In this document: one piece after another, positions 1-64,000 of the stretch
Position numbering within the stretch: the first letter of the stretch is position 1
Layout of the letters: every line of letters starts with the position of its first letter
Assembly: GCF_011745625.1 (NCBI RefSeq)
Contig: NW_027191453.1
Coordinates: 744,001-808,000, forward strand
Source: Cladosporium halotolerans
Taxonomy: Eukaryota
Direction of reading: 5' to 3'
Length of the DNA stretch: 64,000 nt
Notes under the pieces: model-generated
The model's database searches: none
Seen by the model: only the letters and a program-made list of their open reading frames with translations
What the model was told of the DNA's origin: nothing
Translations under genes and position numbers: made by a program

Positions 1-1364
1 CCATCAAAGACAACTCAGCATCGATGTGGCATCTGGTCGGCATTGCGGCTCGCATCTGCTTGGAACTAGGCCTGCATAGGGAATCTGCCTATCCAATATT
101 ACACTCTCACGACCTCGACCAATCGCAGCTCGCACGCTATCAGCAGCAGGAGACTGCCAGGAGATGTTTCTGGTGTGTCATTGCAATGGACCGTGTGACC
201 AGCAACATACTAGGTCGTCCACTAGCTGTGCGAGATGAGGATGTAGATGCCGTGCTTCCGTCAGACGACAGCGAATCCACCATAGCGTACTCTTCTGCTC
301 TCACGCCATCGAGAGTACCAAGAATCTCGGTTTTCAGAAGTATCATTGAATACCGACTGCTATGTGGCAATATCCTCACGATCTTGCATAGGCGGCGCGC
401 ACCATCAATGACTGCCACCGAAGCCGTCAAGATCCGAGAGGATCTAGCGCAAAGCTTGGAAGAATGGCGTTGTAAGGTAGAACATCTTCACCTGCCTGAT
501 GAGGCGACTACCAACACCCATGAACAATCATGCTTCCTATCGCCAGTCTGGTTCAATGTTCTGTACGCAAACGCGAAGCTGAGTATATGGAGGCCGTGCC
601 CACTCTTAGCCGATATCAGCCATGACCAAGTGTCGCTACAGAACATCTACAACTCCTCGATACAAGCCATCACTGCTTACTCTGCCCTCCACAAATCCAG
701 AAAGATAAATTACAGCTGGATCGCGCTGCAGTCCATCTTCATAGCCGGCCTGTCTTTCATCTACAGCGTCAGCCGACATTTCAGAGAGCGAAGCAATTAC
801 CCCTCGAGTTCAGACTGCTGTCTGTTGGAGAAAGGTCCCGAAGCTGTCGAAATCTCGCAAATTTCAAGGGCTTGTTCGAACGTCATGGTCGCGGTCGCGG
901 AAAGATGGAGCGCTCTTCGACACTGTCATGAAGTCTTTGATCGGCTGAGTGACGCTGTCCTTGCCGATGCGTTGAAAATGCAGACTCAGCCACCTGCTAC
1001 AGGATATCGGCCATCGTCTAGCTCGGCAAGCTCAAATAGAATACCGGAGGACTCCAGGGCGGCTGGTGACATCGTTCTCACTAACATAGGAACTAGCGCA
1101 GTTCCAAAAAATACGGAGACAACCTCAGGATACTGGACTGGGCAGCAAGGAAAGCCTCCTTTTGACACATCCAGTATGCAAAACTCCCTCGCTGTCGATA
1201 CGGAATTCCTGCACTGCTACGATGACTTGCAAAGCATGTACTTGCACCAAATTGAGGATCCTGTCATGCACCTGTCACAGGACTGGTTAGGATATCTGGG
1301 TGGTGTAGACGGCGTCTCTGACCAGAGCGCGGAGTGTCATGGGCACCTGGGCGTGTTTGAGTAG
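1..1364 (+). CDS. Fungal-specific transcription factor (Fungal_trans/middle homology region), 5'-truncated by window edge
   Basis: Frame is open from the window start. Motifs 'GIAARICLELGLHRE' and 'RRCFWCVIAMDR...ILGRPLAV' are typical of Zn2Cys6-type TF middle regions. No zinc cluster inside the window. Confidence 0.85.
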   Translation, partial: IKDNSASMWHLVGIAARICLELGLHRESAYPILHSHDLDQSQLARYQQQETARRCFWCVIAMDRVTSNILGRPLAVRDEDVDAVLPSDDSESTIAYSSALTPSRVPRISVFRSIIEYRLLCGNILTILHRRRAPSMTATEAVKIREDLAQSLEEWRCKVEHLHLPDEATTNTHEQSCFLSPVWFNVLYANAKLSIWRPCPLLADISHDQVSLQNIYNSSIQAITAYSALHKSRKINYSWIALQSIFIAGLSFIYSVSRHFRERSNYPSSSDCCLLEKGPEAVEISQISRACSNVMVAVAERWSALRHCHEVFDRLSDAVLADALKMQTQPPATGYRPSSSSASSNRIPEDSRAAGDIVLTNIGTSAVPKNTETTSGYWTGQQGKPPFDTSSMQNSLAVDTEFLHCYDDLQSMYLHQIEDPVMHLSQDWLGYLGGVDGVSDQSAECHGHLGVFE

Positions 1365-1974
1365 TAGTTAGGAGGTAATTTCCAAGCTCATTGGTCACAG
1401 AGATGATCTCTATCCACGCCAGATGTTTTTGCAAGCGTCCAATCATTCAAAGGAGCTGTATGCTCGGTGAGGGAACAGAATCGAGAAGCTGAAAAGACGT
1501 GACCTCTCCCTTGGTGAATGCAATTTCTGTATTGTAGCAGATCGGCTTGTTTGCCAATGAGGTTATCGTCAAGTCTATCCGGGACTCGGGAAAGTGGTTC
1601 TTCGCATTTTTCGGCCCTCGGCGCCGATGCCAGATGAAGATGTGGAGGTGCTGGAGAAGTGGGACGTCAGTGTGGAGGGTTCCGCATCGAGTCCACGCGA
1701 CATCTATGTCCAGGTGGCAGCCCGAATTTTACACGGCCCTACGTGACATACATGCACGTGGGCCGTCGAGCCAGTCTAAGGCTCATTGTGGCATGGCCTT
1801 CTGCGCTAGGGAATATTAGAAAGAGACATCATCCGGACCATGCCATGGGGAACCCCGGGAACCCGACTCGTGCGGAAAGATCATCATTGCAGATGCCGAT
1901 CGGTACATGAAAGAAGGTATATGTCGCAGTCCATCGCCGCCCAAGAAGTGTAGGCAACCTTGCACCCGCCCATT

Positions 1975-3574
1975 ATGCATTACCCCGTGTCGTTGATGGC
2001 CATTGTGCCAATGGCAATTGGTTTGAGCTTACCAAAGCAGAAACCAGATTGTTCCACATTTGCCCGATCTTTACCTCTAAGCGATTACAATGCGACGATT
2101 CTGAATTCTACCTACTACCCATCGGGGTCTCTGAACAACTCCAACACCTTCAACAGAGTTCCGTTCTGCGAAGTTTATACCTCAATCTCGTACGGGAGCA
2201 AGAATAACACTTTGATTTCCGCAACCTGGCTACCAGATCGCCTGCAATATAATGACCGCTTCATGGCCGTGGGCGGCGGCGGTATGGCGGGAGTGATCGA
2301 TTACGCGAACATGATGACCCAGCTGAATTCTGGAATGGGATTTGCCGTAGCAGGCGGTGACTCTGGGCATCGAGCACAGGACAACAACGGCGGTGGCGGC
2401 GAACCTGGCGTATACCTGCCATACCTTCATGACAGCGAGCAAGTCACAGCTTGGATCCACGATGCCATCAGTCTATTTACCCCAGCAGCCAAAGCGCTGA
2501 CGGCTGCCTATTATGGTCAAGATGTGAGCTATTCTTTCTACGACGGATGCTCCACTGGTGGCGCACAAGGAGTGGCACTCGCTCAGTACCACCCTGGTCT
2601 GTTTGACGGCATTGTTGCCGGGTGTCCCGGCAATTGGTACTCACATCTTGCCTTGAGCTTCCTTTGGAACGCTCAACAGACAGCCGTATGTTTGTGATGT
2701 TCCATTCTTCCACCGAACACCACTGATACCTTTGCAGAGCAATGCAAGCAAGCTATCTCAGGCCAAATTAAACCTCACTACTAACGCCGTCCTTGACGCC
2801 TGCGATCTAAACGACGGCGTTGAGGACCGCCTTCTCGAGAACCCCCTCAACTGCACTTTCGAAGTCGCCACTTTAGCCTGCAACGCCTCTACCACCAATT
2901 CGTCGACATGCCTCAGTCCGCCCGAGTTCCTTGCGGCAAAGTCAATCTACTCCGGGCCACAAAACGCCGCAACTCAACAGCCTCTCTACCCAGGCTTCAC
3001 CCTCGGCTCCGAGATCGAATGGGCAGTGCAACAAGGCGAGCTCTCCTCGGCCTTCAGCGTCCCCATCCTGCAAAACCTCGTCTACGACGACCTCACCTAT
3101 AACGCTTCGACTTTCAACTGGGCTTCCGACGTCGCCGACCTCGACGTGCGCGCCGGCGCCTTCATCGACGCCATCGACCCCGATCTCAGCGCATTCAAAG
3201 ATGCCGGCGGCAAGCTGCTTGTCTACCAGGGTTGGGCGGACCCGTTCAACGCCGCGACGTGGCCGATCGAGCACTTGGAGCACATCCGTCAGGTTACTGG
3301 GGGAGGAAAGGACGTGAGCGATTGGCTGAATTTGTTCATGGTACCTGGCGGCGGACACTGTGGAGCTGCGGCGCACTATCCGCAAGTGCCTGCGAAGTAT
3401 CACAGTGTTGCGAAGATGGTTAAGTGGGTTGAAAGGGGAGAGAAGCCGGGCGAGGTCCTGAGTACTGATGCGCCAGATGGTAGCGGGAGGACACGGAAGC
3501 TTTGCGCGTGGCCGTCAACGGCGAGGTTGGTTGGACAGGATGAGGATGATTGGGGAAGCTATGTTTGCGAGTAG
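1975..3574 (+). CDS. Secreted tannase/feruloyl esterase family protein; intron 2686-2737
   Basis: Signal peptide; GCSTGG nucleophile motif; 'GWADP' Asp and 'GGGHC' His-Cys motifs. GTATGT...TTGCAG intron joins the two ORFs in frame. Confidence 0.92.
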
Positions 3575-3802
3575 GGAGCGCTGAAGACAAGGAGAACGGG
3601 AACACGGTTTGACTCAGAGTAACTTGGTGAATAGTGGAAGTGGGATATGCGTGACTACGAAGAAAAACAAGAAGAATGCCCGAAACAAAATCCAAAGCGT
3701 CAAGCGACCATCATGCAGCGAGCGTCCAAATCGCGACCAGAATCACCAAGAACTCCCACCGCATGAAAAACAAAAAGTATTGGGGAGAGCAATGCCGTCG
3801 TC

Positions 3803-6454
3803 TCAACCAATGACCGTTCGCAAACTCAATGCCTCCAGGAAACCTGCGAGATCCTCCTTCTTCACCTCGACGACGCTGTGCTCAAAGCTGTCGATCCTGA
3901 CCCTCGCACCAGTCTCTTCAACGACCTCTTGGAAAGCCTGCCCGAAGCGATTCAAGCCGTGACCTCTCTTCTTCCTCGCCTGCGCTGACTCGTCATCCGA
4001 ATCAGCGTCCGACTCCGAATCCGAAGACTCGGAAGCCTCGGACTCTGTGGCGTCGCTTTCGTCCTCGTCTTCGTCGTCTGAGTTGAGAAGACCGTTCGCC
4101 TCATCTCGTTCCCTCTGCAGCTCTTTCCTCTCCTGCCGTTTTCTCGCGCGCTCGGCCTTCTTCGCGGCTTTGTCGGCTGCTTTGCGTTTCTTCTTGTTCT
4201 CCCTTTCCCTGATCTCCGCTTTACTTCGAATCTTCTTGCCTGCGCCGCCACTTCCGAGTCCGACGACAACGTACACGCCTCGGGCCTCGTCCAAACATCC
4301 CAGCACAAGCGCCTCGTTGAGGTCTCGCCGACGTCCTTTCTCACTCTCTAGCACTGCAACGGCTTCCCCGACCCACGCAGCTAATTTGACCAGTGCTCCA
4401 GGATGCGAGAACAGAGCGACGTCGGGGCCCTCCTTTACAACGCCCATGCGGAAAGAGCGAAGATGGCGAATTTGCCTTTTGGAGATGAGTGCAGAGCCTG
4501 TGCGTAGGATAGCTCTGGCCAGGTGCTGGGCGGTGCCGATGTGACTGAGCAGCAGACTTAGACCAGCGGTATTGGATGAGGATACGGGATCGAGGGCATC
4601 GTAAGCGGCGAAGAAACGATGAGTAGTCCAATCTGGGTCGGCGGCGGCTGAGAGGTCTGAGTCGTCTTCTGAATGAGGTGGCGTTGGGAGGGCCCGTATG
4701 CGAGAGTTGTATGTCTTGGCGGGCTGATAGTTGCTGGGGTTATGTGGTGAAGTCGTCTCTGGAAGATGAGGGTCGGCGCCGACTTCTAGAATGGCGCTCA
4801 CCACGCTTGCGACGTCGACGGCCGAAAGCGTGGACTTCCAGCCCCAACTGCGGACGAAGCCCCAGCCCTCAAGACCTCTACGCCCATCCTCGCCGGGAAC
4901 GAGCCCGTCAAGGTTGTACTGTGGAGCGAACTTGAGGATGCGTTTCCGCAGAGATTGCTTGAGCTCCATGTCCATGTGCATGTAGCCCTTACCCGCCTCT
5001 TGCAGGCTTATGCCCATCTTCGCAAGCAGTTTGGCGAGACGCTTGTGGCCGATATCTGACCACATGTGCAATCGCGTGCTGAGAAAGGGAGAGTGAAGCA
5101 TACTATCGTAAAGACTCCAGTGCCGAATGAGGAGAAAGCGAGGTTCTGGTGAGAGCCGGATCGAGCAGTCTGTTGGGCTTCTCGCCTTCATAGGAATGAC
5201 ATCGCCGTTCTGACTTCTCCTGAGTTCATCTTCAGGCACCGGGTTGAGTCGCCGGACTTCATCTCGCAAGACTTCTCTCATCGTCTCTGACTTGTCCAGG
5301 ACTCGACGACCTGTTTCGTTCCGGCCTGATTTCGATCTTGAGAATGGAGACAGCTCGACTGAAGAGATTCCCACGATCGCCAGCCAGAGCAGATCATTGT
5401 CTTCGCGACCGAGCTCCGAAGCAAGCCCATAGAGCATGCCAGACACAGGCTCCGAGGTTGACGTTCCCAATGTATAGTAAGATTGCAGCGTTGTTTCGTG
5501 TTTTCTCCGCATCTTCAGTAACTTTCGCCGAAGTTGCCTCGCCGAAGGTGCTTTTGGTGGTGACGATGGAATAACCGCTCCTGGAGACTGAGCTTGGGAA
5601 CTTGTAGGTGGGGTCGAGGCTACCGACTGGTTCGAGTATGGGTTTCCACCAGGTGATGATGGGATCGGCATACTCGAATTACTCCGTCGTCTCTGGCGTG
5701 GTCGATCGTAGCCGTCATCCGATTCGCCGCCAGAGTCATGGCTTGAGGCTTTTCGTTTCCGACTTTGGGAGCTGCTGGGCTCATCTTCCTCGGCTTCGTC
5801 TTCTGTGTCCTCCTGCTCAATGTCAAGGTCTTCCTCGGTAATCTCAGGCATGTCTTGCAGCGCCATGTAAGCCTCCCTTTCCGCTTCCATGTCGTCCTGT
5901 ATGTCACCGTCGTCCCAGACAATGATGCCGCCCTTGCCGGGCGCGTAATGTGGTAGAACGCGTCCTCGGTCCACGCCTTGTCTCTTTGAAACGATAGCGC
6001 CTTCCTCGGTCTGCTGCAAAATGGTGCTGGATCCGAAAACATTGTTCAAGTTCCACGGCCGCCTGCCGTCTATGACCCAAACCTCCACTCCGTGGTCCGT
6101 CATATCCTCTGGCTCCACTCCCTCCTCCACGCTTTGTCCGTCGAGTCCGAGAACTTCTTCCAGGTCCACCAATCCCCCAGCACCCAGGCATACCACAACA
6201 CCACCATCTCCGCCCCGCTGTCGCGTCATGGGCAATACGAAGTTTCGTCCTGCATCTTGAAGCTCAGAGTATCCGGCCACAGGCTGAACCTTGTGTTGTA
6301 TGAAGTCGCGTTTCATTAACGACGTAAGGATTCGCGTAGCACATAGCGCGTCGACTCCCAGAGACGTGATAATGAGGACCGGGGGTGATAGCGGATGTTG
6401 ATTGCGTACGAGTTGCTCATAGAGTTGACCTGCTTGATCGCGTGGCAAATACAT
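3803..6454 (-). CDS. CDC45: DNA replication initiation factor Cdc45, intronless
   Basis: MYLPR start, 'VDALCATRIL', 'IDGRRPWNLNNVF', 'FLLIRHWSLYDSM', 'LLAKMGISL', 'NRFGQAFQEV...RIDSFEHSVVEV'. Confidence 0.96.
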   Translation of the reverse strand: MYLPRDQAGQLYEQLVRNQHPLSPPVLIITSLGVDALCATRILTSLMKRDFIQHKVQPVAGYSELQDAGRNFVLPMTRQRGGDGGVVVCLGAGGLVDLEEVLGLDGQSVEEGVEPEDMTDHGVEVWVIDGRRPWNLNNVFGSSTILQQTEEGAIVSKRQGVDRGRVLPHYAPGKGGIIVWDDGDIQDDMEAEREAYMALQDMPEITEEDLDIEQEDTEDEAEEDEPSSSQSRKRKASSHDSGGESDDGYDRPRQRRRSNSSMPIPSSPGGNPYSNQSVASTPPTSSQAQSPGAVIPSSPPKAPSARQLRRKLLKMRRKHETTLQSYYTLGTSTSEPVSGMLYGLASELGREDNDLLWLAIVGISSVELSPFSRSKSGRNETGRRVLDKSETMREVLRDEVRRLNPVPEDELRRSQNGDVIPMKARSPTDCSIRLSPEPRFLLIRHWSLYDSMLHSPFLSTRLHMWSDIGHKRLAKLLAKMGISLQEAGKGYMHMDMELKQSLRKRILKFAPQYNLDGLVPGEDGRRGLEGWGFVRSWGWKSTLSAVDVASVVSAILEVGADPHLPETTSPHNPSNYQPAKTYNSRIRALPTPPHSEDDSDLSAAADPDWTTHRFFAAYDALDPVSSSNTAGLSLLLSHIGTAQHLARAILRTGSALISKRQIRHLRSFRMGVVKEGPDVALFSHPGALVKLAAWVGEAVAVLESEKGRRRDLNEALVLGCLDEARGVYVVVGLGSGGAGKKIRSKAEIRERENKKKRKAADKAAKKAERARKRQERKELQRERDEANGLLNSDDEDEDESDATESEASESSDSESDADSDDESAQARKKRGHGLNRFGQAFQEVVEETGARVRIDSFEHSVVEVKKEDLAGFLEALSLRTVIG

Positions 6455-6737
6455 CGTAGAAGTGGCCGCAGGGTTTCTGTGGTGCGAATTGAGGCGGTGG
6501 CATCAAGAAGTATTCGTCCAATGCGTGTAGATTGGCGCGTGTCGAGATGCGAAAGTCCACGCGAGCTGCCAATTCGTCCGGAGCGATTTACAGCATGATT
6601 TGGTTCCTGATGTACGTGGAAATCGGCAGAATTCGTATGGGCAGGGTTTTCTGTGTAAGTAGTAGCTTTGAAAGGCGTGGAGATATAGTATGGGTGGTGT
6701 CTTCTCGCAGGACAGAAGTTCGAAGCATCACTCCGCA

Positions 6738-6767
6738 ACGCGTGTGGCAGCAGCGCGCTTCACGCGA
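6738..6767. promoter_or_regulatory. MCB-like (MBF) cell-cycle boxes upstream of CDC45
   Basis: ACGCGT at 6738-6743 and ACGCGA at 6762-6767, about 290 nt upstream of the ATG of a G1/S gene. Confidence 0.5.
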
Positions 6768-7382
6768 CTGCGCTTTGGGAGCCGATGAGCACGGACATCA
6801 CCGATCCAAGCGCGCATCGTCCTGACGTTTGATCGTCCAGAACATCTTCGTGGGGCAATATGATTTTGAGCTCTAACCCGTCAAATTGCCATGATGCAAG
6901 AACAGGATCGGTCACACATCACAGACTTCGTTGAATGTCCATCAAGAAAGCGCCTGCCGCCCGCACGAGCCAGTTTTTCAGCAATATATTGTGGACTTCC
7001 TTGCAGTTACTGATCATTCTCTTCTTCGGCGAATCTCAAAAGCTTGTTCTCGAAGTCTGGTAAAGATGTGGCTCATGAATGGCTGTACAATACTTGTCTC
7101 TAGACGAAAGCTACGGCGTGCCAAGATCAAAAGCTCCTCGAAGGAGTCATGGCTGGAGCGACAGCTATGCCAATTCCTTCTTCATTATCATGATTCGTAG
7201 GTGCACCAGATGACCGGGATACAGGTCTCGGCCAACTAGTCTTAGTACCTCGGTGTTACCTGTCACAGATCGCCCCAGGTTCGACGCTTGCGAGACGACC
7301 CATCGGCCTTGGCTTAATTGCAGCCTCAGCAGGCAGCAGAGAAACGTTTCCCACCCCCTTCTCCAGTGACAGCTCAATCCTT

Positions 7383-8090
7383 TCAAGCACCAAGTCTGTT
7401 CTCGAGCTTCGCCCTCTCGCTGTCCCTGAGGGCCTGCATCTCCTCCTTGCTCATATTGTAGGTACCAGCGACCTGGTTGAAAGGGTTGTCTGGATGCTTG
7501 TCGAACTCTTTGCGGATCTGGTCGATCTTTTGCTGCCTTCTCAGGCCCTTCTCATCCTTCATCTCTTCCAGTCTCTTCTCCTCGTATGCGTTGTAGGCAG
7601 CCTTGAAGCGGCGCTCCGGGTGACGGTCGATCTTCTCGTTGTTGGCCTTGGTCAGGCTCAGAGCATCGAGCGCGTCGTCGATACCGGTTGCGTTGAGGGC
7701 GGAGAGTTCCTTTTTGCTGGAGGGTGCGTCGAGGCCGGACAGATCGAGACCACGGGCCTTCTTCACAGGAGCCTTCTTTCCGGGCTTGCTGGGAAGAGAC
7801 GCCTCTTCCTCCTTCATCAAGGCCTCCTTCTCGGCCTTCTTGCGCGCGGCTTCGGCCTGTTTTGCGGCAGCAGCATCGCTGTGAAGCTGTCAGTATTCGC
7901 CGATCACAAGAATGCGAGTCAGTCTTCCATACGCTTTGCTGTTGTCCTTGGAACCCTTCTTCCAGTCTGCCGCCTCAGCTGCGGCCTTCTTCTCGTCTTC
8001 GACAGCCTTCTTCCCTGCGGCGGCTTCCGCCTTCTTCGCGTTGCCTGCCGCCTTCTTGGAGTTCTCGCCCGCTCCCTTCTTTCCCGCCAT
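7383..8090 (-). CDS. CCDC124/Oxs1/Lso2 family protein; intron 7879-7932
   Basis: 'GENSKKAAGNAKKA' N-terminus, 'GIDDALDAL', 'DRHPERRFKAAY', 'FDKHPDNPFNQ'. GTATGG...CACAG intron restores the frame. Confidence 0.9.
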
Positions 8091-8791
8091 ATTTACGACG
8101 ACTCAGGTAGGTTTGGGTACTGATTCGAGGGGATAATAAGGGCAACAGGGCGTGGTGTTTTAGGTGAGAGTGTGTTGCTCAAGTTTTGGCGGGCACAGCA
8201 AGCAGTCACACCCCGCGGCTTCAAGAAAGTGGGATGTTTCGCGCCACAGCGAGCGCAGCGCTGACGCCACAGCGATTTGGGAAGCCACCACCAGTTGATG
8301 GATCGCAGCGAGACACGACGACCTCACCTGATACAACGCATTAAACAAGCGAGATTGAACTTTGACCAGGCTGTATATTGTTCATCTGATCTCATAGTCA
8401 AACAGAAATAAGTACAAAAGCAGGATTGCCGACCGCAACAACCAATATCGCGCTATTTCTCGTCGCTAATCGCGCAATATTGCGGCTCCACACTCAAAGC
8501 ACAAGAAGCCGAGTAACCGGCCGCCCGCTGAGGCCCTTTCACCGCCGCGCCGCGTGTTGACGAGATAGGCAAATCATCTGGCGAAATAATGCCTATCTTA
8601 CTTGCCCGAAGGATTGGTACGCGCTCGTAGGTATCTTTCCTCACCAAGGCGTAAGTAGCTTTGCAAATCCCTGACGAGCAATGCGCACTAACCGCAGGGA
8701 TCTGATTTGCGGTGCTGCTGTTCACTCCATCTCCTCATTCCTAAACTTTCCGTACCTTTTCCTTCTACACCTCCTCTGAAGTTGCGAGGCC

Positions 8792-10617
8792 ATGGCTGTT
8801 GAGGGCTCGCCAAAGCCGCCGGCTTTGGCTTCCTGTCAAACAGAGGCGCAGGAATCTACTCCGCTTCTGCAAAATAAGAAGAGCGACTCTCCCAGGCGAT
8901 GGCCCAAGTCTGTTGTTTATCGTGTCTTGCTGACAGCCTTCCTTGTGTCGCTTTCTTTCGGAGTAACCCAGGTACCGTAAGTACAGGCAATATCTGGACA
9001 TCGTCCACTATTGTCCGCCCCGCGTCCGCTAACACCGCATAGCCTGATCTACGTCTTCGGCCTTATGACCTGTGATGATTACTACTTAAGTCACCCTGAA
9101 CCGGCCACTGGCGATCCTAGATGCCAGAAACATGACATTGAGGCGGCCACTGCAAGATCTGTCGCTCTGCTCGGCGCCTCCACGACTTTGTTCGGCGTTC
9201 TCAACCTTTTCTTCACAGGATGGACTATCAAGGTCCTTGGAATCAAGCGGGCACTCATGATCACCATCTTTTGGCCTGCTCTTCGTCTTGTGGTGCAGAA
9301 CATCGGCGTCCAAACCGGCTATGGCCTCGGAATCATTATCATCCAATGTTCGCAGGTGATCACGGTCCTCGGAGGGCCTGCAGGATATTTACTCGCATGC
9401 AACTCTTTCGCCGCTGAAGTAGTGGAACCATCTGAGCGGACAGCCACATTGGGCAGGCTAACGGGTTGCTCCTTATTCGGTACCTCTGCTGGTTTTCTCC
9501 TGGGTGGTCTTCTCAGTGACAAATTCGGCATCATCGCTCCATTTCGGGTCGCAGTCATCTTGTTTCTTTGCTCCACAATCTACGCCGCCATCTTCCTCCC
9601 TCATGTGCCGCTCAACAAAGAAACGGAGGCTAAGGCCTCAGCATCTTTGAAGACCTTCTTCGATCCTTTGAAGATTTTCGTACCGCAAAAGTGGCGTCTC
9701 CCAGACGGCAGAGTTCAGCGCGAATACGGTACTCTGCTTGTCGGAGTCGGTGTCTTCCTCGGAGTTTTCGCAACTGGATACATCCCTGTATTATTGCAAA
9801 TGTACGCGACAGATGCATTCGGCTTCACGCCCAATGAGAACGGATGGCTGATATCTGCAAACTGCCTTGTTCGTGGCTTGTTTCTCACTTTGGCTTGTCC
9901 AGTCATCATCACCCGCGGGCGCAAGTGGCTTGACAAGCGTTCGAAAGCGAAGGCATCTGCATCTCACAGTCAGCAAAAATGTATTGACTACCTGCCTTCG
10001 ACTCCCGCACAGCTCGCTTCGGTCCCAGGGGGCGACAACGATGAAACAGAGCCTATAGACCCGCCTCAACGCTCCGATGAAACGGAGTCCTACGCCTTTG
10101 ATCTCTTCTACATCAAATTCTCTCTCATCGCCGACGGTATCCTGACAGCAGGAGCCACGTTCACAAACCAAGGGTGGCAGATATACGTTGTGGCTGTCGT
10201 CATTCCGCTGGCTGCGGGCTCTGGGAGCGCTGCCAAAGGCACGATTCTACAGATGTGTGAGCCTGAACAGCGAGCGGATGCGCTTGGAGCGATTAGTTTG
10301 GTGGAAATGATGGCGCGATTGAGCACGAGTGAGTCACGAGCCTTAACTCTCCGAGGCCTGTATTGCTGACCACAGACAGCTGGCTTGTTTGGGTTGATCT
10401 TCTCTGCTTTCGCCGCGATTGGGAAGCCACATTTCACGTTCGCAATCAATGGCGTAAGTCTTCATACCTTCTTGGACTATTGGAAATCCCTTGCTTACGA
10501 TTGCTACAGGCTGCTGCTATCGTTGCGTTCATCGCAGTCTTGTTTGCCCGCTTTCCGCCCGAAGGCGCGGTCAGATACACGGGTGAATCAGATGGAGGAG
10601 ATGATGTCGCGAGCTAG
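8792..10617 (+). CDS. MFS transporter (tetracycline-efflux-like), multi-exon
   Basis: Many TM segments, 'AEVVEPSERTATLGRL'. Introns begin at about 8977 (GTAAGT), 10329 (GTGAGT) and 10454 (GTAAGT). Confidence 0.85.
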
Positions 10618-11203
10618 TCGAGATGGATCATTGGTCAGCCGGTCGATCGTCTCTTCTGACTAAAGCTGGTGGAAAGGCTATCCTAAGGAGGTCGTCTTTT
10701 TCGACAACACTGGAAGGGCACAGCCAACTTTCAAGAATCTCATGAATTGTCTCTAGCACTCTGAGGTAACATCAATACCGGCCGCATTCATTCCAAGGCG
10801 CACCTCCCGCTGAGAATGGCACCTTTCACAAAACTGTCGCAGCCTCGGCCAAGGACTCCGACAAACCTTTTCAAAGCAGCTGCAGCACACGACAATGTGC
10901 ACATGCGCCGCATGCCCAACTTTCGATGCTGTACCACTTCACTCGGCTTCCGGCGCGTGCTCGTTGTCTCATTCGTCACACTAACTTCATAACATCATCA
11001 CATGTGAAGCGAAACTTTCCAGACAAAGCGACCGCGCAAGGGATGATCCAGTCGACTTGGACACCTATGCATTTTGCAATCACACGGTTATGGCCTTCTT
11101 CGTGCCGAAAATCGAGCAAATAAAGTCATATTAGCAAGCACTGATTTTCTCGTACCATAATTCTCGTCCACAATTCCCGCTTCAACTGTTAGAGACGCCC
11201 AAA

Positions 11204-12253
11204 ATGCCCACTTCTATGATCATCCTCGGCTTCGCCATCTTAGCAACAACTTTCGCCTTACCACAGCATGAAGTTACTGCCACGTCTTCGACTACTTGTC
11301 AGGTAAGCTCTAGTCAGCCTGTAACAAAGCTAGAAGGGAGCAGAGTCACTGACGAGCTTCAGAACCCTATGTCCACACGGACGTCTATTGTCGACGAAAC
11401 CTCGTAAGTGCTATGCAAAGAATCTTATCCTTCATTTGCGACTGACTGACGATGTCTCTCAATTAGCACTTGTGTGCTAACGACAACCATCACTACGGGG
11501 ACTGCCAGCGCCCTCGTGTCGCCAACAACCGTTGTCGTGACAGTGACAGAGTGCTTCCCACCCTGATACCACCCAACGATCATCCACTGACCATGCTTCA
11601 GATCCGCATCCACCCTCAGCTGTCCCATCGGTGTCTCGAAGCGAAGCCCTGTCAACGCCGACGACTCACAGGCCAACAACCCAAACCCCATCCTCCCACC
11701 ACCGGACAACCACCTCCTCGCCGCCCACCGCCTAGCCGACGCAACCCCCAACCCACTCCCTTACTGCACCAACACCTCTCTCCAACCTATAACAACAACC
11801 CTCCTCTCACCCCGCACAACAACCGTCCACACCACCCTTACCCACTTCATCGCCCCCTCCCCGCAAACCCCAACCCTAACCCAAACAACCACCCTTCTCC
11901 CCTCCCCCACCTCCTTCTGCCCCACCATCTCCGCCACCGACACCCAAACGAACTACACCTCCCTCTACACCCGCTACTACGCCGGCTGCGGCCGCACGCT
12001 CTCCTACGCCAACCCAGGCAACACCAACCCGCCCGTCCCGCTCTTCCTATCGGGAGAGACGGCGTGCGAAGCGGCGCAGCAGTGCGCGGACGAAGCGAGG
12101 AACACGGGCGCCGGGTACTTGAGTTTCGATTTGCACTGGCGGGCGGGCAGCGGGTGGGAGTGCACGATGTTTTTCGGGAGGAATGCCAGGGCGGAGTTCT
12201 GGGATGTGGTGGAGGAGGGGGTCGGGGAGGGGTATGGGTATTCGGTTGAATGA
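11204..12253 (+). CDS. Secreted Thr/Pro-rich protein with a C-terminal Cys-containing domain; introns 11303-11362, 11404-11466, 11551-11601
   Basis: Signal peptide MPTSMIILGFAILATTFA. The spliced frame, absent from the ORF track, runs to 'CEAAQQCADEARNTGAGYLSFDLHWRAGSGWECTMFFG...YGYSVE*'. Confidence 0.7.
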
Positions 12254-12539
12254 GAGGAAGGGGTTGTTTGGGGTAGTTTGGGTGTGTGTGGTGGGTAGTG
12301 GTAGGTTTGTCGGATCATGCTTTTTTAGATCTTTCTTTTCAATGCAATAAGATCGTAATTGGTCTGATCAGGAGGTTGCCGAAACAAAAATCTCATGACT
12401 TTCACTCACACGTCGAGCTACCTGGAACCGTACACCGCCCACTCTTTAGTCCCATTCTCCCGCATGGAACTATAAATACAGACTCTTGCCCAACCTCCCC
12501 TCCTGATTGTCCGACCTCCAAACCAAAAACAAAAACATA

Positions 12540-12645
12540 TTCCGACGCGGGGAATTGAACCCCGGCCTTGTCGGCACTGATCTTCTCAGTTCTTGACGAA
12601 CCGAAGATTGAGAGCGACAAATCCTAGCCACTAGACCACATCGGA
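12540..12645 (-). tRNA. tRNA-Glu(CTC) with 34-nt intron (12575-12608)
   Basis: Minus strand reads TCCGATGTGGTCTAGTGGCTAGGAT, anticodon arm TGTCG-CT-CTC-A-[intron]-C-CGACA, T arm GGTTCAATTCC, acceptor end GCGTCGGA, then T5 Pol III terminator runs. Confidence 0.96.
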
Positions 12646-13754
12646 AGAAGTAAATCGATGTTATTCGATGAGGGAGGAGCGCACCTTGTCGTACTAGTCC
12701 CGTTGACAAAAGGGAAGAGCAGCGGAGCACTCGAGAGAAAACCCCGAGTGAAACGGTGCGCTTTGGGGACTTTCACTTACGTTTGGCTGGCGAGTTCACT
12801 TACGTTTCGGCTGAATCGGGAAAGAGCGGAGGGTCGTGCCTTCCACTTTGGGAGCAAGTGTGAGTGAAGTGAGGTTGGATTTGTGAAATGTTGGCGTCGA
12901 CGAGAGAGGAGCGACTGCTGCACGGCTTCTGCACCGCAGCGTCGGGATAACACCCATGGTCTCGACACTTTGCAGGCGCTTTTTGAAGTACGGCCAGAAA
13001 ATATCGGTTGTCGAGAGCGAATGAAAAATACACGCCAAAAGGTGGTAGGAGAGCTTTCCGGAAAACCTTTCCTCTCACTGAAATTTCGCAAAACGATACT
13101 GCCCCACTACCACCCATTCATTTCAATCATTGAAGTTTCACAGTCCCATCTTGTCAGCCTCAAACCCTGCGCCCCCACGAACTTATTACGGACGATCAAT
13201 CCAGCCCGTACCGCCGTCCTCACGCCTCACCAACCCAAGCGGAATCTCTCCACCCAAAGCAAAAAGACGTGATTCCCAATTCCTCCTCCGAGAAGCTAAC
13301 TACTCCTCAAGATCGCCAGCTCGGAAGTCCCTGGGCGCAAGTACTGAGGTGTTATTAATCTCCATTCTTCTACAGTACCCTACGTCCCGCACACGCTTTA
13401 CCTATCCTACTGCGGGCCCGGCGGGAGCTCAGCACTCACCTGTGCACAGCAAAGCAGGACCGTCCCCGTTACCTTCGTTGCAGAAACCGCAGGCGCTAGA
13501 ACAAAATAAAACAAAGCAAAAACAAAAACCAAACGAGGCCGAGGAATCAAGGGGTTGAAGTCGAGATCGATGTTGTGAGGCTCCCTCGATGTATCAAGGA
13601 CCAAAACAAGAACCCTGAGGTCTCATTCTTGTTTTCTGCGCAACGGGACAAATAATGGCAAGAATTGAAAGGTTCCTTTGACTCGTGTCCGATTTGTGAA
13701 AATGCTCTTCATTCCTTGATTTCTCTCGTTCTTTGCTTTCCTTTGCCTGATTTT

Positions 13755-13796
13755 TCTCTCTCTCTCACACACACACACACACTCTCTCTCTCTCTC
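13755..13796. repeat. Compound microsatellite (CT)n(CA)n(CT)n
   Basis: Directly visible; (CTCG)n also at about 13861-13878. Confidence 0.9.
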
Positions 13797-14020
13797 GTAT
13801 TCTTCTCATACTCATTAACAGTCAGAAAGGCCCAGTTGGATCGCCGGGCGCGGGGGTAATCGCTCGCTCGCTCGCTCGCACAATCCATGTATCGTCAGAA
13901 AAAAGGTCATCAGGGAAAACCCTCACCCCATCTCAGTTCTTCCTTGCGCGTGTACCACCCAAATCCGCCCTCACCATCTCCATCAATCGGGAAACTCAAC
14001 TCAAACCCTCCATCTCGCTC

Positions 14021-15946
14021 TCACTCCGACCTCCTCACGACAAAAACCGCAACCTCGACGCCCTTCTTCGGCTCGCAGCCAACATCGTACGGTCTCGTCT
14101 CGACGTCCTTCAGCAGCTTCTGCCAAAGCTCCGTGGCCGAGGGCGGGCGGTCGACGTGGCGATTGCTACTCTTCGTCTGGGCCTCCTGGGCGGTGCGCAT
14201 GACGGCCTCGGTGACGCGGGTCTTCTCCTGCTTGGTCCACCAGTCCTTGGCCCAGGCCTGGCGGCAGAGGGGGACGCGCTTGGTGGACGAGTGGACGAGG
14301 GAGAAGTGGGCGCGCGAGCCGTGGAAGCGGGCCATGGTGGAGGAGCGCTGGGTGAGGTGGGCGCAGAGGGCGACGGTTTTGCGCTCGAGCTCGGCGTGGT
14401 CGAGGAGTTGGGCGACGGCGGGCATGGAGCCGAGGGTCAGGCAGAGCTCGGAGGAGAGGCCGTGGGCGGTGACGGTTGAGCGGAGCACAGGGTCGAGGAT
14501 GGGCGAGAGGTATTCGTGCATGAAGGTCTGGGCGCCGGTGCGGGTCGGGTAGATGAAGACGAGGCTGCCGTTGCGCGGCGACAGTTCGACGAGTCGGTCT
14601 ATGAGGATCGAAGGGCCGTCGACGCTGAACATGTCTTTGAACTCACGATGGCTCGAAGGCGGGATGTAGCGTTCCACTATTGAGACGTCGATGGAAGACG
14701 GCGGTACCACGGGTCGCGGTGATCGAGGTAATGATGACAGGTCTTGCTGATAGTCCGTAATCGGGACTGCACTGCCAAAAACTTTCTGCGTGAAATAATC
14801 GTCGCCGCCGATCGGCGGACCGGGTGTGTTCGGTGGTGATGTGGGGAGCTCCTCCAAATTGAAGCGACCCGGAATCGCATGGAAAACATTGATCCAAATT
14901 GTGGGACTGGCAGGTGTCGAGTCGTGAATCGCCTCGATAATGCTAGTATATGCATGCCCTGTGTTGGACGGACTAGGGAGTGCGTGCGACAGGACTCTCA
15001 GCAACGGATTAGGAACTGGCGATGTTCTCAGATTCAATACTGCAGAACTGTTAGCCCAATCTTTACTGTCCTGAATGATCGACTGACAGATCGTTTGCAC
15101 GGCGCCTTCAAGCCATGCTTTGTCCTCTGGAAGCGAAGGCGTGCTTAACGACACATTCTGCATTGCACCGCTGGCCTCTTTCACGGACTGCTCCATCGAA
15201 TCACTCTGGACCGGTGTGGCGCCCGTTTCAGTGTCGGGTGAATCCATCGCCGCCGTGATCAGCGCAGGCCGCCAGTTCGGCTCTCCCGTCTCAGCCGGAG
15301 GCGTGAGCGTGTGTACATAATGGTGGAGCGGCACATGTGGCGAATGCGCGCAAGCTCCGGGCGATTGAACGCGGACGACATCGTTCGCGCGTCCAGCATC
15401 CGACGCACAGGAAGTGACATCTTCGATCAGCCCAGGATCAGAACGCGAGCGCAATCCTCCACTAAAGGCACGCTCGCGCGCTGCGCCTGCTGCTGCGCTA
15501 TCAGGACCTGGCAGGCAAAGATCGTGAGGAAAAGGGGAGGCTATGCCTAAAGCCTCGAAGCAGGGCAATCGAAGACCGGGTCCCGGCTTTGCCACGACGC
15601 GCTGTGGTGGTGCATCGTTGTGGACAGGAGCGAGAGCGCCGCCGGCGATGATGTCCATATCGGTGCGGTGATTGAGTTCGTTGTCGGCATGCCGCTCTGC
15701 CGGCGGAGTCATGACAATTGCCTGTTTCGGAGCAGCCGGCTCTGAGGGAAGGATGGCGGAGGAGGCGGAAGAGGAAGCATAGGGACTCCACGGACCGGGA
15801 GTGGCGGCGGCGGTCAGGGTGCGTTGCAGGGTGGGAGAGTCTAGGGAGGCATTGCTGCTGAGAGCGGGCGAGGGAATGGCCCTGAGCTGGTGCGGGAAGA
15901 AGGCATTCTGGGCATCAGCTTTCGATGCCTCACCAGCAGGCCCCAT
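14021..15946 (-). CDS. Hypothetical protein, apparently of a conserved fungal type; intron 15040-15087; start uncertain
   Basis: Long ORF with a Pro/Ser-rich N-half and a globular-looking C-half ('LPTSPPNTPG', 'VERYIPPSS', 'LIDRLVELSP..GSLVFIYPT'). First ATG at 15946. Confidence 0.75.
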   Translation of the reverse strand: MGPAGEASKADAQNAFFPHQLRAIPSPALSSNASLDSPTLQRTLTAAATPGPWSPYASSSASSAILPSEPAAPKQAIVMTPPAERHADNELNHRTDMDIIAGGALAPVHNDAPPQRVVAKPGPGLRLPCFEALGIASPFPHDLCLPGPDSAAAGAARERAFSGGLRSRSDPGLIEDVTSCASDAGRANDVVRVQSPGACAHSPHVPLHHYVHTLTPPAETGEPNWRPALITAAMDSPDTETGATPVQSDSMEQSVKEASGAMQNVSLSTPSLPEDKAWLEGAVQTICQSIIQDSKDWANSSAVLNLRTSPVPNPLLRVLSHALPSPSNTGHAYTSIIEAIHDSTPASPTIWINVFHAIPGRFNLEELPTSPPNTPGPPIGGDDYFTQKVFGSAVPITDYQQDLSSLPRSPRPVVPPSSIDVSIVERYIPPSSHREFKDMFSVDGPSILIDRLVELSPRNGSLVFIYPTRTGAQTFMHEYLSPILDPVLRSTVTAHGLSSELCLTLGSMPAVAQLLDHAELERKTVALCAHLTQRSSTMARFHGSRAHFSLVHSSTKRVPLCRQAWAKDWWTKQEKTRVTEAVMRTAQEAQTKSSNRHVDRPPSATELWQKLLKDVETRPYDVGCEPKKGVEVAVFVVRRSE

Positions 15947-16099
15947 GTAAGGAGGGCCCGGGGCGGTTTGGCCGGTGGCAGCGGACGAGCCTTCCGACCC
16001 AACGGACAGGTAAGGGAGGAGGTTCCAGCAGCTGGCGCGGCAGGCGCTGGAGTCGCGGCTGCGGCGGTGGGTGAAGAGCGGTGCCGGGCGGTTGCGCAG

Positions 16100-16810
16100 A
16101 CGAGGCGAGGCGAGGCGAGGCGAGCAGGCGAGGTGCAGGCAAACAATAGGCAGGCGGGAGTCTGCAGCGGATGCGCGCGGGAGGATGGAACGGCGGCGGG
16201 CAGGCGGTCGTGGTTTGGAGAAAGATCGGCGGGGGGAGGAGTGGAAGAGTGGGCGGGCGGGCTGATGAGGTGCGCTGGACGCTGGCAGCAGCAGGAACAG
16301 CAAGAGCAGCTGCGGGTTCGGGGCAGGCGCGACCCAGACGGCGGACGACGGTCAGACAAGCAAGCAGGCGCGCGGGCAGTCAGGCAGGCGGGCAGTCAGG
16401 CACGCAGACACGCAGGCAAGTGAGTAAGCAAGCAGCAGGCAAGCGACGGGCTGCTGCTGCGGTGAGCAAGCAACGGGCAGGGCAGCGAGAGGCGCGCTGG
16501 CACACGGAGGGCGGCGGAGATCACGAGGCGGCGGCGACGACGGCGAGACGGTGGTGGTGGTGCTGCTGACGGGGCCGGTGCCGGGGCTGGTGGTGCTGGC
16601 GGCACGTGTCGAGAGGAGAGCAGTGGGAGCGAGCGAGCGAGCGGCGGCGGCAGCAGCAGCAGCGACAGCGAGAGAGAATGTGCAGCTGCGGTCGTCGGCT
16701 ACTGGCGGTGGGACGGGCAGGCAGACCGGCGGACAGTCAGACAGACAGACAGACTGACAGACACGAGACCGAACGCGAGATTCCACCGGACAGACACAGA
16801 CACACCGACG
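16100..16810. repeat. Low-complexity and short tandem repeats (GGCGA)n, (GGCA)n, (GACA)n in a long upstream/5'UTR region
   Basis: Visible runs at about 16104-16123, 16375-16400 and 16730-16762. Confidence 0.7.
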
Positions 16811-19211
16811 GACAGGCGTAGTCCCGCGGCGGCGCTGGGCAGAGGACGGACGCTTGGAAGGGCTGTGGAGGCCTGACAGCGACAAGGCGAGGGCTGGAAG
16901 GATGGGAGTTGCTCTGAGGTAACCTGCTACCGCCTCACGTCGCCGACGCTGCAGTGGGCTGTGGGCAGTGGTGCGTGGGAAGAATCGGCGGTGTTCTAGG
17001 CCCGCGACTGCTCAGGCGCTGTGCTGCCCGGCGCCACCGTGAGAGCGGTACCGCCGCCCTGCCTGTCACCCAAACCCTCGCCCTCGCCCTCGCAACTCTC
17101 AGCTGCCCTGCCCTGCCCTGCCCTTGTCCCGCCCTGGGTGCTTTGCAAGGCTTCGTCGCCTCCAGCCTGCGCTCGCGTGTGTGCGAGATCGCCGTCTCCC
17201 CGTAGTGTGTCTGTAGCGCCCCACGCACAGCCCACCGCCGTGCATGTGCACCGCCCGACTGCTGGCGACGAGGCGTGTTGAGACGAGCCGGCACGCTGCA
17301 ACTAGAACAGACCAGCATCCCCCGTCAGCCCGACGGCACCTTTATTGCAGAGCCCGCCTCTCCACACCCGCGCGCCATGTCTGATTCGTCCAGGGCCGGT
17401 CTCCCCAATCATCTCCATCCTCACACTCATACAGTAAGGTACCTCCCAGTCACGGCAGAGCATTCACCCCCACCGGCCGCAACTCCGCTGAGATACGCGA
17501 ATAATCAACCACAGTGAACCGACACTCGAGCTCGCCCACCAAGCAGGCGTCCGTCCGACGCATCGGTCAATTCTGCCTGAAACCAACCAGCCAACCCACC
17601 AAAAACCCCACGAAACATCCCGCCCACGCCCGGACGGTAATGTATGTACTGTAAGCACACGCAAACATCTGCACACACGCCTGCATAAAGGCAAGGTACC
17701 TACCTTATCTACATGGAGTAAACACCGACCGGCGGCGGCACATGCAAGCCGCAAGCAAGCAAGCCCGGCCCGGCCGCCAGTCCGAAGCGGCAAGGCAGAG
17801 CCGTTTTTCGCGCGAGCGAGCGAAGCGAATCCTTCTTCCTTGCACCTTCGCGTCGTCGCGAGACCCTTGTCCCGCAGCCCCCACTCGCATCTCCCGTCTG
17901 ATTGCTCCACCAAAAAAAATGGGCGACGCGAGCGAGCATGCAGACGCAAACAACCCCTCCATCGCCGTCTCCGTCTCCGTCTTCTTCTACCCGGTTTTCT
18001 TCAAGGGCTACTATCGGGGCCAGTGGAGCACACGAGCGAAAAATATCTTCGTGGCCTAATGGTAATAGTAGTACCACGCACCCACGCCCGCTTGCGCCAA
18101 ATACGATCCCCCCCAAAAGCACGGACGGATTCCGCGCGCGGGCAGGCAGGCAGGCAGGAGCGCGTGCCCAGGGCCGTTCTGAAACGCCGCCTGCAGCCAA
18201 GCGAACGAAAGCTTGCGTTCTACACGAGGCGCGCCCGGCGCGGTCCTTGCATTATTGTTGTTGTTGTATTCGTGCTACGCTTTGGAGCGAAGCTTGTTGT
18301 GGGTTTCCGGCACTGGCGCCTGCTACGGTTCTGGGGACTGGTGATTTTAGATACCTTATCACATGGGAAGGTTTGCGACTATGAGTCTACGAAATTGGTA
18401 GAGGCATAGCAAAAGTATATACGACTGGCGAGAGTGGCGTGAAAGCTGCGTGGCTTCGTGGGCCGACTGCTACCCGGGCTCGTGAGCGCGGCGGGACTGA
18501 TTCTGATCTCGTGAGTTTGATTGAGTGTATGGCGACGCGGGTGTCTTGCTATCAGCTGTGGCGTGCTTGTTGATAGGTGGGTAAGGTATTCTCTGGTACG
18601 GGCAAGGTGTGACTTTGATCGTTGCTCCGAGGCAACACATCGATCCTCCTGGTTGACAGGTACCTGGCACCCAATCTTCAAGTAACATTTCTCTCTCCTG
18701 AGCATTTCACTCTTTCACTCCTTCTCGTCGGTCCAGATCTCGCGGGCGTCCTGTCCCAACTTGATGATGTGCACTCGCCATCTCCAGATCCCGCTCTCCG
18801 CTGCAAGGCGCAAAGCCTCAGCTTTTCCTTGTTTCCGCTCCTCGTGTCGGAAATAGGCAGTACATGAGAATGCTCCGGCTACCGAGACATCTCAGAAAGC
18901 CATACCTCTGGTACGCGCCTCGCGACATGGCACATCGAGGGTGGGGGAATTTAGCAAAAGAAGCCAAAAAAGCAGCATGTGCGAAGACCGCAGCCCGCCT
19001 GCATAGACTTTAAGCCAGTCGCGGGACCAGGACAAACCATCCCCCGTCGGTCGGAAAGTGGCCTCCAGAGCGACCGACGAGCCATCTCTCCCCGCAGCGT
19101 CCGCCGAAGGATACACCAGAGGCGCGGAAGGCAGCAGGTAGGTAGGTACGGCCCATCCCTCCCATCAATCAATCCCTCAATCCCAATCCCAAATCCAAAC
19201 CCAAACCCGCC

Positions 19212-21333
19212 TCACCCCCCAACCAACGGACTCCACCCCACATCCTGCGCCCGGCCCCCGTCAATCAACACCTCCAGATCCGTCGCGACCGACTCCGACC
19301 TCGCATGGCCCGGCCTCGCCGCCCGCCTCCCCTCGAGCTCCCCCCAAAATGCCCCCCTGTCCGCCGCGACCGGCGTGCCCGCCTCGCGCTCCTCGGCAAT
19401 CATGTCGCCGATCGAAAGCCGCTTCGAAGCGCCGAACGAGGCCGGGCCGGCGTAGGTCGCGCGCTTGGGCGCTTTGGCTGTCGCGGTTGTGTTTGAGCGG
19501 GAGAGGGATGAGGCTGCGGAGGGGGCGGGGAGGAGCTGGGCGGAGAGGGCGCGGCGGCGGGGCTGGGCGGGGGAGAGGGAGGTGGATTGGGATTTGGTGA
19601 GGAGGAGGGTGGGGAAGCCGCTTATGGGGTGTTGTTCGGGCTCGCTGGTGGAGGCGGGCGGGGAGAGAGTGAGGGTCAGGGAGGTGGGGCGCGCGGCGTC
19701 GTAGATGGGGATGGAGATGGAGGGGAGGGCGAAGATGCCGCGGGTCGCCATGACGCGGAGTTTGTCGCGGGTCAGCTTGATGGTCTTCGCGCGGTACTTG
19801 CTGCTCGCGTCGGGCTTGATGAGGAAGTAGGGCTCGAAGGTGTCTGTGGCGCGGGACTGGAGGATCTGGCCCAGCGCGCGCAGCTGGTCGCTGCCGTATT
19901 TGAAGCGGCAGGCGATGGTGCCGGTGAAGACTTGCTCGCCTTGCTCGTCGGTGACGGTGGCGCGGGAGTCGAGGTAGAAGGACGAGGCGACGAGTTGGTG
20001 CGCGATCGTGCGGTAGGTGGCGAGCATTTCGGGGGTTTGGAGGGATTTTTGGACGTTGGCTTGGAGGGAGTCGATGTCGTGCTTGCTGTCGGGGGCTGGT
20101 GGTGCTCTTCCGAGATCGGGGTTGAGACGGACGTAGCGTTTCGCTGTCTCCTCGGATTCGTCGCGCTCGATCTTTCCTCTGAACTTCGTCCAAGCGAACT
20201 CGGTGTCGATGATTTCTTCTTCTCTGCGCATAGACCACCTTCTAGACATGCGTCTTGATAGCCGCACCGAGTCGCGGCGAGAGCGATTGGCCTCGTCACT
20301 GTCGTTAGTGGAAGTCCGCCGCAATACTTCTTGCTTCTCCTGGCCTGTGCCGATGGAGAGAAAGATATCTGGGTCCTCTACATCCGGCCAGAGAAGCTGT
20401 CTTTCTTGCTCGGCCATAGAAGCGGGATCGCTAGATTTGACACCACCGTCGCAATAAGTCTTGCCGTCCTTCTCGAAAGGCTGGTGGTAGGCGGGATCTG
20501 CTATAGCTGCTGCAACAGCCTCCCATATTCTGAGCTCGGGATCCTGAATATGTGTCTCTTCGTCCAAAGTAGTCGTTGATCGTCGGTAGTTGGATAGGAG
20601 AAAAGCTTCCTGCCCAGGGCCGCTTGAAGATACAACGGCGACACGATTCGTCGTGTTGAAACTCCTCCGTGAATATAGTAAGCTTTCTTTCTCGCCAAAT
20701 ACTCCTTTCAGCGCATCATGCAGCGGCTTGGGCTTATACCGCTCCCCAGTCCCAAGTGCAGCAGTGATGGATTTGACACCGGGAACAGCCTTCAACTTCG
20801 GTTTGAAAGCGCGATCGCAGATGGTCTTAAACTCGTCGATGCACGAGTCGACAGTCCGGCCCCGCAGGGACATGGTCATGGCAAGCAAACCACCAAAACC
20901 AGTGCCGACGATGAGGTCAAAGAAAGCTTGGATGGCGATGTGGTCGCCTAGAGCGCGCTCAATGCCGCGCAGCACTTCGAGCTGTACGATGCCTCGGATT
21001 CCGCCACCGTCAAGACATAGCACGCGAGGGTTTGCGCCGGCGGGTATGGGTTGGAGGACTCCAGGTTGTGACCTCTTGACGCTTTTATGGCGCGACACCA
21101 AGCCATTGCTACAGCGAGTGGCGTCAGTAAAAGGTTTCGGTAGGCAATCGCAAGTCCACCGCGCCACCAAGGACGAAAGAGACATACCTGCTCTGAGAAA
21201 TGCCACGCTCTCGCTTGCGCTGGCTTTCTATGCTCTTTTCGCGCGCATCGTACTCGTCTCTCACCACGTCGCTCGCGCTCGTCTGGTCCAAGTCTGCGAC
21301 CTTGACATCTTTCGCTGAGTCGGCGCGGGACAT
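19212..21333 (-). CDS. Patatin-like (FabD/lysophospholipase-like) protein, probably catalytically inactive; intron 21109-21187
   Basis: 'RVLCLDGGGIRG', 'FDLIVGTGFGG', 'YCDGG', 'FLSIGTG', 'YVRLNP'. Exon 1 'MSRADSAK...' joins via GTATGT...CTGTAG. Confidence 0.85.
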
Positions 21334-22754
21334 CCTGCCGCTTCTTCTGTTATGGCGCAATCGCACCCCAAAGGAAGATCCAGAGACACCAGTCCTCTCA
21401 ACCCAGCAAGTGTCCTCGAGAGTAGTCCGAGAAAGTCCCCTAGATGAGTCGCAAAAACCAGTCAATCCTTCACTGAGAAGAAAGTGGGGCTCAGGACGCA
21501 ATTCACAATTAATGCCAGTAGATCACCCAGGGCTAACAAAAAGCCCGAAGCGAGAAGACGACGGAGTGACAGTAGTTTATTCGAAGAGCAAAAGTCAAAG
21601 ACCCAGTCCTCCGCACGACCGACTCGAGAAACAGTGGAAATGAGGAGCCGCCTGCAGGGCCGCACAGATGATGATCTCGGTGGCCTGCCGGTCTGCTGCG
21701 GCCTGCGGCGACCTGGAAGGGCCCCTTCCACACTTCTGCAGGGTACTGCCTTCCACCCGCCTTCGGGAGTCGCCCTGGCCGGTACGGTACATTTGTTTTG
21801 CGGGACAGGATTCGAGCGCGCGATATGCCCGATGATGATGCGCGTTTCCGCCGACCTACCTGCCCGTCACTTCACCATCTTCGTCCTCTTCATCTCGTCC
21901 TCGACTCCTGCACACTCGACCCAATCCCCTCGAGTCCTCTCCGCCGAGCCGATCTCGCCCTCCCATGTTTCGCATCGCAAGCCCGCAGCAGCCTCGCCCG
22001 CCGAGCCGCTCGCCTACCACCGGCCCCTAGCGCGCCTCTAGCGGCACTCGCAACACACCTCAAGCAGCGCGGCAGCAAGATCGCGCCTCGATCTCCTCCC
22101 ATCCCTACGAGACATGCCCAGCTTGCATTTCAAATCCCACCCAGAATAGCCCGTCGAGGACGTCAGACTGTCTCTCCCAACGCCTCCTGAGAAACTGTCG
22201 CCGGGAATAGCACAGCCGCGCTGAAACCAGCAGCCAGCCGTGTTTCTTCCATGCGGCTCTCGCCGAAATTGGGTTGCGATTGCGCCGGCTAGTGCGTATG
22301 GGGTAGCCGCAAGGCCCCCTGCTAGCGCGGCCGTTGCAGCACGAGGGCCGGGACCCTGGGGATTGCCGGCCGCGCAGCCTTGTTGTTTTGGGTATGCGGT
22401 GGCGGTACGCGCGGGTGTTGTTGGTGTTGCTGTTGCACGGCGGCGGGAGGGGGCTGGCTGTGGCGGGCGGGAGGATGGAGAAGGTTATTGGGACTTCGTT
22501 GTGGTGGGCGGAAGCTTTGGAAGGGAGGGTTGGAGAAGTGAACCTGGGAGAGAAATGTTGACGCCTCTGTAGGGCGAAACCTTGTGATTCACCATCGCGC
22601 GATCTGTCCAGCCTTGCGCTGCTCTTTACGGACTTGCACTCCGCTGTGTATGTATGTACTGAAAGCCGGCCAGTTTCCAATTGAGCGCCGCCGAAAAAAA
22701 AAAAAGAACCATTACGAAAGTCGTATCACGTGCCAGTAAGAATCGAAGAACACC

Positions 22755-25508
22755 TCATCCGCTCGACTGGATCCCCCTCAAGGAATCCAAGCCATTGACA
22801 CCGCATCTCTCAAAAGCCAGCACCATTCCCTCGCACCTTCGCTTCAGCTCCTCTGCCTCCTTCTCCGCGCGCCACCTAACCCATTGCTCGACGCTCATAA
22901 TTCTTTCCTCCTCCGTCAGCTCGCCGGCGGCGTGCGCCAGCTGCACTGCAAGGGTGTTCGGTGTGGCTTGCGGCGAGGCGAACAGTGCGGCGTCCAGGTC
23001 CACAGCGTCCCATGGCACAGCAGTTGTGAGCTGGAGCTTTTGCTTTGACGGAGAGATGAGCCTGTTTGATGACTGGAGTCGGTTGGGTGTCGACGGAGCA
23101 AGCGCAACGCGCGAGGTCTTAGTGGGCGAGAGAGTAACGTGAGACTGCTTGATGTTCGATTGGGGAGCCATGGCGGATGAGGGCTGATTCTCCTTGTCGC
23201 TTGGGGCGGGGCTCGGGGTTGCGTTGGAGATGCCGTTGTCTTCTTCATTGGCATCGATGACAACCTCGGGTGATACAGGGCCGGTGTTGTCGTCTTCGTG
23301 AATGGCAATCTGGCCAGCGACCGAGCGAGAGCGACGAGAGGCCTGGCCGGAGCTGCGTCTAGTATTGTCCTTCGACGGAGAGGGCTCGAACTCTTGCGCT
23401 TTCTCTTGCTCAGCTTGGATCGCGGCCTCTGCAGCGAGGCGCCCTTCGATCTCGAGGCGTTCTGCTTCTGCGAGACGCTCCTCCTCAGCCAGGCGCTCCT
23501 CCTCGGCGAGACGTTCCTCTTCAGCAAGACGTTTCTCTTCAGCAACCCGCTCCTCTTCAGCAATGCGTTCCTGCTCCGCCAAGCGCTCCTCCTCAGCGAG
23601 ACGCTCCGCAGCAATGCGCTCTTCTTCAGCCGAACGTTGCAATTCCATCTCTTTTTCCCTTTCAGCCTGCTCAGCCTCAGCCTGCTCAGCCTCAGCCTGC
23701 AGCTTCTCCTCTACCGCGCGCTGCTCGTCCGCCATGCGGGCCAGCTCAGCTTCGATCTCCCGCTCGTCACGATCGAGATCCTCATTCTCAGGCTCCGCTT
23801 CCGGCGCAGTGGAAGTCGCGCTGGCCTTTGAATTCCTCGTTGACGAAGCCTTCTTACCTTTGCTTTTCTTTGCAGTCCCCTTCTTTCCCTTGGCGGGCTT
23901 CGGAGCTTCAGCATCTGTTGCGTACGACTCGTCCACCTGTGCTTGCGAGGGCGCTTCGGTTTGGCTTTCTTCAAATGCAGCTGCGACCTTGGCTTTGGCG
24001 CCTTTTTCGCCTTTCGTGGCCTTCGGGGGCGCTGGGAATTCGACGTTTGAGGCATCAGTGTGGTGATTTTGTTTGTGTGCACCGTCCGATGAGCGCTTTG
24101 TGCCACGCTTCGGCTTCGTCTTCATTTGAGGTGTTGATTCCGCTTCGGGCGCGTCCATGGACTGATCCAGCTCGTCCTGCAGCTGCGCGTCGACTTCGCT
24201 TGATCGTGGTTGGTAATCCGTTTGAAGCTCTGGCGTAACGAATCGTTCTTGGTCGTGTGCCTCCTCAGGCTCAACCACAGGCTCGGGCTCAGGCTCGGGC
24301 TCAGCCTTGACCTTGGGCTTTCGGCCTCTTTTCTTTGGCTGCGATTCAACTTGGCTGGCGTCCATCATGGACGAATCGACCTGTTTCGATTGTCGGCTGC
24401 CCTTCCGTGAACCCTTCTTCGCCTTCGCGGGTGCAGGTTCTTCCTCTACAGTCTGCGAGTGCATTGAAACTCGGATGTTGTCCTCAACTTCGTCTTGCGG
24501 CATTTGCGTGCTCAGATCAGGGTACTGTATCTCCATCGCCTCTTCCTGATCGAGAGTGCTCGTCTTTTTCTTCCCCTTGCTGGTCTTCGTAGCGGCCTTC
24601 GCACGGCCAGATGTCTTCTTGCTTTTGCTACCCGCTCGTGAGACTGTCGACCCAGCTGTCATGATACTATCATCGATGCCGGCCGTCTCGCCCACCATCG
24701 AGTCGCCCATGCTCAATGCTTCCGACGGCGCAAGCGAGACCGAGCTCTGTCTGCTCATCCTGCTGGCTGTGCTGTCCCTTCCTTTGCCCTTTGCTTTTCC
24801 TTTCGTCCTCTTGGGCGCAGTCTCTCCGTACTGTTCCAACAACCTGAAAAAGAGGCAGTCCGGACTACGACGCTTGTGTTCGTCCAGCGGATCGTCCTTG
24901 GGCTCCCAGCCATCCAGACTCAGATTGCAGTAGAAGCACGTCGCGCCATCCTCCGTGTCCGGGCTGAGATCGCACGTCCACCCGGCCTCAACCATCTTCG
25001 ACGTCTTGCAGCGCCATCCGCGCTTGCCCTCGTGCGACCAGCCAGCACCGGCATCGAAGGTCGCTTTACGCGCCGCGGCCATCTCCTCCGACATGGGGTT
25101 CCGCGTCTCTTCTGCTTCGCCATCCTGTGGCGAAACAGACAGACACAGCGCCCATGCGCAGCCTTGTGAGTGGGCCAAGTGTTCGTTGAGCGGGTTGTCG
25201 GTGGCTTCCCAGCCGTCGAGTTTCACGGCACAGAGATAGCATTGCACGTTGTCGTCGGAGTCTTGGCTGGGTTTGTAGAAGAAGCCTGCGCGTGCGAGCT
25301 GTGACAATGTCAGTAATGTGACTACGAAGTACAAGATTGACCATCGCACCTCTTCCGGCGAAGGCTGATCGTGCGGCCATTCGAAAGTCTGTTGTGTTTT
25401 CTTCTTGCCCTGCGACGATGCGCGTCGCTTGCTCGACTGCTGCGGCTGCTGGAAGGTCGCAACGCGCGCAGCGAACGACTGCATGTCGGTCGATATCATG
25501 TCCGCCAT
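22755..25508 (-). CDS. BIR1: BIR-domain (survivin/Bir1) chromosomal passenger protein; intron 25299-25349
   Basis: Two BIR repeats (LARAGF...CYLC..LDGWE..DNPLNEH..C and MVEAGW...CFYC..LDGWEPKDDPLDEH..C), long disordered middle, C-terminal 'MSVEQWVRWRAE' helix. Confidence 0.92.
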   Translation of the reverse strand: MADMISTDMQSFAARVATFQQPQQSSKRRASSQGKKKTQQTFEWPHDQPSPEEVRWSILYFVVTLLTLSQLARAGFFYKPSQDSDDNVQCYLCAVKLDGWEATDNPLNEHLAHSQGCAWALCLSVSPQDGEAEETRNPMSEEMAAARKATFDAGAGWSHEGKRGWRCKTSKMVEAGWTCDLSPDTEDGATCFYCNLSLDGWEPKDDPLDEHKRRSPDCLFFRLLEQYGETAPKRTKGKAKGKGRDSTASRMSRQSSVSLAPSEALSMGDSMVGETAGIDDSIMTAGSTVSRAGSKSKKTSGRAKAATKTSKGKKKTSTLDQEEAMEIQYPDLSTQMPQDEVEDNIRVSMHSQTVEEEPAPAKAKKGSRKGSRQSKQVDSSMMDASQVESQPKKRGRKPKVKAEPEPEPEPVVEPEEAHDQERFVTPELQTDYQPRSSEVDAQLQDELDQSMDAPEAESTPQMKTKPKRGTKRSSDGAHKQNHHTDASNVEFPAPPKATKGEKGAKAKVAAAFEESQTEAPSQAQVDESYATDAEAPKPAKGKKGTAKKSKGKKASSTRNSKASATSTAPEAEPENEDLDRDEREIEAELARMADEQRAVEEKLQAEAEQAEAEQAEREKEMELQRSAEEERIAAERLAEEERLAEQERIAEEERVAEEKRLAEEERLAEEERLAEEERLAEAERLEIEGRLAAEAAIQAEQEKAQEFEPSPSKDNTRRSSGQASRRSRSVAGQIAIHEDDNTGPVSPEVVIDANEEDNGISNATPSPAPSDKENQPSSAMAPQSNIKQSHVTLSPTKTSRVALAPSTPNRLQSSNRLISPSKQKLQLTTAVPWDAVDLDAALFASPQATPNTLAVQLAHAAGELTEEERIMSVEQWVRWRAEKEAEELKRRCEGMVLAFERCGVNGLDSLRGIQSSG
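23454..23630 (-). repeat. Coding 18-nt tandem repeat, (AEEERL) x about 9-10, within BIR1
   Basis: Visible in both translation and DNA. Confidence 0.9.
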
Positions 25509-25919
25509 CGTCGCGAGTCGTCGTGTCGTGTCGTCCTGCGGGGCGACGGCGGTGCCTCTATGTCGTCTGGGCTCCGACTTGATGTTTGGGCGGACGCGCT
25601 GGTAAACAAAAGCCGCAGCGGACGGCCGGCGCCGCGTCCCGCGCAAGCCAAAGTTGTTGCGTCAGCCCGGTCCGGGGTTCGCGGATCGGTCGCGGCGGGC
25701 GCATTCGGGAGCTGTCGGCGTTTTCGAGAAAGGTACCACCTTACTGCCGCTGCACATCATCCAACGAGCGCTGCCCACTTGACCACTTGCCTGCTTCTTC
25801 GTGTCCCTCCTTCGCAGCAGTCTTGCAACGGCGTGCTGCTCGCGCAATGGCGATTTTTGGTTAACATTTCTCTAGCATTGAACCACCTCGTCGGCCCGTC
25901 GACAAACATCACCAACACC

Positions 25920-27646
25920 ATGTCCGCTCTAAAGCTCGCAGTAGGTATCATTGGATTGGAGCTTCAGCTGCCTTCGATTACTGATTACATAAATAGAGGT
26001 CGCCCGCTATCCACTCCTTGCTGGGCGTCAATTCCCACCTCATTCGCACAACCGCATGGCGTTCCCGTCCTAGTTCCCTTCGCTCGATACCATCGGCTTC
26101 CCGCACTTTCACCTCCACGCAATGGACCTTGAACGAGCAGAGAGACAGACAGCAGCAGCAGAAGCAGCAAGATCACGTACAACCGCAATCTCAAAGCTCG
26201 AATGCCCACGAGGATGCTACAGCGCAGTCTACCACCAGCAACTCAGCTCCGTTCGACAACTTCAACCAGAGTTTACCGCCGGGATGGGAGGATGACACCG
26301 AGCTCTCCAGTGTAAAGCAATTCTCGGACTTACCGCACAAACACTTTGGGTACAACCAGCATATCAAGGTGAACGAGGACTTCAAAGAGGCTTTGCGCCA
26401 GGTGCTTTGGCAGTTCCGCGCTCCGATTCGGTACGCTTTTGCTTACGGTTCTGGTGTCTTTGGCCAGAGCAACACCACTGGTGGAGGCGCAGATGGTATG
26501 AGCCCGCATCCCAACCCTCCAAAGGCGGTCGAAGAATGGCAGAGCGGGGGCGCTAAAATCATCGACTTCATCTTTGGCGTCTCTCACACGCACCACTGGC
26601 ATTCTCTCAACTTGGCCCAGCACCCTGAGCACTATTCTGGCTTGAAATACCTTCCCTACGCTAGTGGCGCTATTTCAAGAATCCAGGACAGAATCGGTGC
26701 CGGTGTCTACTTCAACCCGTACATTACCGTCAACGGAACCATGATCAAATACGGCGTCGTGAACCTAGACACTCTCTCCTCGGATCTGAGCGAATGGAAC
26801 TCTCTCTATCTTGCCGGTCGCCTGCAAAAACCCGTGAAGATTCTCAGGGACGACCCGCGCGTGCGTCTGGCCAACCAGGTCAACCTTATCTCTGCCCTGC
26901 GCACTGCCCTCCTCATGTTGCCTGAGAACTTCACCGAGCGCCAGCTCTACGAGCGCATCGCCGGTCTGTCCTACATGGGCGACCCGCGCATGAACTCCTA
27001 CTTCTCCGGCGAGAACCCCAATAAGGTCTCCAACATCGTCGGCGCCCAGCTCCCCGGCTTCCGCCAACTCTACGTGCCCCTGATCGTCAACCTCCCCAAC
27101 CTAACCTTCACCGACTCCCGCACCCCCCACGTTCTAGGCTGGGAGAAGGAAGACGCCATCCGGCACACCGGCTCCTCACCCGCCCTGCACGACGTCCTCG
27201 GCGGCGCCGACGGCCTCACCCTGCAGCAAGACATGGACCCCAAGAAGCGCGGCAACATGGTGCGCCGGCTGCCCAAAGCCTTCCGCACAAAACTCTACTG
27301 GCAGTACAAGAAGAAGTTCGGCATCCCGGGCTCGGCCTTCGACAGCGTGCTCGAGGCCGCCGCCGACGAGGACGCCGCCGAGGGCTTCAAGCGCCGCGAG
27401 GGCGGCGACTTCGAGCGCCGCATCGCCGCCCAGGACGACCTGAGCGCCGTCATGGGCCAGGCCGTCACGCAGACCGTCGCGTGGCCGAGCACGTCGCAGA
27501 CGATCAAGAGCTTTTTCACGGCGGGCATTGGCCGCGCGTGGAAGTACTACAGCGATAAGAGGCGGAAGAGCCGCGAGAAGGGGAAGAAGGAGGCGCTGAA
27601 GAAGCTGCAGGGGGGTGAGGGGGCGAAGGTCGAGAAGGACGAGTGA
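25920..27646 (+). CDS. TAM41: Mitochondrial phosphatidate cytidylyltransferase; intron 25941-25996
   Basis: 'YAFAYGSGVF', 'IDFIFGV', 'WHSLNL', 'GAGVYFNP', 'LYLAGRLQKPV', 'LSYMGDPRM'. Short first exon MSALKLA plus an Arg/Ser-rich presequence. Confidence 0.95.
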
Positions 27647-28116
27647 TCATGCCGGCTGGATTCTTTTCTTTGCGTGTAGTTATCGTGAGCGTTGGCGTAA
27701 CATCCGCCCTTGGAGAACGGGCGTTGATTTTTCTTTTTCCGGGTAGCGTGGAGGCATGGTCATCGAGAGCCCTGGTCTGGGTTGATCGATACAAAAGGCG
27801 GGCTGCATGGTGTGTTTGGGGATCCCTTTGCCGAAATGCCGAGAAACGGTATAGGCATAGTGCATAGGCGGTGTTGATGGAGGACTCAGGTGCCATGTCT
27901 GTAACATAGAACGCTCGAGCTTGTCGCTTGGAGCAGGCAGACCGAATACGGTTTGCTGAAATTGAAAAGAAAGATTTTAATGAATGGTCCGGTAGAAGCC
28001 TCCGCGCAAGTCATACGCTTTGTCGCCACTAAAGACAAGGCCACCTTGAGATCCACGTGCGCTAAACACCTCCAATGTATCTTCGAATACAGCTCCGAAT
28101 CACATCATGCCGGTAA

Positions 28117-29723
28117 CTAATACTTATAAAACCTATCTCCACCGGTCCTTCTCAGCCTCCCATTCGACACCCGATAATAAACCAACAACCCCACACACCC
28201 CACCGCGACGAAAAACAACAGCGCGCAATTCGTCCAATGCCCCGTCGGATACCCGTCCGCCTTCTCCTCCGCCTTATAAATCCACACGCCTACAATCTGC
28301 CCCGGCGCGCCGAACGAGATGTTCATCGCGATCGCCAGCCCCACCGCCGCCGTCGAGAACAGATTACTGCTCAGCCAGCCCAGCAGTGGAGGAATGCAGC
28401 TAAACGAGCCGCTCGCGGCGACGATCAGGCAGCCGTAGCGTGCGGCGTAGGAGGTCGGGGGGAGCACGGCGGAGGCGAGGAAGCCGATTGCGCCGATGGT
28501 TGCGAAGGTGGCGGAGTGTAGTGCGCGCGCGTTGAAGTGGTCCGCGGACCAGGAGACGAGGATGGTAACCACGTAGCTTACGGCGTAAGGCGGGACGGTC
28601 ATTAGTTGGGCTTGTAGGCCGGAGTAGCCGAGGCCGGCGGTTATGGTGGGGGTGAAGAGGGAGAGGGAGGAGAAGGGCGTGGAGATGCCGAAGTAGATCT
28701 GGGGAGTGGGTTAGTGGGAGGGTTTTGCTGGGACTTGGGAGGGGAAACTGTACGATGTAGTGGGCGTAGAGTCGCAGGTCGAGAAGGGTGGCTTTGGCGT
28801 CTGCCCAGGTCATGTGGCTGCTGTGCCCATGAGATCCTTCAAGTCGGAGTCGATCAGATGCAAGTTGTTTGTCTGCAGATGATAACCAACCTGCTGTCTC
28901 AGGGTAATCTGGGAGGAGAAAGAACACGGCTACCGCTGAGAGTAGAGATGGCAGCCCTTCCAGGATGAACAGCCATCTCCAAGCGCTCAATCCTGACGTG
29001 CCGTTCATGTGACCGACTCCGTAGGCGATGGCGCCGCCAAAAGCACCTGCCAGCGTGGCCGAAGCGAGGACGAGAGCAACACGGATAGAACGCTCTTCAG
29101 TGCGGTACCAAAATGTGAGGTAGTCTGCAAAATGTCAGATACTTTGTGTTCAAGCTCCTCTAGTTGTGCTTGCTGGACATACAGACGAGACCAGGGAAAA
29201 GGCCAGCCTCAAAGACGCCCAGCAGAAATCGAACAGCTGTCACAGATCCAAAGTTCTGCACACCACCCAGACCCATTGTGATCGCTCCCCACGAGAGCAT
29301 GAGAAATGCAATCCAGTTGCTTGGCTTGAGCCGCTTAAGCATGTAGTTGCTCGGTACTTCGAACAAGGCATACGCAATCAGGAACACCATGAGGGCGATT
29401 GTAAACTGAAAATTCGTCATGTTGGTCTCCGTGAGCAGATCGTCTCCATCTTCTTGGTTGAGAACTTTGGCGTTGCCAATGTTCGAGCGGTCCAGATAGC
29501 ACAGCAGGTAGATGAAGGAGCAAAGCGGGATGATGCGTAGATCTTGTTTGAATATGAGAGACCGCTCCTCCTGTGTGCCTTGGTTGGCGTATACCGATCC
29601 GGTGGTCAGGGCATCTGGCGTGATCTTTTCATTGTTGGATTCGACGTCCTCGTGGGCGACTGGGTCGGTCATCTTCTCGTCCGACTCAAGGATCGGCGCA
29701 GGATCTGTCTCAAGATGAGGCAT
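28117..29723 (-). CDS. MFS anion:cation symporter (Dal5/Tna1-like); introns about 29125-29182 and 28699-28753
   Basis: 'YLLCYLDRSNIGNAK', 'FEVPSNYML', 'RFLLGVFEAGLFPG', 'WRWLFILEG', 'MTVPPY'. Confidence 0.92.
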
Positions 29724-29888
29724 GATTGCTCGCTCTGTGCTCCGGGGCAATTGCACCGATAACGAAAGGCTCGCCCTGTTGACGACAAGTGTGTTTCCAG
29801 AATCTGAAATGCAAAGACACAGTCAAGTCGGCACCGAGGTGTTGGCGGCCGACGTGACCTATATATCGGCTCTTGACCGAAAGAAAAC

Positions 29889-30044
29889 GTGGGGATCTCC
29901 CATCATTCATCCGGCCTCGCCTGCATTAGTTGTCGTACGAGGACGAATCACTTAACCCCAACAAGCACCCTAAGCATTGACAAGACTCCACTCTCACACC
30001 GCGGGGGCCCCGGAGTGGAGCCGTAGGGTGAGTGTCTTGCGGGG
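29889..30044. promoter_or_regulatory. Cluster of CreA/Mig1-type SYGGRG sites upstream of the MFS gene
   Basis: GTGGGG 29889, GCGGGG 30001, CCGGAG 30010, GTGGAG 30015, GCGGGG 30039. Confidence 0.4.
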
Positions 30045-30837
30045 TCGGCACGATGGAAGCGAGATGAGAGGACAGCGGCGCCGACGGCCGAAAGCACTAA
30101 ATACATGATGGTTTAGATGAAAGCTTCATAGTCATGAGATGTGCCTCGGTGCGATGTTGTGACACCTGCGTTTTGAGCTTCCAACAGCTTGGCTTGCGTG
30201 TTCAGTCGAAGGCACCACGATAGCGGTCAAAAACCTAGTGCAATATCCACAAGACAAGCCACAGATTATAACAAATGAGACTGCTACAATGTTTGGGCAC
30301 CGATTAAGCGTACTCTCACGTCTGATGAAGTAGGTGAGCACCTGTCCCTGAACGAATGTGACACATGAGGACACAGGAACTCTAACCCCAACTCTAACCC
30401 TAAGCTCTTCAACCTTGAATTCACATTGAGCTTTCCTCTCAGCCTCAACCTGCTGAAGCGCAAATAGAAGGTATGGAAGATTATATTTCAGAAGTCATAC
30501 ATGCTACAAATCTGTCATAATGCAGATGAGATTTTCCAGCACCATGTTGTATATATCTGCAAGATTTACACGAATCATCGGCGCAGCCAACAGCACGGCG
30601 TGATGAGCGCTACATTCTCAGTGAGACATGTATGTCTTTGACTGAGACATTTTGTGGATACTATGGCAGTGGAGTCAAGGCATTCATTGCTCATGAACAG
30701 CGACACGAGAGGTATTGACCCTCCACGTAGGGGTTGGAAGCATTCAGAGAGACTGCGGCCCTTTTGGAGTTGTGAGATACGATGCACGCTTTTGCTTCCA
30801 TGAAACCATTTACTTCATTTCATCTCATCTCGTCAAC

Positions 30838-31443
30838 TCATGAGCCCGTAGAGCCAGTGTTGGGGTAGTTGTCCTTGTCGACGGGGTTCGCTGGACCACC
30901 CCTCTGCCCAAGAATGCCTCCAACATCAACCTCCTTCTGCTTCTCAGCCTCGACTGCTTGCCTCGCGGGCCTCTGCTCAGCCTTCTTCTTGTCTAAATCG
31001 GTCTCTAGGCCGTCCTGTGCGCCGCTCGCGCCAGGCTTTTCCATCACGGCGTCGCGGATCTTGGACTCGCCAGGCGCGGCCATCTGATCGGCGTCAAGCT
31101 CCTTGTGCTTGCCGTAGTCCTCTTCGGTGTAACCCTTGGCCTCCTCGCCAGGAGGAGCGCCGCGTACGCCGTACGCCACGGGTGTGGGAGTTGCATCGTT
31201 GATCGAGGTGTTTTGCTGCTGAGGCACGCGCTTGTCTCTGTTGGGGAGGGTGTATGAGCTGTGGAGTTCAAAATAACATATTACGATACGAGATGCTTAC
31301 ACTGGAGCGTTCGCGGCATTATAAGCGTTGGCGCCCGCCTGAGCTTTCTCGGCAGGCTCCTTGGTTGCCGGGTTGCCAGGCGTCGAGTAGGCCTGGTCGA
31401 GGGTTGGCTGAGATGGCCCAGTGGGGTTGAGTGCGTCGGACAT
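30838..31443 (-). CDS. Small hydrophilic hypothetical protein; intron 31238-31300
   Basis: 'MSDALNPTGPSQPTLDQAYSTPGNPA...' splices via GTAAGC...AACAG in frame to the 129-aa ORF. Strong codon bias. Confidence 0.75.
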
Positions 31444-31899
31444 GGTGTCAGATGTACGAGGTCCTCTTGGATAGCTGACGGAAGGGTCCTGTGATCCGTG
31501 TCGCTAGAAGAAGACGGTGCGTATAGCTTGGGGTAAAAGATGGATCTGTGACAAAGAGAAATGGTCGAAGTGTTTACTTGCCAAACAGAAATATACAGAG
31601 GGTCAGCGGCAGGGCAAGAAGTGTGTCCCGCGATGACATATGCGTTCTCTATCTCCCGATTGTTCGATGTGCACATCAATCTGCCGCCAGCCAGCTCCAG
31701 CCAGTCAAAAGATGCCCCGCGAAACGTCATCGCCTGTCATCAAGCACCGCGGACAGATCAAAAGCATCGACAGCAACATCTCGCAGACCACGGACCCAAT
31801 ATCTTCATTTTAAACTTTCGATTGCAGTCTCCAGCGTTTTACTGCCAAATCACAATCATCACATCTTTTCATCTATAACTCTACGCGACAACCGCAATC

Positions 31900-33013
31900 A
31901 TGGCCGCCAACTTGACCCGCAAAGAGCTTCTCGGCAAGGTGTACAAGATGGTACCGCCTATGCTTGAGAAGTTTCACAAGGGTAGGTCACATTGAAAAAG
32001 GTCGCAATCCAAGTTCGGTAGCTGACATGCTGAACAGGTCAGCTTGGACGTGTGGCAGTCATTGGTGGTAGCGAGGACTACACCGGTGCACCGTATTTCT
32101 CCGCAATGGCATCTGCAAGACTTGGTGCGGACATGGTACGTGTAGCATGAACCTGTGCACGTCGCAGGCTCATTGAAGCTCGATGACCAACCACTAACAA
32201 TCGCTGTAGTCCCACGTTATTTGCGAGCCAGGCGCGGGCGCCGTTATCAAGACCTACTCCCCCAACCTGATGGTGCACCCTTACATGCGCCAGCAGAAAA
32301 ACATCGGCAAGGATGAGTCCATTGACAGCGTCTCCCAAAACATAATTGCTATGCTCGACCGTCTGCACGTCATTGTCGTCGGCCCCGGTCTCGGACGCGA
32401 CCCAGCCATGCAAGAGACTTGCGCGAGAGTAATCACGGAGGCTAAGAAGAAGGGCGTGGCGTTCGTCCTTGACGCCGATGGTCTCTACCTCGCTCAGACT
32501 CGCCCAGACCTTGTCCAGGGATACAAGAACTGCATCCTGACCCCCAATGTCGTCGAGTTTGGCCGTCTGGCGAAGAGCCAGAACATCAACGTCGACGAGG
32601 GCGAGAAGGACAAGCTGTGCGCTAAGCTGGCCAATGCCCTTGGTGGTGTCACCATTATCCAGAAGGGTCCCGTCGACTACATCTCGAACGGAAAGGAAAC
32701 TCTCATCTGCAGTGGTGAGGGCGGTCTGAAGAGAGCTGGTGGCCAGGGTGACACCCTCACTGGCTGTCTTGCAACTCTGCTGGCCTACCGCATGGCCTAC
32801 CTCGACAGACTCTGGGACCACGAGAACGACATGAACGCCGACGAGCTGCTTGCCTACGTCGCTTACGGCGGCAGTGCTATCACCAGGGAGTGCTCGAGGC
32901 TCGCTTTCAAGGAGAAGGGCCGCTCGCTGCAGGCCGCTGACCTGACTGACCACGTCCATGGCGCATTCCTTGACCTCATTGGCGAGAAGCCGACGGATGA
33001 GAGCAAGCTCTGA
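31900..33013 (+). CDS. NNR2: ATP-dependent NAD(P)HX dehydratase (YjeF-C/NAXD family); two introns (about 31982-32037 and 32136-32209)
   Basis: '[24 protein letters not shown]', 'GPGLGR', 'VLDADGL', 'LTPNVVEF', '[12 protein letters not shown]'. Confidence 0.93.
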
Positions 33014-33116
33014 ACGATTTCACGACAAGTAAACGGCTGCCGAAAGTTAGCTTAATAATGTAGCATAGAGCATGGGAGTGTACAGTACCTGATATGAAGA
33101 AAGCATCATACCCTCG

Positions 33117-34029
33117 TCAATGTGTCGCATGAGAGTTCAAAAAGTCGAGCACCACCTTGTTGAACTCGGTTGGAAACTCCCACTGGCGAAGTCGTCAGCA
33201 TGTGAATCGAAACCATTCGTCAGAGACTTACTAAACAGCCATGACCACCCCTGGTGGTCTTCCAAAGGCTCCCGGGCATTGCCTCCGAGAGTTGCCGACT
33301 CAACAACACCGGGATCAAGATATCCTCATCCCCAGCAAGCACCATGACTTTCCCGTCGGCTAGCCCACCCAAGCCCTTCCCGCTTGTCTTTAAATATTTC
33401 AACGCGCTCATCGAATCAAAGTCTTGTATCACGTTGAGCTGAGACAAGTAAGCCTCCAGCGGCATATCGAGCTCTTTCATAGCTTCGTCCACTTCTCGCA
33501 GCTCTTCAGGCTGAGTCAGAAAGAACGGAACTGTGAATGCCCATAACGTCACATCTCTCATGACATCCTGCACGCTCATGTGAGACGCCATATCGGCCCA
33601 TAACGCGAACATCCTTTCGCAGAAAATCGAAGGTTGAGCGTACGTGCAGCAAAGACTGAGACTCAGCATCTCTATCCCCTTCGCCTCGGCGCTTCCGTTG
33701 GCATACTTGAGCGCGTAGGACTGTGCGATCATACCGCCCATGCTTACGCCGAGGAGATGGAAAGCACTGATATCGAGATAGTCGAGGAGAGCATGCAGGT
33801 CAGTCGCCATCTGCGGCGAGGTGTACGGTCCAGGAGGACGAGAGGACCTGCCTATGCCTCTGTTGTCGTAGGCTAGAACGCGGTATCCGGCGGCGGTGAA
33901 GGCGGGGATGTTGGATGCCCATGTTTGGAGATCATCCGCAAGGCCGTTGATGAGCACTAGCATTTGGCCTGCTGGATGACCGTAGATCTCATAGTTGATA
34001 CTTATGGAGTTGACTGATGCGATGGGCAT
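33117..34029 (-). CDS. Alpha/beta hydrolase (3-oxoadipate enol-lactonase-like); intron 33183-33231
   Basis: 'YDNRGIGRS', GVSMGG nucleophile, 'GDEDIL', 'GGHGCL|WEFPTEFNKVVLDFL'. Confidence 0.9.
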
Positions 34030-34410
34030 GGTTGCGATCGCGCGGGGAGATGGCTAAGTTTTGAGGCAGAGGTGAAGATGTTGATGTTCGTTGTTGAACA
34101 CTGCCATGTCTAGAGCCTTCTCACTTTGAACGTGTCAGAAATTACAGTAAATTCCCAACCACGCCTATGTGTGATCTAGTGTACATGGTGTCTTGTTCTG
34201 AAGAATGGAGGTGGAGGTCGGGAAGCCTGATGAAACGGCACCCTTCAGACCGCAACTCAAACCCCACATTTCGTCACCAGGGAGCTCCAAGTCGTTGATG
34301 CTTCACGGAGACACACAGCTACAATACCTTATCGGAGACTCGAAGCACCTATTCGAAGGCCAACCCGGGCAAATCGCACAGACGCCAACAATTGTACTAT
34401 ACTCGGCACT

Positions 34411-35413
34411 ATGGCTGGCGGACCCCAAGATCTTAGCGAGCTGGAGAAAGATCCTCGTCTCTTCCTCTACACCTCCTTGACCGCTGGAAGCTCGCACATC
34501 ATCACCGCAACCTCGCGTATTGAAACCATCCTCAAGGCGAATAGAATTCCTTTTCAGGCTGTGGATACTGCGACGGACGAGAAGTGTCGACGACTATGGG
34601 GAAGAAGAGCGGGCAAGAGGAAGCTGCCCGGCTTGGTTAAGGACGGTTTCGTGATCGCTGTATGTGAGTTCTATGGCGGTCAACGGTTGGAGGGCCATCA
34701 TGATAGCAACCATGTAGCTAATCATACACCGCTAGGATCTTGAGCAAGTCGAGGAATGGAACGAATTTGGCGAGCTCAAGGAGAGCATTGGTCCAGTCCC
34801 GGCAGCAGGGGCACCCGTCGCACCCATCGCACCCAAGCTCCCAGTTAAGCCCACCGCCACGGCAGGCAGCAGCAAGATCGACCCGCCCGCTCCGAAACCC
34901 GTGGCTCTCCCTGGTGCAGCTGAGATCGCAGCCCGCAACAACCCGCTGCCCAAATCCTCGCCGGAGGATGCCGTGAAGCCTGAGACGATGACGACTGCAC
35001 CGGCTGAGAAGGAGAAGAGCATCGGCGCTGCGACAGACTCGAAGTACGATCACCTGAGCGCTCCCGCGAGCGCGATTGTCTCTGGTACTGCGACGCCCGC
35101 AGAAAAGAAAGAGGAGGAGAGTGGTACAACGGCAGACAAGGGCAAGTATGATCACCTGAGCGTGCCGGCGAGCGCCATACAGTCTGGCACTGCGACTCCT
35201 GCTGAGGCGGTGGCTCCGACCAGCCAGGCTGCTGCTGTGGACGCGCCGAGTGAGGAGGTCAAGAAGGTCGAGGGCGAGACTAGGATCGCCGAGGAGCCGA
35301 ACGTCGAGAGTGCTGCGAAGGGTGTTGAGGGCATGCAGGTCGGCGAGGGCAAGATGGTTGGCGAGCAGGAGGCCAAGAAGCCAGAGGATGCTACAAAGAG
35401 CGTTGAGGATTGA
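34411..35413 (+). CDS. Thioredoxin-fold/SH3BGR-like protein with a disordered C-terminus; intron 34660-34735
   Basis: 'LFLYTSLTAGSSHIITATSRIETILKANRIPF...LPGLV...DLEQVEEWNEFGELK'. Confidence 0.8.
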
Positions 35414-35771
35414 ATGGAACAGAAGCCGGCATACATACAGGGAAACCTCCCTCTCTGATACTTAATTATAGCGCACAAGCGAATCTTTCATCCTGCCAGT
35501 CAATAGGCTCTATGGGCTGTCAAGCATCTTATGTACTAACACCGCAAGCGACAATTCCGCTTAACCTGCTACACATAAGTCAAGGGTTGCCCAGCACGCC
35601 ATTGATGAGTTATCGTGCATGATGTCGGAGCCGGTGATATATCCGGATCATGGTAAGAGATCGGGTCACAAATGAGAACTTTGATGATACACGGCCACCT
35701 CATATCTTCTCTATTTACACACCGCCGTCTGTTGCCACTCCTCTTCACACCAAAAGGTCACGTGATGGTAT

Positions 35772-36696
35772 CTAAGCCTTCTGGGCAACAATGCCTATGC
35801 GTAGGTTAGCATCAATCAGTAACAGACTGTTGATTCTCAAAGCACATACGCTCAACATCGGCAACGCTCTGCTTGAGGATCTGGTCGAGGGTCTTGGGGT
35901 TCTCGAGCTCCTTCTGGATCTTGGCAATGATGCTCTGGGCGAGCTCCTGCTGCTGGCGCTGCTTGACCTGGCCCTCGTAGCGGACCCAGGAGTCAAGGAC
36001 AGCCTTGGACTCAGCGGCGAGAGCAGTCTTCTGCTCCATCTCGTAGGCCTGAGCCTCCAGCTGAGCGGTCTCCTGCATTGGGTGTTAGCCAAGCCTTCCT
36101 TCCTCAGAATCCCAACGCGATTCCTGCCAGTGTTTACGTGCCTTGGAGACGGCGAACAGGTCCTTGGTGGTCTCAATGACACCGCCGAGGTCGGAGACGC
36201 TGCTGATGCGGCTCTTGACGGCGTTGGTGTGGTCGTCACGCGCGGCGTTCAGGATGTTCTTGACCTTGTTGGAGTAGTTGTCGGCGAACTCCTTGTACAT
36301 GGGGCCGATGTAGTTGTAGACGCCGAAGTAGATGGTCATGAGGGAGAAGAACACAATGGACTCCTCGTTGACGACGTAGAGCTCGTTGCTGATAGCAGCA
36401 ACGGAGAGACCAGTACCGGCGGAGAGGATACCAATCTTGGAAGCGATCGAGTCGCCGGGCAGAGAGTCAAGGACGGACTTCGCGGCCTCCTTGGGCTCCT
36501 TCTGGGGGACCTGCGCATTCTGCGGGCGCGAGGCAGAGGTAGAGAAGGTGGTGATGGCCGGCGCGGCGGAGCGGAGGGGGAGGGTAGGGCGGGCCCGGAC
36601 GGCGCCTGGAGGGGGTCAGTACGGCCAACGCGTGGGGGCCAGCTGTCGGGGGCGGTGGGAAGTACCCATGGCGCTTCTTGCGAGACGGGAAGCCAT
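35772..36696 (-). CDS. ATP4: Mitochondrial ATP synthase subunit b (subunit 4), three introns
   Basis: Presequence MASRLARSA, 'SVLDSLPGDS', 'SNELYVVNEES', 'TKDLFAVSK', 'KAVLDSWVRYEGQVKQRQQ'. Confidence 0.95.
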
Positions 36697-36897
36697 TGCT
36701 GCGGTGTGTTTGATGGGGTGGGAAGATGCGCTGCGCTGCTGCGTCGTCGCAGACGTGCTCCGAAGCTCCTTCAACCGCAAGCCGCAGGTTCGACCTGCCA
36801 AGGCCCGGCTCTTCCCGATGGCCTCCGAATGGAACTTTTTTGGTGATCGGCCGAGCGTGCGACAGCAGGTGGAAGCGGCTACACAACTGCACCGAAA

Positions 36898-38568
36898 ATG
36901 CCTGGAGTGATCGAGAAGAACGATGCGGCTCGTAAAAGGAAGAGGGCTGGGGATGCGTGTTCAAAAGCAAACGCCGTGAAACCGCGAAAGGCACCGAAAA
37001 CGACTTCGTCCGAGGATACTCAGGCGCAAATCTTGGAACTGGAGAGCCAGATCCTCGAATCTCCCGACTACTACGGCAACATCACGACGCTGCAAAATCA
37101 TATCGCGAAATCGGAAAAGCAACCCGAGACTGCTACTCTTGCAGCTGTTGCATTATGTCGAGTCTTTTGCAGACTGATTGCCAGTGAGGCACTTGTGAGG
37201 CGCAAGGAAGCGTCGGATAATGATGCGCAGACCGTGCAAATGCTTAGGCAGTTTTTGCGCGAATACGTTCAGGGCATGAGTGCTTGGATCGCAGGCTCAG
37301 ATGACGCCCGGGGGAGCACTGCCCTCACCCTGCTCATGCGCGTGGCGAAGGAGGAAGTGTCGCAAGAGCCGAAAAGGGCTGAGCAGGCGTGGAGGACATC
37401 ACAATCCGTGTTCACGATGATTCTGAAGACTCTTATGGAGAATAATGAGGCAGAAGGCGCGAGGCAAGAGTTTGTGGAAAAGTATGTGGAGGAGCACGAC
37501 GATGTGCGCTTTTACACATTCCTCGGAATCAAGCAGTACTTTGAAGAGGAGGGCAATCGTGAGGCGGGTCGCTTGTCGAATGCACTTGACCTCTTGTCGA
37601 ACATTGAGGGCATTCCGGAGGCGCAAAATCAGTTGGAAGACTGGTATGGTGAAGCACCACAAACGAAGAAGCACCCACTGCTGTCGCTATCGGCGCATTT
37701 GAAGATGGCGCAAGAAGGCTGGCTCAGTATCTTCCGCTCACCTTTGACCACTGACCACCGCAAGAAGATCCTCAACATGATGACTCGACAAGTTCTTCCC
37801 TGGTTTGTCACCAAGGTCGAGACCCTCACAGACTTCCTCACGGACTCCTTCAATGCTGGAGGAAGCACTGCACTTCTCGCACTGAGCGGCATCTTCCACC
37901 TTATCACCAAAAAGAACATCGACTATCCAGATTTTTACACCAAGCTGTACTCTTTGCTGGACGAAGATGTACTGCACAGCAAGCATCGCAGCCGCTTTTT
38001 CCGGTTGCTGGACTCCTGTATGGCCTCTACTCATTTGCCTGCGGCAATGGTAGCAAGCTTCATCAAGCGTTTCGCGCGGCTCTCCCTTCAGGCACCTCCA
38101 GGTGCAATCGTCTGGATCGTTCCCTGGACCTATAATATGCTCAAATCACACCCGACATGCTCGTTCATGCTTCACCGTAACCCTCACCCGGCGCACGCCA
38201 TCTTCTCTCAAAACCCGGACTTCGAAGCTTCCGGAATGGACGACATCTTCGATCCGGAAGAGTCGGATCCGATGCTTACGAACGCTATTGAGAGCAGTCT
38301 ATGGGAGCTGGAAACGCTCCGCTCGCATTATCACCCCAACGTTGCAACTCTCGCGAAGATCATCGGCGAGCAATTCACGAAACGTGAATATCAGCTCGAG
38401 GATTTCTTGGACCATTCGTACGGTAGTCTTGTCGACGCCGAGCTGGGCAAGGCATTGAAGAAGACGCCAGTGGTGGAGTTCGAGATTCCCAAGCGCATTG
38501 TAACTGCTGAGGAGGGAGGCCTGAACGACCTCGGCTCATTGCTGCAGAAGGCGATCAAGGCCTCGTAG
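36898..38568 (+). CDS. NOC4: Nucleolar complex protein 4 (CBF/Mak21 domain)
   Basis: 'LTDFLTDSFNAGG..ALLALSGIF', 'DYPDFYTKLYSLLD', 'STHLPAAMVASFIKR', 'AIESSLWEL..HYHPNVA'. Confidence 0.93.
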   Translation: MPGVIEKNDAARKRKRAGDACSKANAVKPRKAPKTTSSEDTQAQILELESQILESPDYYGNITTLQNHIAKSEKQPETATLAAVALCRVFCRLIASEALVRRKEASDNDAQTVQMLRQFLREYVQGMSAWIAGSDDARGSTALTLLMRVAKEEVSQEPKRAEQAWRTSQSVFTMILKTLMENNEAEGARQEFVEKYVEEHDDVRFYTFLGIKQYFEEEGNREAGRLSNALDLLSNIEGIPEAQNQLEDWYGEAPQTKKHPLLSLSAHLKMAQEGWLSIFRSPLTTDHRKKILNMMTRQVLPWFVTKVETLTDFLTDSFNAGGSTALLALSGIFHLITKKNIDYPDFYTKLYSLLDEDVLHSKHRSRFFRLLDSCMASTHLPAAMVASFIKRFARLSLQAPPGAIVWIVPWTYNMLKSHPTCSFMLHRNPHPAHAIFSQNPDFEASGMDDIFDPEESDPMLTNAIESSLWELETLRSHYHPNVATLAKIIGEQFTKREYQLEDFLDHSYGSLVDAELGKALKKTPVVEFEIPKRIVTAEEGGLNDLGSLLQKAIKAS

Positions 38569-38913
38569 GACGTTGTTGATAGCATAGATAAAACCCTGTA
38601 CGGCCAATCAATGGTGAAGAGCAAAGTACGACATCAGAATCATCATATGTTCCCTCTGTGCACCTTGGAAGCTATTTAACCGAGCTTATCCGGCAAATGT
38701 TGCTCTCCTTCCGTCGTCCCACTTCGCGTTCTGAGAGCTTCAAAAGCCGACCTCAGAAACGTCACGCTTCGCCGGCCAGCTCCAGCTCCGCGCCGCAATT
38801 GAAACCTCTTCCCAAACAAACCACACCACATTCGCTCGTGCGCAAAGCGCAGAATCGCCTCAAAACCCGACCCAAACCAAAACCAGCACAATTGCACCGC
38901 ACCCCGAGCAACA

Positions 38914-39600
38914 ATGGGCATCATCTCCAAAGCCATCGGCGTAACAGGCTGGACCGCCTTCGCGGCGGCGGGCACCTTCGTCGCCATGACGCGCAAGAAC
39001 CGCATCCTGCCCGTCCCCGCCAGCGACTACATCTTCAACTCGACCTCCTACGCGCGCTACAACCCCTACAATTCGCCCGTGACGCAGGACATCTGCCTGC
39101 GCCGCGTGCCGCTGTCGCAGATCAAGCCCGAGTACCTCGAGCAGGAGGGCCGGCTGGCGGAGAAGTTCTGCGCGGGCGTCTGGAGCGGGCTGGGATATGC
39201 TTATCAGAGACGGTATCTGGAGAAGAAGTACCGCGGGCCGGAGACGGCGGGGCACCTGTGGGATAAGGAGGAGCTGAAGGAGAGCAAGTACGAGGTCGGC
39301 ACGCTGATTACGGATCACTTTGAGGTTGTGGCCAAGACGCCCGAGAGCATTATGGTGCGGTGCGGCGATTCGCCGCGGAACAAGGACGCCAGGGAGAGCG
39401 ATGGGCTGTTTGAGATGACCGCTGAGATCAAGAAGGACGAGGGCGTGGCGGAGTTTGGGCTTAAGAGTGTTTTCTACAATGGACTGAGTGGGTACAAGAG
39501 CGGGAGCACAGCGGGCCCGATGCCGAGCCACGTGCAGTGGCTGCACCAACAGTACGACAAGGTGCTTATGGAGAGCGCGCTGGTGAATGTGACGAAGTAG
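38914..39600 (+). CDS. Hypothetical protein (228 aa), apparently of a conserved fungal type
   Basis: Good start context and codon bias; 'FCAGVWSGLGY', 'ITDHFEV', 'VRCGDSP', 'FGLKSVFY'. Confidence 0.8.
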   Translation: MGIISKAIGVTGWTAFAAAGTFVAMTRKNRILPVPASDYIFNSTSYARYNPYNSPVTQDICLRRVPLSQIKPEYLEQEGRLAEKFCAGVWSGLGYAYQRRYLEKKYRGPETAGHLWDKEELKESKYEVGTLITDHFEVVAKTPESIMVRCGDSPRNKDARESDGLFEMTAEIKKDEGVAEFGLKSVFYNGLSGYKSGSTAGPMPSHVQWLHQQYDKVLMESALVNVTK

Positions 39601-39706
39601 AGGTAAAGGTGGATCTGGTATTGGAACGGTTTCTGTCAAGGGCTGCTACAATGGGTCCTACAATCCAAAACACGGACGATGCGCCCCGTTATTGGCAAGA
39701 TAGGGC

Positions 39707-40099
39707 TCAATCGAGGAACCTAGCGTCGTCGTCGTACTGCCAGCTCATGCCCTCCGGCTCAGGATCTTCCGTCTTCTTCAACACTTCGATGCAGGCGTCG
39801 CGCAACTTCTGTTTCATTCCCTGCGTCATCTTCGCCCAGAGTTGGTCGGCGAAGTCGGAGAATCCTGTCTGCCAATTTTGCTGTTGCGCTGAGGTGGCAC
39901 TCAGCGCGAGGACGTCCCCTTCACTCGAGGATGTGCTCTGTTGGCGTGAGGTCTGCTGGGTAGTAGGCTGCTCGGTAGTAGGCTGTAGGGCTCTGTCCGC
40001 ACCCTCGCTGGTGTTAGAGTTACTCGTCAGTGCATCGTAATCCGAAATGATAATCGGCAATCCGACGAAGTCGTTCACGAAGATGCTTGTCGTGGCCAT
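39707..40099 (-). CDS. Hypothetical orphan protein (130 aa)
   Basis: ATG-initiated ORF with protein-like composition; no recognised family. Confidence 0.4.
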   Translation of the reverse strand: MATTSIFVNDFVGLPIIISDYDALTSNSNTSEGADRALQPTTEQPTTQQTSRQQSTSSSEGDVLALSATSAQQQNWQTGFSDFADQLWAKMTQGMKQKLRDACIEVLKKTEDPEPEGMSWQYDDDARFLD

Positions 40100-41042
40100 G
40101 ACTCTTGAAAGTGAGGATGTGATGTCTGTGTCTTAGCGAGCCATATTTGGCACGAGTGATGCCCGGTAGTCATCACCTTCTCACTTCGTGCGTGAGTTTG
40201 TTCACAGCGTGGTGGCGCAAGCTTCCGAAAACGGAAACAACGCATGTGAAGTTCCTTACATGTGACAGACAAAGAGACCCTCGTTCTCTGCCGCCCTACA
40301 GTAAGCTCAAAACCCAAGAGACCCTTTCGTAAAAAAGTAGCATCGAGGAAAACAAAGATAGAACATCAGAATTATGCGAACCGCCATTGACATTTCTATT
40401 CTTCATGCATAGCCGAGGAATGCAGCGACCGGACTGCGCTCCGGCGGCGTCTGCCTGTACAGATTCTCACCTTTGCTTGCCATTGTCGACATGCACATAG
40501 CAGCCGTTACAGGGCTATCCTTCACTCCAACGCACACGCTGTCTTCTCCATATATGAACCTTCCTCCCAGCCCTTGCCCTACAAACCTACACGCAACCCT
40601 ACCCGCCCCGAACCCCCTAGCGCCATCTCAGAACCCCACCACGCGCCCGGGGTAGATCTACATCATCGCGTCGCCCTCTGCCTAAGCTTTCTCCCCGATC
40701 GATCTGATCAGCCTCAGAAACGCCATTGGCACCGCAGATCCCTTCATCATCAATACCATCATCACTCGCAACGGCGCGCGTGATGTCACGACTACGCCCG
40801 TCGCTCGTCACAACGACGGACGCGACGCCTGCGCCCCAGCCTTCGCGCTGGACGATGGTGACGCGCTCGATGTGCGCACGGGATAAGAAGGGGCTGCGCG
40901 TAAAGTGCCTTTGTGTCTTTTGTTCTTCTGTATACCCGGGTATATGATTCGTCGAGTAAACCTTGCCATCCGCTTGCCCAAGAAGCCATTGACGTTCCAA
41001 TTTCCAACAAGACGTACATTCCATTGCCCTCCAGCCTCCAAA

Positions 41043-42105
41043 ATGCCGCCCAAAGACAAGTACAGCGATCCCAAGCTGCGCGATGAAGTGAAGGAGGAAA
41101 TCCACAACAGCGACAAAGGCGGCGCGCCCGGGCAGTGGTCGGCGCGGAAGGCGCAGATGATGGCGTCCGAGTGCGTTTATCCCTCCGCCGCCTACTCCGA
41201 AAGAACCGGATCGCTGACCTTCATCATTGTATAGATACAAGAAACGCGGCGGCGGCTACAACACCGAAAAGTCCGAGCAAGACCAGTCGCAAAAGCACCT
41301 CTCCGAATGGACGGAAGAAGAGTGGCAGACGAAAGAAGGGTCCGGGCACGCGAAGCAGGCCGACGGGACCGAGAAGCGGTACCTGCCGAAGAAGGCGTGG
41401 GAGCAGATGAGCGAGGGCGAGAAGGAGGAGACGGACCAGAAGAAGCAGGCGGGCAGCAAGGAGGGGAAGCAGTTTGTGGGCAACACGGAGAAGGCGAAGG
41501 AGAGCAGGGAGAATGCTAATCAGGAGGAGAAGGAGAAGTATGAGGAGAAGAAGGCGAGGGAGAAGGAGCAGCAGAAGAAGGGGGGCGAGGGGGAGGAAGA
41601 GGATGCTGCTGAGCAGGAGGGCGATGAGGAGTATCAGGAGGATGAAGAGGGGTCTGAAGAGGGGTCTGAAGAGGGGTCTGAAGCTGAGGGCGAGAGTGAA
41701 GGAGAGGAGGCTTCGGCCGGTCAGAAGCGGACCCGTGGCCAGCAGAATGGCAGCAAGAAAAGTCAGAAGGATAATGCCGGCAAGGGCCAGTCCAAGGGCA
41801 GTCCCAAGAAACAGCAGAACGGCAACAAGAGCGACAAAAACGACACCGTCGGCTCTAAGCACCAGAAGAATGAAGATCCGGCACCCAAGGGTTCTGCGGA
41901 TAGGCTTCCCAAGAAGGGCCAGCAAGTGCACTGGAAGGCAATGCCGGGTTTCGTGGACGGAGAAGTGACCGACATCCTGACGGGCGAGCAGGAAGTGGAT
42001 GGCAAGAATGTCAAGGCCAGCGAGAAAGATCCGAGGATCGTGCTGAAATCCAACAGCAGCGGCAAGATTTGTGTGCACAAGCCTGAGGCATGCTACTACG
42101 ATTGA
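41043..42105 (+). CDS. DUF5872-like N-terminus, acidic linker and HVA1/DUF2945 Tudor-like C-terminus; intron 41171-41234
   Basis: 'KGGAPGQWSARKAQMMASEYKKRGGGY', 'WTEEEWQTKEG', 'RYLPKKAW'. C-terminal 'GQQVHW..G.V...KASEKDPRIVLKS..SGK..VHKPEA'. Confidence 0.8.
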
Positions 42106-43552
42106 TCCAGCCAAATTAGGTAGCCAAGTCTTCTGAAGATACCAAGCAAGGACCTCATGTATCTCTAGCCAGCACCATATTTCGGTTCCACATATTGCAA
42201 TTATTGAGTGACAAGCCGCTTCCAGATTCACAAAGTCGTTAAACGCCGGTAGCCTTGGCGTGTGATGTAAATCTAGTCTAGTGGGCGCCCAAGGCAATCA
42301 ATACATGCTATGGCAAGCGAGCGGACCGCTCTCAAAAAAGCTCGCGGCTTGAGGCTCCCGCGACAGGCATTACGAGGATCTTCAGGCAGGTTGACGGCCA
42401 AAGTCGCAACAACCAGGTATCGCGCAATGATTTGCAACCAGCCTGTACCCAAGAGTCGATCGTTGAGCGCGCGAATGCATCGTTGTGTTTCAGACAAAGG
42501 CACAAGCCTGTATAGTTTGCGCGAAGTTGACGTGTAGTGAACGGCGCGAGTGGGGAGTTTGGCGATCCGGTCAGGCCTCCAGGAGCTTGCGAACATCATT
42601 TGCATGGGCCAGCCAACGGTCTTCTTCGGCGCTTCGTCCTGCGTGCGTTAGGCGCGTGTTGCGTGGCCGATCGCAAATTCTTCAGCCCTCCGGCTGCGTG
42701 CGTTGGCCGCTGGAGGAACTGGCCAGTTCAGCCGTCGATCATCCTGTACCACCTTCAGCCTTCGTGTTGTGTGACTGCGTGGAAGACGCCTGCGAAGGGA
42801 GGTGTGTTGGCACGCGACCCGATCAGGAAAGACCCCGACTTTCTCGTCAGGGCTGTGATAGATTGGCAAGGATTCGAGCCACGGCGGCTGTGAGAACCCT
42901 TGCTGTCCATCACGCTTTGACTTGCAGACGTGTATTCATGGAATTTGACAGGTCAGGAGACCCTGGCTGGCTGCGCTCCACTTGGTATACTGCGCGCGGT
43001 GGGCCTTCTTTCTGTGTGACGTACGAACAAGAGCTGGTCCCAAACGACTGGAGGCGGGTCGTCGGGACTGACTCAAGTGAGCGGATATTCAGAATACGAC
43101 GCGCTCGTACGTGTAGGTTGTGCGTTGAAACGTGAAACGAGGAGGGATTATTATCTAAGCCGGCAAACATTCGGGGTCATGCCCTAATTTCTCCGTTGCC
43201 CGCCGATGGTGGAACAACCGTCTCGATGGCGTGGATGAGAAGGCTAGACTTTCCCAAGGTCGAGGCTCACAGCACAGCACCGTCGCGACACGCACACGGG
43301 AGAAGAGCAAACGCGCCGACCCCTGCCAGCGACCGCTTGGGAGTTGTGGGCGCATGCATGTCTGGCTGTCTGTTTGCAGCACCCCTGAACGCTTTGGCGC
43401 AGGCCTCCACGCCCCCATCCAGTAGTTCGCGTGATAGTACGTGCTTGCGTGGGTGTGCCCTTCGCATGGGTATGCAGGCGCACGGCGTGGCCGCTGCAGT
43501 CAGCCGGGACGCATTGTTGACTTGCTTACCGCAATGCGCTGCCGGGTGGTAT

Positions 43553-43582
43553 GATGGCTCGATGGCTCGATGGCTCGATGGC
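43553..43582. repeat. 8-nt tandem repeat (GATGGCTC) x about 3.7
   Basis: Directly visible. Confidence 0.85.
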
Positions 43583-44848
43583 CATCCTAGCAAGGCGCTC
43601 GAGAGAGCAACAAGTGCGCCGGGCCCCACAGCGAGCAAGATGTGGACTGGGTCTGATCGACGTAGCCGGCGAGATCCACACGCTCTGCCTCGACGATCAG
43701 ATGGCGGCCGGGGCGGATTAGGGAGAGATGCCGAATGCCTAAATAACGACGTCCCGAAGGGCGAAGAAAAGCCAATTGGCAGCGGACCTGCTGGTGCCCG
43801 GCGGTGATTGGGCATGGCGGACGACACCCATGCGCGCCAGGGTATGCTTGGCGGTGGGTGCGCACGCCTTTCCAACGGCGCGTCGCAGCCGCGTCTCCAC
43901 CTACACCTCGCCATGTGTACCATGTGGCACAGCAGGCGAAGGCGGCGCTGGTCACCGCTCGCTGCCTTCTGACCAGCTCGGGGAGACGCGCCCGGCCAAC
44001 GGGGCATGCGCTCAGGTCAGGCTGGCGACGAGGCCTCCGCGCTCTTCACACAGCCTGCGCGGGAACTGGGGAGGACGAAACGATCCACTGCGCCTGCGAG
44101 GCCCGAAGAGCTCGCAGCGCCTGTGCGGACGCCGGACGGGAGTGCAGTCTGCCCACCGCGGGGCGCGTGCCATTAGCAGCGCCTTTGAAACGCAAGTCCT
44201 CCAGTCCCCCTCTTAGTAAGGTCGCCGGCGTGCTCTCGCAACTGCCGCCCGCGCGTGGACGGCGTGCGCCATGCGCGGACTGACGCTCTGGCAAGATGCA
44301 TCTGCGTCGACGGCCGATCTCCAACAGGCGGTCCAGCTGCCTCTGCTGGCACTCCACCGCCTGCAGGAGTCAGTGGAGGGTTGGGGCGTGCGCTCCACCG
44401 TGCCCAGTTTGCTGCTCCGATGCTCGAGACGTCCAGACGTCCACCTGCCCACGGCCCTCACCCATGTAATCTTGTAGCTCTCTCCCGCATTGGCGATACA
44501 AGAGTCGCCCGGCTGCCTCTCGACACTTGACGTCGGCCCCCAAGCCCGCCTCGCTTCTGCAAGGTGACACCGCAGCCCTCGCACGCCGCATACCGCCAAC
44601 ACGGGATCTAACTCGTCTGGCGTGATCCTTCGTGCACGACACGTCGAGGGCAAGCAAGGCGACGCAATATGGGAGGCCCGTGGGCTGCCGCCGCCGGACG
44701 GCCACACCACAGGGCCGGGTCAGCCAGCCCTGACTGCTGCGCGGCCGCGCTGTCAGCTACGACTGCGACTTACCGCGCAGAGTGCTCGTCGACACCTTCA
44801 CATCAACCTTCCAACTCCACCAGCAACCCGACCGGCATTCTTCGCAGC

Positions 44849-46651
44849 ATGACGCGGAGTCGTCGACGCAGCATCGACCGCGACTCGCCGGCCGAGAGAA
44901 TGATGACTTCCAGAGAATACGAGGCCTTGCCTGCTTCGATAAGGTACGTCCGTCCCCGGCTTCCCGCCGCCGTTTGTCGAGTCGCCTGCCGCCAGCCGTC
45001 ATGTGCAGCAATTTGTTTGCTCGATGTGTCAACGTTGATGCAAGCAAGATTTACGCAAGATCATGAGACTCGATTGCTTATCGATGAGTTGTATCTTTGT
45101 TGCCTACACTCGCATCGAGAAGGATTGATGTGGCAGCTTGCGATTGCGGCTTCCCGCTCGAGGCCACCTGCTTGTGAGACCGAGGCTGATCATCATCACA
45201 GAAAGAAATATTTCTCGTCACAGGAACGAGAACGCATCACACATCAGAGCAAACCATCGATAGACAAGCGCAGCAAACGCAAAGCTACACCCGAGCCATG
45301 CCATATCTCGACGCTCCCCGATAATTGGAAGCCCAACTCGGATCGCAAGCAAAACAAATCGATGACCTCGAGCTTCGTCAGATCTCGCCGTCGTCACTCC
45401 CGGCCCAACATCGAACAGGCGACCGTCAGCGAAGAGCAAGCTGCTTGGTTCCTCTCCTTGCCGGATAAGGTAAAACGTCAACACTTTAGCAAAGAGGAGC
45501 AGATTCTCTTGACCTACCGTTGCGAAACCACGCTAGATAAGAACGGCGTCACTGTGCAACAGGAATCGGCTCAGGACTACTGTCGACGGCAACTCACAAG
45601 GCAATCCGAGGACGGCCAAAAGCGCAAGCACCGTAGAAGGTCTTCCGCTCCAGCGACGATCGCATCAGCCTGTGTTGATGACCAGACTCTGAGCGATCTT
45701 GCGAACGCCGAGGCCCAGCAGGCGGTGGAGGATGGAGAAGAGGGAGACAAAATGGCGATCCTGAATCTTTACTCTAGGAGACACTCCGTCGCTACGACCC
45801 GCGAAAACGTCCCCGAACCGCCAGTGATCCCGCCGGCCCAGATCAGATCATTCAGACGCTCTTTTGCTCTCAGGCCACTCCCAATACCAGCGCCCGTGCT
45901 TGCCCCGTGTCCGTCACCAGGATTCTTCAAGGACAGCCAAAAATCACCAAAAACACGCCGCCGGCCGACGGTATCTTCCATCACTCCTCCAGGAACCTCT
46001 TCTGGCGCGAAGCACTACAAGGATCCCGAGATGCGTCAAGCGCTGCGTGCGATAACATCACCGAAGTTCTTTGACGAGGCTCTCGAATACGGCTTTCCGG
46101 CACCTCCTAACAACAAACCTATGCCCATTGGTTTGCAAGACAAGGCGAGATCGAGGCCGCATTCAAGATCCAACGCATTTACTCACGAAAATGACCGCTC
46201 CTCATCGCTCACCTCAAGCTCCACCGCAACTTCCCTGGGCCGTCCAGGTCCTTCCACGCCCGAGGGCCCAGCGGACTTTCCAGGAAGAGGCTCGGGCGCA
46301 TACGACAAAGCGCCTGACTCGAGCCACAAGCCTCCTTCTCCTCAAAGCCACAACCTCCACCGTCGCGCCATGACGACGGACCACCAGCGGACTCCTTCAG
46401 CCGCAAATCGGGAAATGACGCTGCGAGTCACCCTCACGCGTCCTATTGCGCAGGCCACGGAGGAGGAGCTGTCTGCAGCACCAAAGACGCCACTTCTTCC
46501 ACCGATGATTGACCAGTATGACCCACTTGCACTTGAGAGCATAACGGTCTGCGACGACCCCACCGGTGCTCAGGGCGCCTTCGCTATCCCGGAGAATTCC
46601 CAGAACTTCAGAGGGATCAAGAAGGCCTTCAAGCAACTGGTCCGCAAGTGA
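44849..46651 (+). CDS. Fungal low-complexity hypothetical protein; intron 44944-45201
   Basis: Motif islands 'LPASIRKKYFS' (after splicing), 'FLSLPDKVKRQHFSKEEQ', 'SPKFFDEALEYGFP', 'REMTLRVTLTRP', 'DPLALE'. Confidence 0.78.
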   Translation: MTRSRRRSIDRDSPAERMMTSREYEALPASIRYVRPRLPAAVCRVACRQPSCAAICLLDVSTLMQARFTQDHETRLLIDELYLCCLHSHREGLMWQLAIAASRSRPPACETEADHHHRKKYFSSQERERITHQSKPSIDKRSKRKATPEPCHISTLPDNWKPNSDRKQNKSMTSSFVRSRRRHSRPNIEQATVSEEQAAWFLSLPDKVKRQHFSKEEQILLTYRCETTLDKNGVTVQQESAQDYCRRQLTRQSEDGQKRKHRRRSSAPATIASACVDDQTLSDLANAEAQQAVEDGEEGDKMAILNLYSRRHSVATTRENVPEPPVIPPAQIRSFRRSFALRPLPIPAPVLAPCPSPGFFKDSQKSPKTRRRPTVSSITPPGTSSGAKHYKDPEMRQALRAITSPKFFDEALEYGFPAPPNNKPMPIGLQDKARSRPHSRSNAFTHENDRSSSLTSSSTATSLGRPGPSTPEGPADFPGRGSGAYDKAPDSSHKPPSPQSHNLHRRAMTTDHQRTPSAANREMTLRVTLTRPIAQATEEELSAAPKTPLLPPMIDQYDPLALESITVCDDPTGAQGAFAIPENSQNFRGIKKAFKQLVRK

Positions 46652-47683
46652 TTGCCTTTATTCCTTTTTTTTTTCCCTCTGTTTCTGTTTCTTCCTCTGT
46701 CCTTAACCCTTTGTTAGCGTTCTAAGCCTGCGTTTCGTGTATAACTACTCTTAGCATCTGGAGGACTAGCGAGGCGTCGGTCTCAAATTCGGGCATGGTG
46801 GGTTCGGTATGAACGGAGGCGACTAGTCGACGGAAAGGAATGGCTACCAAACGCCCACTCACAACAATGGGAAAACTACGTACTGACTTAAAAATAATCA
46901 CGAATGTACGATATCCGGCGAGGTCTTGCTCTGCAGGCAGCAACGATTGGCATCCGCTGCTCCTCACACTTTCCCCATGCATTCCCTCCACAATGATCTC
47001 AGCGCGTTATTTCGCTTCGACGCGATCACCGCGACTCCCCTGTTCCTTGTTCCTGAAGCCACGATCCGCGGCGCCCCTGGCCGAAATGTCTCGTCAGTGG
47101 ACGCGCGCGGGCGCGCTGGTGCTTGTTCCTGTCGCTAGCGCGGCCACGGGGCCCGCCTAGCGCGCGCTTGAAACCCCTCGTCGAGCCGACGGTTTGGTTT
47201 CGAACCACTCGACGGGGCCTGCTGAGGTCGACGGGGCGAACGTAAGGTAGTGGTGAGAACGGGTGTGACTGAGGCCCTCCCCTGCTCCTCTTCTGCTGCT
47301 CGCGCGCACCTACCCCTCTTGTTCTCTCGTCCTCTGTTCGCATGTCGTGATACGCACGCGCGCGTGAGGTTCGACGAAGAGGGCGGTTCGCGGATTGCAT
47401 TGTCTGTCGCTCTTTCAAAGCTATCTGTTTGGTCTTGACTCTGGTTTGAGCAGGCCTGCATATACACACACTCATTCATCCGTCTTGGACATATCATATA
47501 TCACCACGCGTGTGACACACGACACGTCGGCATTCACTATCTACACATACTTGGGCGCACGCAGGTCGTGGGCTCGCACACGTACAACACATCACACACA
47601 CACTCTGGATTTACTGGAACCACAAAGGTCTTATTTGAAGACACAGAAATAGAACGAACACCTCACACGACAACGCCGCGACC

Positions 47684-49394
47684 ATGTTCGGCTTCCACAA
47701 GCGCAACCGGTCCCTGATCCCGGTCAAATCCATGGACGCGCTCGAAAGCTCGGAGAAAGAAACGCTGCTGCTGCAAGAAGAGGAGGTCATGTCGGAGCTC
47801 GAAGAAGACAACAGCTCGGAAACCGACGTCGAGGACTCCCACAACCCCAGGCCCAGCACGCCCGCCTCCCGCCGCAACCTCGCCCTCATCTACCTCCTCT
47901 TCCTCGCCGAAGCAATCATGTCCTCCTCGCTCTCGACGCAGATCATGGTCCTGGTCCCCTCCGCAACCGGCTGCGTGGACACCAACATCTCCTTCCTGCG
48001 CAGCGTCCTGCAAGGCGCGTACTTCCTCGGCAGCGCCGCGGGCGTCTTCTGGGGCTTCGTCGCGGACCGCTGGGGGCGGCGCAAGACTGCCCTGCTTGGG
48101 TTGGGAGGTATGGGCGCGTGCTGTGTTTGCATGGGCTTCGCGACGGGGCTAATGGCGTTTACGGGGTTGAGGTTTGTGGCTGGGTTGGTGAGTTCGGCGG
48201 TTACGGTGGCGGGGCTGGCAATGTTGGCTGATGCGACGCATGGGAGTGCGGAGAGGGTGGGCGCGGTAGCGAGGTTGCCGGTCGTCGCGTTAGGAGGGAG
48301 CGTTGGCCCGATGGCGGCGCAGGTTATGAGGTTTGTGGGGGAGGAGGGGACGGGGGGTGTTTTTGGGAGGTTTCCGGGGCTGAGTTCGCAGGTTGCGTGT
48401 GCTGGGTTTGTGATTATTATTGGGGTGGCGGAGGCGCTTATGCTGAGAGAGGTATGTCTTGCGTGTGAGGAGATGGAGGCGTCGATGCTAACTTGTGTTT
48501 CAGACTCTTCCCCAGCCTATTGCCAAATCGACTGAGGGCGAGGAGCACAGGGACTGCGAGAAGGCTACCTTCCTCGGCCAGTCTCTCCCGAACGACTCCC
48601 TCGACTCGCTCAACATCAGCATCATTGAGGCTCTGAACGATGATGCCGCGGTGCCACGCCCGTCCTACCTGAGCATCTCGCAGCTCCTGACTGCGCCCTC
48701 GGTGCTTATCCTGTTGGCATCGTACTCTGTGCTCTCGCTCCACTCGTCGACCTTTGAGATCTTGCTGCCTCACCTTGCTCACACCGCTTCGCACCAGGGC
48801 GGTCTGGGTATCCCTTGCGCATGGCTCACAACCGTGGTAACTGTCGTGAAGATCATCGCCGCCATTCGGATCCTGCACTTCGTTCCTCTCGTCGTCAGCA
48901 AGATCGGTCTCCTGCCCGTCTACCGCCGCATCTCGGCCGTATTTCCTATTTTCTACGTCGTCATTCCGCTCATCGGCGTAGCTGCCAGTGCCGCAGGTGG
49001 CTCGCCTATGATCTCCGCTGCCTTCAACACCATCGCCATGCTCGCAAAGACCACCATCGCCGGAGCGGCACAGGTGCTTGTCCTGCTGCTGGTCCTCAAC
49101 GCCGCTCCCGACGCCTCTTCCACTGGCACGGTTATCGGCGTCGTCTCGATCTCAGAGCTTTTCAAGGCTCTCGCCGTCGGCGTCAGTGGCGTCAGCTTCT
49201 ACCTGTCTAACGACTACTCCATGGCCGTCGTCAACGGCTCTCTTTGGGCTGCGCTCGCTTTCATCGCGATCCTCGGAGCCGGCGTAACTTGGAAGCTGAG
49301 GGAAAGCCCTCGCGTCGGCACGGACATCCCGGAGGAGTGTCTCGTGTGGCAGGACATGTTCGATGCCAGCAGCGACGACGAATCTGGCTTTTGA
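47684..49394 (+). CDS. MFS transporter-like membrane protein; intron 48452-48503
   Basis: MFS motif A 'GFVADRWGRR', about 12 TM segments, GTATGT...GCTAAC...TTCAG intron. Confidence 0.88.
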
Positions 49395-49577
49395 TCCTTT
49401 TATTTCTGTCACAAGAGGTGGGAACTAAGTCGGGCTTTCTTATATCTAGAGGCTTTCGTTATTTCCTTAGTCCTGTTTCGCTTGTGGTCTTTCCTTTATA
49501 CACTCTTTAGCAACACGCACGCTCTGTGCTTATGAACATACTTTTCTAGTTTTTTGCTAATGCACAATCGCTTCCAA

Positions 49578-51329
49578 TCACAACGATGCCCGTCCTTTCG
49601 TCCCCTCCTTCTCCAGCTCCTCAAACATCTCCCCCAACCTGCCCTGCCACTCCTTCACCAAGCCCGGATCCATAGCCGACGCATCCGCACTCACAAAGAT
49701 CGACAACCCGTCCTCCGCCCCCTCAACCCCAATCAAAAACTCCCCCTCGCGCGCCCGCACAGCAGCCTTCATATCCCAAAAGTCTGCCACGAAATCCCTC
49801 CCCTCCTCCTCAAAGTCATACATCCCCCTCCCGATCAGCGCAGCCCGCTTGCCAACACTACTCACGCCGCAAGTCTGCACCGTCGCATTCGGCCGCATCG
49901 CATACGCTCCCTGCGGCCCGGCCTCTACCTCCCCCTCCGGCAACATCTTCGCCGCCCGCTCAATGCTACTCACATACTGCGTCGCCAGCATCCGCCCGGG
50001 CCCCCGACTCCCCATGAACGCCAGCTTCTCCGCCCGCGTCTCCGCAGCCCGCGCCTCGCGCTTCTGGTACACGGCCAGCTGCGCCTGCGCGCGGCGCGCG
50101 AGCAGCCGGATCCGGCCCTCGAGCGGCAAGCGCGACGGCAGGAACGGCAGCTCGATCCCGTCGCTGAACGCGAGCATCAGGCTCTCGGCGCCGATCGGCT
50201 CGCGCAGGAACGGCCGCGGGTTGAGCGGGAAGCCGGTTATGAAGGGCTTGCGGGCGGAGAGCGGGACGGAGGGGTCCGCGCGCTCGTTGAACTCCATCAT
50301 GCTCAGGGCTGCGAGCGCGAAGCAGCCGGCGCCGACGCTCACGCCTGCGGAGCGGCAGAGAGCGCTGAGGCGGGATGTCGCGGGCAGGGAGGCGCGGGCG
50401 AAGACGGGGAGGGTGTTGAGGCGGGGCAGGCGGGTGTAGGAGAGGACGGGGGCGAAGGTGGGTGGGTAGGGGAGGGGAGCGGAGGGGGTTGGGCGGCGGA
50501 GGGGGTTCGCGAAGCCGGCTGGGTGCGGTGTGCGGACGTGGCGGAGGATGCGCGTTAGGAGCCAGAACCAGCGTTTGCGGGCGGGCGAGCCGGTTATGAG
50601 GGGGTAGAGGCTTTCTTGGGGCGGAGGGAGGCGGGAGAGGAGGGAGGTCGGGGTAGTGTTGGCGCGGAGGGCGGTGTGGAGGTCCGGCAGGGATTTGTTG
50701 AGGATGTGGACGAAGGACCGCATCCAGGTGTAGTTTGTTAGGCCGTCGGCGATTTGGTGGCCGAGGATGAGGAGGAAGCGGAGGTTGAGAGTGCCGTCTG
50801 GGTTTGTGTTTAAGGGGAAGACGAAGCATTTGCTGAGGCATTGGGAGGGGTCGATGACGCGGGCGGTGTTTTGTGCGTGGACCCAAAACTCGTAGGGGTC
50901 GACTTCTGTGAAGTGATCTCCCAGGAATACCAGGCTATCTTTTGCTGCGGCGATCGCGGCGTTTTCATCCTTGGGAACGTCCACGACTGAGTAAATCGGC
51001 TGTGTTGTCACTGCTGAACCTGACATATAGCTTCGTCGCTCCACCGCCTTAGATTGTGCCAGTGGGTGTTCGAATTGGAATAATGTCCAGGCAAGCAAGA
51101 TCCGATGCCGTAGGTCTTGCGTGCTGATGTTCGACTTTGCAACCAGGTCAAGCTGAACGTTGAGGTCCGCTCGACCTTCATAGTATCGACCATCCGAGTC
51201 GAATGCGTACTCTACAAGGCCCAAAGGCCGGTAGAATTTTGTATTCCCGCCATCGGTTGCGGTCTTCCATGCGTAGGCTTCTGCGTTGCCATACTGTTCC
51301 CGCCAAGGTGGGGTCGGAGAAGTCGGCAT
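49578..51329 (-). CDS. CoA-dependent acyltransferase/condensation-fold protein
   Basis: HxxxDG motif 'GHQIADG', 'RPLGLVE', 'LPPPQESLYP', 'CGVSSVG'. First ATG at 51329. Confidence 0.7.
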   Translation of the reverse strand: MPTSPTPPWREQYGNAEAYAWKTATDGGNTKFYRPLGLVEYAFDSDGRYYEGRADLNVQLDLVAKSNISTQDLRHRILLAWTLFQFEHPLAQSKAVERRSYMSGSAVTTQPIYSVVDVPKDENAAIAAAKDSLVFLGDHFTEVDPYEFWVHAQNTARVIDPSQCLSKCFVFPLNTNPDGTLNLRFLLILGHQIADGLTNYTWMRSFVHILNKSLPDLHTALRANTTPTSLLSRLPPPQESLYPLITGSPARKRWFWLLTRILRHVRTPHPAGFANPLRRPTPSAPLPYPPTFAPVLSYTRLPRLNTLPVFARASLPATSRLSALCRSAGVSVGAGCFALAALSMMEFNERADPSVPLSARKPFITGFPLNPRPFLREPIGAESLMLAFSDGIELPFLPSRLPLEGRIRLLARRAQAQLAVYQKREARAAETRAEKLAFMGSRGPGRMLATQYVSSIERAAKMLPEGEVEAGPQGAYAMRPNATVQTCGVSSVGKRAALIGRGMYDFEEEGRDFVADFWDMKAAVRAREGEFLIGVEGAEDGLSIFVSADASAMDPGLVKEWQGRLGEMFEELEKEGTKGRASL

Positions 51330-51996
51330 GTTTTTTTGTTGGGATGAATATGGCGCAACTTCAAAAGATAGATGATCGGGCAAACAATAAGCAGATGCAA
51401 ATCTATTCGAAGCAATCAATCTATCAATCTGAAGTAAGCTCGAGTCAATGATATCGATGAAGACTTGCGGAGCCTGGTGAGCGAGGACCAATGGGGAAAG
51501 ACGTCTGTGAATCCTTTCCAACCAAGTTCGGGCGGGGAAAGCTGCGGTCAAAACCATCCGTGCCTGTCAGTGTCGACCTCATCTCAGAAACCACGAATCT
51601 TTGTACGAGGTCCAAGCCTCTTTAAAGCGGCGGGAGATAACAAGGGGCTGGGTGAGGCAAAAAGCTGTCTTGGATGTTGAGCAATTTGAGCAGCTAAGTC
51701 TACTATTTCGGGTCCTTCAGATCTTCGCAACTGCAGCAAGTGCAGAGCAAATGCAGTCCAGAGCAAGGACAAAAGACGCAAACTTGTATCATGGCCTGTC
51801 CGCCGTCTTTGACACCCTTGAGCAAAGTTACATTTTGAGTGGTTCGTTGTAAAGACATTCAGACATCGTTGGATTTCGCCTTTTTGGCCTTCTCGCCCTG
51901 GGTGGCAACATCATCGTCCTCCGTAACAGCTCTCTTATTTCCAGTTCCACCATTCTGCGCCTGAGACCTCTCAAACGGTTTGTCGGAAGGGAGAAA

Positions 51997-53152
51997 TCAG
52001 TCATCCGCTATTTCCTCGTCCAAGGAGGAGAGGTCGCTGTCACTGCTCATCTGAGACGCTGACAGCAAGGCTGTGGATAGGGCTCGCAGATTTGCTCCTC
52101 CATGGGCAGACTCGCCCTCATCCGCAGGCTGTTGAAAGGCCACCTTCTTCTGAGCGAATTGAGTGTTTGCAGCTGCAGAGTTGGCCCCAGCCACTTCCTC
52201 TTCAGAATCATTCTCATCCTCGGAATCTTCATTGATACGGGTTTCCTCCGCCTGACCCTCATCCGCTTGCTTCCCCGATGATTTGTTCTTGACAGTCTTG
52301 CTGCTTGCAGCATTTGGCTTTGGGCCCTGAGCCTTCGTTGTCTTGGCTTTCACCGGCTTAGTCGTCTGCCTCTCATCATTATCATCGTCATCACCTTCAC
52401 TGTCACCCATGAGCGTGTTGAGCAGAGCACGCGTCTCGCGCTCGTTGCGGTGGACCCTAAGAAGCTTCTTGTTGATGCGGATGAAAGGGCACCAACGAGC
52501 GTGATGATCGATCGTTTTTTTGACCTTGGAAAGGTTAAGTTTTCCGTCGTCTGAGGAATCAGACGGCACAGAATCGTCGCCATCAACAGTTGGTACACGC
52601 TTCTTCGTTGCCGGCTTCTTCGGCTTGGATCTCGATACGGTCAACTTGCCTCCAGTAATAGTAGCTGGTGCCTTCGTTTGCCCGGACTTGGCCGTTGCAG
52701 CTGGCTTGGTGGACTTGCGGTCCTGAGGTTCACTGTCCTCGCTGTCTTCTGAGGGGCTGGGTTCCTCTAATGCTTCCGTCGACTGAATGGACAGTAAAGT
52801 CAGCGCAACGTCTTGGTAGAAATTGGTAGTCATCATAGGGTACTTACCGGCTTAACGGTCTGCTTTTGCTTCTTCTTGGGCGCGGAGGTTTTCTTGGTTG
52901 CAAGCTGCGCCTTTGGGAGCTCGGGAGATGGGAGTGCTATCTTCGAAGCCAGGACTTTCTGTAATTCGAAAATGATTAGCTGGACGGCTCAACGGCAATT
53001 CTAGTAATCTTGTAGCTCTCTCATGAAGTGAGTCAGCAACTCACATCCTTCACTTCATCGGCAGGCACCTTTCTCTTCTTGAGATTCGAAAGATTCTCAA
53101 GAGTGCTCTTTCCCAATGCTGGTGGTGCGTTTCTTGCGCTTCTGCGGCTCAT
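51997..53152 (-). CDS. Hypothetical Lys/acidic-rich, probably nuclear protein; introns 52959-53044 and 52783-52847
   Basis: GTGAGT and GTAAGT donors with branch sites join three exons in frame; NLS-like KKRK. Confidence 0.65.
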
Positions 53153-53650
53153 GATTGGGTCAATGTCGTGGGGATGGGAGGAGAATATGTGAGTAATCTT
53201 GTTGGGCGGTGTCGGAGTCTCGCCAATGCTCGTAGCGCCTATTATATGCAATGCCGTAAAAACGCTCAGTAAGCGTAGTTTGTTGATTGTCGATGCTGTT
53301 TGAAGACACCAAAACAGCGCAAACCGTCCCATGCAGGCCATAAAGTATATGTTTGCTCAAGTATGCGACTTTTTGAAAAGAGGCAACAAAGGATGAAGAT
53401 AACTGTCGCACCCATTTGTCGTTCTTACATCGCTCTTCCAGTCAGCCATTAATGGATCGAAGTATTTGAGATTGACAAAAACTCTTTCCGGAGGCCAAGC
53501 AACTCTGCTGATAATCCAATATGAGCAATCATTTGGTGGATGTGAAAGAACGCGTGAGCGTTCCTTCTGCAATAATTCCTGCAAAAGGTCGATGCAGATA
53601 CAGTTTCGTTTACGAATGCAATTGTGTTTGAGGTTCCTAGTCTAGCTCGC

Positions 53651-55385
53651 CTAAAGCTCCTTGGCCAGAATCTTGCTCTTCCTCCGCAAAGTGGCTCCAA
53701 AGTAAAAGAACACCAGCGGAATGGGTATCATGATCGCCGCGAGACATCCCAGAAGAGTACCAGCCCACTGAATTCCCAGATTTGCGAACATCTGACGAGT
53801 GAAGAGCGGGAAGCCTGCTGCAACGATGGACCGGAGCATGATGTTGGCTGCAACGGCGGAAGCCGCACTGCAGTGTTCGGTCAATCTTCGTATATCGACA
53901 ATGATCGAAGACAAGAAACTTACACCGGGAGGTATGCATCAATCAAGTAGTTGAAACAAGGCATGAATATGCACAGCATTCCAGAACCAGTCAGGATGCC
54001 GGCACACGATGGCACGATCCAGTGGATGGTGGGATTCCACGCCGTCCAGGCGAACCTGACAATAGATGTTAGCAATAAATAAACGACGATGCACCGAAGC
54101 TAGTCCTGAACCTACCAAAAAAGACCGACAGTAAAAACAGGTGCTCCGATGATAGGATAGTCCAGGCGCCATTCGGGAATGGGGACGTTATTGTTGGCCT
54201 TTAATTTCTTGCCGTACGAGCCATGGAGCGCAAGAATCCCTAGGACAGAAATGATCACGCCCAGCGTCATGCCCATGAATGGAAGACCTCGCTCGCCAGG
54301 GTTCATGTCGTACATCTCCTCGAAAACGTACGGATACGCAACGAGGAGCGCATATATGATGCCGTAGATGAATGACATATACATCGAGACAAGGAAGACG
54401 ATCGGCTCCGTGAAGAGCATCCTGATCGGGCGCGTGAAGTACTTGCGCAGCATTTCCTTTGGGTCGAACTCAATCCTCTCTTGCTTTGCATGGACCGCCC
54501 AGTTGCCGGTTTCTTTCCGGATTTGCACAGCCTTTTCCGTCAGGATGAGCGCTGCATAGCTTTCGTTGACGAAGAAAGTGATGCAAGCCGCGTCGAAGAA
54601 ACCCAAAATTGCGGGAATGTACAATGTCCACCGCCAACCCAAAGAGCTCATGGAAATGAATCCTCCCATGAATGGGGCGAGCAATGGTCCGAGGAAAATG
54701 GTGAGTGCGTACAGCGTCACTGCCACTCCGCGGTAATTGTTGTTGTACATATCTGCCAATACGCCTGGCACAACGCACAGTGGGCTTACACCACACACGC
54801 CTGAGAAAAAGCGGCAGATGATGAGAGTCTGAATGTTGGCTGCTGTCGCAGCTCCGATTGTGAAGATGGAAAGTCCGAGCATGCCAATCAGCAGAGGCCA
54901 TCGTCTGCCAATGACCTCAGATCCAGGTGCCCAAATGACGGGGCCAAAGAAAAATCCTAGCATAAAAAGACTGGTTCCTAGCAGGCCAACAAGTGTACTG
55001 ACTTCAAACTCATGGCTAGCGTAGAAGCCACCTGGGGCAAAGAGCGCACTGGCGAAGGCTGACACGAATGTTCCAAAACAGGCGATCGTTGCTGTATAGC
55101 ACCTACGCACAGGGTTAGTCCACGTTGGCATTGGAAGCAAACGAAGATGTACTTTTTCCAGGTCGACCAGTTCTGGGGATTGCGGGGATCGTCGGGTCCT
55201 TCGAAGTCCACAACATAGTCTTCTTCTATAAGCAGTGCTGGTACTTGCTTTCCTCCTCCCATGCAAAAGACGCTTTGGATTGGTGCCTTCTTCCCGCCGT
55301 CGCTTTCAAGTGGTGTGTTGCAGCCGCTGGGCATTGTCAATGTCCCGCATGACTCTAAAGCCGTCACATGCTGCGGTATCTGCAT
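53651..55385 (-). CDS. MFS drug:H+ antiporter DHA1 (Flr1/Tpo1-like); introns 55103-55152, 54056-54115, 53868-53923
   Basis: 'VDFEGPDDPRNPQNWSTWKK', 'WAPGSEVIGRR', 'LGWRW', 'RPIRMLFTEPIV', 'IPEWRL', 'YLIDAY'. Confidence 0.93.
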
Positions 55386-56248
55386 TTTGATTTGGTCCTA
55401 GCCTCCGAGGTGCTGCTCAAACAAAATTACAATAAGACGAAGCGCGCAGAAACTCCGTTGAAGAAGCTTCCGTTTGGCGCGAAGGTTGGATATAACTGCT
55501 ATGATAGATGAGAGGGCGTGTATACCAACATCATGCGAACGAGGGGACTCCAAAATTTGATTTGTCGCAGACACAGGATTGCACGCGCATATTCGCGGTG
55601 ACCGTGCGCTGGGAATGGAGCCGGGAAGGGGCGGGGATACGCGGAATCCATTCGATATGTTGTGACTTCTGCTCGGTCTTCTATACTCTTCTGAGAATGA
55701 CAAGACCCATCCCGAGACTTGGAGAAAGACCGTCCCATGATTCACGCTATCGCGATGTGGCGGTGACTCTTGCACTGTCGACGAAAGCTTGTTTGCGGCT
55801 GTGAAAAGATAACATGCCGCAATAACGCCGTAGTTGGGCTGAGACTGTGGATCCGATCATACCGTACGGCGTTTGAATGAGCCGCGTGGTTGACGATATT
55901 GACTGCCCATCATATTACCAATAAGAGTAAGCAGAGCAGAAAGGCCAAACTGAAATCATATGGAGAGTGCCACAATTGGTATGCATAGGGATGAGGTGTG
56001 CGGCTAGAGTCAAGTTTCGACAGCGAGTGTGGCCCGATTTCCGAACCTCCCGCCAGATCATCATCCGGTAGGGCTGAGATCGCGCTGCATCCGATGAGGC
56101 TCTCATCATCCATGCGTACATTGTGGCACGACTCCTCGACCAGTCTGTGATGTCGCATTTGTCTTACCCGTCCGCTCAGATGTCGCGTCGATGCGTCGCG
56201 AACACCATGTCGCCACCCAGAATTGCATCATACCGACGATGACCAAAG

Positions 56249-58024
56249 ATGGACGGTGCGATTTCACCTAATTCACAGCTGGGAGATGGTACGAATGGCC
56301 ATTCGAAGACCGGCTCATCGACTGGCCATGTCCGGAGGATGCGGGCCAGGAAGGCCTGCGAGCCCTGCCGTGAACGAAAGCGGAAGTGTGACGGCGGGAA
56401 CCCATGTAGTTGCTGCGTCCGCTATGAATACGATTGTTATTATTTCTCCGTTCGCGAAAGGCGGGGAATGACTGCATCGTCGTCGCATCACGCGTCTCCG
56501 CCGAACATGGAAGCCCGCGCGCCTACTCTGGCACCACCACCACCCGTTCGAGAAGTGCATGCACCATCACCAGGCCCACACAGCCAGCTGCAGTCTTTGG
56601 AAGCGAACTCTGGCGCAGCATTCGTGAGAAAGTTGGCTGTGGGCATAGATCCAGCGAACGCGCCTCGACTACATCTATTTGCGTGGAACCTGTTCCTTGG
56701 AGCTAGGAAATCAATGCGAGAACCGAGCGGACTACCTGTCACAGAGATCATCACGCGCGCAACAATGGAGAGCCTGGTGGCGTTCTATCTGGAGAAAGTG
56801 GATCCGTGCTATGGCTTCATTGATCGCGCAATCCTGGAGCAGCGTGTCCAAGCACGGTGGGAGATCGGATCACTCGCAGGCCCATATGATGCTGTGCTGT
56901 GTGGAGTCGCCGCACTTGGTCTGCTTTTCTCACAAAGGTTCGTGAGCGATATTGAAGTCGACCTCGTCGAATCTGCGAAGCGTATCCTGGAGCGCTCGAT
57001 CGAAGGCCACCCTGGCATTGACATTGTGACCGGCTGGGTCCTCCGAACCGCTTACCTGAGGATGACTGCGTCTCCTCATGTCGCATGGATGGCCAGTTGT
57101 ACTTTGATGCACATGGTAGAGGCATCTGGCATTCATTCTGCTCACTTGTCGGAGAATATCCCCGGGATACAACGCGATAGCTTTGCAGCCCCGGAGCTTT
57201 GCCGACGATTATTTGGAGTTGCCCGGCACCTGAATGTGTGGATGTCTTTCGAAATGGGTCGCTCGAGAGTCATTCTCCAGAATGCCACCCACGAGGGGCC
57301 CTCTTCGCGTCCAGGCGACTCTACTGCAGAGCTTCTCAGCTTGCTTCCTTGGTCAGAGTCCCTTGATCCTGGTAAGGATGTAGACCTGCCGAGCCTGAAA
57401 GCCACACTATCCAGCGTGCTTGATCGCGAGCTCACAATACCATCCACAATTTTGGCACACTGCAATCTTGTTCTATGTCTCTGCCGGCGACTTCGCGCGC
57501 TGGACTATGTGATCTCTGGCGAGCCCTTGGACAGGATCCTAGCTTTGACTGCAAGAAGCATACGCTGTGCTCAGGCAAACTTGGACTCCGGGAGTGTGTG
57601 GCACCATACGGCGAACGTGCCTTTCCAGATCGTGTGCATCTTGCTGGCGTTCGACACTCCGTCATCTATCGCACAGCTCGGCGATGCAATCGGTGTGCTG
57701 AAGAATGCCGCGCAGCTGTACGAGACGGATGCCGCAAGAGAAGCTTGTAACACTGCGTGCCTATTGGTACTGTTGCATCAGAAGCGCAAGGAAGCAGATA
57801 CCAAGAGCCTGTCCAACGTCCTGCAGTCATATTCGGCTGCGCCGGTTGCTGAGACAAACACAGCACCATATCCAGCGACGGACGCAAATGGACTTCACAG
57901 CTGGAACGACTCTTCGTGGCTGGACGATCTCATGACAGATATGCCTAATCTTCAAGGCTTTGATATAGGCCAGATACTGGATGGAAACAGTCTATGGGAA
58001 ACGCCAGCGGTTTGGCCACAGTGA
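56249..58024 (+). CDS. Zn(II)2Cys6 transcription factor, RDR1-like
   Basis: CEPCRERKRKCDGGNPCSCCVRYEYDC cluster; 'SLEANSGAAFVRKL', 'LHLFAWN', 'WHHTANVPFQ'. Confidence 0.9.
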   Translation: MDGAISPNSQLGDGTNGHSKTGSSTGHVRRMRARKACEPCRERKRKCDGGNPCSCCVRYEYDCYYFSVRERRGMTASSSHHASPPNMEARAPTLAPPPPVREVHAPSPGPHSQLQSLEANSGAAFVRKLAVGIDPANAPRLHLFAWNLFLGARKSMREPSGLPVTEIITRATMESLVAFYLEKVDPCYGFIDRAILEQRVQARWEIGSLAGPYDAVLCGVAALGLLFSQRFVSDIEVDLVESAKRILERSIEGHPGIDIVTGWVLRTAYLRMTASPHVAWMASCTLMHMVEASGIHSAHLSENIPGIQRDSFAAPELCRRLFGVARHLNVWMSFEMGRSRVILQNATHEGPSSRPGDSTAELLSLLPWSESLDPGKDVDLPSLKATLSSVLDRELTIPSTILAHCNLVLCLCRRLRALDYVISGEPLDRILALTARSIRCAQANLDSGSVWHHTANVPFQIVCILLAFDTPSSIAQLGDAIGVLKNAAQLYETDAAREACNTACLLVLLHQKRKEADTKSLSNVLQSYSAAPVAETNTAPYPATDANGLHSWNDSSWLDDLMTDMPNLQGFDIGQILDGNSLWETPAVWPQ

Positions 58025-59028
58025 TCACAAGTCAGAGACCTTTTTCTCCCGCGCGACTGAAGCATTGATAGATGTGCGATCGGACGCTATACTATCAGCG
58101 CACCATGAATTCTATCTGAGATGACAGGCAGCTCAGACTGCATGAAGCGTCACTCAGTGGGCGGCTGTGTTGTCCAAAAGCCAAAGTTGAGTGGAGCAGC
58201 GCAGGCCTGATTCAGTACGTGGTGAAGCTGGTCCGGCAAAGCAAACATTGAGGCGCGGATGTCGTTTCTCGGAGAAGACCAAATCAACCAAAACGGAGTG
58301 CTCATGGCAGCAGCACAGTAAAGTGTGTGTGCACTCGGAGATTGCTGGGCTCACCAAAATCTGTCTCAGTGGCATGGCTACTTCCATGAAAGGCGAGCAG
58401 GTATAGCAGCAGCGTCAAGGTGTGTGTCACTTTTGAGATCGCTGGATGTCTGATCTCGCACGCATTGCGATTTCAAAAAGGCTCTCAATGCATTGTCTCA
58501 ATTGCATGACTACTCTGATAATAGAAGAGTGACGATGGCCGCAGCATACGGTGTCGTGCCGTGGGAGAGATGCTGAGCGCTCGCTCAAGGAAGAAAGCCG
58601 TGGCCTTGGGCCATTCGCGAGGCATTATCACTCAGCGGGCTGCTACGTCGGCCAAAGCTGAAGCATAATGACCGGAGCATGATCGGAGCTCGAGAAACCA
58701 CGCTGAATAATAAGTAATGAGGGATTCGAGGTGGTTGGGGAGTGTCGGCTTGTGGTGAGGTCAAGCCTGGAATGCCAAGACCAAGTTTACGGCTCCCTCA
58801 GCAATGTCACTTTATAGTACATCGACGCCAGAAGTCATTGAGCAAAATGTAAATCCCGTCTTGATCTAGAGGTCAATTATGGTGAGTGAAATAGCGCGTA
58901 GATTAACGATGGAGTAAGCGGAATCAAAATCCCTGCCGTATTTGCATTGCTGTGTCTATGCTCTATCTGGTGTAGCTCCATCATTAAAAAAATCGTATAA
59001 TGCTCAGTTCGACCGCCCAAACAATCCC

Positions 59029-61269
59029 TTAGATGCCAGAGTCGTGCTTGGCGTAGAACATGCCCGAGGAGTAGGAGTCCCAGGCCTGGCACTGGCTGTC
59101 GAAGTCGGAGGGGAATTCCTCGACCTGACCGATCCTCTCGGGCGACTCTAAGAATTGAACCGCAAGACCTTCGTCCGCGTGCCACGCTATATGGCAATGT
59201 AAAACCCGTCGGGTCGTTAGCATGGGGTCATAGAATATCGAGAAAGGTTTAGGTTCGTGGGGACTTCGCTTACCCATGCACCAGGGTTGTCAGTCTGGAA
59301 AGCAAGCGCCAACCAGCCGTTGGAGGGCAGCATGGCGGTGTCGCGACGGGTCGGGTTGTTGTAGTTGAGGTTGTTGATGTCGCTCTCCTGCCAAGCCTGC
59401 TGGCCGGCTCCGAGGACGTAGAAGTCGTGGCCGTGCAAGTCTAGATCAACGATTAGCAACCGATCAAATGCCATTTATGCTTGAATTGGAGAACTCACGG
59501 ATCGGGTGAGGAACCTGGACGTTGTAAGGGTTGCCAGGAACAGAGCGGATGACCCAGTAAGTCCAGGTGCCCTGCTGGGGCAGCTGGATGATGTTGGCGC
59601 GCTCGGGGAAGTTGTCGAACTGGCCGTTCTTGATGTAGTCGAGGGTCGGCTTCTCCCAAACAGCGTTGAGCGAGGAGCCGTTGACGTTCCAGTACAGGGT
59701 GAGGGAACCGTCGGAGCCCCTGGTCTGGTTGAGCCAGGTGTCGAGCGGAGTCATGTTGTCGGCGACCTCGCCGGTGGGGACGTAGGAGTTCCAGTACGGG
59801 GTCAGGCCCTGCTCGTCGGTGCAGCGCTGGGTGTAGGGGGAGCCAGTGCTGATCGGGGTCTCGTTCTCGTGGCCCTCGTAGGAGAAGATGGACAGAATGT
59901 TGCCGTTGTTGGCGTTGTTACCGCAGCCGGCCTGGTTCTGGACCTCGGCACGGAACCAGTAGCTACCGGCGGCCTGGTTGGCGGTGATGATCACGTCGTA
60001 GCGCTGGCCGATACCGAGGAAGATCCAGGAGGTGTTGTAGGGAACGATAGGGACAAAGTCAGAGGCAATGACCTGCATCTGGTGGCCGTCGAGAGAGACC
60101 ATGTAGTGGTTGTCGACGGACATGTTGATCAGACGGACGCGGTGCTTCTTGTCCTGAGTCAACATCGTCCTCTCGTGCTCACCGCCGCTAGCGGAAACCT
60201 GCTTGCCGTTGATGAGAGCGGTGTCGGCGGTAGGGGGCGAGCCATCGAAGTGAGCAACGCGCTGAGAAAGAGTGTTGACGGTGGGGTAGTACCAGTCGGA
60301 GATGGTCAGAGGGCCGGACTCAATGTCGTAGTTGGCAGTAGCGGGGCCGTGAACGATGATGGGGCCAATGATACCGTCGCCGTACTGGCAAGAGAAGTGA
60401 GAGTGGTACCAGGAAGTACCGTATTGAGTAGCCTGGAACCTGTAGGTCTTCTGCTGACCAGGGGCGATAGGGCACTCAGTGAGACCGGGGACACCATCCT
60501 GAGTGTTCTTGTGCCACTGGCGCAAACCATGCCAGTGGATGGAAGTTCCGTTGTTTGCCATCTCGTTCTTCACGGTGACCTCGACGTAGTCACCCCAGTT
60601 GACCTCGATAGCGGGACCAGGGTACTGGTTGTTGATGCTGAAGACCTCGCGAGAGACACCGTCCGGAGCCATGGTGGTGTTGGTGATGGTCCAGTCATAG
60701 CGAACAGTCTTACCAGTGGTCGGGAAGTTGCTGTCGAAGTCGGTGTCGATAGAGAAGTTCTCGTCCCAGCACTCACGCGAGGTCGGGCTGTTGGTGCAAA
60801 CCGGCTCAGGTGCCGTTGTAGGCTGGGAGCCTGCAGTGCTCTGCCAAGTGTCGGATTGAGTCGGGTTCGCGGCGCAGTTGTTGGGGACAGTGTAGCTGTG
60901 GTTCGGGTCCTGCTCCCACACAACGGTTCCGTCGGTTTGGAAAAGAATGTACTTGTATTGGAAAGATGTGCCAGGCGGCAGGTTGACAGAGGTAGTCCAG
61001 AGAGGGTTGTCGTCCGAGTATCTCGAGGAGGCGGAAAGGTAAATGGCGCTGGCGGGGTCCCAGTTGCCGAGTTGAGGAATGGATCCGACGACCGAGATGC
61101 TCTCGCCCCAGGCAGTCTCTCTCAGCTCATGGAAGCTGACTGAGACCTGGAGACAGTCCTGGTCATTCTGACGGGCGACCAGGGTGGACTCGCTCCTGGG
61201 AAGGACTGCAGATGCTGCTGCAGAAGCAGCCAGCGCGACAACGCTGGCGAAAGAGAAAGAAGGAAACAT
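59029..61269 (-). CDS. Secreted CBM20-laccase (AA1 multicopper oxidase) fusion; introns 59441-59498 and 59206-59273 (non-canonical acceptor)
   Basis: Signal peptide; CBM20 'WGESISVVGSIPQLGNW...LW...YKY...WE.DPN'; copper motifs HWHG, WYHSH, HPIHLHGH, HCHIAWH; C-terminal DSGI. Confidence 0.9.
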
Positions 61270-62793
61270 TATTACAACAACATGAAACAAGCGAGAGTGT
61301 GTCTGTACAAGGAAAAGACTGTACAATACGAAAGGGTTGATGTCAAGAAGAATGGAGTAAACAATCGCACGAGCGAGCACCTACCTACTTAGATAGCCTT
61401 GCTGTGGCGGAACCTACCTTTCGTGCCGTCGTGGGCACGCCAAAGCGCCAGGCTGACAGGCTGTCAGTTCTCGTACCCAGTGGGTTCCTAGCCTAGGACC
61501 CATAGCAGACTATTGTCCAGGTGCCGAGGACCGGGGCGATGAATCTTGCCCTCCAGGCGATCACCAGCGGCTGTCGGCTCACGAGACAACGTGATTGCTT
61601 GCGTCTACCAGTCTTGCTCTACTAGCTTCGCATGGAGCAACGGCTGGTCTGTCATCAGGAATCGATTGGCGCGCTCAATCTACGACGGAGGCTCGTGTTA
61701 ACGAGCAGTGGTAGTCGTCTCCTTTTTTTGGGCGCAGGGCATGCGACCAAGAGCTCTAGCGCCGCTCTAAGACTCAACTAAACGATTTAGATTGCGTCTA
61801 GAAGAAAATCCGGCAAAGCGTAGTGGAGCACGACCGTACGCGAAGAAACGAGAAGAGAATCTACAACGGCCCGGTGCTTAACATAGAGATCTTGGAAAGG
61901 CTTGGTATACATCGCCATGCATGGCTGAACTCCGATAGTATGTATCTAGCCGCAGCGTCTCTTAGGCGAGCGCCACCGCCTCAGACGCTGTAAACGATGG
62001 TGCTCGTCACGCAGGCGAGCCGTCTGTGAATCGGCGAGTTCCCGGTCAAGATTTTGTCCCTGAGCGCGGCCCGCCGCACATGGCGGCGATCGCCGTTTCA
62101 AACGCACAAAAGCGCAAGGCCGAGTCCCGACGAGTGAGGCGATTCGTGTTTCTGGAAGAGCATGTCTCTTTGCAACTCTATCGCGAAGGTGATACTTGCA
62201 GTAGTCGTCACAGCTCGACAGCTAGTTGAAGATCTCTCATCCTCCTTATCTCCCTCCCACGTCCCTCCCATGCGCCACCAAGATCGATAAGCAGCCGTGC
62301 TCGACAATCTCCACTAACGGCCCCCTGCGGCCGCGGAGGTCGGAGCGACGGCATTGCTCGTGTCCACACGAGGTCTATTTGCGTGTAAAGAACGACCACT
62401 ATCGTCATCTAGCGACGCTCGACCATCACGCCGTTTCTTAATAGCACGGAGAACACACGTCACTGGAATTCTGGGGTCAATGAACGCATCCGTTGGCGAC
62501 CAACACGGCGAAATCGGATTATGCTGCCGGAACAAATTTGCCGATGCGAAGGCAGCTGCGGTAAACAAGAGTCCACCCTATCTCCTGAAAACCGAAAAGA
62601 GTATGCTTTGCACAACAAGGCACGGCAGAAACTCCGAGGTGACAATGGTCGAAAAAGGCGGCTCGCAGGTCACCCTTGCTAGCTGCCGCCAATCAATTGA
62701 TGCTTTTTATACATACCGTTCTCTATCCAGGATGCGCCGAACTCCTCGCTAAAGCGCGTGCAACCTGTCAGTCCATTCGCCCACGCAGTGGCG

Positions 62794-64000
62794 TTAGTCA
62801 TCGACAATATCATCATCCTCCAGCACCAACTTCTCGACCTGACTCTCTACCGGAATGCCGAGTCCTCCACCTTCGTATTTAGTGCCCGCGCCCGGCCTGC
62901 GCTTCGCTTTCGTCCCTCTCAAACGGCCGGAGGCGTCCGCGTCCGGTTTATCCGTTGCCCACTGCTCTCCCGCCTGACCTTCTTGATCTCCAGCAGCGTC
63001 GAACTCCTCGTCGTTGTCATTCTCTGGAACAGCACTGGACGCAATGCGTGTTACGCTCAGAATCTGGTCGAGAGCTGATGGTGGCGCTTTAGAGGATTCC
63101 AGTATGCGGGCCATGTAAGGCAAGCGATCGATCAGCATCTCCGTTTTCGCGGACGGCATGGCTGTGCTGCCTCCTGAAGTACCGTCCGCTTCGCGCTTCC
63201 AGCTAGCCACACCGGAATCGGCGCCTCTCACCCGCGCTGGCCCATCACCGTCCAAACCGCCCTTTTGCACCTTGTCCGTGAGCAGCTGCAGCATATCTTC
63301 AATTTCCTCCCTTTTGCGCCATAGCTTGAGCGACTTCGGGTAAAACATGTGATGTGAATCTCCTCGCTTTCCATTAGCCGGCGTGCTCCTGTGCACTGGA
63401 CACGGAAGACTGAAAAGAACTCCGCGTACAGCAGCCTGGAAAGACATCTCGTCTTGCCTCAAGGTGTCGGTAGCCGAGCCGGAAAATGCGCGCGTGCCAA
63501 ACGAGAAGCGGTCGAGCGACAGCAGATCCGCATCGGAAATGCTGTCAATGCAGCCGTTAATGCTATCAAGGGTGTCTTCGGAGCTAGAACATGAACAGGA
63601 GAGCGCATAGTTCTCGTGCAGAGCGGCGATGTAGGTTGTAGGGTCAGTCCCCAGCTCGTCGATTAGTCGATCCACATCCGTCTCCGGTACCTTGCTGCGC
63701 CGATGTTGCGGCAACCAAGGTGGAGGTTGCGCAAGACTGGCTTCGTGATCTGGGGATTTCCGCTTGTTGTAAACGATTTTGCCCACCGAGTGAAAGATAC
63801 CTAAGCTGTTTTCGCGATTACTGATAAGTTTGAGAGCCTCTTCCTCTGCTTTCGTCAGGCTGGGCTCGCCCTTGGCCTTTTTCGGTTTGGTGAATGCCAC
63901 TCTTGAAGACCACGTATCTCCGTCGTCCCCGAGAAGACAGAGAAATTCCAATGACGAGACGGCACTGCGGATGTCTCCCGTTTCTGCAATGTGTTTGAGA
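62794..64000 (-). CDS. RAD17: Checkpoint clamp loader Rad17/Rad24, 5'-truncated by window edge
   Basis: 'GDIRSAVSSLEF', 'RENSLGIFHSVGKIVYNKR', 'ALHENY', 'DSISDADLL', acidic 'DDDIVDD' tail. Confidence 0.88.
   Translation of the reverse strand, partial: LKHIAETGDIRSAVSSLEFLCLLGDDGDTWSSRVAFTKPKKAKGEPSLTKAEEEALKLISNRENSLGIFHSVGKIVYNKRKSPDHEASLAQPPPWLPQHRRSKVPETDVDRLIDELGTDPTTYIAALHENYALSCSCSSSEDTLDSINGCIDSISDADLLSLDRFSFGTRAFSGSATDTLRQDEMSFQAAVRGVLFSLPCPVHRSTPANGKRGDSHHMFYPKSLKLWRKREEIEDMLQLLTDKVQKGGLDGDGPARVRGADSGVASWKREADGTSGGSTAMPSAKTEMLIDRLPYMARILESSKAPPSALDQILSVTRIASSAVPENDNDEEFDAAGDQEGQAGEQWATDKPDADASGRLRGTKAKRRPGAGTKYEGGGLGIPVESQVEKLVLEDDDIVDD

Follow-up and report, generated by a model that had tools for sequence, protein, structure and literature searches.

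Laccases with an attached starch-binding domain were first described in 2019, when ZtrLac1A of the wheat pathogen Zymoseptoria tritici (XP_003852363) was reported as the first laccase to carry a functional CBM20 (PMC6700816). According to the accessible part of that report, the enzyme binds beta-cyclodextrin with a Kd of 32.6 uM (about 33 uM), oxidises ABTS, hardly oxidises DMP and does not oxidise syringaldazine, and its preference for ABTS is tied to Lys381 in loop A and Gln437 in loop B; seven CBM-bearing laccases are given in its Table S1, where Cladosporium is absent (PMC6700816). Host chloroplast starch has been proposed as the ligand of CBM20 laccases (PMC6700816, PMC13153316), whose physiological substrate was called unclear in a 2026 review (PMC13153316), and the Baudoinia orthologue has served as a design model (PMC10343422).

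Introns with a GT donor and a non-AG acceptor have also been recorded in fungi. As far as the accessible text of these sources goes, GT-GG accounts for 0.041% of introns in Ganoderma lingzhi, where GT-GG, GT-TG and GT-CG each make up 0.02-0.04% (PMC11590231); GT-GG introns occur in Fusarium graminearum (PMC3577648); and the yeast spliceosome is able to use BG acceptors close to the branch point, chiefly in the absence of Prp18 (PMC10711555). GT-GG is absent from the main text of PMC7072748.

We analyzed a CBM20 laccase gene in a 64,000-nt stretch of the Cladosporium halotolerans genome (contig NW_027191453.1; hereafter the window). The gene lies on the minus strand, runs from a start at 61269 to a stop at 59029, and encodes 704 amino acids in three exons (Table 1); all 704 codons of the spliced model are free of stops and frameshifts. 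Residues 1-590 of P0121, a Cladosporium halotolerans record, are identical to the product of exon 1.

Table 1. Features of the CBM20 laccase gene and its two syntenic neighbours, in window positions.
Feature	Position	Strand	Evidence or remark
Signal peptide (about residues 1-20) and propeptide to R33	61171..61269	-	By eye and alignment
CBM20 starch-binding domain, C39-Q143 (Pfam match 41-135)	60841..61155	-	PF00686 E 1.4e-32; 1AC0 E 7.3e-27
Ser/Thr/Pro linker, about residues 144-154	60808..60840	-	Sequence; between CBM20 and start of 1GW0 match at residue 155
Exon 1	61269-59499	-	590 codons
Exon-1 portion of laccase catalytic part, residues 155-590; HWH 245, HSH 289, H588	59499..60807	-	PF07732, PF00394; 3PPS E 9e-111, 1GW0 E 4e-107
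Intron 1, 58 nt, canonical GT-AG, interrupts HPIHLH motif	59441..59498	-	Skipped in spliced X3 and X15 contigs
Exon 2 (HLHGH ... DNPGAW)	59274..59440	-	PF07731 E 1.5e-18
Intron 2, 68 nt, GT-GG: donor GTAAGC, branch point GCTAAC 59221-59216, acceptor CGG 10 nt later	59206..59273	-	Skipped in X3 and X15 contigs; X1 and X5 DNA with CGG
Exon 3: HCHIAWH 649-655, axial Leu660, C-terminal DSGI, stop	59029..59205	-	PF07731 E 1.3e-6; 55% identity to ZtrLac1A C-terminus
Zn2Cys6 transcription factor, syntenic neighbour	56243..58024	+	PF00172; 5/14 orthologous loci
Rad17/Rad24 checkpoint gene, 3' part, syntenic neighbour	62794..63999	-	PF25812; 8/14 orthologous loci

The original prediction of a signal peptide and propeptide agrees with inspection of the N-terminus and with its alignment to ZtrLac1A; R33-Q34-N35 is constant in all 12 close orthologues and can be aligned with the SRQ of that enzyme. 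The complete CBM20 expected ahead of the laccase was recovered by the profile search, which matched nearly the whole Pfam CBM_20 profile (positions 1-94 of 97; 61149-60865; 111.8 bits against a cut-off of 23.3). The predicted Trp and Lys residues are likewise in place, since W70, K106, W118, Y84 and W91 correspond to W543, K578, W590, Y556 and W563 of the Aspergillus niger glucoamylase domain 1AC0, with W54 standing where that domain has Y527; these six 1AC0 positions we take to be the starch-binding residues of sites 1 and 2. The 1AC0 domain is C-terminal on a GH15 hydrolase, whereas the CBM20 of the window protein is N-terminal. The window CBM20 also has a Cys39/Cys132 pair that ZtrLac1A lacks.

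Three cupredoxin domains follow (PF07732, PF00394 and PF07731). Cu-oxidase_3 (residues 195-309) and Cu-oxidase (318-466) share the 590-codon exon of the CBM20, so the fusion lies inside one exon as had been claimed, and Cu-oxidase_2 is encoded by exons 2 and 3. In the spliced model the copper motifs HWH 245, HSH 289, HPIHLH 588-593 and HCHIAWH 649-655 supply ten His and one Cys, the axial residue is the non-coordinating Leu660, and the DSG(L/I/V) C-terminal plug takes the form DSGI. All four predicted motifs are thus present together with the axial Leu and the DSGI end; what had been missed is that the fourth can be read in frame only when splicing of intron 2 uses a non-AG acceptor, CGG. The closest solved structures, the laccases of Thielavia arenaria (3PPS) and Melanocarpus albomyces (1GW0), share the ascomycete laccase motifs and are without CBM20.

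Our homologue search returned 2283 proteins among 7999 scored candidates. CBM20 and laccase domains occur together in 57 of the best 120 of these 2283 homologues; an organism name is attached to 24 of the 57, and of six named organisms that were looked up, five belong to Dothideomycetidae and the sixth, Peltaster, is Dothideomycetes incertae sedis. A tree was built from the catalytic part (a quick IQ-TREE run with midpoint root, P0121 standing in for the window protein) with 54 of 222 proteins, less two of low coverage, leaving 52 rows. All 26 CBM20-bearing rows, P0121 and ZtrLac1A among them, fall in one 30-row clade (SH-aLRT 100), where, of the four rows without CBM20, three have starts that fall within the catalytic domain and P0054 seems genuinely CBM20-free. 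Judged by its sequence, the window laccase is an orthologue of ZtrLac1A, and the same two neighbours recur beside it among 14 orthologous loci found in the 80 metagenome loci examined (Table 1). Its domains, motifs, orthology, synteny and spliced transcript were all observed for the window gene directly. Its identity to the other laccases of its own genome (G000) does not exceed 50% across the catalytic part, and the window gene is the single best copy. The fusion of CBM20 to a laccase is therefore not new, because the characterised ZtrLac1A in the same clade was already published in 2019 (PMC6700816, accessible part) and the architecture is shared by many close homologues; the novelty originally attached to it falls away.

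Within this family, P0054 retains a signal-like start with the CBM20 gone, which is likely a loss. P0015 and P0016 are orthologues with a tandem pair of CBM20 domains ahead of the laccase, and P0027, P0034, P0035, P0040 and P0049 (about 780-825 aa) have about 100 added residues N-terminal of the CBM20. Weak, sub-threshold PAN-domain hits in P0027 and P0040 point to a possible PAN-CBM20-laccase variant. Four additional G000 matches to the CBM20 part of the query (C218:307153-307485, C35:336488-336883, C394:486073-486387 and C276:171964-172248) are probably amylolytic enzymes.

The window protein resembles ZtrLac1A in its order of signal/propeptide, CBM20, linker and AA1_3 domain, in its clade, in all copper ligands and in its DSG(I/V) end, with identities of 54% over exon 1, 59% over the catalytic part of that exon and 55% over exon 3. 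The two differ in the axial residue (Leu against Phe in ZtrLac1A) and in the loops, where the window protein has Ser522 and Pro578 in place of Lys381 and Gln437, so that the residues linked to an ABTS-only preference are not shared. The two loop replacements suggest that its activity on phenols may exceed that of ZtrLac1A and, together with the axial Leu, that its substrate range may be nearer to that of the Melanocarpus enzyme. They lower the case for the same specificity, not that for orthology. Glucan binding and laccase activity would carry over to the window protein from ZtrLac1A, which binds beta-cyclodextrin and is an active laccase in the accessible part of its description (PMC6700816), so that a laccase tethered to starch or another alpha-glucan, as first proposed, is well supported. 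We consider it very probable that the gene is a functional, single-copy ZtrLac1A orthologue encoding a secreted, glucan-held laccase that needs the CGG splice. In such an enzyme, which would be a secreted AA1_3 laccase, the N-terminal CBM20 would hold the protein on alpha-1,4-glucan while phenolics or mediators are oxidised at the T1 copper and O2 is reduced to water.

Two codons ahead of the HCH copper motif, intron 2 ends in CGG instead of YAG. Its donor (GTRAG) and branch point (CTRAY) are both consensus and a YAG acceptor is absent. The CGG splice restores the W-x-x-HCH spacing found in 100 of the 102 homologues that run more than 20 residues beyond NPGxW; the two exceptions are NCBI's model for C. 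halotolerans, which lacks 27 residues, and its model for C. fusiforme, which lacks 6; both have lost HCH. Ten AG sites lie within 160 nt of the donor, and a normal W-x-x-HCH junction results from none of them: canonical models built from them shift the frame, lose HCH or require an implausible 5-nt intron (AG at +5). A 149-nt intron 2 leads to a 677-aa protein without HCH that is equal to NCBI's P0121, and retention of the intron leads to a stop after 19 codons. Searched against G000, intron 2 gave one match, the window itself, which speaks against a repeated or introner-like element as far as a search that can miss matches allows. AG occurs inside the 68 nt only at +5 and +10, and no nested second intron (stwintron) was found. 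Folding around intron 2 is unremarkable (z 0.80; 161 of 200 shuffles fold as well).

Assembled contigs from four of the 24 listed sequencing runs (X1, X3, X5 and X15) were compared with the window. DNA contigs of X1, which may be the source of the window, cover the stretch without a difference and keep CGG. A 1633-nt contig of X3, from the same sample as X1, has no mismatches and skips exactly 58 nt and 68 nt; we take it as RNA because the introns are missing. Its perfect match extends across exon 3, a region about 8% divergent between strains, and although its second joint is ambiguous by 4 nt, the sole reading that starts with GT is GT-GG. Intron 2 is thus removed via CGG in the assembled transcript, and splicing keeps the C. 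halotolerans-type gene in frame. DNA of X5, from a separate study and about 98.5% identical, covers the site without gaps and keeps CGG; its four C>T changes fall at other sites, so position 59207 is unchanged. On two contigs P0194 runs through the same junction. Removal is presumably the work of the ordinary U2 spliceosome, which, with no AG close by, probably settles on the G that is correctly spaced from a strong branch point; production of active enzyme would then require spliceosomal use of the CGG acceptor 10 nt past that branch point.

The X15 contig shows the same 68-nt skip with 16 differences in the exon-3 piece; as proof of the acceptor it was dropped, since its exon 3 is another haplotype and its own acceptor is not visible. 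Exon 3 (59029-59205) differs from the window by about 8% in X5 and X15, compared with about 1% over the remainder of the gene, and its third positions are A or T in 11 of the first 19 codons against 78 of 413 codons in the exon-1 catalytic part (p 3e-4, for a region picked by eye). This divergence possibly reflects old haplotypes or constraint near a weak acceptor. A degenerate exon-3 pattern had no matches in genome and viral contig collections, as expected of collections without fungi.

Among relatives, all 11 genomic Cladosporium-like loci with coverage of intron 1 have it canonical and in the same place. For intron 2, coverage extends to 10 orthologous genomic loci, several of them near-copies: it is absent in two, canonical in seven and non-AG in one. 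Relative to the window (+0), the non-AG case, L015, has its intron at +1 with a TTG end; L016 has a TAG end at +1, and six further loci have CAG at +6. The read-through ORFs P0190, P0204 (61 contigs) and P0205 imply, at the protein level, a +1 donor and a 112-nt intron with a pyrimidine-G acceptor; L026, where both introns are absent, has the matching W-V-M-H junction and is not strain-matched. Counting these ORFs, a non-AG acceptor is found in three lineages, each cut 10 nt past the branch point with the last G kept, compared with 11-13 nt for the canonical acceptors at this site. The contiguous ORFs P0130 and P0136 have the W-I-A-H junction of L016 type. Laccase paralogues in G000 carry canonical introns at +0, +1, +3 and +6, so the spot is labile across laccase genes generally. 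Seven further ORFs (P0185, P0186, P0188, P0189, P0199, P0200 and P0206) begin at a Met before HCH and are uninformative about the acceptor, and P0201 could have a canonical acceptor. The ORF of P0131, a near relative of the intronless L013, stops right after GAW and may represent an intron at -1 or a contig end.

Like the published fungal GT-GG, GT-TG and GT-CG introns and the yeast BG acceptors, intron 2 has a GT donor and keeps the last G with the A gone; unlike them, it has a non-AG acceptor seen again in several lineages at a single site, while its position shifts. Rare GT-GG introns are known, and what is new here is this non-canonical, position-shifting last intron, which we did not find in print; our literature search, which misses most subscription papers, returned no publication on it.

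That CGG is an assembly error, or that the 68-nt skip arose when reverse transcriptase switched template at the 4-nt end repeat, might be argued from the four letters that fit both sides of the joint and from X1, which is not independent if it is the window's source. The unchanged X5 site from another study, the P0194 read-through, the consensus donor and branch point, the lack of a stable fold and the restored spacing make either extremely unlikely. A decaying gene, in which a point mutation killed the acceptor and left leaky splicing, would account for the absence of an in-frame AG that preserves HCH and for the divergence and A/T-rich start of exon 3 described above. We nevertheless regard decay as very unlikely: the 704 codons are intact, the exon-3 protein equals P0185 (27 contigs) except for its first residue, the form assembled in X3 is the spliced one, and CGG is common to a second strain. 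A weak acceptor could also have been kept by selection as a throttle or switch, with splicing giving active enzyme and retention or use of the next AG giving a product that has lost the Cys and His ligands of T1 and is degraded or persists as a copper-less starch-binding protein. In its favour, the intron gates an essential motif while intron 1 is canonical and fixed, the C. fusiforme model likewise lacks HCH, and three lineages have non-AG ends (CGG in the window, TTG in L015, pyrimidine-G implied for P0190, P0204 and P0205) of types that each make up so small a share of Ganoderma introns in the accessible text of PMC11590231. However, the intron looks dispensable, given the seven canonical and two intronless loci among the 10; the variable -2 base fits drift after one ancestral loss; the RNA structure signal is absent; and the alternative isoform was not seen in contigs, from which rare forms drop out. 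Selection for such a switch therefore seems unlikely to us, and it is equally doubtful that several Cladosporium lineages regulate their output of active laccase through a non-AG acceptor gating the T1 copper motif.

Our preferred reading, a functional laccase spliced at CGG, leaves a choice of surface in vivo, where starch of plants or algae and glucan of the fungus itself have roughly equal odds. We tentatively entertain, with somewhat less than even confidence, that the ligand of the CBM20 is glycogen or wall alpha-1,4-glucan made by the fungus itself, giving the enzyme a role in pigment deposition or cross-linking in the wall and not on plant starch. CBM20 laccases occur in Cryoendolithus, Friedmanniomyces, Elasticomyces, Recurvomyces, Hortaea, Salinomyces, Baudoinia and Piedraia, eight genera that we take to be rock-dwelling, halophilic, surface-growing or hair-dwelling black fungi and not leaf-infecting. 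This spread beyond leaf pathogens weakens chloroplast starch as the ancestral role. Of the 59 listed window ORFs, 30 long ones were scanned (13 without a Pfam hit), and no amylase or AA13 matches were found among them. The same 30 ORFs, however, include no melanin-pathway gene, and saprobes meet starch too, in litter, pollen and algae. Furthermore, ZtrLac1A is nearly inactive on DMP and syringaldazine in the accessible part of its report (PMC6700816), and the published proposal points to the host chloroplast (PMC6700816, PMC13153316). A saprobe host could be a convenient system for finding the real substrate.

The CGG splice corrects at least one public gene model. The public C. halotolerans and C. 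fusiforme models are without the copper motif and look inactive, and laccase inventories of the common genus Cladosporium may be wrong at this gene. With an essential motif placed after a labile intron whose non-AG acceptors recur, the gene lends itself to compact tests of how faithfully acceptors are chosen and how introns slide in filamentous fungi. Should the regulatory reading hold, the site would also record sliding in progress (+0, +1, +6 and loss) among orthologues that are 82-96% identical and be a natural test case for intron shifts through non-canonical intermediates.

Around the laccase, no starch or melanin gene cluster was found among the 30 scanned ORFs. An MFS transporter and the Zn2Cys6 factor lie divergently just downstream (54112-58024). 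Antisense to exon 1, a 552-codon stop-free frame (59485-61143, plus strand) is Pfam-negative and probably a shadow of C-rich codon use. Three other long ORFs (14021-16351, 44612-46651 and 49578-51566; 776, 679 and 662 aa) are also Pfam-negative. At 1954-3574 on the plus strand, a tannase/feruloyl esterase is split across two frames (profile positions 18-169 and 175-480).
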